Assembly (NCBI RefSeq): GCF_006345805.1
Contig: NC_043003.1
Location: 8,804,001 to 8,868,000, forward strand
DNA length: 64,000 bases
Direction of reading: 5' to 3'
Source of the DNA: Octopus sinensis
Lineage: Eukaryota
The position numbers and the translations under genes were made by a program. Below, one piece after another: positions 1 to 64,000 of the stretch; the first letter of the stretch is position 1, and the number at the start of each line of letters is the position of its first letter. The notes below the pieces were generated by a model, which did not search any database, was not told the origin of the DNA, and saw nothing but the letters and a program-made list of their open reading frames with translations.

Positions 1-411
1 AGAAAGAGAGAGAGTGTGTGTGTGTGTGTGGTGTGTGTGTGTGTGTGTGTGTGTTTGCGCGCGCGCGTGTATGATAGTAATTCTTTCTACTCACCAACAG
101 ATGTCTCTTCTTTCATAACCTACATTCATCGCCTTACTTGCCATGTCATTTATATTTCTGTTTTGCTTGTCTTGGTTCAGGTTTGTTACTGTCACGAGCG
201 AATGGGTTCTATAAATACCTACCCCCATATCTGTTTCTAAGGACATACCTGTACTGAATCTCAGTACTGTTAATGTCAGAGCTTAGCATATTACACATCT
301 GCTCATACATACATTTATATGCACCCTTCTCTTTTCTATATATATATATTTATGTATGCATTGGTATATATATATATATCTCAACTCTAACTCACTCAGA
401 AATATATATAG

Positions 412-453
<42 letters not shown>

Positions 454-462
454 TATATATAT

Positions 463-851
463 TACTGTTTCAGTCATTTGACTGCGGCCATGCTGGAGCA
501 TCGCCTTTAGTAGAACAAATCGACCCTGGGACTTATTCTTTGTAAGCCCAGTACTTATTCTATCGGACTCTTTTTGCCGAACCGCTAAGTTACGGGGACG
601 TAAACACACCAGCATCGGTTGTCAAGCAATGTTAGGGGGACAAACACACACACAAACACACACACATACATATATATATATACATATATACGACAGGCTT
701 CTTTCAGTTTCCGTCTACCAAATCCACTCACAAGGCATTGGTCGGCCCGGGGCTATAGTAGAAGACACTTGCCCAAGGTGCCACGCAGTGGGACTGAACC
801 CGGAACCATGTGGTTGGTAAGCAAGCTACTTACCACACAGCCACTCCTGCG

Positions 852-853
<2 letters not shown>
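463..853 (-). mobile_element. tRNA-derived CORE-type SINE (family 1, octopus OR2-like), full length
   Basis: Minus strand begins GGCGCAGGAGTGGCTGTGTGGTAAG (A box) ... GGTTCAGTCCC (B box), then CORE-like GGCACCTTGGGCAAGTGTCTT, an internal (TA/CA)n and a tail ending GACTGAAACA. Many copies occur in the window. Confidence 0.85.
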
Positions 854-889
<36 letters not shown>

Positions 890-890
<1 letters not shown>

Positions 891-1870
891 TGGGTTGGCA
901 AGAAACTAATTTCGTTTTTCGCAGAGTTACGATTTTTTTAATAGCTTTTCTCAACGTTGTGATTTGTTTTCTTTTAACTTTTGATAGCCGTTACTTTAAG
1001 CTTACTTTAGAAGCAAATTGCCCGTAATTTTATTTACAGCTATTAGTTTAGTATCAATTTTAACATGGAGTGCAAACACAAACATTTTCACCATATTTTG
1101 CTTCTTTATTTCCGTAAATGCAAGAAAGCTGCTGAGGCTCGCAAAGAGATATGTGAAATTTATGATATTGATTGCTTAAGAGAAAGCACATGTCAGAAAT
1201 AGTTTTAAAAATTCCGTTCTGGGGATTTTTCACTCAAAGATGACCAACGTTCTGGTCGCCTTACTAAAGTTGATGATGGCCGAATCAAAGCCATAATTTG
1301 GATCTGATTGTCATTTAACTGTGCGAGAGCTAGAGCTTGCAGAGAGGTTAAATGTATCACACACAACAATTGAAAACCACTTAAAATGTCTTGGACTCGT
1401 TAAGAAGCTCAATATTTGGGTGCCACATAAATTGAAAGAGATTCACTTAACACAACGTATCAATATTTGCGATATGTATCTCAAATGCAATGAAATCGAC
1501 CTTTGTTTTGAAATGAATCATCACTGGTGAGGAAGAATGGATTGTCTAAAATAACATTAATCGAAAACGATCATGGTCCAATCGTAATAAACCAGCACAA
1601 ACCTCATCGAAAGTTGAATTGCATAAAAAGGGTCATGTTGTCAGTTTGGTTGGATTACAAAGGGGTTGTGTATTTTGCGCTTTTCTAAGGAACCAAACAA
1701 TCAATTGTGATGTTTACTCTCCACAACTAATGAAACTAGAAGAAGCAATCAAAGAAAAATGGCCAGAATTGGCAAATCGTAAAGGAATCGTGTTCTGCTA
1801 TGACAACGCATCATACTACCAATTATTTCGAAGATTGCAAAATTCTTTGAATGGTAAAACATTTCCAACT
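890..1870 (+). pseudogene. Decayed mariner transposon (5' TIR + transposase remnant, mellifera-like)
   Basis: TTGGGTTGGCAAG TIR-like start. ATG at 1065 gives MECKHKHFHHILLLYFRKCKKAAEARKEICEIY. The WVPHKL motif and LFRRLQNSLNGKTF follow, with multiple stops and frameshifts; the 3' end is missing. Confidence 0.9.
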
Positions 1871-2119
1871 ACTTGTTGTTGCTGATATACCGATATACCA
1901 ATACCAAACCACGACACTGCATGACCTTCGTCGACCAATCGCAATCCACCCGAACAATTCCTTTCAAATAACAAAAACAGTTTCTTTCAAATTCAAAATG
2001 GCTGAAGATTAGCATGACGCTTGAAACTCGGAGTACAAACGAATTTGAATCAAACTGTTTTCATCTACTCATATATATGAGACAAGTTAAAATAATGATC
2101 ATTATATATAATACCTTTA

Positions 2120-2255
2120 TTTGAGCAAATTTGACCTACAGCTGTTTCCAGTAGACATTATAGATAGGCTTACTCAAGTGGCCAGTTTATCAATTGGTAA
2201 ACATATCTATAATGACAACTGGAAACAGCTGTAAGTCACATTTGTTACAATAAAG
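2120..2255. repeat. Fold-back inverted repeat of a Penelope-like terminus with partial HHR (GAAACAGCTGTA)
   Basis: GACCTACAGCTGTTTCCAGT..CATTATAGATA versus TATCTATAATG..ACTGGAAACAGCTGTAAGTC. The same stem III palindrome (CAGCTG) is in the HHR at 62241. Confidence 0.6.
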
Positions 2256-2939
2256 GAACTATATGTATTTGTCTGTGTTTTTGCAAAATTACTGGAAAAC
2301 GATTGAACGGATTTTCACCACATTTGGCAGAAATACGCACTGGGGGAATGGCTCGAAATGATGAACATTTGGTTTGATTATCTTTGAATAAAAAAAAAGA
2401 AAAAATCTAACTTACAAATTTCCCGATAAGCAAGTGTTCATATTTTGTTCACTTTCTTTTTCAAATGAATCGACCCTCGTCCGCGTGTGTTTAAACTATG
2501 GAGTACCTATGCGCGTAGACACATGTACGTGCATACGTACATACATATGCGACTCTGTGTGTGTGTGTGTAGGTGTGTGTACACTAATGGATTCAAGAGT
2601 TATGTTTATTTACGAGTTGGTTTCTTAATTTCACCGGAGTATAAATACCTGCAATGGTGATACTTAAAAAAAAATGAGTTCAATTAAAAATTATGGGTAA
2701 GCAACGCATTGCAATCCATACTATAATTTGCAAAAATATTTATATGTGTGCAGGGTATGGATCCTCCTCCGATGCCTTTTGTTTTTTTCATTTTAACTTG
2801 TCTATTACATATCACTCTGTAAAGAGCAGTTTATCCGAAGCCTATCCTCGGATTTACAATATAGAATTGTGATGAACCATAACTTGGGACCCGACCAAAC
2901 GATTACTTGGAGTCCTTCCCTAACCTAAGTTGTACATAT

Positions 2940-3165
2940 TTCTTTACTACCCACAATGGGCTAAACACAGGGGACAAACAAGGACAGACAAACGGATTAA
3001 GTCGATTATATCGACCCCAGTGCGTAACTGGTACTTAATTTATCGACCCAGAAAGGATGAAAGGCAAAGTCGACCCCGGCGGAATTTGAACTCAGAACGT
3101 AGCGGCAGGTGAAATACGGCTACGCATTTCGTCCGGCGCGCTAACGTTTCTGCCAGCTCGCCGCA
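2940..3165 (-). mobile_element. tRNA-derived SINE family 2 (Meta-domain-like)
   Basis: Head GCGGCGAGCTGGCAGAAACGTTAG, B box GAGTTCAAATTCC and central GACTTTGCCTTTCATCCTTTC(G)GGGTCGATAAATTAAGTACCAG, resembling the Meta/Sauria SINE domain. Confidence 0.8.
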
Positions 3166-3894
3166 TTTAACCTAAGTAATACTGTTAGCCTGGTGTGCCA
3201 ACAGAGAGCTCATGAAGTATGTTTCCCGGATTGATAATCTCTCACTATTTTTTATTTTTTTTACATATGTACATATATGAAGTGTGCGAAAAAGAGAACG
3301 GGATAGAGAGGGAAGCATGTGTTGGGGAAGAGAGAAATTTATTATAATAAATATATATTTATCTACGTTTCAAACATACACAAAATTGTCAGTGATATTC
3401 AGGATATGTCCCCCAGTATAGCAAACTAGCATATATTAAGAAAATGCGGGGTTTGCAATCGTTATCCTGTAGCAATTTCCGCTTAGCCGTTCTAATCCGC
3501 CGATGAAGGAGAAGAGAACAGCTTCTAGATATACGGAATACTGCAGTTAACCGACAAGTTGTTAAGCAAATTTGCATATTAATGTAAATTTGATTACCGT
3601 TACTAAACTAAACACTTCGAGAAAACTAAATATTTACTATATGGAATTATACTCCTTTCTACTTGTGTTGGTTTGTTGGAAACTGCGTCTGCTTTCAGCA
3701 ATGTTTTCCCCCACTAAAATGATTAGATATGCTTTTTATCTTTTTAACATGTGACTTTCGGAGGTCGAATCCACTCTGCTGAAGCGTACTTGAGTATTTT
3801 TTCCTAAAACCTCTGTGAGGTTGAAGGGCTGACTCATAGTATGTGTGAAGATTTTGGCTGACGAATAATAATGATTTTTTACAAATTTTGCCAC

Positions 3895-4276
3895 AAGGGC
3901 AGCTTGGGGAGGTGGGGATGAGGCGATTACGTCGATGCCTTTTGTTTTTTTCATTGGCATTTATTTTATCGACTTCGAAAGGATGAAAGGCAAAGTCGAC
4001 CTCGGCGGAATTTGAACTCAGAACGTAGCGGCAGACGAAATACCTATTTCTTTCCTACCCACAAGGGGCTAAACACAGAGAGGACAAACAAGGACAGACA
4101 AACAGATTAAGTCGATTATATCGACCCCAGTGCGTAATTGGTACTTAATTTAGCGACCCCGAAAAGATGAAAGGCAAAGTCGACCTCGGCGGAATTTGAA
4201 CTCAGAACGTAACGGCAGACGAAATACGGCTACGCATTTCACCCGGCGTGCTAACGTTTCTGCCAGCTTGCCGCCT
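3895..4276 (-). mobile_element. SINE family 2, tandem dimer
   Basis: A full head followed by a second headless unit, joined at ...AAAGAAATA|GGTATTTCGTCTGCC. Confidence 0.8.
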
Positions 4277-4759
4277 TTTTATTTCAAATTTTCTTTTGTC
4301 ACTAGGCAGCTTGCGAAGAGGTGGGGATGTTCAAAGTCGATCTCGGCAAAATTTGACGGAGTGCCACGGTATATATATACACTCACACGCGCACACACAA
4401 TCATATACACACATATAAACAGGTATATATGTATCTGAATGTGTTATACTCTGCTTCTTTTATATCCTGCAAATGGCAGATCGCTAGATAGACACGATAA
4501 AATACTGCGTCGATATGTTCAACTAAATCTATTAAGGTAGCTCTGCCTCAACATCGCCGCACTCGAATGAGTGAAAGCGGCAAAGAAAACTTCTCTACTC
4601 TAGGCACAAGGCTCGAAATTTTGGTGGAGGGATCCAGTCGATTAGATCGACCTCAGTACGTAACTGGTACTTAATTTATCGAGCCCGAAAGTATGAAAGG
4701 CAAAGTCGACCTCAGCGGAATTTAAAACAGTAAAAGTGTAGTCGAATATATATATATAC

Positions 4760-5185
4760 TGAGACCCCCTTCGGTCATGAATGATCATGGGATTGCACCT
4801 AGAAAGTTACCCTCCGAGGTACAAGTCCGGGCGAAATTGTTTATGGAAGGCCAGCCGTCGCCCAAGTATACTGGCCTCCCCTCTCCCCGCTACCAGTGAT
4901 ATCCAAGGGAAAGACAAGGGCCGATACAGCTTGGCACCTGTGACGTTGCAGAGTGTGACAAGGCTGGCCCTTCGAAATACAGGTACAACAGAAACAGGAA
5001 GAAAGAGTGAGAGAAAGTTGTGGTGAAAGAGTACAGCAGGGTTCACCACCACCCCTGCCGGAGCCTCGTGGAGCTTTAGGTATTTTCGCTCAATAAACAT
5101 TCACAATGCCAGGTCTGGGAATCGAAACCGCGATCCTACGACTGCGAGTCCGCTGCCTTAACCACTGGGCCATTGCGCCTCCACC
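4760..5185 (-). mobile_element. tRNA-derived SINE family 3 (head GTGGAGGCGCAATGGCCCAGTGG) with tail type A
   Basis: A and B boxes on the minus strand. The 3' tail ...GGAGGGTAACTTTCTAGGTGCAATCCCATG...GACCGAAGGGGGTCTC is shared with 21060-21390. Confidence 0.8.
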
Positions 5186-5224
5186 GAATACATTTATTAG
5201 TTTTCATAGTGTACATATTTACAT

Positions 5225-5710
5225 ATGCCCTGCTAAGAGGCCCTGGTTTTGGATGTTCAGAGCATCCCTAGAGGGTTGTGAACTCCAGAGTCACACCTTC
5301 ACGTCGCGTCAATAAGGGACCTCCCTTCAGACATGGGGCAGAGTGGGCATAACGTAGGAACATGACATGGGTGCGAACGACCGGTGCGCTATCAATGCTA
5401 GTTCTCGGTACTCCATTTTGAGAGGTGTCAGAGACTTGGTTGGTTGAGCTGGGAAGCCATTAAAGCCCCAAATAGAAGGGAACACCGCTTCCAAATGCCG
5501 AACAGATGGAGGTCGTGAGCGTGGGAAGCACTGCTATCGTTTAAGTGAAGGAAAACCCGACGGAAAACCAACCTTACTTCAGGTTTTGAAGGTTGGGTAT
5601 TAGGTTAATCAATTAATCCGGGAAAAAAATCTTGATTATAGAAACTTCCAGCATTCAGAAGAATTCAAAAGATTCTGGAGAGACAACGATTCAGAATTTG
5701 GAAAGAGAGG
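5225..5710 (+). mobile_element. Probable RTE-type LINE 5' UTR remnant
   Basis: GC-richer segment containing GGTTGGGTATTAGGTTAATCAATTAATCCGGGAAAAAAA, resembling the GGGTTGGGC..GGGCTAACAAC..CCGTAAAA motif of RTE 5' UTRs. Confidence 0.4.
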
Positions 5711-5971
5711 GAAGAGAGGGAGGAGGAGAAATACTGATAAAAGGAAGCAGGTTGATGAACGGGGAATATGGAACCAGGTGCGAAGCACAGGCTTCGACTG
5801 GGCAGCTTGGAGAGAGGGGGGAGAGGAAAGAGAGTGAAAGAGAAAGAAAGAAAGATTGTAAGCTTTATGCGCCACCTGGCAGGAAGTGAAAATAAGACAC
5901 ATTCATTCACATAGCGCGCATACACACGCACACATTTTGAGCGTGTGTGTGAATGTATGTATGTATGTATG

Positions 5972-6039
<68 letters not shown>

Positions 6040-6329
6040 TATATATATATATATAATCCTTAATATTAATTCTCTTTCCAAATTCCGAATCGTGTCTCTC
6101 CAAAATCTTGTGAATTCTTCTGAATGCTGGAAGTTTCTGTAATCAAGATTTTTTCCAGGATATAATGTATATATATATATACATTATATATATATATAAT
6201 ATATATATATATATATAATATATATATATATATATTATATATATATTATATATAATATATATATATATATATAATATATATATTATATATATATATTATA
6301 TATATATATATATAATATTATATATATAT

Positions 6330-6555
6330 ATATATATAAAACTGAGAATGTGTGTGTGTCTGTCTGTGTGTTTCCCTAAAACTTGAGAACTACGCAACCA
6401 ATTTCATTCAAATTTTACACATGCCTTACTTAGGGTCCATGTAGTTTCAGGGGCAAAAAATGTTTAACTTCTTGCCAAGGGCGAGCCCATAGCAATATCA
6501 TATCTCTCCACTATTCAGTATTACGTGTTAAAAGTGAAATAAAAACATCTCTCTA
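6330..6555 (+). mobile_element. Non-autonomous Helitron-like 5' segment
   Basis: (TA)nAAAACTGAGAATG(TG)n TCTGTCTG...GAACTACGCAACCAATTTCATTCAAATTTTACAC matches the 5' end of the element at 26651-28660. Confidence 0.55.
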
Positions 6556-6608
6556 TTGTATGTATATGGATGTATATATATATATACATACACGTATATA
6601 TGGATGTG

Positions 6609-6655
<47 letters not shown>

Positions 6656-6917
6656 GTTATATAATATATATATATATATATATATACATACATGTATATA
6701 TATACATGTATATGTATTACATGTATATGTATAGCTGTATATGTATAGAGTATTTCTATAGATATACATGTATATATATATGTATATATATATAGAGAGA
6801 TATTTATATATATATAGATGTACATGTAATATACACACATACATATACACATATATACATGCATACATATATACACCCATACACACACCTCCAATCACAC
6901 ACACACACACATACTTA

Positions 6918-7235
6918 GGTGCAGGTTTTGCTGTGTGGTAACAAACTTGGTTCCAAAACACTTGGTCCTCAGTTCAGTCCCACCGTGTGGTAATTTGGCA
7001 TGTGTCTTCTGCTATAACCTCAGACCAACCAAAGCCTTGTCAGTGGATTTTGTAAACAGAAACTGAAAGAAATCAATTGTATATATATGTATATATGTAA
7101 GTCTAAGTGTGTGTCTTTGTCTTTCTCCCTCATCATTGCTTCACAACTGGTGTTCGTTTATTTACATCCCCATAACTTACTGGTTTCACAAGAAGAAACT
7201 GATAGAATAAGTACCAGGCTTATCAAAATATAAAA
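6918..7235 (+). mobile_element. SINE family 1, old degenerate copy
   Basis: GGTGCAGGTTTTGCTGTGTGGTAA...AGTTCAGTCCCAC...GATAGAATAAGTACCAGGCTTA. Confidence 0.75.
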
Positions 7236-7364
7236 AAGCACTATGCAGTGTCTCATATTTTTGTGTACCCACTCAGTTGTATATATCAATTTATCTTTGA
7301 GTGTGTGTGTGTGTGTGTTGTGTGTGTGTGTGTATGTGTGTGTGTGCGCGTGTGTGTGTGCGTG

Positions 7365-7395
<31 letters not shown>

Positions 7396-7474
7396 GGATT
7401 TCTCAGACAGGAACTGAAACAAATCGATCGTGTGTGTATGTATGTATATATGTATGTAAGTGTATGTGTTTTGA

Positions 7475-8490
7475 TATTGGCAACATGAATGACAATGGTC
7501 AGCGACTACTTGAATTTTGTACATACCATAACCCGTGCATCACCAACACACTCTTTGCCAACAAGACATCCCACAAGGCATCTTGGAGACATCCAAGATC
7601 TCACCATTAGCATCAGCTGGATCTCATCATTACACGAAGATCCTTTTTTAAATTTTGTTCAACTGACCCGTAGTTACCACAGTGCGGATTGTGACACAGA
7701 TCATTCACTAATAAGAAGCAGAGTGAGGATTCTGCCTAAGAAAGTCCATCACTCCAAGAAAATAGGCCGACACGCATTAACACAGCAGAACTCCGACCCT
7801 ACACTGCGACAATGTTTTGCTGCTTCGATCAAGGTTGCCTTAGTAGCTGCCCAACCTCCTCTGCTGAAAGTAGGTGGAATTATATCAGGGAAGTTTGTAT
7901 ACCACATCAATAGATACTTTCGGCATGAGAGAAAGGCAAAACCCAGATTCGCTCAGTGCTGGGCTCTCAGAGCTGAAACAGTTATTGAAGCAAAGCGTGC
8001 AGCTCTGATGTAATACAAGAGTGATTCTTCTACAAAGTCACTCAAACTCAGAAAGGCAAGAAATAAAACTCAACTGACTGCCAGACGCTGTGCAAATAGG
8101 TATTGGTAGGAAATCTGTCAGAGTATCCAGTCAGCTGCTGACAGTGGCTACACCCATGGGATGTATTGCCGGGTTGAAGAAGGCCTCGGTCCATCCGCAA
8201 CCAACAACCCCTCTGAATCAACTACTGGAGATCTCATCAAGGACCAAAGCAAGCAAATGGATAGATGGGTGGAGTATACTCACGAGAGACCACGGTAGCG
8301 GAGGCTGCAATCGAGGTGTCAAGATCTTGCCAGTCATGTGTGAACTTGACAGTCTGCCATCTATAGCAGAGCTCACCAAGGCTATTGACTCCCTAGCAAG
8401 TAACAAGGCTCCGGAAAGGACGGCAATCCATTAGATATCATCAAAATCAGCAAAAAACACTATCCTGCTTCGGCACCTTCATGAGCTTTG
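7475..8490 (+). pseudogene. RTE-clade LINE fragment (APE endonuclease C-half + linker), copy 1
   Basis: GNMNDNGQRLLEFC...ITNTLF...SWRHPRSHH*HQLDLII...TRSYHSADCDTDHSLI, with many frameshifts. Confidence 0.9.
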
Positions 8491-8595
8491 TCGTTATGTT
8501 ATGATATGTGGTTTGCGCCTGAAGAATATGTTTGAGTTTTCACACATATGAAACTATTAATAGCGCTTAAAACATGTATTGTGACCTTCAAATAA

Positions 8596-8636
<41 letters not shown>

Positions 8637-8714
8637 GGATTTCTCAGACAGGAACTGAAACAAATCGATCGTGTGTGTATGTATGTATATATGTATGTAA
8701 GTGTATGGTTTTGA

Positions 8715-9742
8715 TATTGGCAACATGAATGACAATGGTCAGAGGACTACTTGAATTTTGTACATACCATAACCCGTGCATCACCAACACACTCTTTGCC
8801 AACAAGACATCCCACAAGGCATCTTGGAGACATCCAAGATCTCACCATTAGCATCAGCTGGATCTCATCATTACACGAAGATCCTTTTTTTAATTTTGTT
8901 CAACTGACCCGTAGTTACCACAGTGCGGATTGTGACACAGATCATTCACTAATAAGAAGCAGAGTGAGGATTCTGCCTAAGAAAGTCCATCACTCCAAGA
9001 AAATAGGCCGACCACGCATTAACACAGCCAGAACCTCCGACCCTACACTGCGACAATGTTTTGCTGCTTCTATCAAGGTTGCCCTTAGTAGCTGCCCAAC
9101 CTCCTCTGCTGAAAGTAGGTGGAATTATATCAGGGAAGCTTTGTATACCACATCAATAGATACTTTCGGCATGAGAGAAAGGCAAAACCCAGATTCGCTC
9201 AGTGCTGGGCTCTCAGAGCTGAAACAGTTATTGAAGCAAAGCGTGCCAGCTCTGATTAATACAAGATGATTCTTCTACAAAGTCACTCGAAACTCAGAAA
9301 GGCAAGAAATAAAACTCAACTGACTGCCAGACGCTGTGCAAATAGGTATTGGTAGGAAATCTGTCAGAGTATCCAGTCAGCTGCTGACAGTGGCTACACC
9401 CATGGGATGTATGCCGGTTTGAAGAAGGCCCTCGGTCCATCCGCAACCAAGTCAACCCCTCTGAAATCAACTACTGGAGATCTCATCAAGGACCAAAGCA
9501 AGCAAATGGATAGATGGGTGGAGTATACTCACGAGAGACCACGGTAGCTGAGGCTGCAATCGAGGGTGTCAAGATCTTGCCAGTCATGTGTGAACTTGAC
9601 AGTCTGCCATCTATAGCAGAGCTCACCAAGGCTATTGACTCCCTAGCAAGTAACAAGGCTCCGGAAAGAGACGGCATCCCCTTAGATATCATCAAAATCA
9701 GCAAAAACACTATCCTGCTTCGGCACCTTCATGAGCTTCTGT
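8715..9742 (+). pseudogene. RTE-clade LINE fragment, copy 2 (tandem duplicate)
   Basis: Near-identical to 7475-8490; ends ...ELTKAIDSLASNKAPERDGIPLDIIK (pre-RT motif). Confidence 0.9.
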
Positions 9743-9761
9743 TCGTTATGATATGTGGTTT

Positions 9762-9814
9762 GCGCCTGAAGAATATGTTTGAGTTTTCACAACATATGAA
9801 ACTATTAATAGCGC
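9762..9814 (+). ncRNA. Decayed minimal type I hammerhead (also duplicated at ~8516-8566)
   Basis: GCGC CTGAAGA ATATGTT..AACATAT GAAA CTATTAA TA GCGC. Stems I and II are intact but the stem III closing pair is mismatched. Confidence 0.45.
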
Positions 9815-9843
9815 TTTAAAACATGTATTGTGACCTTCAAATA

Positions 9844-9900
<57 letters not shown>

Positions 9901-9949
9901 CGCGGTGTGTGTGTGTATGTATCTGTATGTATCTGTAGTTTATATATAT

Positions 9950-10769
9950 TGTATGTATGTATGTATGTGTATGTATGTATGTATATATATGTATATATAT
10001 ATAAACTACAGATACATACACATGCATACACACATAACTACATAGATACATACGTGTACACACACATACAAACATACATTCATGCATACATGCGTACATA
10101 CATATATACTTACATACCTACATACATATACATACATATAAACACATACATGCACACATACATGCATGCATGCATACATACATACATAAATACATACATA
10201 CATACATACATACATACATACATACATACATACATACATACATACATACATACATAAATACATACATACATACATACATACATACATGCATACATACATA
10301 CATACATACATACATACGAAGGTTTTCGAAGAGCCAAAGAAAGTGACGAGCATTCTGCAAATTCGATCGACAAGCGGCACAGTGAAGACTTGTTAGACTT
10401 TCCAAATATTCCCCGCCTGAGATTCTTGTGACGAGTAGAAAGCACCTACCTGGGTGTATGCATCGACAGTTCAACCAACACACCAACTCAACCACAGATT
10501 TACAAACACAACGATCTCTACTCTCCCCCCACACACAAAGTCTCACCGCTATGTCAACGACCGGCTTGGATTCTCTTAAGAAGAGCTAAAATAACACTCA
10601 CAGAAAACGTGCATACATACATACATAGATGCATGCATGCATACTTACACACATACACACATACATACATACATACATATACACATACGTTCATATATAC
10701 ATACATAGATGCATGCATGCATACTTACACACATACACACACACATACATACATACATACATACATACA

Positions 10770-10803
<34 letters not shown>

Positions 10804-11100
10804 CATACATGCATACATGCATCCATAAATACATACATGCATACATACATACATACATATATACATACATACATACATACACACACATAGATACACACAC
10901 ATACATACATGCATACATACATACATGCATACATACATACATGCATGCTCATATACATACATACACACATACATACATACATGCATACATACATAATACA
11001 TGCATACATACATACACACATCTATCCATCCATCCATCCATACATACATACATACATACATACATACATACATACATACATAAATACATACTTACGTACA
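9950..11100. repeat. Compound (TACA)n/(TATG)n microsatellite field, interrupted at 10320-10610
   Basis: Directly visible. Confidence 0.95.
10320..10610 (-). pseudogene. Possible decayed non-LTR retrotransposon CCHC-region fragment
   Basis: Minus-strand LSTRHKNLRRGIF..SSLCRL..(frameshift)NARHF..GS resembles the CxxC..H..C knuckle region of RLE/R4-type LINEs. Confidence 0.35.
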
Positions 11101-11398
11101 ATATCTACCATGCTAAGAAATAGCAAGTTTTTGTAACAAAATTTTCAGCTCCTATAAGAACTGGCCAAAAGAAATGTTCATTAAAGATTTCCTCTGATCC
11201 ACTTCCGGTTATTGAAGGAAACGGAACTTGTACAGGAGTAGTCATAAATTTCACATAGGAAATTGCAGCTTTCCACTAGTATTTTTGGGGTCGATAAATT
11301 AAGTACCAGTGAAACACTGCAGTCGATGTAATCGACTATCCCCCTCCCCCAAAATTTCAGACCTTGTGCTTACAGTAGATAGGAGTATTATTATTATT

Positions 11399-11590
11399 AT
11401 TACCTCCCCCTTAGCGAAGGCGGAGGTATTGTTTTCAGTCGTGTTTGTTTGTTTGTCCGTGGAGAAGATATCTCAAGAACCGCTGGATGGATTCGGATGA
11501 AACTTCCAGGGATGTTTGGCCTCGTGACAGATACGAGTTGATTAGATTTTGGGATCGATCCGATACCGGACAAGGATTCTGGATTATTTG
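11399..11590 (+). mobile_element. HINE/DINE-1-like (Helentron-associated) non-autonomous element, 5' part
   Basis: TTATTACCTCC..GGAGGT 5' stem-loop, (GTTT)n microsatellite and GATATCTCAAGAACCGCTGGATGGATTCGGATGAAACTT core. A related fragment lies at ~2268-2380. Confidence 0.6.
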
Positions 11591-11811
11591 GTATATTTAC
11601 TTTACTTACATGATTACGATCTTACGTTAACTTTCAAGTATTTCTCAGATATCTCTCTTTAAGCTGTCACTATTTAGAATGGTGAATTTGCTACCTTTGG
11701 CTCGTATTAGATAAGGATAAACTATTTATTACTGTTACAAAATTTTCTACAGCCACCTTCACATTCCATGACTACCATTAGGATTGATCAGGTACCGGAC
11801 AAGGATTACTC

Positions 11812-12033
11812 TTCTACTTGTTTCAGTCACTTGGCTGCGGCCATGCTGGAGCACCGCCTTTAGTTGACCGAATCGACCCCAGGACTTATATTTTGTAAGC
11901 CTAGTACTTATTCTATCGGTCTCTTTTAGCCGAACCGCTAAGTTACGGGGACATAAACACACCAGCATCGGTTGTCAATCGATGTTGTGGGGACAAACAC
12001 ATACACACATACATACATACATACACACACACA

Positions 12034-12035
<2 letters not shown>
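11812..12035 (-). mobile_element. SINE family 1, 3' half
   Basis: Matches the 3' half of 463-853. Confidence 0.8.
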
Positions 12036-12110
<75 letters not shown>

Positions 12111-12559
12111 AAAAATGAAGTTCGAAAATGCTGCTATATTATACAATTTTTTATTTTTATATATACATTATAAAGTTTTAGTTCCTGAAATGAACCTTAT
12201 CAAAAAAAGTTATATATAAAAAAGACGCTCATGCCGTCAAACACAAGAAATTCATTTACAATACACAACGGAGTCAGACATCTTTAAAGTTCATATTAGT
12301 TGAAGTAAGTTCATTCATGCTATATGTTCAAAGTGTTCGATGCATGTGCCCACGTGGCGATACGTATTCAATATAAAAAACTGATCAAAGTGGTGGAAAG
12401 CAGTCAATACAGAAGATTGATGTTCCCGAAAAGAGCGAGGAATTCATTTTTACCTTGAGCAATTTGTGATGACCCATGGTGGGTGTTCGCGGGTGATTCT
12501 GGTGAGTCTTGTGAATTGTTCGGGTTTTATAATGCCTGTTAGGTGGTCAGTCCAGTGTA

Positions 12560-13130
12560 GCGTGACGTCATCACAACGTTTTGACCAATCGTTTCGTTAG
12601 TGGTTATGGCTTTAGTCAAGCAGAACGGGACGTCATCAACTTCTGACCAATCGTGACCTTATCGCTGTATTATAACTGCCCTGTCTGTTTTCCTGTTTTG
12701 AACAGTCGTTTCGTTAGGTGGCTTAGTCAAGCAGAACGGGACTCATCAAGATTCTGACCAATCACGACTTATAGCTGTATTAGATCTGCCCCTTTTCGTT
12801 AGGTGGCGCTTAGTCAAGCAGAACGGGATGTCATCAACATTCTGACCAATCGTGACCTATCGCTGTGTATATAACTGCCCTTGTCTGTTTCTTGTTTTGA
12901 CCAGTCGTTTCGTTTGGTGGCTTAGTCAAGCAGAACGGGACGCCATCATCAAGATTCTGCCCAATCACGACTTATAGCTGCATTAGATCTGCCCCCCTGT
13001 TCTGTTTCTTGTAGGTGACTAGTCAAGCAGAAAAGGACGTCATCAATATTCTGACTAATCTCTGCCCCCTGTTTGTATCCTGTCCATTCTAGCAGAACTA
13101 GACGTCATCAACGTGTTGACCAATCAGAAT
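12560..13130 (+). repeat. Imperfect tandem array of ~85-110 bp units, each with GACGTCATC..CCAATC
   Basis: TAGTCAAGCAGAACGGGACGTCATCAA..CTGACCAATC recurs 5-7 times with alternating A/B unit types. Confidence 0.85.
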
Positions 13131-13199
13131 CGGGGTCTGACCCTTAGCTTTATCGTATGTGGTCAGTCCATCAGGTCAGATTTGCACGAAAAAATTTTT

Positions 13200-13565
13200 T
13201 TTCTTTTTTACTAAGGCATATTTTCCGTCAGTGTGCAGTGACTGTTTAAGGTAGGGGCGGCCGCGTGGTGGAATTTTGCTTCTCCTTTTCGGAGGACTTA
13301 TCTTTTGTTTTAATATCCCTGGCCCAGGGTGTTTTTTAAACTTGGTCTAAATTTTTTATGAAATACAGTTCTTTATTTTGGCGTTGTGTCTTCCCTTCCT
13401 TGGACTTTTCCTTTTTCTATGTTTCTGACTTTTCCTTTTTCTATGTTTCTGACGAAGAGCTCCGCTTTTTCTTTCCTTTCCTGAGCGTCCAATAAACACT
13501 ATACTTGTTCCACGCCCACGCGTGTGTTTGTTTTTCTTTGTGTTTCATGCTTGGATTAACTATAT
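13200..13565 (+). mobile_element. Penelope-like terminal repeat remnant with broken HHR
   Basis: CTGACGAAGAGCTCCGCT (core + stem II start; GAAA strand lost), then the tail CCTGAGCGTCCAATAAACAC..GGATTAACTATATA, homologous to 24310-24440. Confidence 0.5.
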
Positions 13566-13608
13566 AATATATATATATATATTATATATAGATATATTAT
13601 ATATATAT

Positions 13609-14478
13609 ATAGCTGGACGTACCCGGTTAATTCCCGGGAAATCGGGACTTATTCCTTGTTTTGCTATCCAATAAAACAATACAAAGTATGTAGCCTTAAA
13701 CTGTTTGGTACATTTACAGAGAATACAAAACTGTTTTACACAGTATCTTGTTTTTAGGAATTACCAGTAAGTTATGAATACCCAAATTCTGAAGCCAGTT
13801 ATGTAATAATATGAAATTAGTTATCCGATAGTAAGAATTCAAATAAAAGGGCTTTAGTACATTACCAGAGTATATAGAACATAGGAGGAAATACTAATAA
13901 GGCATGTATACTAAAATCGTGAAGCATGTTAGGTAATAACAGGCTAATCAGAAATGAGAAAATAACAATTCAAAGTAAATAACCTGAAAAGGGCTTTTGA
14001 GCATTCCCAGAGAGTATTACTCTGAGGGGCGCTAATGTTGGTATATTCGTGAATAAGTCCCTATCCAAAATAAGTGGATCTATTGTTTTGGAAAATACTA
14101 TTTACTTGTTTAAGGGTTGTACTGGATAAATTACGAAAATAGCTCTAACAGTTCAAATACTAAAAAATAAGCATACTCAATTTGATTTATACCAAATGAT
14201 TTAGTAAAATGAATGGATTATTTCCATTGGCTGTAAAAATTTGAGCGAATGGATTATTTCCCTTGGCTGTTAAAATGAAATATATTAGATATATATAAGG
14301 ATCCCTTCCAAGGGTCCTATTATCGAATTTTTTAACAATCTGAATATGTCATGAGGTTTCCAGACATGAGGTCTACTCACGTGTCACGTTTCATCAAAAT
14401 CGATAAAACGATGTAGGAGGAGTTAGCTAACAACACCACAAACACACCCACGAACAAAATCCCCTCCCCTATATATAT
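13609..14478 (-). mobile_element. Non-autonomous Helitron-like element
   Basis: Minus-strand 3' end has a CCCGG-7nt-CCGGG hairpin followed by TACGTCCAGCTA. The 5' end reads TATATATAGGGGAGGGG..GTGTGTTTGT..TCGATTTTGATGAAAC, typical of small animal Helitrons. Confidence 0.6.
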
Positions 14479-14674
14479 TCTTCTATTCTTTTATTTGTTT
14501 CAGTCATTTGACTGCGGCCATACTGGAGCACCGCCTTTAGTCGAGTTGAAGATTCTACTTTTACTGCAAAACAAGCCTTAATGGTCACTGATTATTCTCA
14601 GTTACTCAGAATGCACTGACGTTTGAGTTTACATGAACGTGCTGTGAGGTTGCGTATTATTTTATACGGATTTA

Positions 14675-15120
14675 GGGCGACGAGTTGGCAGAATCGTTAA
14701 CATGCCAGGCGAAATGTCAAGCGGTATTTTGACTGCCGCTACGTTCTCAGTTCACGTTCCGCCGAGGTCGACTCTGCCTTTCATCTTTCCGGGGTCGATA
14801 AATTAAGTACCAGTTATTCACTGAGGTCGATGTAATCAACCATCCCTCTCCTCTCAATTTCAGGCCTTGTGCTTCTAGTAGAAAGAATTATTTTATACAG
14901 ATTTAAGGTGGCGAGCTGGCAGAATCGTTAGCATGCCGGGCGAAATGCTTAGTGGTATTTTGTCTGTCTTCGCGTTTTGATTTCAAATGACGCCGGGGTC
15001 GACTTTGCTTTCATCCTTTCGGGGTCGATTAAATAAGTACCAGTTACGCACTGGGATCGATGTAATCTACTTAATACATGCCCCCAAATTTGAGTTCTTG
15101 TGCTTCCAGTTGAAAAGATT
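14675..15120 (+). mobile_element. Two adjacent SINE family 2 copies (14675-14885, 14905-15120)
   Basis: Each has a GGCG(A/G)CGAG(T/C)TGGCAGAATCGTTA head and the Meta-like core. Confidence 0.8.
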
Positions 15121-15179
15121 ATTTCATACAGGTTTACGTACTCGAAACCATCATATGGGACTTTTTTATATATATTTTT

Positions 15180-15490
15180 TATTTATGCGCCCTTTTCAAG
15201 CCTAGCCAGGCTCATGGGCCCGGTTTCCCGGTTTCTGTGGCGTATCTGTTCCCCCCAGCTGGACGGGACGCCAGTCCATCGCAGCGTTACTCAAGTAACA
15301 GGAAGAGAGAGTGAGAGAAAGTTGGGGCGAAAGAGTATAACAGGGGTCGCCACCACCCCATGCTGAAGCCTCGTGGAGCTTTTAGGTGTTTTCGCTCAAT
15401 AAACACACACAACACCCGGTCTGGGAATCGAAACCCCGATCCTAGGACCACGAGTCCGCTGCCCTAACCACTGGGACATTGAGCCTCCAC
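15180..15490 (-). mobile_element. SINE family 3 with tail type B
   Basis: Same head as 4760-5185, but the tail is CTGCGATGGACTGGCGTCCCGTCCAG..GAAACCGGGAAACCGGGCCC. Related copies lie at 16625-16928 and 37030-37230. Confidence 0.8.
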
Positions 15491-15531
15491 ATCATATGGT
15501 ACAGGTGAACAAATAGAAAAAAAAATTAAAG

Positions 15532-15714
15532 GTGCTTGGCTCCAACGAACGACGCAGACGAGTGTATTCTCTACAGGAAAAGGTAGAAGAACGGGTCCTG
15601 AAAATATGTGACAGTAGAAGCTTCGCTGCTGTGAGCCACTGGCTTGGTGTCAGTGAATCTGCTATTTGTTCCATAACAAGGGCGTTGTGTAATGACCCAC
15701 TTATCACTGATTAA
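15532..15714 (+). pseudogene. pogo/Tigger-like transposase N-terminal HTH (psq/CENP-B-like) fragment
   Basis: RRRVYSLQEKVE..VLKICDSRSFAAVSHWLGVSESAICSI matches the KRKxLTLxEK..GVxESTIxxI pattern. Confidence 0.6.
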
Positions 15715-15772
15715 TGCATCACTGTGCTTTGGGAACCTCCGTGATAAACGAGAATAGATGTACAATGTAGTA

Positions 15773-16596
15773 CAGAAGAACCTCGCATTGTGAGTGCCCC
15801 ATCGTACAAGTAATTTGCTGTACGAGCCGAGACTCGTGCGATTTTTTGTCTTGAAGTACGAGCGGAAATCCGCAATACGAGCACACAAATCGTCCCATCT
15901 TTAAGATAATTCTCTTAATAAAACCAGTTTACTCTTTCACTCTTTTACTTGTTTCAGTCATCTGACTGTAGCCATGCTGGAGCACCGCCTTTAGTCGAGC
16001 AAATCCACCCCAGCACTTATTCTTTGGAAGCCTAGTACTTATTCTATCGGTCTCTTTTGTCGAATCGCTAAGTTACGGAGACGTAACATCGGTTATCAAG
16101 CGATGTTGGGGGGACAACACAGATACACACACACACACATACGACGAGCTTCTTTCAGTTTCCGTCTACCAAATCCACTCACATGGTTTTGGTAAGCCCC
16201 AGGCTATAGTAGAAGACACTTGCCCAACAGTGGGACTGAACCCAGAACCATGTGGTTCGTAAGCAAGCTACTTACAGCACAGCCACTCCTACGCCTTATT
16301 TAAACACAGGAAAAATACCGTTAAGCATTTAGCCCTGCGCGCTAACGTTTCTGCCTGCTCGCTGCCCTGAGTTTTCATATTTCTTTTGCATTCTCTTTTA
16401 TACAATTGTGATTTTACGTGTAACTACACCTTTTCTGTTTTAAAACCCATAAGAAATTATTTTTGAGTAGTTTTGGGGGTCTAGAAAAGATTTAATTATA
16501 CTTTAGTTAATGGGGAAAATTGATTTGTAACACGAATAAATCGTAAAACGAGCTCGGTCATGGAACGAATTAAACTCGTTCTGCGAGGTATCACTG
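15773..16596. mobile_element. pogo/Tigger-like MITE with TA TSD, interrupted by a SINE
   Basis: TA-CAGAAGAACCTCGCA ... TGCGAGGTATCACTG-TA imperfect TIRs. A family 1 SINE is nested at 15932-16295 (-). Confidence 0.6.
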
Positions 16597-17169
16597 TATA
16601 TACGAAAATTACCTTCTAAGCATTGTTTGTTCCTTCTCGAGCCGCGTTTGGCTCATAAGGGCCGGTTTCCCGGTTTCCTTGGCGTATAGGTTCCCCACCT
16701 GGACGGGACGCCGGTCCGTCGCAGGTGAGCTGCAAGATGCAGGAGGAAAAGGTGAGAGAAAGTTGTGGCGAAAGAGTCAGCAGAAGTTCGCCATTACCTT
16801 CTGCCAGGGCCACATGGAGCTTAGGTTTTTTTGTTCATAAACACACACATCACCCGGTGTGAGATTCGAACCCGCGATCCCTCGACCGCGAGTCCGCTAC
16901 TCTAACCACTAGGCCATGTGCTTCCACCCTTCTAAGCATACCACCTAATTATCTTGCGATTCCTACTTGTAGCTATTAACGAAATTTGACAGACCGTATT
17001 TCGACTGTTTGTCAGCTTATTAATTCATCCAGCTTTTTTTTTTTTTATGAATGGAGACTGAGAAGTTCGACATCTCCATTCATACATCCTGTCTTTTTTT
17101 CTTTTTTATCTTCGCTTGCTTCAATCAATAGATGGCTTGCAGCCATACTGGGGCGCAGTAAGCATTATC

Positions 17170-17400
<231 letters not shown>

Positions 17401-17543
17401 GTCTGTCTGTCTGTCGTCTGTCTATCTCCATAAATATATACATACATATATAATTATACACCACACACATATGTATATATGAATATATATTAATATATAT
17501 ATATATATATATATTATATTATATATATATATATATATGGTCT

Positions 17544-17578
<35 letters not shown>

Positions 17579-17761
17579 TATATAATATTGTGTGTGTGTG
17601 TGTGTGTGTGTTGTACATATAATACAACTGATTGCAACTGTGGCACATAGCCTTGGTAATTTGGGGCAGAAACCTAAGATTGTTTACACACAAACACACA
17701 CACACACATATTTATACATAGACATATACGTGGATACATATATATACATATATATGTACAT

Positions 17762-18006
17762 ATTTATATATAGAGGGCATTATACATACATGCCAGAGGC
17801 AGTATACATACATGCCTCACGCTAAGAGGGACAATTAGTCATTTCTACCAAAAATTTACTAATCCCACCGAATGCAATTTTTCAAAAATTGCATTCGGTG
17901 GGATTAGTAATATTTTTGGTAGAAATGACTAATTGTCCCTCTTAGCGTGAGGCATGTTATGTATATGCCTTCTGGCATGTATGTATAATGCCCTCTATAT
18001 ATAAAT
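17762..18006. repeat. Near-perfect ~120-bp-arm palindrome with 1-nt spacer
   Basis: ...CCCACCGAATGCAATTTTT C AAAAATTGCATTCGGTGGG..., centred on 17883. Confidence 0.9.
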
Positions 18007-18228
18007 TAATATGTTCAATAGAAATATTATTTTCGAAATTTTTTCTCTATGAGGTTTTCACGCTATTACTACCTGACAATTTCTTGTTAAGTTCCTTATT
18101 AAGTAGTTGTCCTTAATTGCTAAATTTTATATATGTACATATATAATATATATATATAATATAGATATATATACATATATATTACATCTATATTGTACAT
18201 AATATATATATATATAGATATATATTAT

Positions 18229-18292
<64 letters not shown>

Positions 18293-18480
18293 ATATACAT
18301 ATATATATTTACATATATATAATATATATACCATATATATATTATATATATAATATATACTAAGCCAATAAGGGTTTAGCAACGAATTGCCTTACCACAT
18401 ACCGAATTGCCTTACCACATCCGAATTTAGAATATATATATATATATATATTATAATATATATAATATATAATATATATA

Positions 18481-18519
<39 letters not shown>

Positions 18520-18637
18520 TATATCTACATATATATATATATATACACATATATATATATATATCTATATTATACTAAGCAATAAGGTTTAGCAACGAAT
18601 TCCTTACCACATACCGAATTTAGAAATAGCAGTCAAG

Positions 18638-18737
18638 NNNNNNNNNNNNNNNNNNNNNNNNNNNNNNNNNNNNNNNNNNNNNNNNNNNNNNNNNNNNNNN
18701 NNNNNNNNNNNNNNNNNNNNNNNNNNNNNNNNNNNNN
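18638..18737. other. Assembly gap (100 N)
   Basis: Run of N. Confidence 1.
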
Positions 18738-19179
18738 TGGTGGTGGTTAGTGCGTGAGTGGGTGACTTGATGCTGAAGCTGTTTATAAATGGAAAATTTT
18801 TTTCTCCAGTAATCTTTGAATCTTAGCCAGCGCCAGCTTCTATCTTCCTCCCACCCAGCTTGTAAGCTAATTCGTTTTTTTTTTTTTTTTGAAAGAAGAA
18901 AAGAAAAGCATGAACCTCACGACTTCCTATTTTTCTTTCCCCATCATTATTGATATTTTTCCCTAAAAATAAATATATAATTGAAGGTTCCTATACGCCA
19001 TTTGAAAGATACCGATGTTTAAAACTGATGCTATCGTGGTTTGACTGTTTGTTTGTAGCTGCTGTTCTGGTTCCGAGGCTATTTTTGCTTTCTGCTTTTT
19101 TTTTTTTTTATCCCCATCAGCATCACATTGGTTCGATTATACTCCAATGTCGACTTATCCACTAGCTCACTATTAACTC

Positions 19180-19408
19180 TTTACTCTCTTTTACTCTTTT
19201 ACTTGTTTCAGTCATTTGACTGCGGCCATGCTGGAGCACCGCCTTTTAGTCGAGCAAATCGACCCCAGGACTTATTCTTTGTAAGCCTAGTACTTATTCT
19301 ATCGGTCTCTATTGCCGAACCGCTAATGTTACGGGGACGTAAACACACCAGCATCGGTTGTCAAGCGATGTTGGGGGGACAAACACAGACACAAACATAT
19401 ACACACAC

Positions 19409-19464
<56 letters not shown>

Positions 19465-19625
19465 CATATATACGACAGGCTTCTTTCAGTTTCCGTCTGC
19501 CAAATCCACTCACAAGGCTTTGGTCGGCCCGAGGCTAGAAGACACTTGCCCAAGGTGCCACGCAGTGGGACTGAACCCGGAACCATGTGGTTGGTAAGCA
19601 AGCTACTTACCACACAGCCATTCCT
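19180..19625 (-). mobile_element. SINE family 1, near full length
   Basis: Matches 463-853, with a (GAGTAAAA)n tail. Confidence 0.85.
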
Positions 19626-19943
19626 ACGACTAGGAATGTTATTATAACTGTTATTGTTATTTATATCATATTCGACATTGTTCCAAATTCCACGTGTCCC
19701 CAGTTTTGTATTATCCCTATTTGTTTTGTGTTCGGCCCTTGTGGTCAATAAATATATCATTATTATTTTTTTTTCTTTCTTTCTTCAAATTTTCTTCCAT
19801 TTCTCGCCGGGTGTTTTCCGTACTCCTGGGGCAGAGAAGCTCATTGTATGCATTCCCAGATTACACACGCAACATCACATGTAAAATATGTATTTAAAAA
19901 AAGGAATAAATAGATAAATTTATTATTATTATTATTATTATTA

Positions 19944-19969
<26 letters not shown>

Positions 19970-19974
<5 letters not shown>

Positions 19975-20185
19975 TAGTTTTATTTTTATAGCGTGCTTTC
20001 ACTTCACTACCGAGCGCATCTCTGTGTGCCTTGGGTATGTGCTGTGATTTGTTGTGATCTCTCTGATGGTTATTGTATTGAAAATGTTCTGCGTAGGATG
20101 TGTGCAGTGCCTAATAGTGCCATTTTCTGTATGTTATATGTGTTTGTAAGTCCTGGTGTTTTTGTTATGTATTTGTCTGAATATT
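19970..20185 (-). pseudogene. R4/Dong-clade non-LTR retrotransposon 3' end in a (TAA)n tract
   Basis: Minus strand encodes ..IQKMALLGTAHILRRTFSIQ* (conserved R4/Dong C-terminus), followed by a short 3' UTR and (TAA)n. Confidence 0.75.
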
Positions 20186-20186
20186 A

Positions 20187-20252
<66 letters not shown>

Positions 20253-20686
20253 CATCATCATTATCATCATCATCATCACCATCATCATCAGTCATCATTA
20301 TTATTATTATTATTACTATTATTATTATTATTATTATTGAGATGTCGTACTGTATCTAATATCATGATGTTCAGAGACTGAATGGATCAACTCTGAATAT
20401 GCTTTTCTATGCAAGAGGAGAGAGAGCAATTGGAAGGGTGCTCTTTCCTATGCCTGGGAGATAGCAGAGTAATCCTGGATTTTTGTGGGTGTTTTACCCC
20501 AGATTACCCTAAATGGACTTCTCTGCAATTGAGGATTCTATTATTTATTTATTTAATTTCTATTATATATCGTCTGGTATATCCTTTAATGTGGTAGTGT
20601 CTCGCCTTCACTGATGTTAACCCCACATGGTTGTGCTGTAACTCGTCCTTCGATATTGCCTTACACGTCATGGCCAATAAAAGAAA

Positions 20687-20769
<83 letters not shown>

Positions 20770-21026
20770 TAGAGAGCAGCGCATACCATCAAAGTGACAC
20801 TGGGGTAAAATATATGAAGCCCAGTATACCCATCATGACTACCCGTCTGATAAGGGTACACCTGGCACATGCATCACAACCATATGCACGCGAAATAGTG
20901 ATCCCATATCAAGATAAACAGCGCATGACCTTGCAGGTGGGGTCCAGTTAGAATTTCCTTCAGGTCGAGTAGCCCATCCTGCTCAAAAGGTCCTTCAACA
21001 AGATTTGTTTAAGGATGATGAACGAA

Positions 21027-21059
<33 letters not shown>

Positions 21060-21390
21060 AGGGTAAAGACCCCCTTCGGTCATGAATGACCATGGGATTG
21101 CACCTAGAAAGTTACCCTCCTAGACACAAGTCCGGGCAAGGTTGTTTTATGGAAGGCCAGCAGTCGCCCATGCATACCAGCCTCCCCTCTCCACGCCACC
21201 AGTGTTATCCAAGGGAAAGACAAAGGTCGATACAGCTTGGCACCAGTGACGTCGCAACTCATTTCTACAGCTGAGTGAACTGGAGCAACGTGAAATAAAG
21301 TGCCTTGCTCAAGAACACAACACGCAGCCCGGTCCGGGATTCGAGCTCACAACCTCACGATCGTAAGCTCGACGCTCTAACCACTGAATT
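21060..21390 (-). mobile_element. tRNA(Arg)-like CORE SINE with tail type A
   Basis: CAGTGGTTAGAGCGTCGAGCTTACGATCG..CTCGAATCCC head, CORE-like TTGTGTTCTTGAGCAAGGCACTTTA, and a tail shared with 4760-4950. Confidence 0.8.
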
Positions 21391-21448
21391 ATTATTATTA
21401 TTATTATTAGTGTTGTTGTTGTTGTTGTTGCTGTTATAATCATTATCA

Positions 21449-21499
<51 letters not shown>

Positions 21500-21500
<1 letters not shown>

Positions 21501-21700
21501 GGCGGCGAGCTGGCAGAATCGTTAACAACACCGGACAAAATGTTTAGCGGCATTTCATCCGTCTCTACGTTTCTGCGTTCAAATTCTGCCGAGGTTGACT
21601 TTGCCTTTTACCCTTTCGGGGGTCGATAAATTAAAGTACCAGTGAAACACTGGGGTCGATGTAATCGCCTTAATACCCTCCTGCGAATCTTGTGCCAGGA
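21500..21700 (+). mobile_element. SINE family 2
   Basis: GGCGGCGAGCTGGCAGAATCG head + Meta-like core. Confidence 0.8.
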
Positions 21701-21984
21701 TATGAGGCTATTGTTGTTATTCTGAGTGGTTGTATTTCGTCCTTCCTATCTTGTCCTCCGTGTCCTGGGCGTTTGTGGCTAATGAAGAAATCATTAATAT
21801 TATTATTTGATCAGCCTGTTCGTTCTTGAATTATTTTTTTAATGATACTATAACCATGCATCTCTCCCTCACTCTTTTCTCTTCGCTCTTCTCCCTCATC
21901 CTTCATCCCCACTTCCCCTCTCTCTCTCTCTCTCGCTTTCACTCTTTCGCTCTCTCTCTCCTCTCTCTCGCTTTCACTCTTTCG

Positions 21985-22039
<55 letters not shown>

Positions 22040-22177
22040 GCTCGCTTGCTCTTTCTCCATCTTTCTCAATGATAAACATTATCGCACGTGAGAAAATAAA
22101 TTTGACCTTTTCTAGATAAGTGTCATTCAATCAATCGGTAACCTACGTTTGCAGACAACAAAGTGTGTTGTGTGTGG

Positions 22178-22208
<31 letters not shown>

Positions 22209-22472
22209 TGTGTGTGTATGTGTGCGTATACTCTTTTACTTGTTTCAGTCATTTGATGCGGCCATGCTGGAGCACCGCCTTTAGTCTACCCCCAGGACTT
22301 ATTCTATCGGAAGGAACAGAAAATGCAACATGTTCCCGATGTCTCTTAGTAGACGTAAGTGAAATGAAATATTTATAAATACATAGGAAGAAAACTCACC
22401 ACATACTTGCTTCACAAGAAATAAACACTTCGATTTCTTTCTCCTCGTTGCGTGTCCAGACATGTGTATGAT

Positions 22473-22531
<59 letters not shown>

Positions 22532-22533
22532 AT

Positions 22534-22930
22534 ACTCTTTTACTTGTTTCAGTCATTTGACTGCGACCATGCTGGAGCACCACCTTTAGTCGAGCAAATC
22601 AACCCCAGGACTTATTCTTTGTAAGCCTAGTACTTATTCTATCGGTCTCATTTGCCGAACAATTGTTACGGGGACGTAAACACACCACCATCGGTTGTCA
22701 AGCGATGTTGGGGAGACAAACACAGACACACAAACATATACACACACATACATATATATACATATATACGACGGGCTTCTATCAGTTTCCGTCTACCAAA
22801 TCCACTCACAAGGCTTTGGTCGGCCCGAGGCTATAGTAGAAGACACATGCCCAAGGTGCCACGCAGTGGGACTGAACCTGGAACCATGTGGTTGGTAATC
22901 AAGCTACTTACCACACTGCCACTCCCACAC
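22534..22930 (-). mobile_element. SINE family 1, full length
   Basis: Matches 463-853. Confidence 0.85.
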
Positions 22931-22931
22931 C

Positions 22932-22963
<32 letters not shown>

Positions 22964-23364
22964 TGTATGTATGTATGTATGTATGTGTGCGCGTGTGTAT
23001 TTATGTTTTATTTTAATCCGATCAACCCCCTTGCTACTCTCAGTGTTGCCTGTGGGTGCTCTGGGTCACGACTGCACACCCAGTGTTGTCACAGAAGAAA
23101 CTCAGGATACGGAGCTCTCTTTATTTTTCTTCCAACAATAATCATTAAACGCGCGCGCGCGTGTGCATAAATATGTAAATACATATGTACGTACAAATAC
23201 ATATATATATATAACAGTATATATACATGTATGTAAAAATATACACACATGCATATATGTCTGTGAGTGTGTGTAAATGTATATGTATTTTAAACGTTTA
23301 TGTACGTAAATATATGAGTATATATGTGTGTATGTATGTGTTTATGGATAGAGAAAGAGAGAGT

Positions 23365-23403
<39 letters not shown>

Positions 23404-23420
23404 TAGATAGATAGATAGAT

Positions 23421-23461
<41 letters not shown>

Positions 23462-23880
23462 GGATGGATGGATGGATGGATGGATGGATGGATGGATGGA
23501 CAGACAGATACGAAAATATATGCAAATGGAGGGTCTTTAAAGCCTTTTATAGAATTTAGAATAACTCATATTTTTCTGAAAGTGATGAGGAAACAAAGTC
23601 TGATTCTAGGTGTGCTGCAATGTAACTTGAGTATAATTTTTTTCCTCCTTTTTAGCTATTTTTCTTGTTCAGGTGTGCCGCCGAATTTTCGAAAAGAATA
23701 TAAGTGTACTGCAAGTGGAAAAATGTTGCGGAGCTCTGCTCTGTACGATCCGAAACGTATTAATTGAAAATTTTATTTCCAGGCATTCATTTTCTAGAAA
23801 GTTATGAAGAAACAAAGTCGAAGTGGGAGATGCACAGATCTGTAATGAAGCTGTATTTATATTCGCTTCAAGCGATTATT

Positions 23881-23924
23881 CTGTGCTGATGAAGGGAAAT
23901 AACGCAGAAACCACTGGTACACAG
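23881..23924 (+). ncRNA. Minimal type I hammerhead in a Penelope-like repeat (23870-24062)
   Basis: CTGTG CTGATGA AGGGAAATAACGCA GAAA CCACTGG TA CACAG; same family as the arms at 48564-49011. Confidence 0.6.
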
Positions 23925-24169
23925 ATATTGCTTTGGGCTGAGTTAGGGCACTAGCTCCCTTGTTATCAAATATGAGGACGCAGTTAGTGCGTCGAAAGCC
24001 AGTTGGAGACGATGTTTTCCTGGGGCTAAATAGCAGTAACATTCGTCTTTACGTTGGCAAATAAACTTATATTTTCTTCAATCTCTTCTTTTACGTTACA
24101 CATATACACTCACACGCGCCATACTCACATACACACGCTTGCGCCCCTTAGTTCGTTGTAGTCACCATT

Positions 24170-24440
24170 AATTTTACCGTTATTATTGTTATCTTCCTTT
24201 CATTCAACCTCTTATTTCTACTTATCCCGCCATATTGGACCGTTGAACTCTACACAATATCTCTCTCTCCGTTTTTGTTTTTTCATTCTCTCACCAATTT
24301 TCCCTCTTAATACTTTCTTTCGAAGAGCGTAGGCTCGAAACGTAAAAGTCTTTTCCATTTTTCCCGAGCGTTAAACTAATACACCAGCTTGTTGTTCCTA
24401 CACCTGTCTTAGTCTTCTGTCTTCTGTAAATTTGAACTAT
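24170..24440 (+). mobile_element. Penelope-like terminal repeat fragment with variant/decayed HHR
   Basis: CTTT CTTTCGA AGAGC GTAG GCTC GAAA CG TA AAAG: stems are intact but the first core strand deviates. A T-rich tail runs into (TA)n. Confidence 0.5.
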
Positions 24441-24444
24441 ATAC

Positions 24445-24505
<61 letters not shown>

Positions 24506-24723
24506 TACATACATACATATGTATACATACATACCAAACGTGACCAACGGCCATCTGCCTTTTTTCTTTCACTTCCTTCTTAAAGACAAAACGTGCTTTT
24601 GTCTATGTCTTCTCAAAGATCGTTTTTCCAGCGTTCAACACTTCACCTCCTTATGGCTTATCAGTCCTCACCGTTTGTTTTTACTGTTTTGTTCTTACTG
24701 TCCTGTTTTTGTTGTCATTTTAA

Positions 24724-24846
24724 CCCTCCGCAGAATATCCCGAATTTTATTTAATTTGCTTTGCGGGAAGGACTGTTATAACGAAGTCGCGTCTTGTCCC
24801 TACCTTCGAAACGCCGAGTAGATAAAACGGGACAACTGATGAAAGG
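24724..24846 (+). ncRNA. Candidate non-circularly permuted hammerhead ribozyme, copy A
   Basis: CCCT-[CCGCA..TGCGG]-GAAGG..GCG TC^TTGTCCC TA CCTTC GAAA CGC..GGGACAA CTGATGA AAGG; see findings. Confidence 0.7.
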
Positions 24847-25333
24847 AATGTACTTTATACTGCCTGTCTCGTTTCTCTATTTGTTTCTTTCGTTGTTCGA
24901 AAAAAAGTTTGTTTTCTATGTTTTTGTTTTTTATGTTCTCGTTGCTCATTTTGTTCACGTTTTCTATGTCCTGTACCTACATATGCATGTATACATACAT
25001 ATATATGTAGATATGTACATATATGTATGTATATAAACTTAGATAAACTGAGATATGTTTCGACCAAAGATTGGTCCAGGCCATGTCTAACTTAATAGCA
25101 CCACCTGATAGGATTATTTGAATCCTGCTTAAGTCAAGTTTTGTTTATGGTCCATTCAAGTAGTGAGCTTTTGTTGGGTGAGTTGTATCCAATTATGGGT
25201 GGCTTATCTGGTATTCCTTGAAGGAATCTATCCAGACTCCGTTTAAAGTTGATGGGATCCTTTTCCGCTTTGATCTCTTTCGGGACAATGTTAAATAGGG
25301 CAGGGCCTGTTGAGGAAAAGAAATTATGTTGCA

Positions 25334-25388
<55 letters not shown>

Positions 25389-25414
25389 TCAAAAGCAGCA
25401 AAAATATCACAAAA

Positions 25415-25454
25415 ACTGTTATTCAGAGTTTCACGTTCCCGTTCGTCGAACAGT
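25415..25454 (-). ncRNA. Decayed minimal type I hammerhead-like motif
   Basis: ACTGT TCGACGA ACG GGAA CGT GAAA CTCTGAA TA ACAGT. Stems I and II pair; the core and stem III carry substitutions. Confidence 0.35.
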
Positions 25455-25596
25455 TTTGTTTAGAATGGAACAGAAATGAAGTTATAAGCAAACATATACA
25501 ATTAGTTGTATATGTCTGTATAATTGTATATAATTGTATATGTTTGTATTCGAGTACTATTTATTCCACCTTGTTTCACATTTATGTGCCTACTCT

Positions 25597-25632
<36 letters not shown>

Positions 25633-25987
25633 TAGTTATCGCAATACTAATATGGTAGTCTATAAATATAAGACTAAAGCTGTCGCTGATTAGCTCCAAG
25701 AGGCCATCGCTTCTAGCTAGCTGTTTTACACACGAACCTGCGTCCATTACAAACCTTCGAACAGGTCAGCCGCTTCACCTTGCTAGTCAGACATCTTCAG
25801 TTATGTTTCAGGGTTGTTGCCCTTTATCAATGCAGCGTAGTCAGACCCGCAGGTGTCGCTACTGACCGTCTGTTCGAAGATTTTATTTACCTAGTTACAG
25901 TGGAATACATCCACTTGTTTTCAATAATAGAAATATTAAAATTACTAAGTCTCTCTAAAGGAGATTACGGCAGCGTTACTGGATATT

Positions 25988-26058
25988 ACCACTACGCCAT
26001 ATGCCCATGAGCATATGGCTACTAACCCCAAGATTCCGAGTTCGATTCCGGGCAGTGA

Positions 26059-26143
<85 letters not shown>

Positions 26144-26210
26144 CAACATCGAAAATACCTTAAGAATGTAAATAATGTACATAATTCCTCATCTCTTAAA
26201 TATAGAACTG
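25988..26210 (+). mobile_element. tRNA-headed (AAT)n element, internally deleted copy with inverted head fragment
   Basis: Homologous to 56768-57068 but lacks the HHR segment. 25988-26006 is the reverse complement of the head. Confidence 0.7.
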
Positions 26211-26260
26211 TAGTACGAGCTAAGTTTAGTGCCTTAAAAAGGAGTTAATTCACTAGGTTC

Positions 26261-26294
<34 letters not shown>

Positions 26295-26620
26295 TGTATG
26301 TATGTATGTATGTATGTATGTATTGCCAAGTTGCCAGTCCCTGTGCTATTAGAATCCATATATGGGGGCTCATGTTAGTATCTAAGGGGCCCACCCCCTC
26401 AAATCTGGGAATTGTCTTATTCACTCCTGGAAGAATGCATTAATTATTTTAGCCTGGCTATGATTGTAGACAGTTGAAAACAACACTTTAAACAAAAATA
26501 AATTAAATGATAGCATTGTAGTTGTGGGTGGACCCTTGTAGTTGCGGGTGGGCCCCCTTAGTTTCCTGGCAACCAATATTTTTAGATTCAGTCCGTCACT
26601 GTATGTATGTATGTATATGT

Positions 26621-26650
<30 letters not shown>

Positions 26651-26651
<1 letters not shown>

Positions 26652-27835
26652 CTAGCTGAAGGTGACCCGCTCTACGCGCGGGTAAGAGTGTGGTTGTTAC
26701 TTTCTGTTGCTTCCTTTCAGCACGTAAAAAGCACCATCCGAACGTGGCCGATTGCAGCGCCGCCTTGACTGGCTTCTGTGCCGGTGGCACGTAAAAAACA
26801 CCAGCCGATCGTTGCCGCTGCGAGCCCCCCTGGCACCTGTGCCGGCAGCACGAAAAAAGCACCCACTACACTCACAGAGTGGTTGGCGTTTGGAAGGTCA
26901 TCCACCTGTAGAAACACTGCCAGATCAGACTGGAGCCTGGTGCAACCTCCTGGCTTCCCAGCCCCCGTTCAAACTGTCCAACCCGTGCTAGCACGGAAAA
27001 CAGACGTTAAACGATGATGATGATGATGATTCTCCCTCTTTGTTTCTCTCTCCTTTCTCTCTCACTTTCCCACTCTCTTACTCTTCCTTTCTCTCAGACT
27101 CTCCCTCGCTTTCTCTTACTCTCTATCTTTATCTATCTCTCTCCCATTTATAAACAACAAAAGATCTTGAGTAAGTTGAGAAATAAAATATTTAGAAAGA
27201 TCAATCATAAATATCAGGCAATAACAACGGAAAAGTCTGCTTCAAGGCAGACAGCAAAACACTAACATTTAAAGGGACAGACGAACTTGCGAGCTGAATA
27301 AAAATAATAAATATTGGAAACCAAAGTTTGAAAGGATAGAATTTGAGGATAGTAGAGTCACCACCATGGCTGGACTTTCTTAACGACGGACAGCACGTAT
27401 TGACAGTTTAACGGCTGGCGTAAAATTTTGACTTGATGTAAAAGAAAATCCCTAAACACCAATTTTTGAATTGATTCTTTCTCACGACAGTAGACTCACC
27501 ATGGCAAGCATTCAAAACTTCTTCATCATGGACGGCAACACATTGACGATTAAAAGGCTGGCGCAAATTTTTTAGCTTGATGTAACAGATAATTGCTAAA
27601 CACCCGCTCCTTTAAATTTTAATCCCCTTCCAGCCCCATTTAGACTCCTTTTCACATTTTGGTTAATATAACCCGATTTCATTCGGGTCTACTGGGACCA
27701 CTTTTTATAAGATGAAGAATTTTGTCCTAGAGATCACGCCTTTCATTTGAGGAAAAAATAGTTGTCATGCAAATTTGCCAGCACTTTTAACATAGGTGTG
27801 CATATTTTCAGCTCAACCGACCACATAATGCACAC

Positions 27836-27881
<46 letters not shown>

Positions 27882-28660
27882 ATATATATGTATGTATATA
27901 TGTGTGTGTGTGTGTGGGTTGGAGTCTCTCTCATACGTGAGCGTTGACGCTGAATTCTACTGGTAAGCAGGTAAACCTTGTCTTTGTTGAAATAGTTGTG
28001 AGCTGCTGGAGTTATTTCTCTGACGGGTAATAAGAATTTCCATATCCTCCGAGGAAACGAACTGTTGACCCAGACAATTAGAATTAATTTTAATAAAAGC
28101 ATCAATTTAAGAAAAAATAATAAAGTAGTAAAAAATGAAAATTTTGGCACGAAAAATTTGCAGGGTTCTAAATAAATGTTAAAATGTAATAGATACGAAA
28201 AACCTATGTTATCACCAGAACACGAACGCTGGTTGGTGTGTTCTGTTTGTATTTGGTCGATCGGCACGTTGACAGGTAGACAGTAGAATGCGATGGCGAT
28301 GGCGATGGAATTTTGTTTCTCTCTATGAATGCAGACAGATACATAGAGTGAGTGAAAATGTGCTGGGAAGAGAGGAAATAGCGAGAGTGAGTTGAGGAAG
28401 ACAAATACATTAAATAACGGGAGTGGAATTGTCAAAGTTATAAATTAGGGGAGTTAGAGGGGAATGGAGGAAATAGTGTGAGTGAGGAAGATGGCCCCTA
28501 GCAACCACACCTTTTAAGATAGGGATTTCTAAGGTAGCCCACGGGCATCGTCACCTCATTTTACATGTCCCTGTAAATTTTGGAGCGAATCGGACGGGAT
28601 GTAGTGGCATTGAAAGTGAGCCAAGCGGTAAAAACGCATTTCAGTTTTATATATATATAT
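26651..28660 (-). mobile_element. Non-autonomous Helitron-like element (~2 kb) with nested insertions
   Basis: Minus-strand 3' end has an ACCCGC-7nt-GCGGGT hairpin then CACCTTCAGCTAGT; the 5' end is (TA)nAAAACTGAAATG. An internal ~135-bp duplication lies at 27350-27610. Confidence 0.6.
26717..27030 (+). mobile_element. SINE body/3' fragment with (GAT)n tail
   Basis: Repeated GCACGTAAAAAGCACC modules, GGTTGGCGTTTGGAAGGTCATCC, ending GACGTTAAAC(GAT)n. Confidence 0.7.
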
Positions 28661-29279
28661 ATATATACATACATATGGGGAGGGAGTCTTTGGGCATGTT
28701 TTTGTCCCCCATCCTTTGTCCCCAACCGGTCTTGGTTTGCTTGCGTCCCCGTAACATAGAGACTGATAGTATACGTACCCGACTTTAAATGAAAAACAAA
28801 TCTTTGAGTCGACTCGTTCGACTAAAGTCCTTCGAGGCGGTGTTCCAGCATGGCCGCAGTCCAATAAGTAAAGCAACCGAAAAATAAAGAGGGTCAGTCT
28901 AGCACTCCTCAAAGATCAGATCCTGCTCTGTAAGTTCATTGGAAGTAGAACCATTCCTTTAAAGAAATGTCTTAGATAACACTAAGATATCAATCGCTGC
29001 AGGCAAAGATGAAGTCTCAACACAGCCGCTTCGAGATGCGAGAAATAACAGTCAAATTTACTTTAAAGTAAAAAAAAGTCAAAATTTGACCCTGAATAAT
29101 AAAGGTGGTGTCGTGACTGGAATACTTTTTCATAATGGGTCTGCTCAATCAGGACTGACCTGGGGTTAAATGATTACAAGTGTAACAATAATATTTTAGC
29201 CTTTAATGATTTTATCACAACGAAGTCACGAATTGAATTGATGTCTGACGTCCAATCTTATCTCGATCTCACCTTCTCT

Positions 29280-30030
29280 TCTCCCTCTCCTTTACTAATT
29301 CTCTCTCACCCGTTTCACTCTGTCTCTCTCTGTCTCTCTCTGTCTCGATCTCTTTATCTATCTCTCTATATCCGTCTCTGTACCACTTTCTCTCTCTCTC
29401 TCTCTGTCTCCATCTCTCAGTCCTAAGCATCTCTATCACTCTGTCTCTGTCTCACTTTCTTTCTCTCTCTCTCTCTCTCTCTCTTTTATTGACTCTCTCT
29501 TTCACTCTCTGAAACTGTATGTCATCTCTCTCTCTCTCCCACTCTCTCTCCCTCTCCTTCACTCATTCTCTCTCTCACTCTTTCTCTTTCACTCGTTCTC
29601 TCTTTCTCTTTCACTCGTTCTCTCTTTCTCTTTCACTCGTTCTCTCTTTCCCATTCTCTCTCTCCCCTTGACTCTCTCTTAGTGTCTCTGTCTCCGACTC
29701 TCTCTCATTTTCTCCCTCTGTCAGTCTATCTATTCGCCTCTCTCTCTCTCTCTCACTTTGTCCCTCTTTCTCTCTCTCAAACTGTCTGTCTGTCTCTCTT
29801 TCTCTTTCTTCTCTTGTCAGTCTATCTGTCCCTCCCTCTCTCTCTCTTTCGTTGACTCTCTCTTTCCTGTATCTCTCTCTTTCACTCGCTCTCCCCTCTC
29901 TCACTCATTCTCTCCCTCACTCTTCCACTCATACAGTTTTTCTCATTTCTTCTCTCTCATTCACCCTCTCTGTGTCCCTGTCTCCGTCTCCCCCCTCTCT
30001 CTCTCCCCTCTCTTTCTCTCTTTTACTTCT
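29280..30030. repeat. Degenerate (CT)n polypyrimidine tract (similar tract at 33575-33790)
   Basis: Directly visible. Confidence 0.9.
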
Positions 30031-30382
30031 ATGCTTCTACACTTTACACTACCTCCATATCACCTTGTTCCTTTCTCTCTTTTTGCCCTTTCCATTCGTT
30101 GTGTATGTGTGTGTGTGTATATGTATGTGTATGTATGCGTATGTGTATGCATGTATGTGTATGTGCATGTGTGCGTATGTGTTGTGTATGTGTATGTATA
30201 AGTGCAAGTACGTTCGCTTGTATGTGTGTGTGTCAGTGTGAGTGTACGTGTGTATCTATCTTTGTTTCTCTTTTCTCTTCTTTCTTTCTACTCTATATAT
30301 TATAGATACACTAGAATTAATACAGTGCATAATTAATATACGCACATACATACATACACACAACACACTTATAACTATATAA

Positions 30383-30434
<52 letters not shown>

Positions 30435-30890
30435 ATGCGTGTGCGTGTGTGTATAAGTTTGTATATATTTATGTCTACATAAATGTATGTAGTTGTGCTA
30501 TGTATGTGTACGTATACAGATACGTTTGTATAAATATATGTATCTTATATACATATTTGTGTGTGAGTGAGTGTGTGTAAGTGTGTGTCGGGTGGATGTG
30601 TATAAGGGGTGGATGTGTATTCAGGGGCTGGTTTCTAACAAAGAAACAAAACTTCCATCACTGGAATCTGGAAAATAACTAAACCTGTTACATGTTGAAC
30701 TTTAGAAAAGCCTTCTGTGTGTGCGTGTGTGTGTGTGTGAGTGTGAGTGTGTGTGTGTGTGTGTGTGCGTGCGTGCGCGCGTATGTATGTATATATGTAT
30801 GTTTTTAGATTCGGCGTTTATGAAATGCGTTGCACGAAAATCTAGGCCTTCAAACACTTATGTAACTATGCAACTATTAATAAATGTGTA

Positions 30891-30934
<44 letters not shown>

Positions 30935-31103
30935 TTGGAGGGAGAAAGTGGTGGTGCGTGCGTGTGTATATATATATATATATATATATAAAATACAAAA
31001 TGGGACAAGAACGCAAAACATCCAGACAGGTGATACAAAAAAGGGACAACAAAACATCCGCATAAATAATACAAAGATAAAAGAAGGGCGGGTCATTCGG
31101 GGT

Positions 31104-31226
31104 TTTCTTTCCTCAGTCGAGTTTCAGATTATCTTTGCAATTTCGGCTGGTTATACTCGAGATTACTCCAATCTGGCCAACCCCAAGGGAAAACTAAGCT
31201 AAGTGCAATAGATTCCTTGGAAGAAA
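31104..31226 (-). ncRNA. Candidate non-circularly permuted hammerhead ribozyme, copy B
   Basis: TTTCTT-[CCAAGG..CCTTGG]-GGTTGG C CAGATT GGA GTAA TC^TCGAGT ATAA CCAGCC GAAA TTGC..AATCTG AA ACTCGA CTGAGGA AAGAAA. Confidence 0.75.
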
Positions 31227-31449
31227 GCAGCGAATGTATACATAAACAAGGACGGGAAAAAAAAGGACAGTGTTACACAAATACAATAAAAATAATAACA
31301 GGACATAACAGGTGTCTTTCGACTAAGGACGAATTAAATTAAGATGGCGTGTGTGGAAGCCTTACAACAGGGCTACGTATGTATTTATGCATATACAGGT
31401 ATATGGTGGTGCTCCAGCATGACCGCAGGTGCATATCTGAAACGAATAA

Positions 31450-32000
31450 AAAGAAAGGTAGACGGAAATTGAAAGAAGCCCTTCGTATATGTGTGTGTGT
31501 GTTTATGTAACTGTCTCCCCATCATCGCTTGACAACCGATTTTGTTGTGCTTACGTCCACGCAACTTAGCGGTTCGGCAAAAGAGCACGACAGAATAAGT
31601 ACTAGGCTTACAAAGAATAAGTCCTGGGGTCGATTAAAGAATAAAAGAATATATATAATATGTTTCAGTCATTTCACGGCGGCCATACTGGAGCACCGCC
31701 CTTAGTCGAACAAATCGACCTCAGGACTTATTCTTTGTAAGTTTAGTACTTATTCTATCGGTCTCTCTTGCCGAAGCGCTAAGTTATGGGGACAAGCACA
31801 GACACACAAACATTTCGAATATATATATATATACGAGGAGCTTCTTTCAGTTTCCGTCTACCAAATCCACTCACAAGGCTTTGGTCGGCCCGAGGCTATA
31901 GTAGAAGACACTTGCCCAATGTGTCATGCAGTGGGACTGAACACAGGACCATGCGATTGGTAAGTAAAAGCAAGGTAGTTACCATACAGCTACTCCTGCA
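31450..32000. mobile_element. Two SINE family 1 copies in inverted orientation (31450-31635 +, 31660-32000 -)
   Basis: Both match the family 1 consensus and are partially deleted. Confidence 0.75.
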
Positions 32001-32244
32001 GCTATATGTATATATGTATATATATATGATAAATAAAATATATGCATACATACATACATATATGTACGTACCTACATCTACATGTATATATACATGCATA
32101 TATAAATATATATACGTGAGTACAGGACGCCACAAATAGACGTAGAACTCAACGAGGAACGAAAACGTAAAAACAAACAGGGAAACGGACTTTTTTTAAC
32201 AACGAAAAAAAACAGAGTACAAAACAAACTACACAAGGAAAATT

Positions 32245-32363
32245 CCCCTTCATCAGCTGTCCCTAGTTCAACTCCATGCGTGTTTCGAAGGTGAGGACAG
32301 AACACGACTCGTCGAACTAATCCTTCCTGCGAAAGAATTAAATAAAATTCCTTTGCAGAGGGG
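32245..32363 (-). ncRNA. Candidate non-circularly permuted hammerhead ribozyme, copy C
   Basis: CCCCT-[CTGC..GCAG]-GAAGG AT TAGTTCGAC GAGT CGTG TT^CTGTCCT CA CCTTC GAAA CACG CATGGA GTTGAACTA GGGACAG CTGATGA AGGGG. Confidence 0.75.
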
Positions 32364-32539
32364 TAAAAACAAGGAAAGAAAAAAAATGTGACAAAAACAG
32401 GACGTAAAAACAATACAAATAAAAAACAAATACAAAATAAGAATACAAAAACAAAAAAATACAGTACAAGAAGGAATAAAAACAGGACAGGAAACCAATG
32501 AGGGCCTTTAAGCATATATATATATATATAAATTAATGT

Positions 32540-32788
32540 AGGGTATCTAAGAGATACCAACACGCTGGAAATAACAGTCAAAACTTGACGCTAAAACCAC
32601 ATTAAATGTTCATACAGTACCAGGAGAGAAGACAGAGAGACAAAATAAACTACCAAAAAAGAAAATTACTGGATAATTCCAGATCCCGGATTTCTGAATC
32701 TTCTCTCCTGGTTGTGTATGAACATTTAATGTAATTCTGGAGTTAAGTTTTAGCTGCTATTTCCAGCGTGGTGGTATCTCTAACCCTA
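32540..32788. repeat. Imperfect inverted repeat (~95-bp arms)
   Basis: GAGATACCAACACGCTGGAAATAACAG..ACCAGGAGAGAAGA versus TCTTCTCTCCTGGT..CTATTTCCAGCGTGGTGGTATCTC. Confidence 0.8.
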
Positions 32789-32902
32789 AATTATAATTTT
32801 AAATAATTATTACCTTTGAAGATTTTTATTCCATGCTGGCACCTGATAAGATCGGTATTTAAATATCGATCTTATCCATATATATAAATAAGGATAAGAT
32901 CG

Positions 32903-32940
<38 letters not shown>

Positions 32941-33131
32941 TAGGAGAGATAGAGAGAGAGAGAAGAGAGAGAGTTATGGTGATGCAAAGAAAAATAAAAC
33001 TCACAATATGAGTATATATATATATTTATTAAGATTAACAGAAGCAAGAGTGACTCAAGGCCCGAGAGTTTCGTGCGCTAGCACTTATGCATATATACAC
33101 TTATCATGCACACACACACACACACACATAT

Positions 33132-33173
<42 letters not shown>

Positions 33174-34011
33174 TCGTATATATATATATATCTACTCGCA
33201 TACATGTGATTATAGCATACACCACGCTTTCGCTAATTGTTTTTCAATACAAACACCTAAACACCCGGATACACACATGCATATATACGCACACCTATAT
33301 ACACACTATTTTCATCTTATGGCATCGAAATACCAATCTCTGTGTAACAGTTTATCGCATATTTCTGCTCTCCCCGTTCATTGACCAGCGACCATCAGCA
33401 GCAGCAAGCATCCAACTCCTTTCCTCCTTCCCTCTTCTTCTTCCTCCTCCAACTCCTCCTCACCATCATCCTTGCCTATGTCTCCGCCTCCGTCCGTCCG
33501 CCACACCATCCCTTACTACAACAACTTCTCCCTTGCTATTTCCGGTCGAATTTCGATCCCTTCCTACAGATATAGCTCTCCCCATCTCTCTCCGTCTCAC
33601 TCTCACCATCTCTCTCTCCCTTTCTCTTTCTCTCTCTCTCGCTCTCTCTCTCTCCCTCTCTCCCCCCTCTCTCCCCCTCTCTCTCTCGCTCTCTCTCTCC
33701 CTCTCTCTCTCTCCCTCGCTCTCCCTCCCCCTCCCTCTCTCCCTCTCTCCCCCCCTCTCTCTCTCTCGCTCTCTCTCTCTCCCTTTCTCTGTCGTTCGCT
33801 TCATTTCATTCTTTACTATATATATATATATATATATGTTCTTTCCTCTCCATTTCTCCTTCGCAATTATCATTCGTTAATTATTATTATCAATATTATC
33901 ATTATCAATTTATTCATTGTGCCTCGTACTTCTTTTTTTCATTTCGCGCGCACATTCATGCTTATGGACGCATGCGGATTCATTATCGCTGCTCCCTTCT
34001 TTCTCTCTTTC

Positions 34012-34052
<41 letters not shown>

Positions 34053-34139
34053 TATATAATATTCATATATATGTAACATGCATGCATGCTTATACGCACA
34101 TACATATACTTATGTGTATATATATAATGTATAATGATA

Positions 34140-34162
34140 TATCTAGATATATATACATACAC

Positions 34163-34219
<57 letters not shown>

Positions 34220-34231
34220 ATATATTTATAT

Positions 34232-34284
<53 letters not shown>

Positions 34285-34395
34285 ATCACGTGACCGACCA
34301 GACCATCAGATGTTTGTTACACATCGCTGGTCACAATGCTTCGCATTGTTTTTAGCCTTCGAATGACGCCACCCCGCTGGCTAAGCGAGCAGGCA

Positions 34396-34426
<31 letters not shown>

Positions 34427-34900
34427 ATTATATTCTATATATATATATTATATATCTATTATATATATATATATAAGTATGTATATATATATATATATAA
34501 TACACACACACACATATATATACTACATAATCAATATATAATATATGTAATTATGTATAATATGTATATAGATATATATCTATATCTACATATATACACA
34601 TACAATATAATATATATAGTATATAAGTATATATATATATATGTATTTATATATATATATATAGATATATATATTATATATATAATATATATATATATTA
34701 TATCTAGATATATATATATATATAGTATAAATATATACTATACCATATATATACATACATATATACACATACGTACATGCGTATGCATACATATATACAT
34801 ATATCTATGTATGTGGATATATATATATAATAATATATATATATATATATATACTATATCTATATCATATATATCTATATATATATATATGTATGTATAT
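34140..34900. repeat. Degenerate (TA)n field with a short SINE-tail insertion (34280-34395)
   Basis: Directly visible. Confidence 0.9.
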
Positions 34901-35436
34901 ATAGAAGGGGAGAAAGAGAAGACAAACAAAGACAGAGACAGACAGACAGACAGACATATATTCCTAATTATAAGGCAATCAGGCATTTCTTTCAATTCCT
35001 CATCGCCATCATCGATGTTATACGTACAGCGCTTCTTGTTAAATAGTCATCGTCTCGGCTTTTCCATGTGATCTCTGAGAGCAACAACCAGCAGCAGCAG
35101 CGGTCGCAGCAGCAGCAGCAGTCACAGCAGCTGCAATTCTGTTCCTAGCAGCAACAATGCCAGCAGCAGCATCAGCACCAACTGAAGCAGCAACAATGCT
35201 GTCGATGAGAACAATAGCGGCGGCAACAATAATTTTCTTTTATCTAACATAAAAGGCCGATCCTACAAAGAAAGAGGATTTTTAGCTAATTACGTCAAAT
35301 GTAACGTATTACTGGTACCTATTTTAACGATCGCCCCCCGTGGAGATTTGAACCTGAAGCGGTCAGGCGTGAAATTTAATGTTACCCTGCTAAACACTTT
35401 CGTTTCTTTTGTCATTATGTAATAGTATAATGTAAG

Positions 35437-35849
35437 ACAGCGATCTGGCTGAAACGTTAGCGTACCTGACGAAATGTTTAGTGGTATTTCGTCTGCCGCT
35501 ACGTTTTGAGTTCAAATTCCGCCGAGGTCGACTTTGCCTTTCATCCTTTCGGGGTCGATTATATAAGTACCAGTTACGCACTGGCGTCGATGTAATCGAC
35601 TTGATCCGTTTGTCTGTCCTTGTTTGTCCTCTCTGTGTTTAGCCCCTTGTGGGTAGTAAAGAAATAGGTATTTCGTCTGCTGTTACGTTCTGAGTTCAAA
35701 TTCCGCCGAGGTCGACTTTGCCTTTCATCCTTTCGGGGTCGATAAATTAAGTACCAGTTACGCACTGGGGTCAATGTAATCGACTTAATCCGTTTGTCTG
35801 TCCTTGTTTGCCCCTCTATGTTTAGCCCCTTGTGGGCAGTAAAGAAATA
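35437..35849 (+). mobile_element. SINE family 2, head + two ~184-bp tandem units
   Basis: GGTATTTCGTCTG at 35483 and 35667. Confidence 0.85.
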
Positions 35850-37274
35850 TATTGAACCCGAAACTATTGTCTCTGTGTGTATATGTGTGTGGTTGGGAAG
35901 CGACTTTCTAAATTGCACAGCTATGCCTGCACCATTTTCTTTCCAGTTTTTATTTTCAAACAGAGCAAATAAATTTATTTTGCCTACGTAGATTAAAAAA
36001 ACAACAACAACAAAAACCAATAAAATCTCGCTCAGTGAAACGATGCAGTTCTCCCATAACAACGTCCGAATGATTATTTCATATAACCGCCAGACATTGT
36101 ACTCAAAAACCTGATGTATCGAACTACATAGACTTCGTGTATATTAGATTGAGTAGATTTCAGTACAAGTTATTGGGTATAACGGCTGAATGAATGGAGA
36201 GTTGATAAAAAATTTAATAGGTTCCACGCAAAATTTGCATATTGGTCATATGCTGTCCATTTTCTAACTGAAAATATCATGGTGCATTGGTGCTCAATGC
36301 TTCTCTAAACAGCATGTGTGCATATATATGTTTATATCTGTATATGATTGTATACATGCACACACATATATATATAGATACATACACATATGGTTGTGTG
36401 GGTTAAAAAGCTAGTTTTACAACCGCGTGGTTTGGGGTTTCAGTTCCATTGACAGCACTTTAGACAAGTTTTTTCTTCCGTAGTACCGGACGAACCAACC
36501 ATTGCTTTGAGTGGGAATTCGGTAGACCCCACAACGCTTTTCTTTTTCTTTCTTTCTTTTTTCTTTTTTGAAAACCTGTTGCTTAATCTAACGCTCTCTC
36601 TTGCCGAACCGCTAGGTTACGAGGACGTAAACACATCAGCGCCGGATGTCAAGCGGTGTTGGGGGACAAAGATAAGCACAAACACACACACACATACGAC
36701 AGGCTTCTTTTAGTTTCCGGCTACCAAATCCATTCACTGCTTGACAGTCGGTGTTGGTGTGTTAACATCCTCGTAACTTAACACTTCGACAAAAGAGACC
36801 GATAGAATAAGTATCAAACTTAAAAGAAAAATTAAGTACTGGGGTCGATTCGCTCGACTAAAATTCTTCAAGGCAGTGCCCCGGCATAGCCGCAGTCTAA
36901 TGACCGAAACAAAGATAGCAGGGCCTTTATCCTTTTTAAAACTCGGATATTTATAAAGAATCCATTAATTCTTTGTTACAGATCCAGTTTATAATTGGTA
37001 TATTACAATTCACTAGCAAGAAGATTGCTGCTGTTTGTTCCTTCTCGAGCCATGCCTGGCTCATAAGGGCCGGTTTCCCGGTTTCCTTGACGTATAGGTT
37101 CCCCACCTGGACGAGACGCCGGTCCATCGCAGGTGAGCTGCAAGATGCAGGAGGAAAGAGTGAGAGAAAGTTGTGGCGAAAGAATCAGCAGAAGTTTGCC
37201 ATTACCTTCTGCCGGAGCCGCGTGGAGCTATGAAAACATAGGGGTCATTTTCATAGCATTTTTTCCGATGGCCG

Positions 37275-37335
37275 GATAAATGAAGAGATGGCGGCGTGGA
37301 TTTCCACCTCGGCATCCGAAACTCGGAGTTTTATC
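37275..37335 (+). ncRNA. Decayed minimal type I hammerhead
   Basis: GATAA ATGAAGA GATG..CATCC GAAA CTCGGAG TT TTATC; C3->A substitution. Confidence 0.4.
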
Positions 37336-37626
37336 AGGGCTACCGATTAATTGACACTTATTACATTTACAGATAAATTCCTCTATTTACATAATATCGA
37401 GGTCTCTTTCATTCTTTTGTTGTGTTACCATTTTTATCAATATATATATATATAACCAAGAAAGTTAGAGGTTGTGAATCCAACCAACTAAGGGATAATA
37501 TCTATCTAATATACTGCTGGTAGAATACCCAATTATTGATACACAAGTGTTTTTTTATTGCATTGCAATTACATTACCTAGTGTACGAAATGGGTGAAGG
37601 TAAAGAGATATTTTACCATTAGTTTA

Positions 37627-37828
37627 TATAGCAATAAGAAAATGGAGGGGATCAAGAGGTGGTAGTCATCAACTTTTAGATATTATATTTTGTTAACTTA
37701 TTTATTTATTTATTAAACTGATAATTACAATAATATACATACATATAACATAAATAGAGTTAGCATAATATAATATCTAAAAGTTGATGAACCACCTATT
37801 GATCTCCTCCATTTTCTTATTGCTATAT
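37627..37828. repeat. Inverted repeat (~60-bp arms)
   Basis: ATATAGCAATAAGAAAATGGAGG..TCATCAACTTTTAGAT versus ATCTAAAAGTTGATGA..CCTCCATTTTCTTATTGCTATAT. Confidence 0.8.
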
Positions 37829-37829
37829 T

Positions 37830-37877
<48 letters not shown>

Positions 37878-39239
37878 ATATCTATATATATATATATATA
37901 TAATATATATATATATATAATATGGGGTTGGGGGAGTATGTGTGTTTCACGGATTCAATTTGAATTGCAGCTTTTACGAAGAATCGATTGTCGGAAATAT
38001 AGAGTCGCTGTCCAAAGTCCATGACCACAGCAATTGCCCATGACGGACATTTTCACTCGAAATTTTGCCCAAAACAGTGGGCGATTACTGCAGTCACCTG
38101 ACCGATTCGAAAGTACGTCATCGTAAAATATAAGCAACAACAGAAGTCAAAGGTTAATGCATACAGGACAAAGATAAAGGAGAACAAGCTTAATTGGTAG
38201 AGGAAGAAAACGGGGATAGTAACGAAATATGTTTACAATCGGCGAAGAAAGATAGGAGATGACATGAATACACTGAATGGTTAATAACTATGCGAAATTG
38301 AGAAGTTAGCACACGCAGTGGCATAATATGTACTTTGTAGATAATAACAATGGCAAAGAAAGTGATACAAAAACGAGCAAGAGAAAGCTAGTGAAGTAAC
38401 TTCACAAAGATGTTTCTTTGTTTCTTTATACTTTTTCGAGAAGTATTTTTCAGGCCAGTGATTTGATTTGAGGTCGTGTGTTGAAACAAATACAATTGCA
38501 GCGTGGAAAATACCCATTAACTATTCAAAAACACACAAAGACTATTTAAATTTATTTGGTAGATAACTTATTATTTGGCGTCAAAACGTTTCGTCGCACC
38601 AACTGCGACCTGATCACTGACACGATTCCACTGCATCTGGCTTGTGATGAAGTTGTTGGTTAGTATACAGGGTGTCTATAAATTATCTTTAGAATTTGGA
38701 AATTTCAGGGGGGAAAAAAATAAGGATAACTCAACAAAGTTTATTGAAAAACATAAGGAAATAAAATGTTATTAGAAGCATCCGAACATTTCCACGCAGG
38801 TTCCATTACTTGCATACGCGACGGCGGCGGCGGTGGTGGTGGTGTCAGTGGCAGTGGTAGTGGCGGTAGTAGCAACGGTACAACTGATGATGCTAATTGC
38901 AATTAAATGACGGTTAATTAGTACTAAAGTTAATGTATCGAGCTCGCTGGTCAATTGAAAAAAAAAAGGATTGATTCAGTTGAGTATAGGTCTATCCTCG
39001 TTTATCACGGGTATTGAATGAATCAGCGATAAATGAATTATAGAATAAATAATTAAAAGTAGTTTCCGTTCCGAGACACCAAGTTATCCTGAATATTGTA
39101 GGTGGTCGCCGAGGCACGTTTCTGCGGCACAAGCGCAATCTGTGACTGATTACCGACCCATGTTACCACAGATCAATTTCTGATAAGTGTAACACGGTTC
39201 ACAATTGCCCCACCGTGTTATCTCGGATCAGTGAGGAAT

Positions 39240-40386
39240 GAATCAGAAATAAGCAAAACAGCATATAATAGACAGAAAAGTCCGTGCAAATGTTCTGTTC
39301 TTCTTGATGATTCTTCAAATTCCTTGAATTTTTTATTGGCATCGAAGCAAACAGATTCATTTACAATTGGGATAGTCTCCAATATTTCCGTTTCTTTCAA
39401 ATACTCTGCAAGCAGTAAGTCACCATTTCGAGTTTGTTTTATCTTTTACTTCTCGTCTTGTAAGATATTTATGGTAACCAAAAGCAGATGTTTCTAGATT
39501 AACACTTTGAACTTCATGCTAAATTAATTTTCCACCCCCAGAGTAAAGAGTCTTAGAAAAATCCACTCCTCAGTTTTCCTGAGTGCACTTTTAGAAGGAC
39601 GTGCAACCAATTCGGCATCTTGAATTTTCAAACTTCTTGGACCAGAAACATATTTAAGTAACCCTAAAATTTTTATTTGTCTCCTTGAAAAATAATAAAT
39701 AATTCAGCATTCCTTTAATGACGTTGCCAAAGGAATATTGCGCGGTTGTTAATAGTTGAAAGAGACTTCAGTGGTCAAAGTATTTCCTTCTCTTGAACAA
39801 AGGCCCTTTAGTGTCACCTCAAAAGGGACGACACACAGTGACGATGCCTTTAAAATTCCCCATTTCTTTGAAATAATAGTCTCTGTGAATTGAATTACAC
39901 TTAACGCTCTTGCTTTCGGTCCAGGATCGTCTTGATTCCTTTACGGTTAACTCGGCATTTAACAAAATCTTGGAGCATCTTATTTTTCAAACAAAGCATC
40001 CAAGCAGTTCGACGAATTTTCCTTCTTCCTTTATATTTTTCTCCCTTTTTTGCTTTTTCAGCAGAGAAAGCCCTCTTGAAAGGATGGAATAATTACCGGT
40101 TCTTCAAGTTCCAAAACGGGATTCTTAATTCTTCATTTGAACCATCAACGTCTTCAATTTCATATAAAACTTCACTGAACGCAGCTTTAACAACTTCGAC
40201 TTCATCATTGTCACTTTCCGTGTTCTCTTCTATTGATTCTTCAATAAAATCTTGTTTATGATGTTCAATTTGCAATCTCTTTTTTTTTTTCTTTTTTCAA
40301 AAATAAAATTGGGAGTTTTAGCTAAATCGACTGCATGCGCTAAACATTGCCGATGCCAGGACAAAATTTATCTCCCAAAACCCTGC
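39240..40386 (-). pseudogene. Decayed hAT-like DNA transposon
   Basis: Minus-strand pieces KNKMLQDFVK..KTILD.KQ (LILD.KTRW motif), WGILK..PFEVTLKGLCSR..TLTT, LATSLKE..RRQ..LGLLKYV and an acidic insert. A CAGGGTTTTGGGA terminus lies near 40385. Confidence 0.6.
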
Positions 40387-40963
40387 CATAACATGCAAAC
40401 ACAATATACTATGAAGTATACTAAATTTCTTTTTTTTTTTTTATAAGTCAGTACCACGCAACTGGTACTTAATTTATCGATCCTGAAAGGGTGAAAGGCA
40501 AAATCGACCTCGGCGGAATTTGAACCTAGAACGTAAAGATAGACGAAAATGGGATTTATTTATTGACAGCAAGCTACATCCATGCATAGATCAGAATTGG
40601 GCCCCTAGACCTATGTGGTCTCCACCCCCGGACAACTGCCCAATGTGGCCCAGCCTTGAGACGATACTGAATTTAGCGTGTCTGCATATGTATATATGTA
40701 TTTATATACATATGTTATGCATGTATATAATGGTCTCTATCTTAAGCACAAGACCATCAGCTTTGAAGGGAGAGTGATTAATTAATATCATCGACACCAG
40801 TTCCGGTTGGATACCGTGTTTTATCAACACCGAAAAAAGTTCTGTGTTAGAAACCCCCAACGAAATTTGAACTCAGAACATAAACAGCAGGAACGAATGC
40901 TGCAAAGCTTCTTTTTTTTTTCGTACTGGTAATGTGAACCTTCTATTATTTACACTGGAAAGA

Positions 40964-41350
40964 AGGCGGCAAACTGGCAGAACCGTTAGCATTCCGGACA
41001 AAATGCTAATCGGCATTTCGTCTCTCTTTATGTTCTGAGTTCAAATTCCACCGAGGTCGATTTTGCCTTTCATCCTTTCGGGGTCGATTAAATAAGTACC
41101 AGTTACGCACTGGGGTCGATATAATCGACTTAATCCGTTTGTCTGTCCTTGTTTGTCCCCTCTGTGTTTAGCCCCTTGTGGGTAGTAAAGGAATAGGTAT
41201 TTCGTCTGCCATTATGTTCTGAGTTCAAATTTCGCCTAAGTCGACTTTGCCTTTCATCCTTTCGGGGTCGATGAAAGATCAGTCAAGTGATGGGAAGTCG
41301 ATGTAATCGAATTTCCCCTTCCCTTAAAACATTCCAGCCCGGTGCCAAAA
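40964..41350 (+). mobile_element. SINE family 2 tandem dimer
   Basis: Head at 40964; junction GAATA|GGTATTTCG at ~41195. Confidence 0.8.
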
Positions 41351-41399
41351 TTTGAAATCTTTGTTTCCATTGAAAAGTAAATTAAAGTGTTCCGTCTTA

Positions 41400-41986
41400 T
41401 TGGTTTCAAATTTTGACACAAGGCCAGCAATTTTGGGAAATGGCGGTAGTCGAGAACTGGTATTATTTTATTAACTCTAGAGCTCAACTGGTGCTTATTT
41501 TATCGACACCGGAAGGCAAAGTCGATCTCAGCGGCATTTAAACTCAGAACGTAAAGGCAAACGAAATACCTATTTTTTTACTACCCACAAGGGGCTAAAC
41601 ACAGAGAGGACAAACAAGGACTGACAAACGGATTACGTCGATTATATCGACTCTAGTGCATAACTGGTACTTATTTAATCGACTCCGAAAGATGAAAGGC
41701 AAAGTCGACCTCAGCGGAATTTGAACTCAGAACGTAGCGGCAGACGAAATACCTATTTTTTTACTACCCACAAGGGGCTAAACACAGAGAGGACAAACAA
41801 GGACAGACAAAGGGATTAAGTCGATTATATCGACCCCAGTGGGTAACTGGTACTTATTTAATCGACCCCGAAAGGATGAAAGGCAAAGTCGACCTCGGCA
41901 GAATTTGAACTCAGAACGTATCGGCAGAGGAAATACTACTAAGCATTTCACCCGGCGTGCTAACGTTTCTGCCAGCTCACCACCTC
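41400..41986 (-). mobile_element. SINE family 2 tandem trimer
   Basis: GAAATAC at ~41563, 41746 and 41930 (period 183-184). Confidence 0.85.
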
Positions 41987-42599
41987 GTGCTCTGTCATTA
42001 ATTCATTCCTAATGAGAAACATTCATTAATCATATGTGGGTATAATGTGTGTGTGTGTGTGAGTGAGTGTGTGTGTGTGTTCAAGGAATAGGAATACCTC
42101 TTATATAATGTTGAAAGATGTCAGAACTGTATGGGAACTATGTCAAAATTTGCAATTCCCAACAAAAACGAGTGCTTCACACCATCCACACATTGACATC
42201 AAATAACCCAATTATTTCAGAGCTAAACAATAAACTAGTTATTTGTTGTTTCTGGTGAGACCTCCGAATCAATTCATGATTTAAATAGACCATATATATT
42301 TGTGCGTGTGTGCGCGTGTGTCTGTGTGCGCATGTGTGTGTGTTGTTCGAATAAATCAAGTTATACAGGGGTGAGCAAAAGTAGCTATACAGTTGCTTAA
42401 TAAGAGAAGAATGATCTTTTCGTTTCTCTATTTCTGTTTTAAACCTAAGAGGTTCATAAGTCGACTAAGGGATCTGCGAGAGATGTCTAGTTCACTGGAA
42501 GCCCTCTTTTTATTATTCATTATTTCTGGGGAGTCTGAGTGGACGCTTGGGTCACAAACGTTTCATTTTCTTCATTGGCAACACTGACCATTGACCACT

Positions 42600-43509
42600 T
42601 TTCTGTACGTTACAGATGGACCTAGTCTGCTCAAATTGTTAGAAACGATCACGAAAGTACAGTTCCCAAAATGACTGCAGAGTTTTATGACCACCTCGAG
42701 AACCCAGTTTCCACAAAAACTGTTCGCCGGGTGCTTCGCAAAGCCGGATTTCATGGGAGGGCTGCAATCAGAAAACCACTACTTTCAAAAACAAACATTG
42801 CAAAGCGTTTAGAGTGGACTAAAAACCTGCAGAATTGGTCCCTAGAGCAGTGGAAGAATGTTATTTTCCCGGACGAGTCATCCTTTACTTCCTATCCGAC
42901 CACCGGTCAAGTATATGTGTGGAGACAGCCAAAAGAAGCATTTGACCCAGACTGCCTTCTTCCAACTGTTAAACATGCAGGAGGATCTGTGATGATCGGG
43001 GGTGGGGGCTATATCTTGGAAATCCGCCGGCCCAATAGTTTCCCTTCATGGCAGACTTAATAGTCAAGACTATTTAAGTATTTAATCTGATCAAATTCAT
43101 CCTATAGTTGCGGAACTGTTTCCGGAGGGAAACGCAATCTATCTTTCAGGATGATAATGCACTAATCCACACGGCTAAAGTTGTTAGTGAATGACACGAG
43201 GAACATTCTAGTGAAGTTGAATATCTTATCTGGCCAGCACAGGCCCTAGGTCTCAATATTATTGAACATTTATGGTGCATTTTAGAAAAACAAGTAAGGA
43301 GTCGATATCCTCCACCATCATCACTACAAGAACTGGAGACTGTTTTAGCTGAAGAATGGACAAAAATACCTTTGGAAACAATTCAAACTCTGTAGAAGTC
43401 CTTAGCTCGTAGAATTCAAGTTGTAATTACTGCCAAAGCTGTCTTACCCTATATTAAAATAAATTCGTTTGAAATTTGAAGGTGTTTCCATTATTTTGTC
43501 CAACCCCTG
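42600..43509 (+). pseudogene. Tc1-family (DD34E) transposase remnant with right TIR
   Basis: VSTKTVRRVL..RKPLLS..WKNVIFPDES..TVKHAGGSVM..FQDDNA..H..WPAQ..LNIIEHLW, with stops and frameshifts. Ends GGTGTTTCCATTATTTTGTCCAACCCCTG-TA. Confidence 0.92.
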
Positions 43510-43588
<79 letters not shown>

Positions 43589-43592
43589 ATAT

Positions 43593-43989
43593 ACTCTTTT
43601 ACTTGTTTCAGTCATTTGACTGCAGCCATGCTGGAGCACCGCCTTTAGTCGAGCAAATCGACCCCGGGACTTATTCTTTGTAAGCCCAGTACTTATTCTA
43701 TCGGTCTCTTTTGCCAAACCGCTAAGTGACGGGGACGTAAACACACCAGCATCGGTTGTCAAGCAATGCTAGGGGGACAAACACAGACACACAAACATAT
43801 ACACACACACTTATATATATACATATATACGACAGGTTTCTTTCAGCTTCCGTCTACCAAATCCACTCACAAGGCATTGGTCGGCCCGGGGCTATAGCAG
43901 AAGACACTTGCCCAAGATGCCACGCAGTGGGACTGAACCCGGAACCATGTGGTTGGTTAGCAAGCTACTTATCACACAGCCACTCCTGC

Positions 43990-43992
<3 letters not shown>
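43593..43992 (-). mobile_element. SINE family 1, full length
   Basis: Nearly identical to 463-853. Confidence 0.85.
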
Positions 43993-44067
<75 letters not shown>

Positions 44068-44636
44068 ATATATATATAATATAATAATATATATATATAT
44101 ATCTTTCTGTCGGTCTTATTACATACATGCATACATTTCAATTTTGTGTTTCGTTAATTTATGTAATTTAAATAACGTTGGAAAGTAATTTAAAATAACT
44201 TCAATAAATTAAAATTAATGGAGGAAAAAAAAAGACGAAGGAATTTATCTCACAACTCAATAAATACCTGAATATTGTTACACAACATTTTTGCATGTCT
44301 TTTCCATTACTAAGAACAGACTGCAGACATTACTGCACACCTAAACACACACACAACACACACACACCACACACACAGTACATTGACACGACGCATATAC
44401 ATATACGCGCACAAAACCTTTACCACACGTATTATATACACGCATGCGCACATGCGCACACAGTCACACAGAGGCTGCAGTAAATGTCTCTTATGACAAT
44501 TATATGTCCTCGCATTACGTTGCTTTCCTGAACACTTACTCATGGCATCTCACATTTCTATTGAATCATTTGTGTATGTAAAGTATGTATCTGCAGCTAT
44601 TTTATGCATGCACTTTTTTATACTCTCTCTCTCTCA

Positions 44637-44680
<44 letters not shown>

Positions 44681-45018
44681 ACACACACACACACACACAC
44701 ACTCACTCACATACAAACACACTTTTTCTCTACAAACTTGTGCACCCAACAAGCCAACCTACCAACCTACAGACCTACCTATCTCCAAAACAGGACGTAC
44801 AAATCTTCCAATGTGGCTGTGGTAAGAAGTTTGCTTCCCTTCCATATGGTTCCGAGTTCAGTCCCACTGCATGGCACCTTGGGCAAATGTCTGTGGGTAG
44901 ATTTGGTTGACAGAAACTGAAAAAATCCCGCTGTATATAAATATATATCTCTGGACCTTACATTCATATATATATATATATATAATCAAAATAAGCAACA
45001 AGAATATCTTCGGTAATT

Positions 45019-45102
45019 TGGTACGATCGTTTCACGCTACATCATTTTATTAAACATTGTAAGTATTACAACAGTTTTAAAATGTTGAGCAATCATCAGC
45101 TA
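45019..45102 (-). ncRNA. Decayed type I hammerhead with long stem II
   Basis: TAG CTGATGA TTGCT...AGCGT GAAA CGATCG TA CCA; palindromic stem III, weak stem I. Confidence 0.35.
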
Positions 45103-45435
45103 TTTATAGAGGTTTTCCATTAATACATATTTTCATATTAATTGATAACATTATAAAGAAGGTAGATATATTTATAAATATAATCGGTGTGCATTCAAAG
45201 TAGTAATTTTACAAAACCGATATGCTTCTAAATCTCTTTAACAATTCACAATAATGACTTTTATTACTTTTATTCCTACCTCAGTTCATCTAATTGTATA
45301 TATATATGTCGTTATTTTCATAAAAAGCCTTTACTTTTTTTTGATTTCCAATGTGCATTTTCACTTCTTTTTTATTTTTTATTTTCCCCTTACATTTCCA
45401 CGTGTAGTTCTATTTTCTTTTTGTAACATATTTCT

Positions 45436-45489
<54 letters not shown>

Positions 45490-46329
45490 GTGCGTGTGTG
45501 TCTTTGTATCAGTATTTGCCCACCACCACTGCTTGATAACCGGTGTTGGTGTATTCACGTTCCCGTGATTTAACAGTTAGGCCGATGGGATAGGTGCCAG
45601 GCTTTACAAGAAAAAAGTCCTGGAGTCGAAAGAAAGCAAGAAGAAACAGAAAGAAACAAAATCTAGAAAATATAATCAAAATTACGTGATGATAAGATGT
45701 AGTTTGAGAAGGTAATTTGTTACTATTTCTAGTAGGTCGAATGAGCACGTAGATAGTCTCTCCAATTAAAGAATCGTTTGGTATATAAACTGTAATGGTA
45801 TGTGGTGTACTGGTTAGAATGTTCGGCTCAAAATCAGAAGGTCGCTGGCTCCATTCTTGGACAAGGCGGGAGGCGGCGTGTTCAACCAATTTGGTAGGCG
45901 GAAACTGAAAGAAGCTCGTCGTGTAAATACACACACACACACACACACACCACACACACACAAACATATATGTATGTATGTGTGTGAGAAAGTGAGAGAA
46001 AGAGAGAGACCTACCTCTTAGGCAGGTCACTTCATTTCATATTACTTCTCTCTCCTCGGATGGTGTGAATACCAAGCGAGTGGTGGTGAAACCTCTCCAT
46101 TGACCTGTCACATCCTGGATGTTCCGATGGACAAACGATGAGGTGGTGGGTTTAAGATGGCTTTTGTCTATGACTGCTTTTGTCGCAAGCTGCTACGAAG
46201 AAAAGAAAGGAAAGACCAGTGAGATGCGGTGTGAGTGGAGTGTGAGTCAAGCAAGTCTTCAACACCAAATCAAGATTAAGCTATTCAGATTTATAAACCA
46301 TAACAGTTAAATGAAAATACCTCTCCTTA

Positions 46330-46690
46330 GAACAAGAAGCTCAGATTGTGATGTCTTGGAATGTCAACTGGCGGGAGTTTTCAAGAATCGGTCTTCAGAA
46401 GGACATTATTTGGGAAGTTCGAAACCAGAAACCCAAGGATTGCTTGTACAATATCACTGAACTGCAGCATATAGCAATACTTTGGTAATAGATTTTGAAG
46501 CAGCCGAGGTCAACACTCTAAGAGAGAAAAAAACCCAGAGTTGAGTCGTGTCCAATCTAGTCCAAATGACTGCAACGTCAGCAGCAGGATCTACAAATCC
46601 CGTTTAGGTCAAAGTTCTCACATAAGCGGCACAACAAAACATCGAACTAAGAACACTGGACAACTGTGTCCTACTGAACGGTCATTCACC
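46330..46690 (+). pseudogene. RTE LINE C-terminal remnant
   Basis: CNVSSRIYKSRLGQSSH resembles the RTE terminal C..C.R.C.SRIGL.SH finger. Confidence 0.5.
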
Positions 46691-47326
46691 GAAACGAAAA
46701 CAAAGCCCAACAGACCTGATTTCATCCACCAACTTGGCCCTTAAATGCTCTCTATAGAGTACATTCTTTTACAAACATTCAGAAAAACACCAATTTCAAA
46801 TATTTTTCTAATTCTACATGACAAAGAGAGGGGCTCTAGGAAAAGTCAGGAGTGGCGACCTTCTTGTCTAGACTAGGTCATGTAAAAAGAAAATGTGTGG
46901 ATGAAAGGGATGATGTAGACGTAAACCAGGTCCCAAATCTAGGAATTTAAGTAAGGAGGAAAAAGAGAAATTTAGGTGGTTGAGTGAAGCTGTCTGTATT
47001 TTGATTTAATGCAAAGTGACGAAAATTGAAAACTAACGAAGCCAAGTGACCAAGCTTTTGAACCAGCAAACATCAAAGGAAATCATCAAAGTCAGAGCTA
47101 AAACAAGATTAAACCAACTGTGAAACAACTGTCAGGTTTTTGGTTGTTTTTTTTTTGTTGTTGTTTTCGTTTTTGTCTCTTGACAAACCCTAAAATAAAC
47201 CATGAAATATCAATAACATCTGACTAATCAATAAATAATGCACACACACACCCACATAATCACTACCCTTTATATATATATATGTGTGTGTGCGTGTGTG
47301 TGTGCGTGTGTGTGCATTAATATATG

Positions 47327-47386
<60 letters not shown>

Positions 47387-48239
47387 ATTATATATATATT
47401 TATATATATAAACACACACACACATACATATACACAGATATACCTATGCATATACAAACATACATATAGCTATAGATATGGGTTTGTATGTGTGTGTGTG
47501 TGCGTACGTGTGTGTGTATGTGTGCGCGTGTGTGTACATGCATATATATATATATATAATATATATATATAAATATATATAGTTCATATGTATGTGTATG
47601 CAATATAAATACAATAAACTTAAATCGATCATGGTATAAATATTGAATAAATACATGTTGTTATTACCGAATCATAATTATGCTATTTGGAAAATAACAG
47701 CATATAAATACCAGGTGCGTCAGTTCTTTTATACAATAACAGATATTTAATATCTGTTATTTAATATATATAATAGAAACCATTTAGGTTAGCTTTGCGA
47801 GTTAATTTCGCTGAACCATTCAAGCAGCTCCTTGAGCTTGATGAAAGAATAGTTGGACTTAAGAAAAGAAAATCTAAGGACTGGTTTGCTAAAAACAGTG
47901 AAGAAACCGGGGGTCTATATAAGAATTTTTGGGGTCCATGCAACAAAATAATAAATTGGGGATTCGCAATAGTATTTTCAGGGCCCCTGAAACAATTTTG
48001 CTTTAGATGTATGTATTGGTATATATTGCAATACAGATTTCTTTCTCTAACATTTTACATAGTTTAACCTACACAGCTGCTAAATGTTTTGAAACATCGA
48101 ATGGCTCGGGGTGGGGGTGGGGCCACCAGAATAATACAGTAGTCAAATGGGTCCATAGATTGAGAATGGTTAAAAACCCCTGATCTACTATAAATAAAAA
48201 CCTTTTCAAAATCCCTTTATTCAAATTCTTTCACCTTCA

Positions 48240-48540
48240 GGTCAACAATGTCAGCCAAGTTGTTGCAAATGATAAACCAGTTGCTCTCCTTGTATCCACG
48301 TTTCAACTTGCCCAGACTCTCCAATTTTCTCTCTATTTTGTTGTATGCATACAGCCAACCAGGCTCTTGTTTCCAGTCCCTTTTTTAATGTTGTCTCTCC
48401 ACATATGTCTTTGACGGTCTCTTGATTTTGTCCCCTCCAAACTTCCTCTGAGGATAGCCTTGAGCAATGAATCGTGACCCATTATATCCAAAACCATACG
48501 GGGGGAAATTAGAAAATTATTATTTTTAAATCTCACAACG
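48240..48540 (-). pseudogene. RTE LINE C-terminal remnant
   Basis: GHDSLLKAILRGSLEGTKSRDRQRHMWRDNIK = RTE 'L.K.IL.G..EG.R.RGR.R..W.D.I' motif. Confidence 0.75.
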
Positions 48541-48563
48541 AGAGATATTCAGCAACAGTACTT

Positions 48564-49011
48564 TGGAGTAAAGATTGTTTGCCAACATAACATGGCAGCC
48601 TGGTTTAGGACGAATGTTGCTGTAATTTAGCCCCAGGAGATATCGTCTCCACCTGGTTTTACAACACGATCTTTGTCCTTATATTTTCGAACAAGGAAAT
48701 CTAGCACCCCCACTCAGCTCAAAACAATATCTGTGTATCGCGATTTCTGGGTTATTTCTCTTCATCAGCACAATTTCCCTTCATCAGTCGAACAATTATT
48801 CTGTGCTGATGAAGGGAAATAACCCAGAAATCGCGATACACAGATATTGTTTTGAGCTGATTGGGGGTGCTAGATTCTCTTGTTCGAAAATATAAGGACA
48901 CAGATAGTGTCGTATAGCCAGCTGGAGACGATGTCTCCTGGGGCTAAATTACAGCAACATTCGTTCTAAACCAGGTCTACCATGTTATGTTGGCAAACAA
49001 TCTTTACTCCA
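48564..49011. mobile_element. Palindromic Penelope-like element: two ~210-bp inverted arms, each with a minimal HHR
   Basis: The arms are reverse complements. HHR + at 48801-48843 (CTGTG CTGATGA AGGG AAATAA CCCA GAAA TCGCGA TA CACAG) and HHR - at 48731-48773. Confidence 0.8.
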
Positions 49012-49368
49012 TACGCAGGAAATCCAGAACTTTTGGGAGAACGAAATAGTGCCACTGAAATTCAATATACTTCAAGGAATAAGAACTCGAAAATGCCCTA
49101 TAACGTTCTGAAGGCGGTATATGATCCACAGCAAACAACCTTTGCTTCTATTAAACTAAATCGTGGTAAGGACACGTATACGCAACCTACTAAAATTCAG
49201 GAACGATGTTATGAACATTATAAAGGGTCTGTTCTGTCGGCTTCATTATTTATTAGCGGTGAAACAGCATAACTGGCTCAAGAGCCAAGACAGCGTTTAA
49301 CAAAGTCTGATGACTGCCTATCCGCGAAGGTCAAAGGCTCTCGAGTCACTTATGTAATGTCACCGCTA

Positions 49369-49405
<37 letters not shown>

Positions 49406-49791
49406 ATTATATATATATATACAATATATATACATATAACTCATATATATACATATATATATATATGTATATATGTTATATATATATACTATAATATACA
49501 TACATACATACATATATATATTATAATATATATATAGGGAGAGAGAACACCACACGAGAAAGATAGAACAGAGAGAGAGAGAGAAAGAGATGCACACTCA
49601 CACACAGTGACAGAGATGTGTGTACAGACAGTACACATACATAAACACATATATATTTATGTATGTATATATGAATGTATATATTTATGTATGTATGTAT
49701 GTATGTATGTATGTATGTATAGACATAGACATAGACATACACACACGTATATATATAGTTAAATAGATAATCAGAGGCAGTTAACCAGGCG

Positions 49792-49882
<91 letters not shown>

Positions 49883-50539
49883 CTAGAGAGAAAAAAAAGG
49901 AAGAAAAGACCATTTAGAGAAACATTAAAAATTCACAGTTGCTCATTGGATGAAGATGGATTTAACCTTTCCTACATCAGCGTAGGTCGAAAGAGTAATA
50001 GTCACGTGTGTGTTTCGATCTGGTACAGGATGACATATGTGGCTGTCTAATCGACATTTAAAAGTGGTCATCGATATCTATGAGCTGTGTCTAACACGTT
50101 GACAATTTGTGAACTCTGATTACCAAATCGAAATCTACAGCTAAGAAAATCGATATCTAAAGATTCCTATCAATCATATTACTGTGTTTATATTGTCTGC
50201 GGCTATTGCTGCCTTGTCGATACCTGAAACCAATTTATCAAACCGATGTCTGAAGTTTCTTCTATGTGAAGTCAACTTCCAGCAACGACATTTAATCAGT
50301 TGATACAAGTCTGAGAGAGAGGGGCTTTACGTAATCGCTCGACCTGCTAGAAATAGAAGCCAAATATCCCTCGAATTAAACTCTCCCATCTTAAAGAAAT
50401 ACATGAATGGACAGAGTTGTTCACAGTACATTGCGACTGAAAAAGTCTTGATGGGCATGGTTGGAATTCCTATGATTATATTTCTCGCACGATGGGCCTA
50501 AACAACAACAAGAGCAATTCTTTTTGTCTTCTTGTTTTC

Positions 50540-50750
50540 TTTTCACTGGTTACAGTCTTTCGACTGCGGCCATGCTGGGACACTGCCTTGAAGGGTTTAA
50601 ATTGACCGAATCTACCGCAGGACTTTTTTTTTTAAGATTGGTACTTATTCTATCGGGCTCTTTTGCCGAACCATTAAGTTATCGGGACGTAAACAAATTC
50701 CAGTTGTCAAACAGTTGTAAGGGACAAACACAAAGACTCACACACACGTA
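50540..50750 (-). mobile_element. SINE family 1, degenerate 3' half
   Basis: GACTGCGGCCATGCTGGG..GGTACTTATTCTATCGG..GCCGAACC. Confidence 0.7.
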
Positions 50751-50769
50751 CATACATGTGTGTGTGTGT

Positions 50770-50865
<96 letters not shown>

Positions 50866-50974
50866 CTGATTTCATGCTTCAAAACGTTGCTTACTTTTTA
50901 CTCAGCCTGATGTATTACGTCTAATAAAAATCATTTGTTATCGTTTCTTTGTGTTCGTATGAATTTGTTAGTGA

Positions 50975-51270
50975 AGGTGCGTGGCTTAGTAGTTAAGGGT
51001 ATTCGTGAGTTCAATTCCCGGCGACGCCTTGTGTCCTTGAACAAGACACTTTATTTCACGTTGTTCCAGTCCACTCAGCTGCCAAAAAAATGAGTAGTAC
51101 CTGTATTTCAAAGAGTCATCCATGTTACATTCTGAGTCACCCTGAATCTCCTTGAGAACTACGTTAACGCGTCTGTGGAGTGCTCAGCACCTTGCAGTTT
51201 AATTTGACGGGCAGGCTGTTCTGCTGATGGAAAAAACTGGAACTCTCGTCGTCGTAACCGACGGAGGGTC
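50975..51270 (+). mobile_element. tRNA-derived CORE SINE with tail type C
   Basis: GTGGCTTAGTAGTT..GAGTTCAATTCCC, CORE TTGTGTCCTTGAACAAGACACTTTA, and tail CGTCGTCGTAACCGACGGA (also at 58672-58735, -). Confidence 0.75.
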
Positions 51271-51599
51271 AGTATGAATTTTTAAAATTATTTGTAGTTA
51301 GTATTAATCAGTATTTATACATAGTTAACCTCGTATATCTTGGTTGATCGCTTAAGATGATTGCTATTTCTCACTTGTAATGTTTGTCTCTCTGGTTTTA
51401 AAAACATTGTATTACCTCACAAAACCTAATTGCAGTAAAGTGAAGACTCAAAAAGGAACTATCAATCATTATTACCAAGAATGTGACACACGTGAATTCA
51501 AAGACACAGTCTTCGGTATCATGAGAGCACTATAATTACAATGTTAAATGTCAATGTATATATATATAAGAAAATAACTGGTTTTTGGACTGGTCAAGA

Positions 51600-52503
51600 A
51601 GTATTATAAATAGAAGTAATCCAGCCGTGACTTTCACAGTTTTTGTATATCAGACACTACATTGGCCAACATTTTCTTATTGATTAAAGGCAGCAAGGAA
51701 TAATTTGAGTGATATTTGGTTGCTATTTCAAACTGACCGACTGAGCGATATTGTATGTGACCAGTTTTCCATCGATGGCTTGCATTTATCTGGTTACTAT
51801 CAGACATGTCAACCAAATGCCTGAATAAGAAGTGCAAGAATCAATACCTGGATGGTATAGGATATAGTATTTGTCAGGCGACCTGGAACCATCAGGGGTT
51901 TCGAATCTTTCCACCTCAGACTTCCTCCCACAAACGTCCCAAGTATTGATCAAAACTCAGACTTACGTCGCAGCAGCACCAGTTAATGAATTAGCACTCT
52001 CAATTCGAAGCCACCGGGTGGCTCCCTCTACTACTTCATTTGCAAACTAAATGGTCCTTTTCTTTTCACCCCAGTAAAATTCAATCAGTTACAGATTTTA
52101 CCGAGTGAGCCTCCCACAAAGCATCGACAGCCCATCTTTATGGACTCATAAATGTTTTCCGGTTTCTGTTCTGGCACTTTTCTACCAATTCCTGATAATT
52201 CCCACATTCCTTCTCCTTGACTTCATCAACATGCTCTTCCCAAGATACTATGAGTTCCGATGATCATGTTTGATCGGAGTTATATGCTGTGCAAACTTCA
52301 GTCGTTGTCCAAAATCGACATGCAACTGACAGTCAGGCCTCAGGTGGCCTCAATTCTGATTTTATTTATGGATCCGGTTTCACCCCATTTAAAAAAAAAT
52401 TCACTTCTTTAGGGACGTAGCGGTGTTTATTCGTGCTGTTGGCAGTTACTAAGTTCTTAGCAACCGTCTTGAACACTTAGCCATGGCCAGAGATGAATTC
52501 TCC

Positions 52504-52588
<85 letters not shown>

Positions 52589-52947
52589 ATATAATAATAA
52601 ATATTAGGGAATAAATCCAAATTTACAGGGAAAAAATCAGATTTAGGATTAAATCCAATTTTATAGTAAATATTATAAAATATTATTAGAGACAAAACCA
52701 CTATTTTGCAAAACAAACAAGGAAAGACTTAATCAATACATAAAATTTTAATAAATAGTCAAAAAAACCGCCACTACAATTGTTTCTTGTCTTGATCGAC
52801 AATCTTCAGGTGGACTTCCAATAAGTCAGTTTCAAATTATATATATATATATACAAGATCCAGATAGATATCAATAAATCACTCAGAATTTGAATGATAT
52901 TTTCTAAATGTAAATATGTTGAAACAACAAAAACGATCGTTACATAC

Positions 52948-52978
<31 letters not shown>

Positions 52979-53700
52979 CATACATACATACATACATACA
53001 TACATACATACATACATACATACATACATACATACATACATGATGGCTGCCCCACGTTATCGAGTATAGCCATTGCACGAAGCTTAACTGTTATTGGTGC
53101 TGTGATCGAATGTGACTTTTTAGTCCAGCTAAAGGTCTACAATGTCTTGTACAGAATTGGCAGCTAAAACCTTTACCAGCAATAGCCGGCTGTAGTTGTA
53201 ACTGGGCTTCATGTACCTTTGCATGTCATTTAAGTCCTCCTGCCGAATTACACTCTCTTCCACATGCCTGACAGATATGATTAGTATGGCGTGTAACACC
53301 ACCACCAGTGGCCAGGTTGTCACTCATCTGTCTCGCTTTATACATACATACATATATGATGTGTATATATATATATATATAGGAAAGTTATGAAAAACTC
53401 ATGATAACCATTTTTGCCACGCCATTGTGGCTATTTGTATCCTCAACATCGGTTGTTTACAGAACAATTGGATGTAGATCGACAACACTTCTTCAGGGCA
53501 ACACTTTATAGCATTTTGCTGACACAGATCAAATGCTTCTAGTTTGATACATGGCGATACTTTTTTTTTTATCATAACTAGGAATGCTACAAAGCACAAT
53601 AGTAGTAACCACATCACTATATTAGTTGTAGACTGGTGGATAATACTCTATGTAGGGCTCCAAACTCAACAGTAGTTGCTGTACAGCTGGCTGTACACAC
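51600..53700 (-). pseudogene. Highly decayed LINE (APE/RT) fragments interrupted by microsatellites and a Penelope-like insert
   Basis: Minus-strand pieces such as NYSLLPLINKKMLANV..QK (RT domain 1-2-like), plus endonuclease-like pieces at 53040-53700. Confidence 0.45.
52771..52813 (-). ncRNA. Intact minimal type I hammerhead (Penelope-type)
   Basis: CCAC CTGAAGA TTGTC GATCAA GACAA GAAA CAATTG TA GTGG: all stems pair, stem III is palindromic, cleavage triplet GUA. Confidence 0.8.
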
Positions 53701-54181
53701 AGGAAATAGTGTGTGTATGTAGGAAGTTATTATCTCTTCATTTTAAATCCTCAATCAAATATCTATATATATTTAATCACATATATTTAATCAAACGTTT
53801 ATGCTTATTCATATCCTAGATCCGAAGCTACTTGTAAGTGATATCGTATATATGACAGACACGTTGATTCAAACACTGAGATTTTAATCCATTGTGCAAC
53901 ACGATATGTTCCGTAGTAATATTCTTGAGTCTTTGCTTTTCTTTCTTTGGTAAGCTCAGATATGAACATAAAGCATTAATATGTGTGCTGGGGTTTCTAC
54001 GTATGTATGTGTGTGTGTATGAATGATTGTATGTAGTATGTATCCATGAATCTATGAATGTATTTATGTGTATATGCATGATGTATATATGATTGAATTT
54101 AGTATGTATGTATGTATGAGTGTAATGTGTGCATGTACGCTTATATAAATGATTGCGTGTGTGTGTGTTTGTGTATGTGTG

Positions 54182-54231
<50 letters not shown>

Positions 54232-54239
54232 TTGTTCTC

Positions 54240-54600
54240 TCTAGCTGAGGAAGGATCCGATTTCTAACAAAGATACAAAACTTCATCGTTGGAATATAGA
54301 TAGCAAAAACAGATTCACGTCTTAAACTTGTGAAAGTCTTGTATATCTTCACTGTTCCTCTTGCAGACTGTATTTGTAAGGTGCGCGTTAGCTAGCTGGT
54401 TGATTTCTTTTTCTGAAAACCTCAGTTTATGATCTGGGTATAGTTGGAATTTTCGAAGCAGTTCTCCGTAGATATCTTCTTTCTCTTTGATTTTCGAAGG
54501 GATGTTCACATCAGCAGGGCAGCTGACCTCTATGATGGTATACACCTTTTCTTGACTGTCCCAAACAACAATATCCGACATGTTATGCTTACACTTGACA
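54240..54600 (-). pseudogene. RLE-type (R4/Dong/NeSL-like) LINE 3' end with PD-(D/E)xK endonuclease, adjacent to (CA)n
   Basis: CKHNMSDIVVWD..TIIEVSCPADVNI..KIKEKEDIYGEL; the 3' UTR abuts (TG)n. A similar 3' UTR lies at ~30620-30715. Confidence 0.8.
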
Positions 54601-54775
54601 GAGAGTAGGAAGTTTGAATGTTTGTATGCATGTATGTAAGTGCGTATATGTTCGTGTACGTATGCGTGTATGTATATATGTATGTATGCATGAATGTATG
54701 ATTGTATGAACGCCTGTGTGTGTATATATACGTATAAAGTAAACAGAAAACAGGGAAATAATGATCAACTACAAT

Positions 54776-55170
54776 TTACTCTTTTACTTGTTTCAGTCAT
54801 CTGACTGCGGCCATGCTGGAGTACCGCCTTTAGTCGAGCAAATCGACCCCAGTACTTATTCTTTGTAAGCCTAGTACCTATTCTATCGGTCTCTTTTGCC
54901 GAACCGCTAAGTTACGGGGACGTAAACACACAAGCATCGGTTGTCAAGCGATGTTGGGGGGACAAGCACAGACACACAAACATATACACACACACTTATA
55001 TATATATATACATATATACGACAGGCTTCTTTCAGTTTCCGTCTACCAAATCAACTCACAAGGGTTTGGTCGACCAGGCTATAGCAGAAGACACTTGCCC
55101 AAGATGCCACACAGTGGGACTGAACCCGGAACCATGTGGTTGGTTAGCAAGCTACTTACCACACCACCAT
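54776..55170 (-). mobile_element. SINE family 1, near full length
   Basis: Matches 463-853. Confidence 0.85.
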
Positions 55171-55192
55171 CCTGCTATATATATATATATAA

Positions 55193-55268
<76 letters not shown>

Positions 55269-55308
55269 GTGTATTTATTAATTAATTATTTTATTGTTAG
55301 TTTATTTT

Positions 55309-55395
55309 TAACTGATGAGCGACTATATTTATATCGGAGTGGTTTCTCTACTATTATAATCATTTCTTAAATATAGCCACGAAACACGCGTCGTT
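55309..55395 (+). ncRNA. Decayed type I hammerhead with long stem II in a Penelope-like repeat (55265-55740)
   Basis: CTGATGA GCGACTATATTTA...TAAATATAGCCAC GAAA CACGCG TC GTT. The tail is homologous to 62470-62730. Confidence 0.5.
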
Positions 55396-55731
55396 TTTCT
55401 ACCTATTATATACGTTTTTATTATTATTTTTTGCAATTTACTTAATCTTTACATTTTATTGTTATTTTAAATTTAATTTTTCTATTATATGTAATTTTCT
55501 GGAAAGTGTAATTTAATTGTTCATTTTGAGTTGATAAAAGGTGGTTTTTTCTAATTTTTTCTAATTTTATATATATGGCGGTGCCCCAGCAGGCCACAGC
55601 TCAAGAGCTGAAACTGGAAAAAAAAACAAACAAAACAAAAATATATATTATATTGTGTGAAATTTGAGCTAGTATTTCTAAATTGAATTTTTTTTCCTTG
55701 TATGTTTGGATTTTATTCCCTCTAATAATAA

Positions 55732-55767
<36 letters not shown>

Positions 55768-56379
55768 AGTGTGTGTGTGTGTGTGTGTGTGTGGATGTGT
55801 ATGTATGAACACACACGCATACATACACATACACACACATGGTAGAAAATGGAATAAAGGGCATTCTTTATTTAAAATCACTAGAATTGTTTTGACATAG
55901 TTTTGCGTCCGCAGTATACGTTGGTGAGATTTTGAGTAATCGTCATCATCATCATCCACCCGACATGTAAAATGCACCTCCTCAGGTGGCCAATAACGGT
56001 GGACGAGCTTTGCATAACATGCCACAAATTATAAACGAGCAAACAACTGGTATCAAGGTAGATTATGGTATTTATATATTTAAACATTGACAAAAGGCGG
56101 TGCTCCAGCATGGCCGCAGTCAAAATGACTGAAACAAGTAAAAAAAAAAAAAAAAGGTGAGGGAAGGAATGGATATTACAAGTGTTTAGGTCACAAAAGG
56201 TCAATAAATGATCAATTGAGGAATGGGCATATCCTCTTCCTTCTCCTCATCTAGCTCTGGATTCCACCTTCGATGACCTGCCTTAACCTATTATCTAATA
56301 TCAATAATACGGCCTTAAACTTGTAATCCTTCCGACAGAATACCAGCATATATCACAACCATTATGACCATTCCTCAAC

Positions 56380-57068
<689 letters not shown>

Positions 57069-57372
57069 CAACTGATCTTTGATCGGCCTTTTGTGATTTA
57101 AACTCTTGTAAGATTCATTTCTACCTTGTCAATATTTAAATATATAAATGCCATAATCTGTCTTGATACCAGTTGTTTTGCCCGTTTATACTGTTATTCT
57201 GTTATGGCTGTACCAGCTCCATTGAAACACTACCTTTTGGTAATCTTTATTAGGCAGCTAATAACATCATTACGTTTTTTTGTCGCAGTTCAAACTGAAG
57301 TTTGGGCTGCAAGTCAACCTCAGCACCATTAGTATATGAGCCTATTATCTTACTTCATCAGACACATATATA

Positions 57373-57941
57373 TTGGGTTGTCCGGAAAGTTCATGCCGAT
57401 TTTTAAAGGAAAGAAAAAGGTCAATAAATACTTGCCATTACATTTTTTATCAACCAAATATGAACCATTTTGTTGCACAATGCGTTTCCCTCTTTCCTTT
57501 AACTTGAAAATACCCTTTTCCCAGAATTGAGGTGGTTTCATGGCAAAGAGTTCATCAAGGTATCTTTTTACGTCATCCAAAGAATTGAAATTTTTACCAT
57601 TAAGACTATTCTGTAGAGACCTGAATAAGTGGAAATCCGAAGGAGCAATATCTGGTGAATATGGAGGGTGGAGTAACACATCCCAGCCGAGCTGCAGCAA
57701 TTTTTGTCTGGTTCTCAAAGCATCAAGTGCTGAAAATGAACTTTCTTATCTTCCATTTTAAAGGGTTACAGAATTAACACAGGTTATAAGAACATAATAA
57801 ACCTTCTTCCAAGAAAAGGTAGCTTAAACTGTGCTCTAAATGGAGGTGTAGTGAAATCCTATTTTATGGACTCAATCATGTTCTAAAATAAGTCGAAAGA
57901 TAAGCTACTATAAATCGGCACGAACTTTCCGGACAACCCAA
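57373..57941 (-). mobile_element. Internally deleted mariner with both TIRs and TA TSD
   Basis: TIRs TTGGGTTGTCCGGAAAGTTC(A/G)TGCCGATTT at both ends. MEDKKVHFQHLML is fused to RTRQKLLQLGW..HPPYSPDIAPSDFHLFRSLQNSL. Confidence 0.93.
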
Positions 57942-58149
57942 TAATAACACAAATAGGATGAGATTCCCTACAGCTGTTTCAGACGTTTTTTTTTTCATTG
58001 ATGAACAAATCAATGACATCGGATGAAAAAAAATGCTTTCTTCGGGTGAATTAAAAATAAAATTTAACATTTAGGAGCTAGGTGAGCTATTTCTAGTTAG
58101 ATCACCGATTGGTCGGACTTTGGTATTCTTCTGACGCTTTTACTAACTC

Positions 58150-58216
58150 ACTCTTCCTGCTCCTCCCCTCTCTCTTCCTGCTCCTCCCCTCTCTCTTCCT
58201 GCTCCTCCCCTCTCTC
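58150..58216. repeat. 21-bp minisatellite x3 (CTCTTCCTGCTCCTCCCCTCT)
   Basis: Directly visible. Confidence 0.85.
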
Positions 58217-58749
58217 TTTCTTTCTTTGTCTCTTTGGTCGAATTCTTGTATGAAGATATTCCCACTGGAAATAGCGATCATGACGTACAGCCACCTACCA
58301 AGTCGGATTGACAGTTTCATTTGACAACATTCTCGAAGTTATATGAATAACGCAAGTATTTATGGAATGGCTGGCTAAATGTATGTATATGTTGACATAC
58401 ACCTACATATGAGTGATATGTATTATTAGATTCCGGATGCAATTTCAAATACTGTTCAAAGGGAAAAAAAAAATTATAAAGATTTTAAACAATTTTTACA
58501 GATTTTTGCTGCATTCACCAAGTCATTGATAAAATAAATTTGGAAGTTGTAGGTCAGATTTCATTGCTTGTTTCTGAATAATACCACATTACATGTATCT
58601 ATATTGGTCGTTGTTTGTGCTATTATAAATTATTCTGAAGTCTTTCTCCTCGGAAAAGAAAAGAACTGTCATTCCGTCGGTAAGGACGACAAGGGATCTA
58701 GTTGATCCGATCAATGGAACAGCCTGCACGTGACAGAATCATTAGCTAA

Positions 58750-58953
58750 TCATAGAAGGGACAAATAAAGATAGACAAACGGATTAAGTCGATTATATCG
58801 ACGCCAGTGCGTAACTGGTATTTATTTAATCGACCCCGAAAGGAAGAAAGGCAAAGTCGATCACGGCGGAATTTGAACTCAGAACGTAACGGCAGACGAA
58901 GTACGGCTACGCATTTCGCCCGGCGTGCTAACGTTTCTGCCAGTTCGCCGCCT
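58750..58953 (-). mobile_element. SINE family 2
   Basis: Matches 2940-3165. Confidence 0.8.
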
Positions 58954-59719
58954 TAATTAAATTATACATTAGGCACTTAATTGTGTTCTGCTATGAGCGT
59001 GATCTCTCTGGTGTGTGGAAAAACTGTCTAGCATAAAACCGGTGCAAAAAAGATTAGGAGCGGTGCAAAAAAAGGCTGGGACCGGTGTTTCATACTATCA
59101 TATACGGCACCACCCAGTTCGTGTTAAATATGTATTAGTTTACTTGTCTGTGTTTCTCTTCGACAGCTCTGCAGATTTTAGAAGAATGTCATAAAGTAGC
59201 AGCTGGTTGTTTGTGAATTTCTTCTTCACTGTGTATCAAATGGAAATATCCAATGTTATTTGTTTTGTTTTCTTTTTGTTCTCCTGCCGTCTGTCGACGT
59301 TCTTTTCAAAAGACGTAATCCATTTTAATTTTAAGTTAAAATTTCCCATCGATCTCCGTTCCACCCATCTGTCGGTGAAATGTAATTGTCACACGACACC
59401 GTAGGACTTTCCATATGCAAAAAGCTAGGAACTTCAATTTGTACTTGGTGTACTTTAGCGATTTGATTGATCACGGATAAGATCGAGTCAGTTGGTTTCT
59501 TTAAATTTTTAATATCGATTTGCATCATAATCATTCTTTCGCATACTCTGTGTATGTATGTATGTATGTATGTATGTATGTACGTATGTAAGCATGCATG
59601 CATGTATGTATGTATACATTTATACATTGATGCATGTGTATGTACGTTTGTATACTAGGGTGTATGTATACATGCATGTGCGTATGCATTAAGACAGAAA
59701 GAATATAGATACATACATA

Positions 59720-59802
59720 CATAAAGACAGACAGACAGGCAGACAGACAGATAGATAGGTAGGTAGGTAGGTAGATAGATAGATAGATAGATATATAGAT
59801 AT

Positions 59803-59846
<44 letters not shown>

Positions 59847-59878
59847 GTAGGTAGGTAGTAGGTAGGTAGGTAGGTAGG

Positions 59879-59941
<63 letters not shown>

Positions 59942-60040
59942 GTAGGTAGGTAGGTAGATAGATAGACAGACAGACAGTCAGATAGATAGGTAAACAGACA
60001 GACAGATAGACAGGTAGACAGTGAGCCAGACAGACAGGTA
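59720..60040. repeat. (GATA)n/(GGTA)n/(GACA)n compound microsatellite
   Basis: Directly visible. Confidence 0.95.
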
Positions 60041-60217
60041 GACTGACACCAAAAAATGTGATGGCGGATAGCAAAATATGCATTTTTATCAAATCTTAAC
60101 ATGCATCTGGTTTGTTCATTGGCGAATAGATATGTCTGTGTGTGTGTGTGTGCGTATGTAGATATATGTATGTAGAGAGAGAGTGGGGAGGAATGAAAAA
60201 GTCTGAAAGAGATAGGG

Positions 60218-60261
<44 letters not shown>

Positions 60262-60354
60262 AGGGGATTAAAAAGTGAAAGTCAGATATTAAAAATTTGA
60301 AATTATGTAGTGGTGGGAGGTGGAGATATTTGTATGTCTACTAGGTCCTGCATG

Positions 60355-60390
<36 letters not shown>

Positions 60391-60465
60391 GCATGCAAAG
60401 TACCATTATACATCTATACACACACATATACACATAAATATGTGTTTGTATGTGTGGGTGTATAT

Positions 60466-60503
<38 letters not shown>

Positions 60504-60565
60504 CATGGATGGATGGATGAATGCACATATGTATGTATGTATATATGTATATATGTATATATATA

Positions 60566-60608
<43 letters not shown>

Positions 60609-60768
60609 ATATATAATATATATATATACATATATACATATATACATATATATATATGTGTATGTATGTATGTAGCCATGTATTTATGTGTAAATAATTC
60701 ATTGCGCATATATATTATACGCGCGCGTGTGTGTGTGTGTGTGTGTGCGTGCGTGTGTGTGTGTGTGT

Positions 60769-60826
<58 letters not shown>

Positions 60827-61599
60827 GGTTTATCTTTACAGCGGAGTGGATGGAAATCCTTTGGCAAGAGACACCTGAGGATAAAAACAGATTAATAGCG
60901 AGATTAAATTAAATCAATATTATTGTGATTACAATTACTATTTGGTCGTCTGCAACTATATATACATGAAATGTCTGCGTATAATTTACATATTCAAACA
61001 TTCATATATATATGCGCGTGCGCACGTCTATATCTGTATGTATTTGTGTGTGCGTGTGTATCTATGCAACAAAGCCTCTCTAAGCTAGAAACCCTTACAT
61101 AAAAATTACCTTTACCAGAGTTTCAATGAAGGATAATCACGCAATATTCAATGTATGGCATAATACAAACAACAAAAAACATCATGGACAAGAAAGCAAG
61201 AACCCTTTAGCAAGTTGAACCTTACCAGAACGAAGGGGAACTTAGAACAAAGAGCACACTAAATAGAAGAGACTGACAGGCAACAAGCACATCAGACGTC
61301 ATATATATATTAATAGAATGGTTTGGATTCAAAGTGTCGATGTCGGACATAACAACACGTCGGTCAACCAGTTTGGCCTATATATTTTTTCCTCTTAACT
61401 TTTGTTCTACTGCTCCAGATTTTAAGTATTTTATGTCTAAATGTAGCTTATCACTAGTCAAACATAATTCAGAAAACTAAATTTGATTTAGATTAAAACT
61501 GAATTAATGAGACTGCTTGGAAAACGCCGACTGCGGCAAAAAACGCAACGTTAAGAATATTATTCAACTACTACTACTGTAGTTGAATGATATATGGTG

Positions 61600-61930
61600 G
61601 TTGTCTACTGCTCATGCAGTGTCTGACCATCTCTTGTACCTTAGATCCATCATGGCGCCTAATGTGGCTTTTAAACCTCACAATGTATGGAAAAGACACC
61701 CACGTAGATTGTACATCTGATTTGGACCACCAAGAGCTGTAGTTAAGTTCTGATGTTTGTGGGTCTTAAAATGTCTTTCGAGGCCTCCGTTAGATATGCA
61801 GACATCCTGGCATACACGGCATTGAAAGGTGTGCACAGATATATAGGCAGAGTAGCTGGTGGAGGTTCGTTTTTCATGGGTCCGCAAATGAGATTCGAGC
61901 CTGTTGAGCTCCGTACAGTTCATTCGGTGT
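61600..61930 (-). pseudogene. RTE-type LINE C-terminal zinc-finger remnant
   Basis: RLESHLRTH..FQCRVCQDVCISNGGLERHFKTH, with a further decayed finger downstream. Confidence 0.55.
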
Positions 61931-62240
61931 TTCCGTGATCAATACTTTATGAATGTGTTGTGGTTATATAGACGCAGACGTGGATGCGTAGTAAGAAGCT
62001 TGCTTTTCAACCACGTGGATCCGGTTTGACGTCTATTTTTAGCATACAAGTAATGTACATAGTGATCTCTCATATTGTTTATATATACATAAATCCCCAA
62101 AAACGGAATAAGAATGACAATAAAAACATACTGACAGATAGACAATACAAAGACGGACATACACACACACACAAATTAACAGAATGAGATTAAAAAAATC
62201 CAAGGCTGTGAAGAGTTTTCAGAACATTTATAAAGAAAAG

Positions 62241-62288
62241 GTCTTACAGCTGTTTCCGAGATATTTTATAAATCCCTTCATCAGAGAC
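62241..62288 (-). ncRNA. Minimal type I hammerhead (Penelope-type)
   Basis: GTCT CTGATGA A GGGAT..ATCTC G GAAA CAGCTG TA AGAC. Confidence 0.75.
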
Positions 62289-62437
62289 GGTGCGGGAAAA
62301 TGTTTAAGTAATAGTTATAATAGAGAAGATATGAAATACAGAGTGAAGTGGAGGAATGAAAACAGACGTGAGATACGTAAGGATATTGTATCTGCAGTTC
62401 CATAATTTAAGCAGAATGGTGCATATATAATTTTCCT

Positions 62438-62468
<31 letters not shown>

Positions 62469-62624
62469 TCTGCCAAATATATACGTTTTTATTATTATTT
62501 TGCTATTTACTTAATCATCGGTATATTATTGCTATTTTATTTTTCATATTTCTATTATATGTAATTTTCTAGATGGTGTAATTTAATTGTTCATTTTGAA
62601 TTGATGAAAGTGTTTTTTCTCATT

Positions 62625-62657
<33 letters not shown>

Positions 62658-62731
62658 TATTTTGCAAAATTTGATTTAGTATTTCTAAATTGAATTTTTC
62701 CCTGTAAGTTTGGAATAATATTCCCTCAAAA

Positions 62732-62832
<101 letters not shown>

Positions 62833-63114
62833 TATTATTATATATTCACTCACAAAAATATACACATGTTCATATTGTTTCAATTCGTATTGTTTTAGGT
62901 TTTACTGGCATTAAAGCATTATTACAAAATAAAGCGAAACTCCACGTTAATCTCTCCTTCATCATCTCTGAAAGATACAAGAGATAATCACTATGGTACG
63001 ATAAAATATTTTAATATTTACTTCAGAACTGAAGTTTGAAATTTTTTCCCTCTCTAATATCAAATTTGTTAAACCACCACCACCACTACCACCACCACCA
63101 CCACCACCACCACA

Positions 63115-63149
<35 letters not shown>

Positions 63150-63384
63150 CACCACCTCCACCACCACCACCTCCACCACCACCACCACCACTACTACTAC
63201 TACAACCGATGCTGCTCTTATAACGGTTGGTCTTATTTCGTTTCTTTAATATCAATGGTTAACAGAATAATCACGTTTTAAAAATATATATTTTTGTGCT
63301 TCAGTGTTCATTTATTACTTCTTTTTCTACTTTCGCCTCTACTTCTAGTGCTAATAGTCCTGAATAGTAATAATATACTTTCTA

Positions 63385-63590
63385 ATTTTAGCACAAGGCC
63401 AGAAATTTTGAAGGGTGGGTGTAAGTCGGTTATATCGATCCCAATGCTCATAAGGTACTTATTTCATCGACCCCGAACGAAAGAAAGCCAAAATCTACCT
63501 TGGTGGAATTTGAACTCAGAACGCACAGAGCCGGAAGAAATGCCGCTAAGCATTCCGTCTGAGTCGCTAACAATACTACCAACTCGCTAC
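63385..63590 (-). mobile_element. SINE family 2, old copy
   Basis: Degenerate match to the family 2 head and core. Confidence 0.7.
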
Positions 63591-63670
63591 CTTAATTTCA
63601 AGTTCACATTCAAGGAAACGCTGGAGATGTCGTAGCCTCAGAGTATGTCTGCGCATCATCAGCTACGGCA

Positions 63671-64000
63671 GTGGAGGCGCAATGGCCCAGTGGTTAGGGC
63701 AGCGGACTCGCGGTTTCGATTCCCAGATCGGGCGTTGTATGTGTTTATTGAGCGAAAACACTTAAAGCTCCACGAGGCTCCGGCAGGGGGTGGTGGCGAC
63801 CCCTGTTGTACTCTTTCGCCCCAACTTTCTCTCACTCTTTCTTCCTGTTTCTTGTCCCCGACTTCCTACGCAACCGCTGAACCTGGATGCGCATTCATTC
63901 ATCCGTCGATGCTCTCGGTGTCGGGGGTTGACCTGCTTTCTCTTCTACAGGTCTTACGAATAGCAAAGGACCACGTTTCGGACTTTTCCCACTGCGAGCA
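63671..64000 (+). mobile_element. SINE family 3 head with a further tail type (D), runs off the window
   Basis: GTGGAGGCGCAATGGCCCAGTGGTTAGGGCAGCGGACTCGCGG..TTCGATTCCC; diverges after CTTCCTGTTTCTTG. Confidence 0.8.

What the first reader, a model, noticed from the sequence alone, without database searches (positions are those of the whole stretch)
31104..31226. Copy B: best experimental candidate and evidence of deep conservation of the permuted fold
All six helices pair fully (Watson-Crick/GU), the core is CUGAGGA/GAAA/AUC, and the host repeat (~30990-31370, next to (TA)n) looks unrelated in sequence to that of A/C. The fold has therefore been kept across at least two repeat families, which implies selection on structure rather than recent copying (inference).
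Basis: partly seen in the sequence, partly recalled or inferred. Interest (0 to 1): 0.75.

Follow-up and report, generated by a model that had tools for sequence, protein, structure and literature searches.

The report
Rearranged hammerhead ribozyme in Naiad-type retroelements
A mobile repeat with hundreds of intact copies in this animal genome carries all the conserved letters of a self-cutting hammerhead RNA in a rearranged order with an extra junction, and the same layout, in unrelated sequence, sits in the tails of Naiad jumping genes of three animal phyla that were reported to lack hammerheads, so it is likely their missing ribozyme, although cutting is untested.

Summary
Observation confirmed. 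The minus strand of 31226-31104 holds the hammerhead core (CUGAGGA, GAAA, AUC) in the non-circular S-G-C order, with six fully paired helices (36 pairs; 0 hits in 60 shuffles). It is not a plain type-SGC hammerhead (Eckert 2023): the strand after A9 cannot pair with the strand before GAAA (0 of 4), so a four-way junction takes the place of stem II. The conserved G-C11.1 pair comes from an upstream strand. The host is a non-coding ~765-bp unit with Penelope-like architecture, ending at (TA)n. Three unrelated repeat types in this genome share the fold (77 of 78 pairs kept; 21 of 26 positions change on both sides). One is the tail of an RT-bearing Naiad. Read by eye, 8 of 52 published Naiad 3' ends (cnidarians, a crustacean, octopods) show all six helices, and 6 nematode ones show the C-S-G permutation. 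Against: cleavage is untested, RNA-seq shows no end pile-up, B's autonomous partner was not found, and B's stem III is weak. Unchecked scan notes already mention permuted hammerheads in Penelope-like elements of other genomes. New variant of a known kind; interest 0.8.

The parts
31104..31226 (-). Six-helix permuted hammerhead-like RNA, copy B (block order S-G-C; four-way junction in place of stem II)
31110..31116 (-). CUGAGGA core (C3-A9)
31141..31144 (-). GAAA core (G12-A15.1), preceded by C11.1 at 31145
31160..31163 (-). AUC triplet 31163-31161; predicted cleavage between 31161 and 31160 by analogy with hammerheads (untested)
31117..31160 (-). Stem I: 31160-31155 with 31122-31117 (6 pairs)
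31137..31166 (-). Stem III: 31166-31162 with 31141-31137 (5 pairs, one GU; weak)
31145..31182 (-). Helix IIc: 31182-31177 with 31150-31145; holds the G-C11.1 pair and is the inferred stand-in for stem II
31104..31226 (-). Helix IIa: 31226-31221 with 31109-31104; starts directly after A9 and joins the motif to the rest of the transcript
31183..31220 (-). Hairpin IIb, contiguous with IIa-5' and IIc-5'
31125..31175 (-). Interaction helix: 31175-31169 with 31131-31125 (7 pairs; an eighth pair in many family copies)
30990..31376 (-). 5'-truncated copy of the ~765-bp non-coding family-B unit (Penelope-like architecture)
30968..30989 (.). (TA)n tract at the 3' end of the insertion
32246..32362 (-). 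Copy C: same six-helix layout, unrelated sequence, GUU triplet; host repeat 32029-32516 (780-bp unit)
24722..24850 (+). Copy A: same layout, related to C, partly decayed

Best explanation
The motif has the hammerhead core letters in S-G-C order with six paired helices and sits near the 3' end of a non-coding, TA-adjacent repeat of Penelope-like architecture; it is likely a self-cleaving hammerhead ribozyme, predicted to cut after C31161, in an element probably mobilised by a Naiad-type reverse transcriptase. Shown: core letters, helices, covariation across families, repeat architecture, and the same fold downstream of RT remnants in another family of this genome. Inferred: helix IIc stacks under the G12-A9 pair and does the work of stem II, with an upstream G taking the place of G10.1. 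After A9 the chain leaves into helix IIa, which stacks on hairpin IIb, so that core/IIc and IIa/IIb form a perfect four-way junction. The seven-pair interaction helix ties stems I and II together as in type-SGC hammerheads. Also inferred: in a tandem transcript, two cuts would release a ~765-nt monomer. Its ends would stay paired through four helices (24 pairs in B), which would favour re-ligation into a circle. Reverse transcription primed at nicked (TA)n and running past one unit length would then give the partial tandems seen in the genome.
For: Six helices fully paired; 0 descriptor hits in 60 shuffles. Own-family pairing 128 of 130 over five families, and 77 of 78 over B, C and the Naiad type, against 82 of 156 when strands are swapped between those three; two-sided changes at 21 of 26 positions. 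U16.1, a non-G at 17, C11.1 and its G partner hold in 5 of 5 families. 275 exact matches to a B-core pattern in G000 against 0 for the control. Tandem units, a fixed 3' end with an optional tail, 5' truncation and inverted neighbours match the Naiad/PLE description in PMC8557442 section 6. (TA)3 or longer follows 29 of 29 located B copies, against 35% of random window stretches. The Naiad-type fold lies within 1.5 kb of an RT match in 10 of 30 RT loci, plus one weak match; RT motif B and C residues are seen in L145 and L129. By eye, 8 of 52 published Naiad 3' ends have all six helices and 2 more have five. The S-G-C order cleaves in vitro in metatranscriptomic examples (PMC10085705).
Against: No cleavage assay could be run. 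No hammerhead with a break between A9 and G10.1 appears in what I read; Eckert et al. assume that link is unbroken, and the crystallised pseudoknot hammerhead keeps it. RNA-seq of a related organism (790-1082 reads per run, both directions alike) shows no pile-up of starts or ends. A covariance model built from A, C and E scores B at only 10.8 bits, E 1.8. No B-type motif was found beside an RT (0 of 30 loci), so the Naiad link for B rests on shared fold and architecture. In B, stem III and IIa are weak and stem I has near-zero probability in the nested ensemble. The helix registers were chosen by me, which favours pairing. 42 of 52 Naiad 3' ends do not show this layout in the stretch I saw. 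In another PLE, hammerhead cleavage needed the element's protein and was not needed for insertion in vitro (PMC11167929).
Confidence: 0.7

Rival explanations
1. The fold is real and selected, but it is a non-cleaving (or protein-dependent) RNA element that keeps hammerhead letters for packing, for example a binding site for the element's reverse transcriptase.
For: No read-end pile-up in RNA-seq. The break at A9/G10.1 has no precedent in what I read. The Anolis PLE hammerhead cleaves only with protein and is dispensable for insertion in vitro. An unchecked scan note (e1-7364151) reports hammerhead-like words without signs of cutting in a moss PLE.
Against: The 11 core letters, the UH triplet and the G-C11.1 pair are kept while nearly all helix letters change. 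Other Naiads carry C-S-G hammerhead cores or twister-like motifs at the same place (by eye), which suggests that the function kept is cleavage. Frangione et al. also found no RNA-seq reads ending at a hammerhead site that does cleave in vitro.
Confidence: 0.17
2. It cleaves, but through another arrangement: two copies in a tandem transcript swap strands, or the junction slips into an ordinary type-SGC stem II, so the four-way junction is a resting state and not the active one.
For: A, C and E can form 3 of 4 pairs of a canonical stem II. PLE hammerheads are reported to cleave as dimers (PMC6765202). Tandem copies are common.
Against: B (0 of 4) and the Naiad type (1 of 4) cannot form that stem. 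All six helices close within one copy, and IIa and IIb covary.
Confidence: 0.09
3. The ribozyme reading is right, but family B is mobilised by another PLE clade that also targets (TA)n (for example Hydra), not by Naiads. This rival concerns only the partner and overlaps with the best explanation.
For: No B motif beside a Naiad-like RT in 30 loci. No significant similarity between the B unit and the Naiad-type 3' region. Hydra elements also insert into (TA)n.
Against: Hydra elements are reported to carry canonical hammerheads. The six-helix layout was seen in Naiad consensi; I did not inspect Hydra or Chlamys consensi.
Confidence: 0.2
4. Chance pairing in a repetitive genome, amplified by copying.
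For: Nested folding energy is not unusual (z -0.96); the descriptor was written from these copies.
Against: 0 hits in 60 shuffles; two-sided changes at 21 of 26 positions; the same layout in other phyla.
Confidence: 0.02

Closest known systems
Type-SGC hammerhead ribozymes / HRIMA-1 (Eckert et al. 2023, PMC10085705; text parts 3-6 of 8 read, supplement not read)
   Same: Block order S-G-C; short linker from stem I to the stem II strand (4 nt in B, 'typically three' there); an extra helix tying stems I and II; full core.
   Different: There the strand after CUGAnGA is stem II. Here it leaves into a separate helix, and two more helices (IIa, IIb) make a four-way junction; 123 nt against constructs of about 80 nt. 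The paper found type SGC only in environmental sequence and in no genome of a known organism; here it is a high-copy genomic repeat in an animal.
Naiad Penelope-like elements and their 'HHR_half_core' flags (Craig et al. 2021, PMC8557442; passages, sections 6 and 15, supplement part 1 and passages at 52 of 54 consensus ends read)
   Same: Partial tandems, inverted 5'-truncated neighbours, optional tail, (TA)n preference. The same six-helix layout lies in the 3' ends of Naiad_Obim, Ovul, Amil, Aacu, Anas, 2_Movir, 3_Chem and EuTe (by eye).
   Different: The paper concludes that Naiads lack canonical hammerheads and proposes no fold for the half cores. Family B has no ORF and no sequence similarity to the Naiad-type tail in this genome.
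Non-LTR retrozymes (preprint 10.64898/2026.07.22.740005, passages read; PMC7229834 seen as a search listing only)
   Same: Non-coding tandem units with one hammerhead-type motif per unit, held to be non-autonomous PLE derivatives.
   Different: Defined and searched by type I hammerheads only; this unit carries a non-circular permutation. Circular RNA is not shown here.
Pseudoknot (PK) hammerhead (Zhan et al. 2024, PMC11300833; parts 1-2 of 6 read)
   Same: Shows that helix II can be largely replaced by a helix made with a distant strand while the core stays active.
   Different: It keeps A9 joined to G10.1 with one G10.1-C11.1 pair and has the usual block order.

Membership tests
Hammerhead ribozyme class | CUGAnGA, GAAA and UH core letters | tested here: met
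   CUGAGGA, GAAA, AUC in B; U16.1 and non-G 17 in 5 of 5 families
Hammerhead ribozyme class | Stems I and III flank the cleavage site | tested here: met
   6 and 5 pairs in B, two-sided changes between families
Hammerhead ribozyme class | Stem II begins directly after A9 and pairs with the strand before GAAA | tested here: not met
   0 of 4 such pairs in B; C11.1 pairs with an upstream G instead
Hammerhead ribozyme class | Site-specific self-cleavage after H17 | not testable with these tools
   needs an assay; RNA-seq showed no end pile-up
Type-SGC hammerhead (Eckert 2023) | Block order S, G, C | tested here: met
   against the definition
Type-SGC hammerhead (Eckert 2023) | Short linker from stem I to stem II, and a helix joining the other sides of stems I and II | tested here: met
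   4-nt linker 31154-31151; 7-pair helix 31175-31169 / 31131-31125
Type-SGC hammerhead (Eckert 2023) | Block C unbroken (CUGAnGA followed by the stem II strand) | tested here: not met
   so it is filed as a variant that likely works like type SGC, not as a member
Penelope-like element (structure) | Head-to-tail partial tandems, 5' truncation, inverted 5'-truncated neighbour, optional 3' tail | tested here: met
   tandems in L002, L023, L082-L100; inverted pieces in L002, L087, L089, L096, L100; 3' ends near unit position 142-150 or 194-204
Penelope-like element (structure) | RT and GIY-YIG ORF | tested here: not met
   no long ORF in the ~760-bp unit of the eight longest copies translated; B is non-autonomous
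Naiad clade | N-terminal GIY-YIG, CxC and DKA motifs, C-terminal RT | tested here: inconclusive
   B has no ORF and was not found beside an RT (0 of 30). A sister fold lies downstream of RT remnants in 10 of 30 loci; the 127-aa RT piece had no Pfam RT hit; EN, CxC and DKA were not checked in G000
Naiad clade | Insertion bias for (TA)n | tested here: met
   29 of 29 located copies against 35% background; the unit carries its own short TA tract, which inflates this
Non-LTR retrozyme | Tandem non-coding units with a type I hammerhead in each | tested here: not met
   tandem units present but the motif is not type I
Non-LTR retrozyme | Accumulates as circular RNA | tested here: inconclusive
   'goes back' joints are explained by the tandem overlap in the stretch laid

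The most novel reading that the evidence does not exclude
Naiad retroelements do not lack hammerheads; many carry non-circularly permuted ones. In cnidarians, a crustacean and cephalopods this is a seventh hammerhead topology, outside the six of Eckert et al., in which the A9-G10.1 link is opened into a four-way junction; in nematodes it is the rare C-S-G type. Non-autonomous derivatives such as family B spread it to thousands of genomic sites, and because the cut ends stay paired it would act as a cleave-and-circularise device for the element's RNA.
Probability: 0.55. Interest if true: 0.88.

Novelty: new variant of a known kind. Interest (0 to 1): 0.8.

Why it matters
It offers a direct, cheap test of an open point in PLE biology: why Naiads thrive 'without' a hammerhead (PMC8557442). 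It would move non-circular hammerhead permutations from anonymous metatranscriptomes into named animal genomes at high copy number. It would also overturn the stated assumption that CUGAnGA and stem II cannot be separated. Rfam and type I descriptors miss it, so its spread is unknown. A core that accepts a two-helix insertion at A9 would be a new insertion point for ribozyme engineering.

Tried and rejected
Rfam evalue scan: the 150 listed of 213 matches were microsatellite-driven miRNA and similar hits, none a ribozyme. Nested folding: not informative for a double pseudoknot. The repeat finder: swamped by microsatellites. Hairpin-ribozyme reading: considered from recall and dropped, since the loop A/B letters are absent. 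MAFFT across B and the other families put the S block out of register, so no model including B was built and the count of structure pairs was not used; the model from A, C and E found B only at E 1.8. A B pattern with too short a gap gave 6 uninformative hits and was redone. One search had an anchoring error for the Naiad-type copy; one search is the corrected run. Six 5-kb extensions of Naiad-type copies were 5'-truncated before the RT. Pfam gave no RT hit on the 127-aa piece. Sequencing runs: no RNA holder listed on record; laying three raw RNA runs and one contig set showed no start or end pile-up and no splice joint at the GTAAGT donor. A second lay for family C did not complete. Weinberg et al. 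2015 (PMC4509812), cited for hammerhead variants with additional helices, is not held; it and the unread supplement of PMC10085705 could bear on novelty. Paper searches listed no report of this fold or of permuted hammerheads in Naiads; subscription journals are mostly not covered. Viral, metagenomic and prokaryote collections were not searched.

Full report
What is there. The minus strand of 31226-31104 carries the three conserved hammerhead blocks in the order cleavage site (AUC, 31163-31161), GAAA (31144-31141), CUGAGGA (31116-31110). Six helices of 6, 6, 6, 7, 5 and 6 pairs close around them, all Watson-Crick or GU, three of them GU. A descriptor written from these copies found A and B in the window and nothing in 60 block-wise dinucleotide shuffles, both strands. 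That version missed copy C, which a looser one found at 32362-32246. The nested folding energy is ordinary (z -0.96), and no ribozyme family is among the 150 of 213 Rfam matches listed; both are expected for a double pseudoknot that has no Rfam model.

How it differs from the known permutation. S-G-C is the non-circular order described by Eckert et al. 2023 (PMC10085705; parts 3-6 of 8 read). Their examples cleave in vitro, have a short linker between stems I and II and an extra helix tying the two; B has both. They assume that CUGAnGA and its stem II strand cannot be separated, and they report no type-SGC RNA in the genome of a known organism. In B the bases after A9 cannot pair with those before GAAA (0 of 4). 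Instead they pair with a strand 110 nt upstream (IIa), which runs directly into a hairpin (IIb) and then into the strand that pairs with the bases before GAAA (IIc). In 5 of 5 families the base before GAAA is C and its partner is G, which is the usual G10.1-C11.1 pair (named as such in PMC11300833). I infer that IIc does the work of stem II and that the A9-G10.1 link is opened into a four-way junction. The crystallised pseudoknot hammerhead shows that helix II can be largely replaced, but it keeps that link. Passages of Perreault et al. 2011 (PMC3088659) show only insertions of one or two bases in the core.

Covariation. Searches of G000 gave 1101, 2471 and 2596 first-look candidates for B, C and A, of which 40 each were scored. 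A B-core pattern has 275 exact matches against 0 for its control. Taking one natural copy for each of five families and 26 core-proximal pair positions, 128 of 130 pairs form. For the three unrelated types (B, C, Naiad type), 77 of 78 form, against 82 of 156 when strands are swapped between families; 21 of 26 positions show a two-sided change, and 17 of 26 between B and C alone. I set the helix registers by hand, which favours pairing. The B and C units share no significant sequence. A covariance model from A, C and E, which can hold only four of the six helices, placed B at full length but at E 1.8. Within family B, 25 ribozyme copies from loci found with the unit interior (L082-L100) vary at non-CpG core positions in 7 of 250 cells, against 161 of 2246 in flanks, 104 of 1675 in helices and 45 of 1000 in loops; p 0.007, 0.03 and 0.29. 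Copies are not independent, and the query overlapped the core of the upstream copies, so this is weak support. Most single copies are decaying.

The host. Family B is a ~765-bp unit with no long ORF. It occurs as head-to-tail partial tandems with variable 5' ends, 3' ends at two fixed points about 50 nt apart, and inverted 5'-truncated neighbours in L002, L087, L089, L096 and L100. (TA)3 or longer follows 29 of the 29 copies located among L001-L030, against 35% of random window stretches; the unit has a short TA tract of its own at that point. Family C is a 780-bp unit of the same build. This matches the description of Penelope-like insertions, and of Naiads in particular, in Craig et al. 2021 (PMC8557442, section 6). 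The window copy spans 30990-31376.

The Naiad link. That paper states that Naiads lack canonical hammerheads but flags eight 'half cores', with the second half 35-50 nt away; Naiad_Ovul is one. I read by eye the last 420-500 nt of 52 of the 54 Naiad consensi in its supplement (Bfor and Cmel not seen). Eight show all six helices around an intact core: 3_Chem, Amil, Aacu, Anas, 2_Movir (one unpaired base after A9), EuTe, Obim and Ovul. The three corals are near-identical, and so are the two octopods, so this is five independent cases in three phyla. Two more show five helices (Plae, cut off by the display; Esco, weak IIc). Six nematode elements show the other non-circular order, C-S-G, with an ordinary stem II. 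The remaining 36 show twister-like motifs, another unnamed motif, larger junctions that I did not parse, or nothing in view. In G000, the octopod Naiad core has 131 exact matches against 0 for the control. It lies within 1.5 kb of an RT match in 10 of 30 RT loci, plus one weak match, with RT motif B and C residues visible in L145 and L129; Pfam did not recognise the 127-aa piece. No B-type motif was found in those 30 loci, so B's partner is inferred from fold and architecture only.

Mechanism. Shown: core, helices, covariation, architecture, and the sister fold behind RT remnants. Inferred: cleavage after C31161 by the usual G12/G8 chemistry; stacking of the core on IIc and of IIa on IIb; release of unit-length RNA from tandem transcripts. 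After a cut, the two ends would remain held by IIa, IIc, the interaction helix and III (24 pairs in B), which would favour re-ligation to a circle and, with priming at nicked (TA)n, would explain the partial tandems. I put the cleaving-ribozyme reading at 0.7. Against it: no assay; no start or end pile-up in three RNA runs of a related organism (790-1082 reads each, both directions alike, about 6 in 100 of each run read). The same blank was reported for a PLE hammerhead that does cleave, though only with protein and without being needed for insertion (PMC11167929, passages).

Is B the best test copy? It is the most telling one, since A, C and E could slip into a near-canonical stem II (3 of 4 pairs) and B cannot. 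It is not the sturdiest: stem III (-0.9 kcal/mol) and IIa (-2.2) are weak, whereas C folds IIa, IIb, the interaction helix and III with P > 0.9. L017 and L027 are family-B copies with no broken pair and an intact core.

Novelty. Nine paper searches listed no report of this fold; only three papers hold 'naiad', 'ribozyme' and 'penelope' together, and the 2026 retrozyme preprint searches type I motifs only (passages). Weinberg et al. 2015, cited in PMC13725137 for variants with additional helices, could not be read, nor did I read the supplement of PMC10085705; either could hold a precedent. PMC10162972, PMC6765202 and PMC12192606 were seen as passages only. Unchecked notes of this scan mention rearranged hammerheads in Penelope-like elements and twisters in Naiads of other genomes; look-ups by words, place and sequence for this fold were empty. 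I file it as a new variant of a known kind, not as a member of type SGC, with interest 0.8.

Noticed in passing
PMC8557442 File S5, 3' ends of Naiad-1/2/3_Nbra, Hcon, Hpol, Asuum: Six nematode Naiads carry an intact hammerhead core in C-S-G order with stems I-III and a long flanking helix. Eckert et al. knew this type from two metagenomic sequences only. Read by eye.
   Followed up: partly
PMC8557442 File S5, 3' ends of Naiad_Mley, 4_Chem, 1_Movir, Mgal, Bpla, Mphi, Scon, Mmer: Twister-like motifs (label recalled, not tested) at the place where other Naiads have the permuted hammerhead.
   Followed up: no
PMC8557442 File S5, 3' ends of Naiad-1/2_Chem, CGi, Sglo, Olur, Tgra, Pmar, 1/2_Skow, 1/2_Pfla: A third conserved motif (GGCGGGUG ... 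GCUYACUC ... CACCUG) just after the stop codon in oysters, hemichordates and a hydrozoan; possibly another self-cleaving RNA.
   Followed up: no
PMC8557442 File S5, 3' ends of Naiad_Smim and Naiad-1/2/4_Dst: Hammerhead core words in S-G-C-like order with a larger multi-helix insertion at stem II; not parsed in full.
   Followed up: no
window 31185-31175 neighbourhood of family units: L002 unit position ~180 and L059 unit position ~280: Both the B and C units have a GTAAGT donor-like word just after the 3' tail, followed by a long pyrimidine tract, like the retained 5'-UTR intron of Penelope; no splice joint was seen. The window copy of B is truncated before this part.
   Followed up: partly
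window 48599-48975: Inverted repeat with 174-nt arms (93% complementary) whose centre holds CUGAUGA on both strands (48773-48820); looks like an inverted pair of another repeat with a hammerhead-type core word.
   Followed up: no
L038:298-432 (G000:C8977): A diverged subfamily (E) of the A/C type with changed stem I and interaction helix that still pair.
   Followed up: yes
L127 and L128 (G000:C1:131753251-131756654, C10:10881426-10884828): The two loci are 98% identical over 3.4 kb including flanks: a recent segmental duplication or an assembly artefact.
   Followed up: no
window 2869-4280, 35433-35814, 40948-41985, 58656-58969: Another dispersed ~300-bp repeat family in both orientations; not examined.
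   Followed up: no
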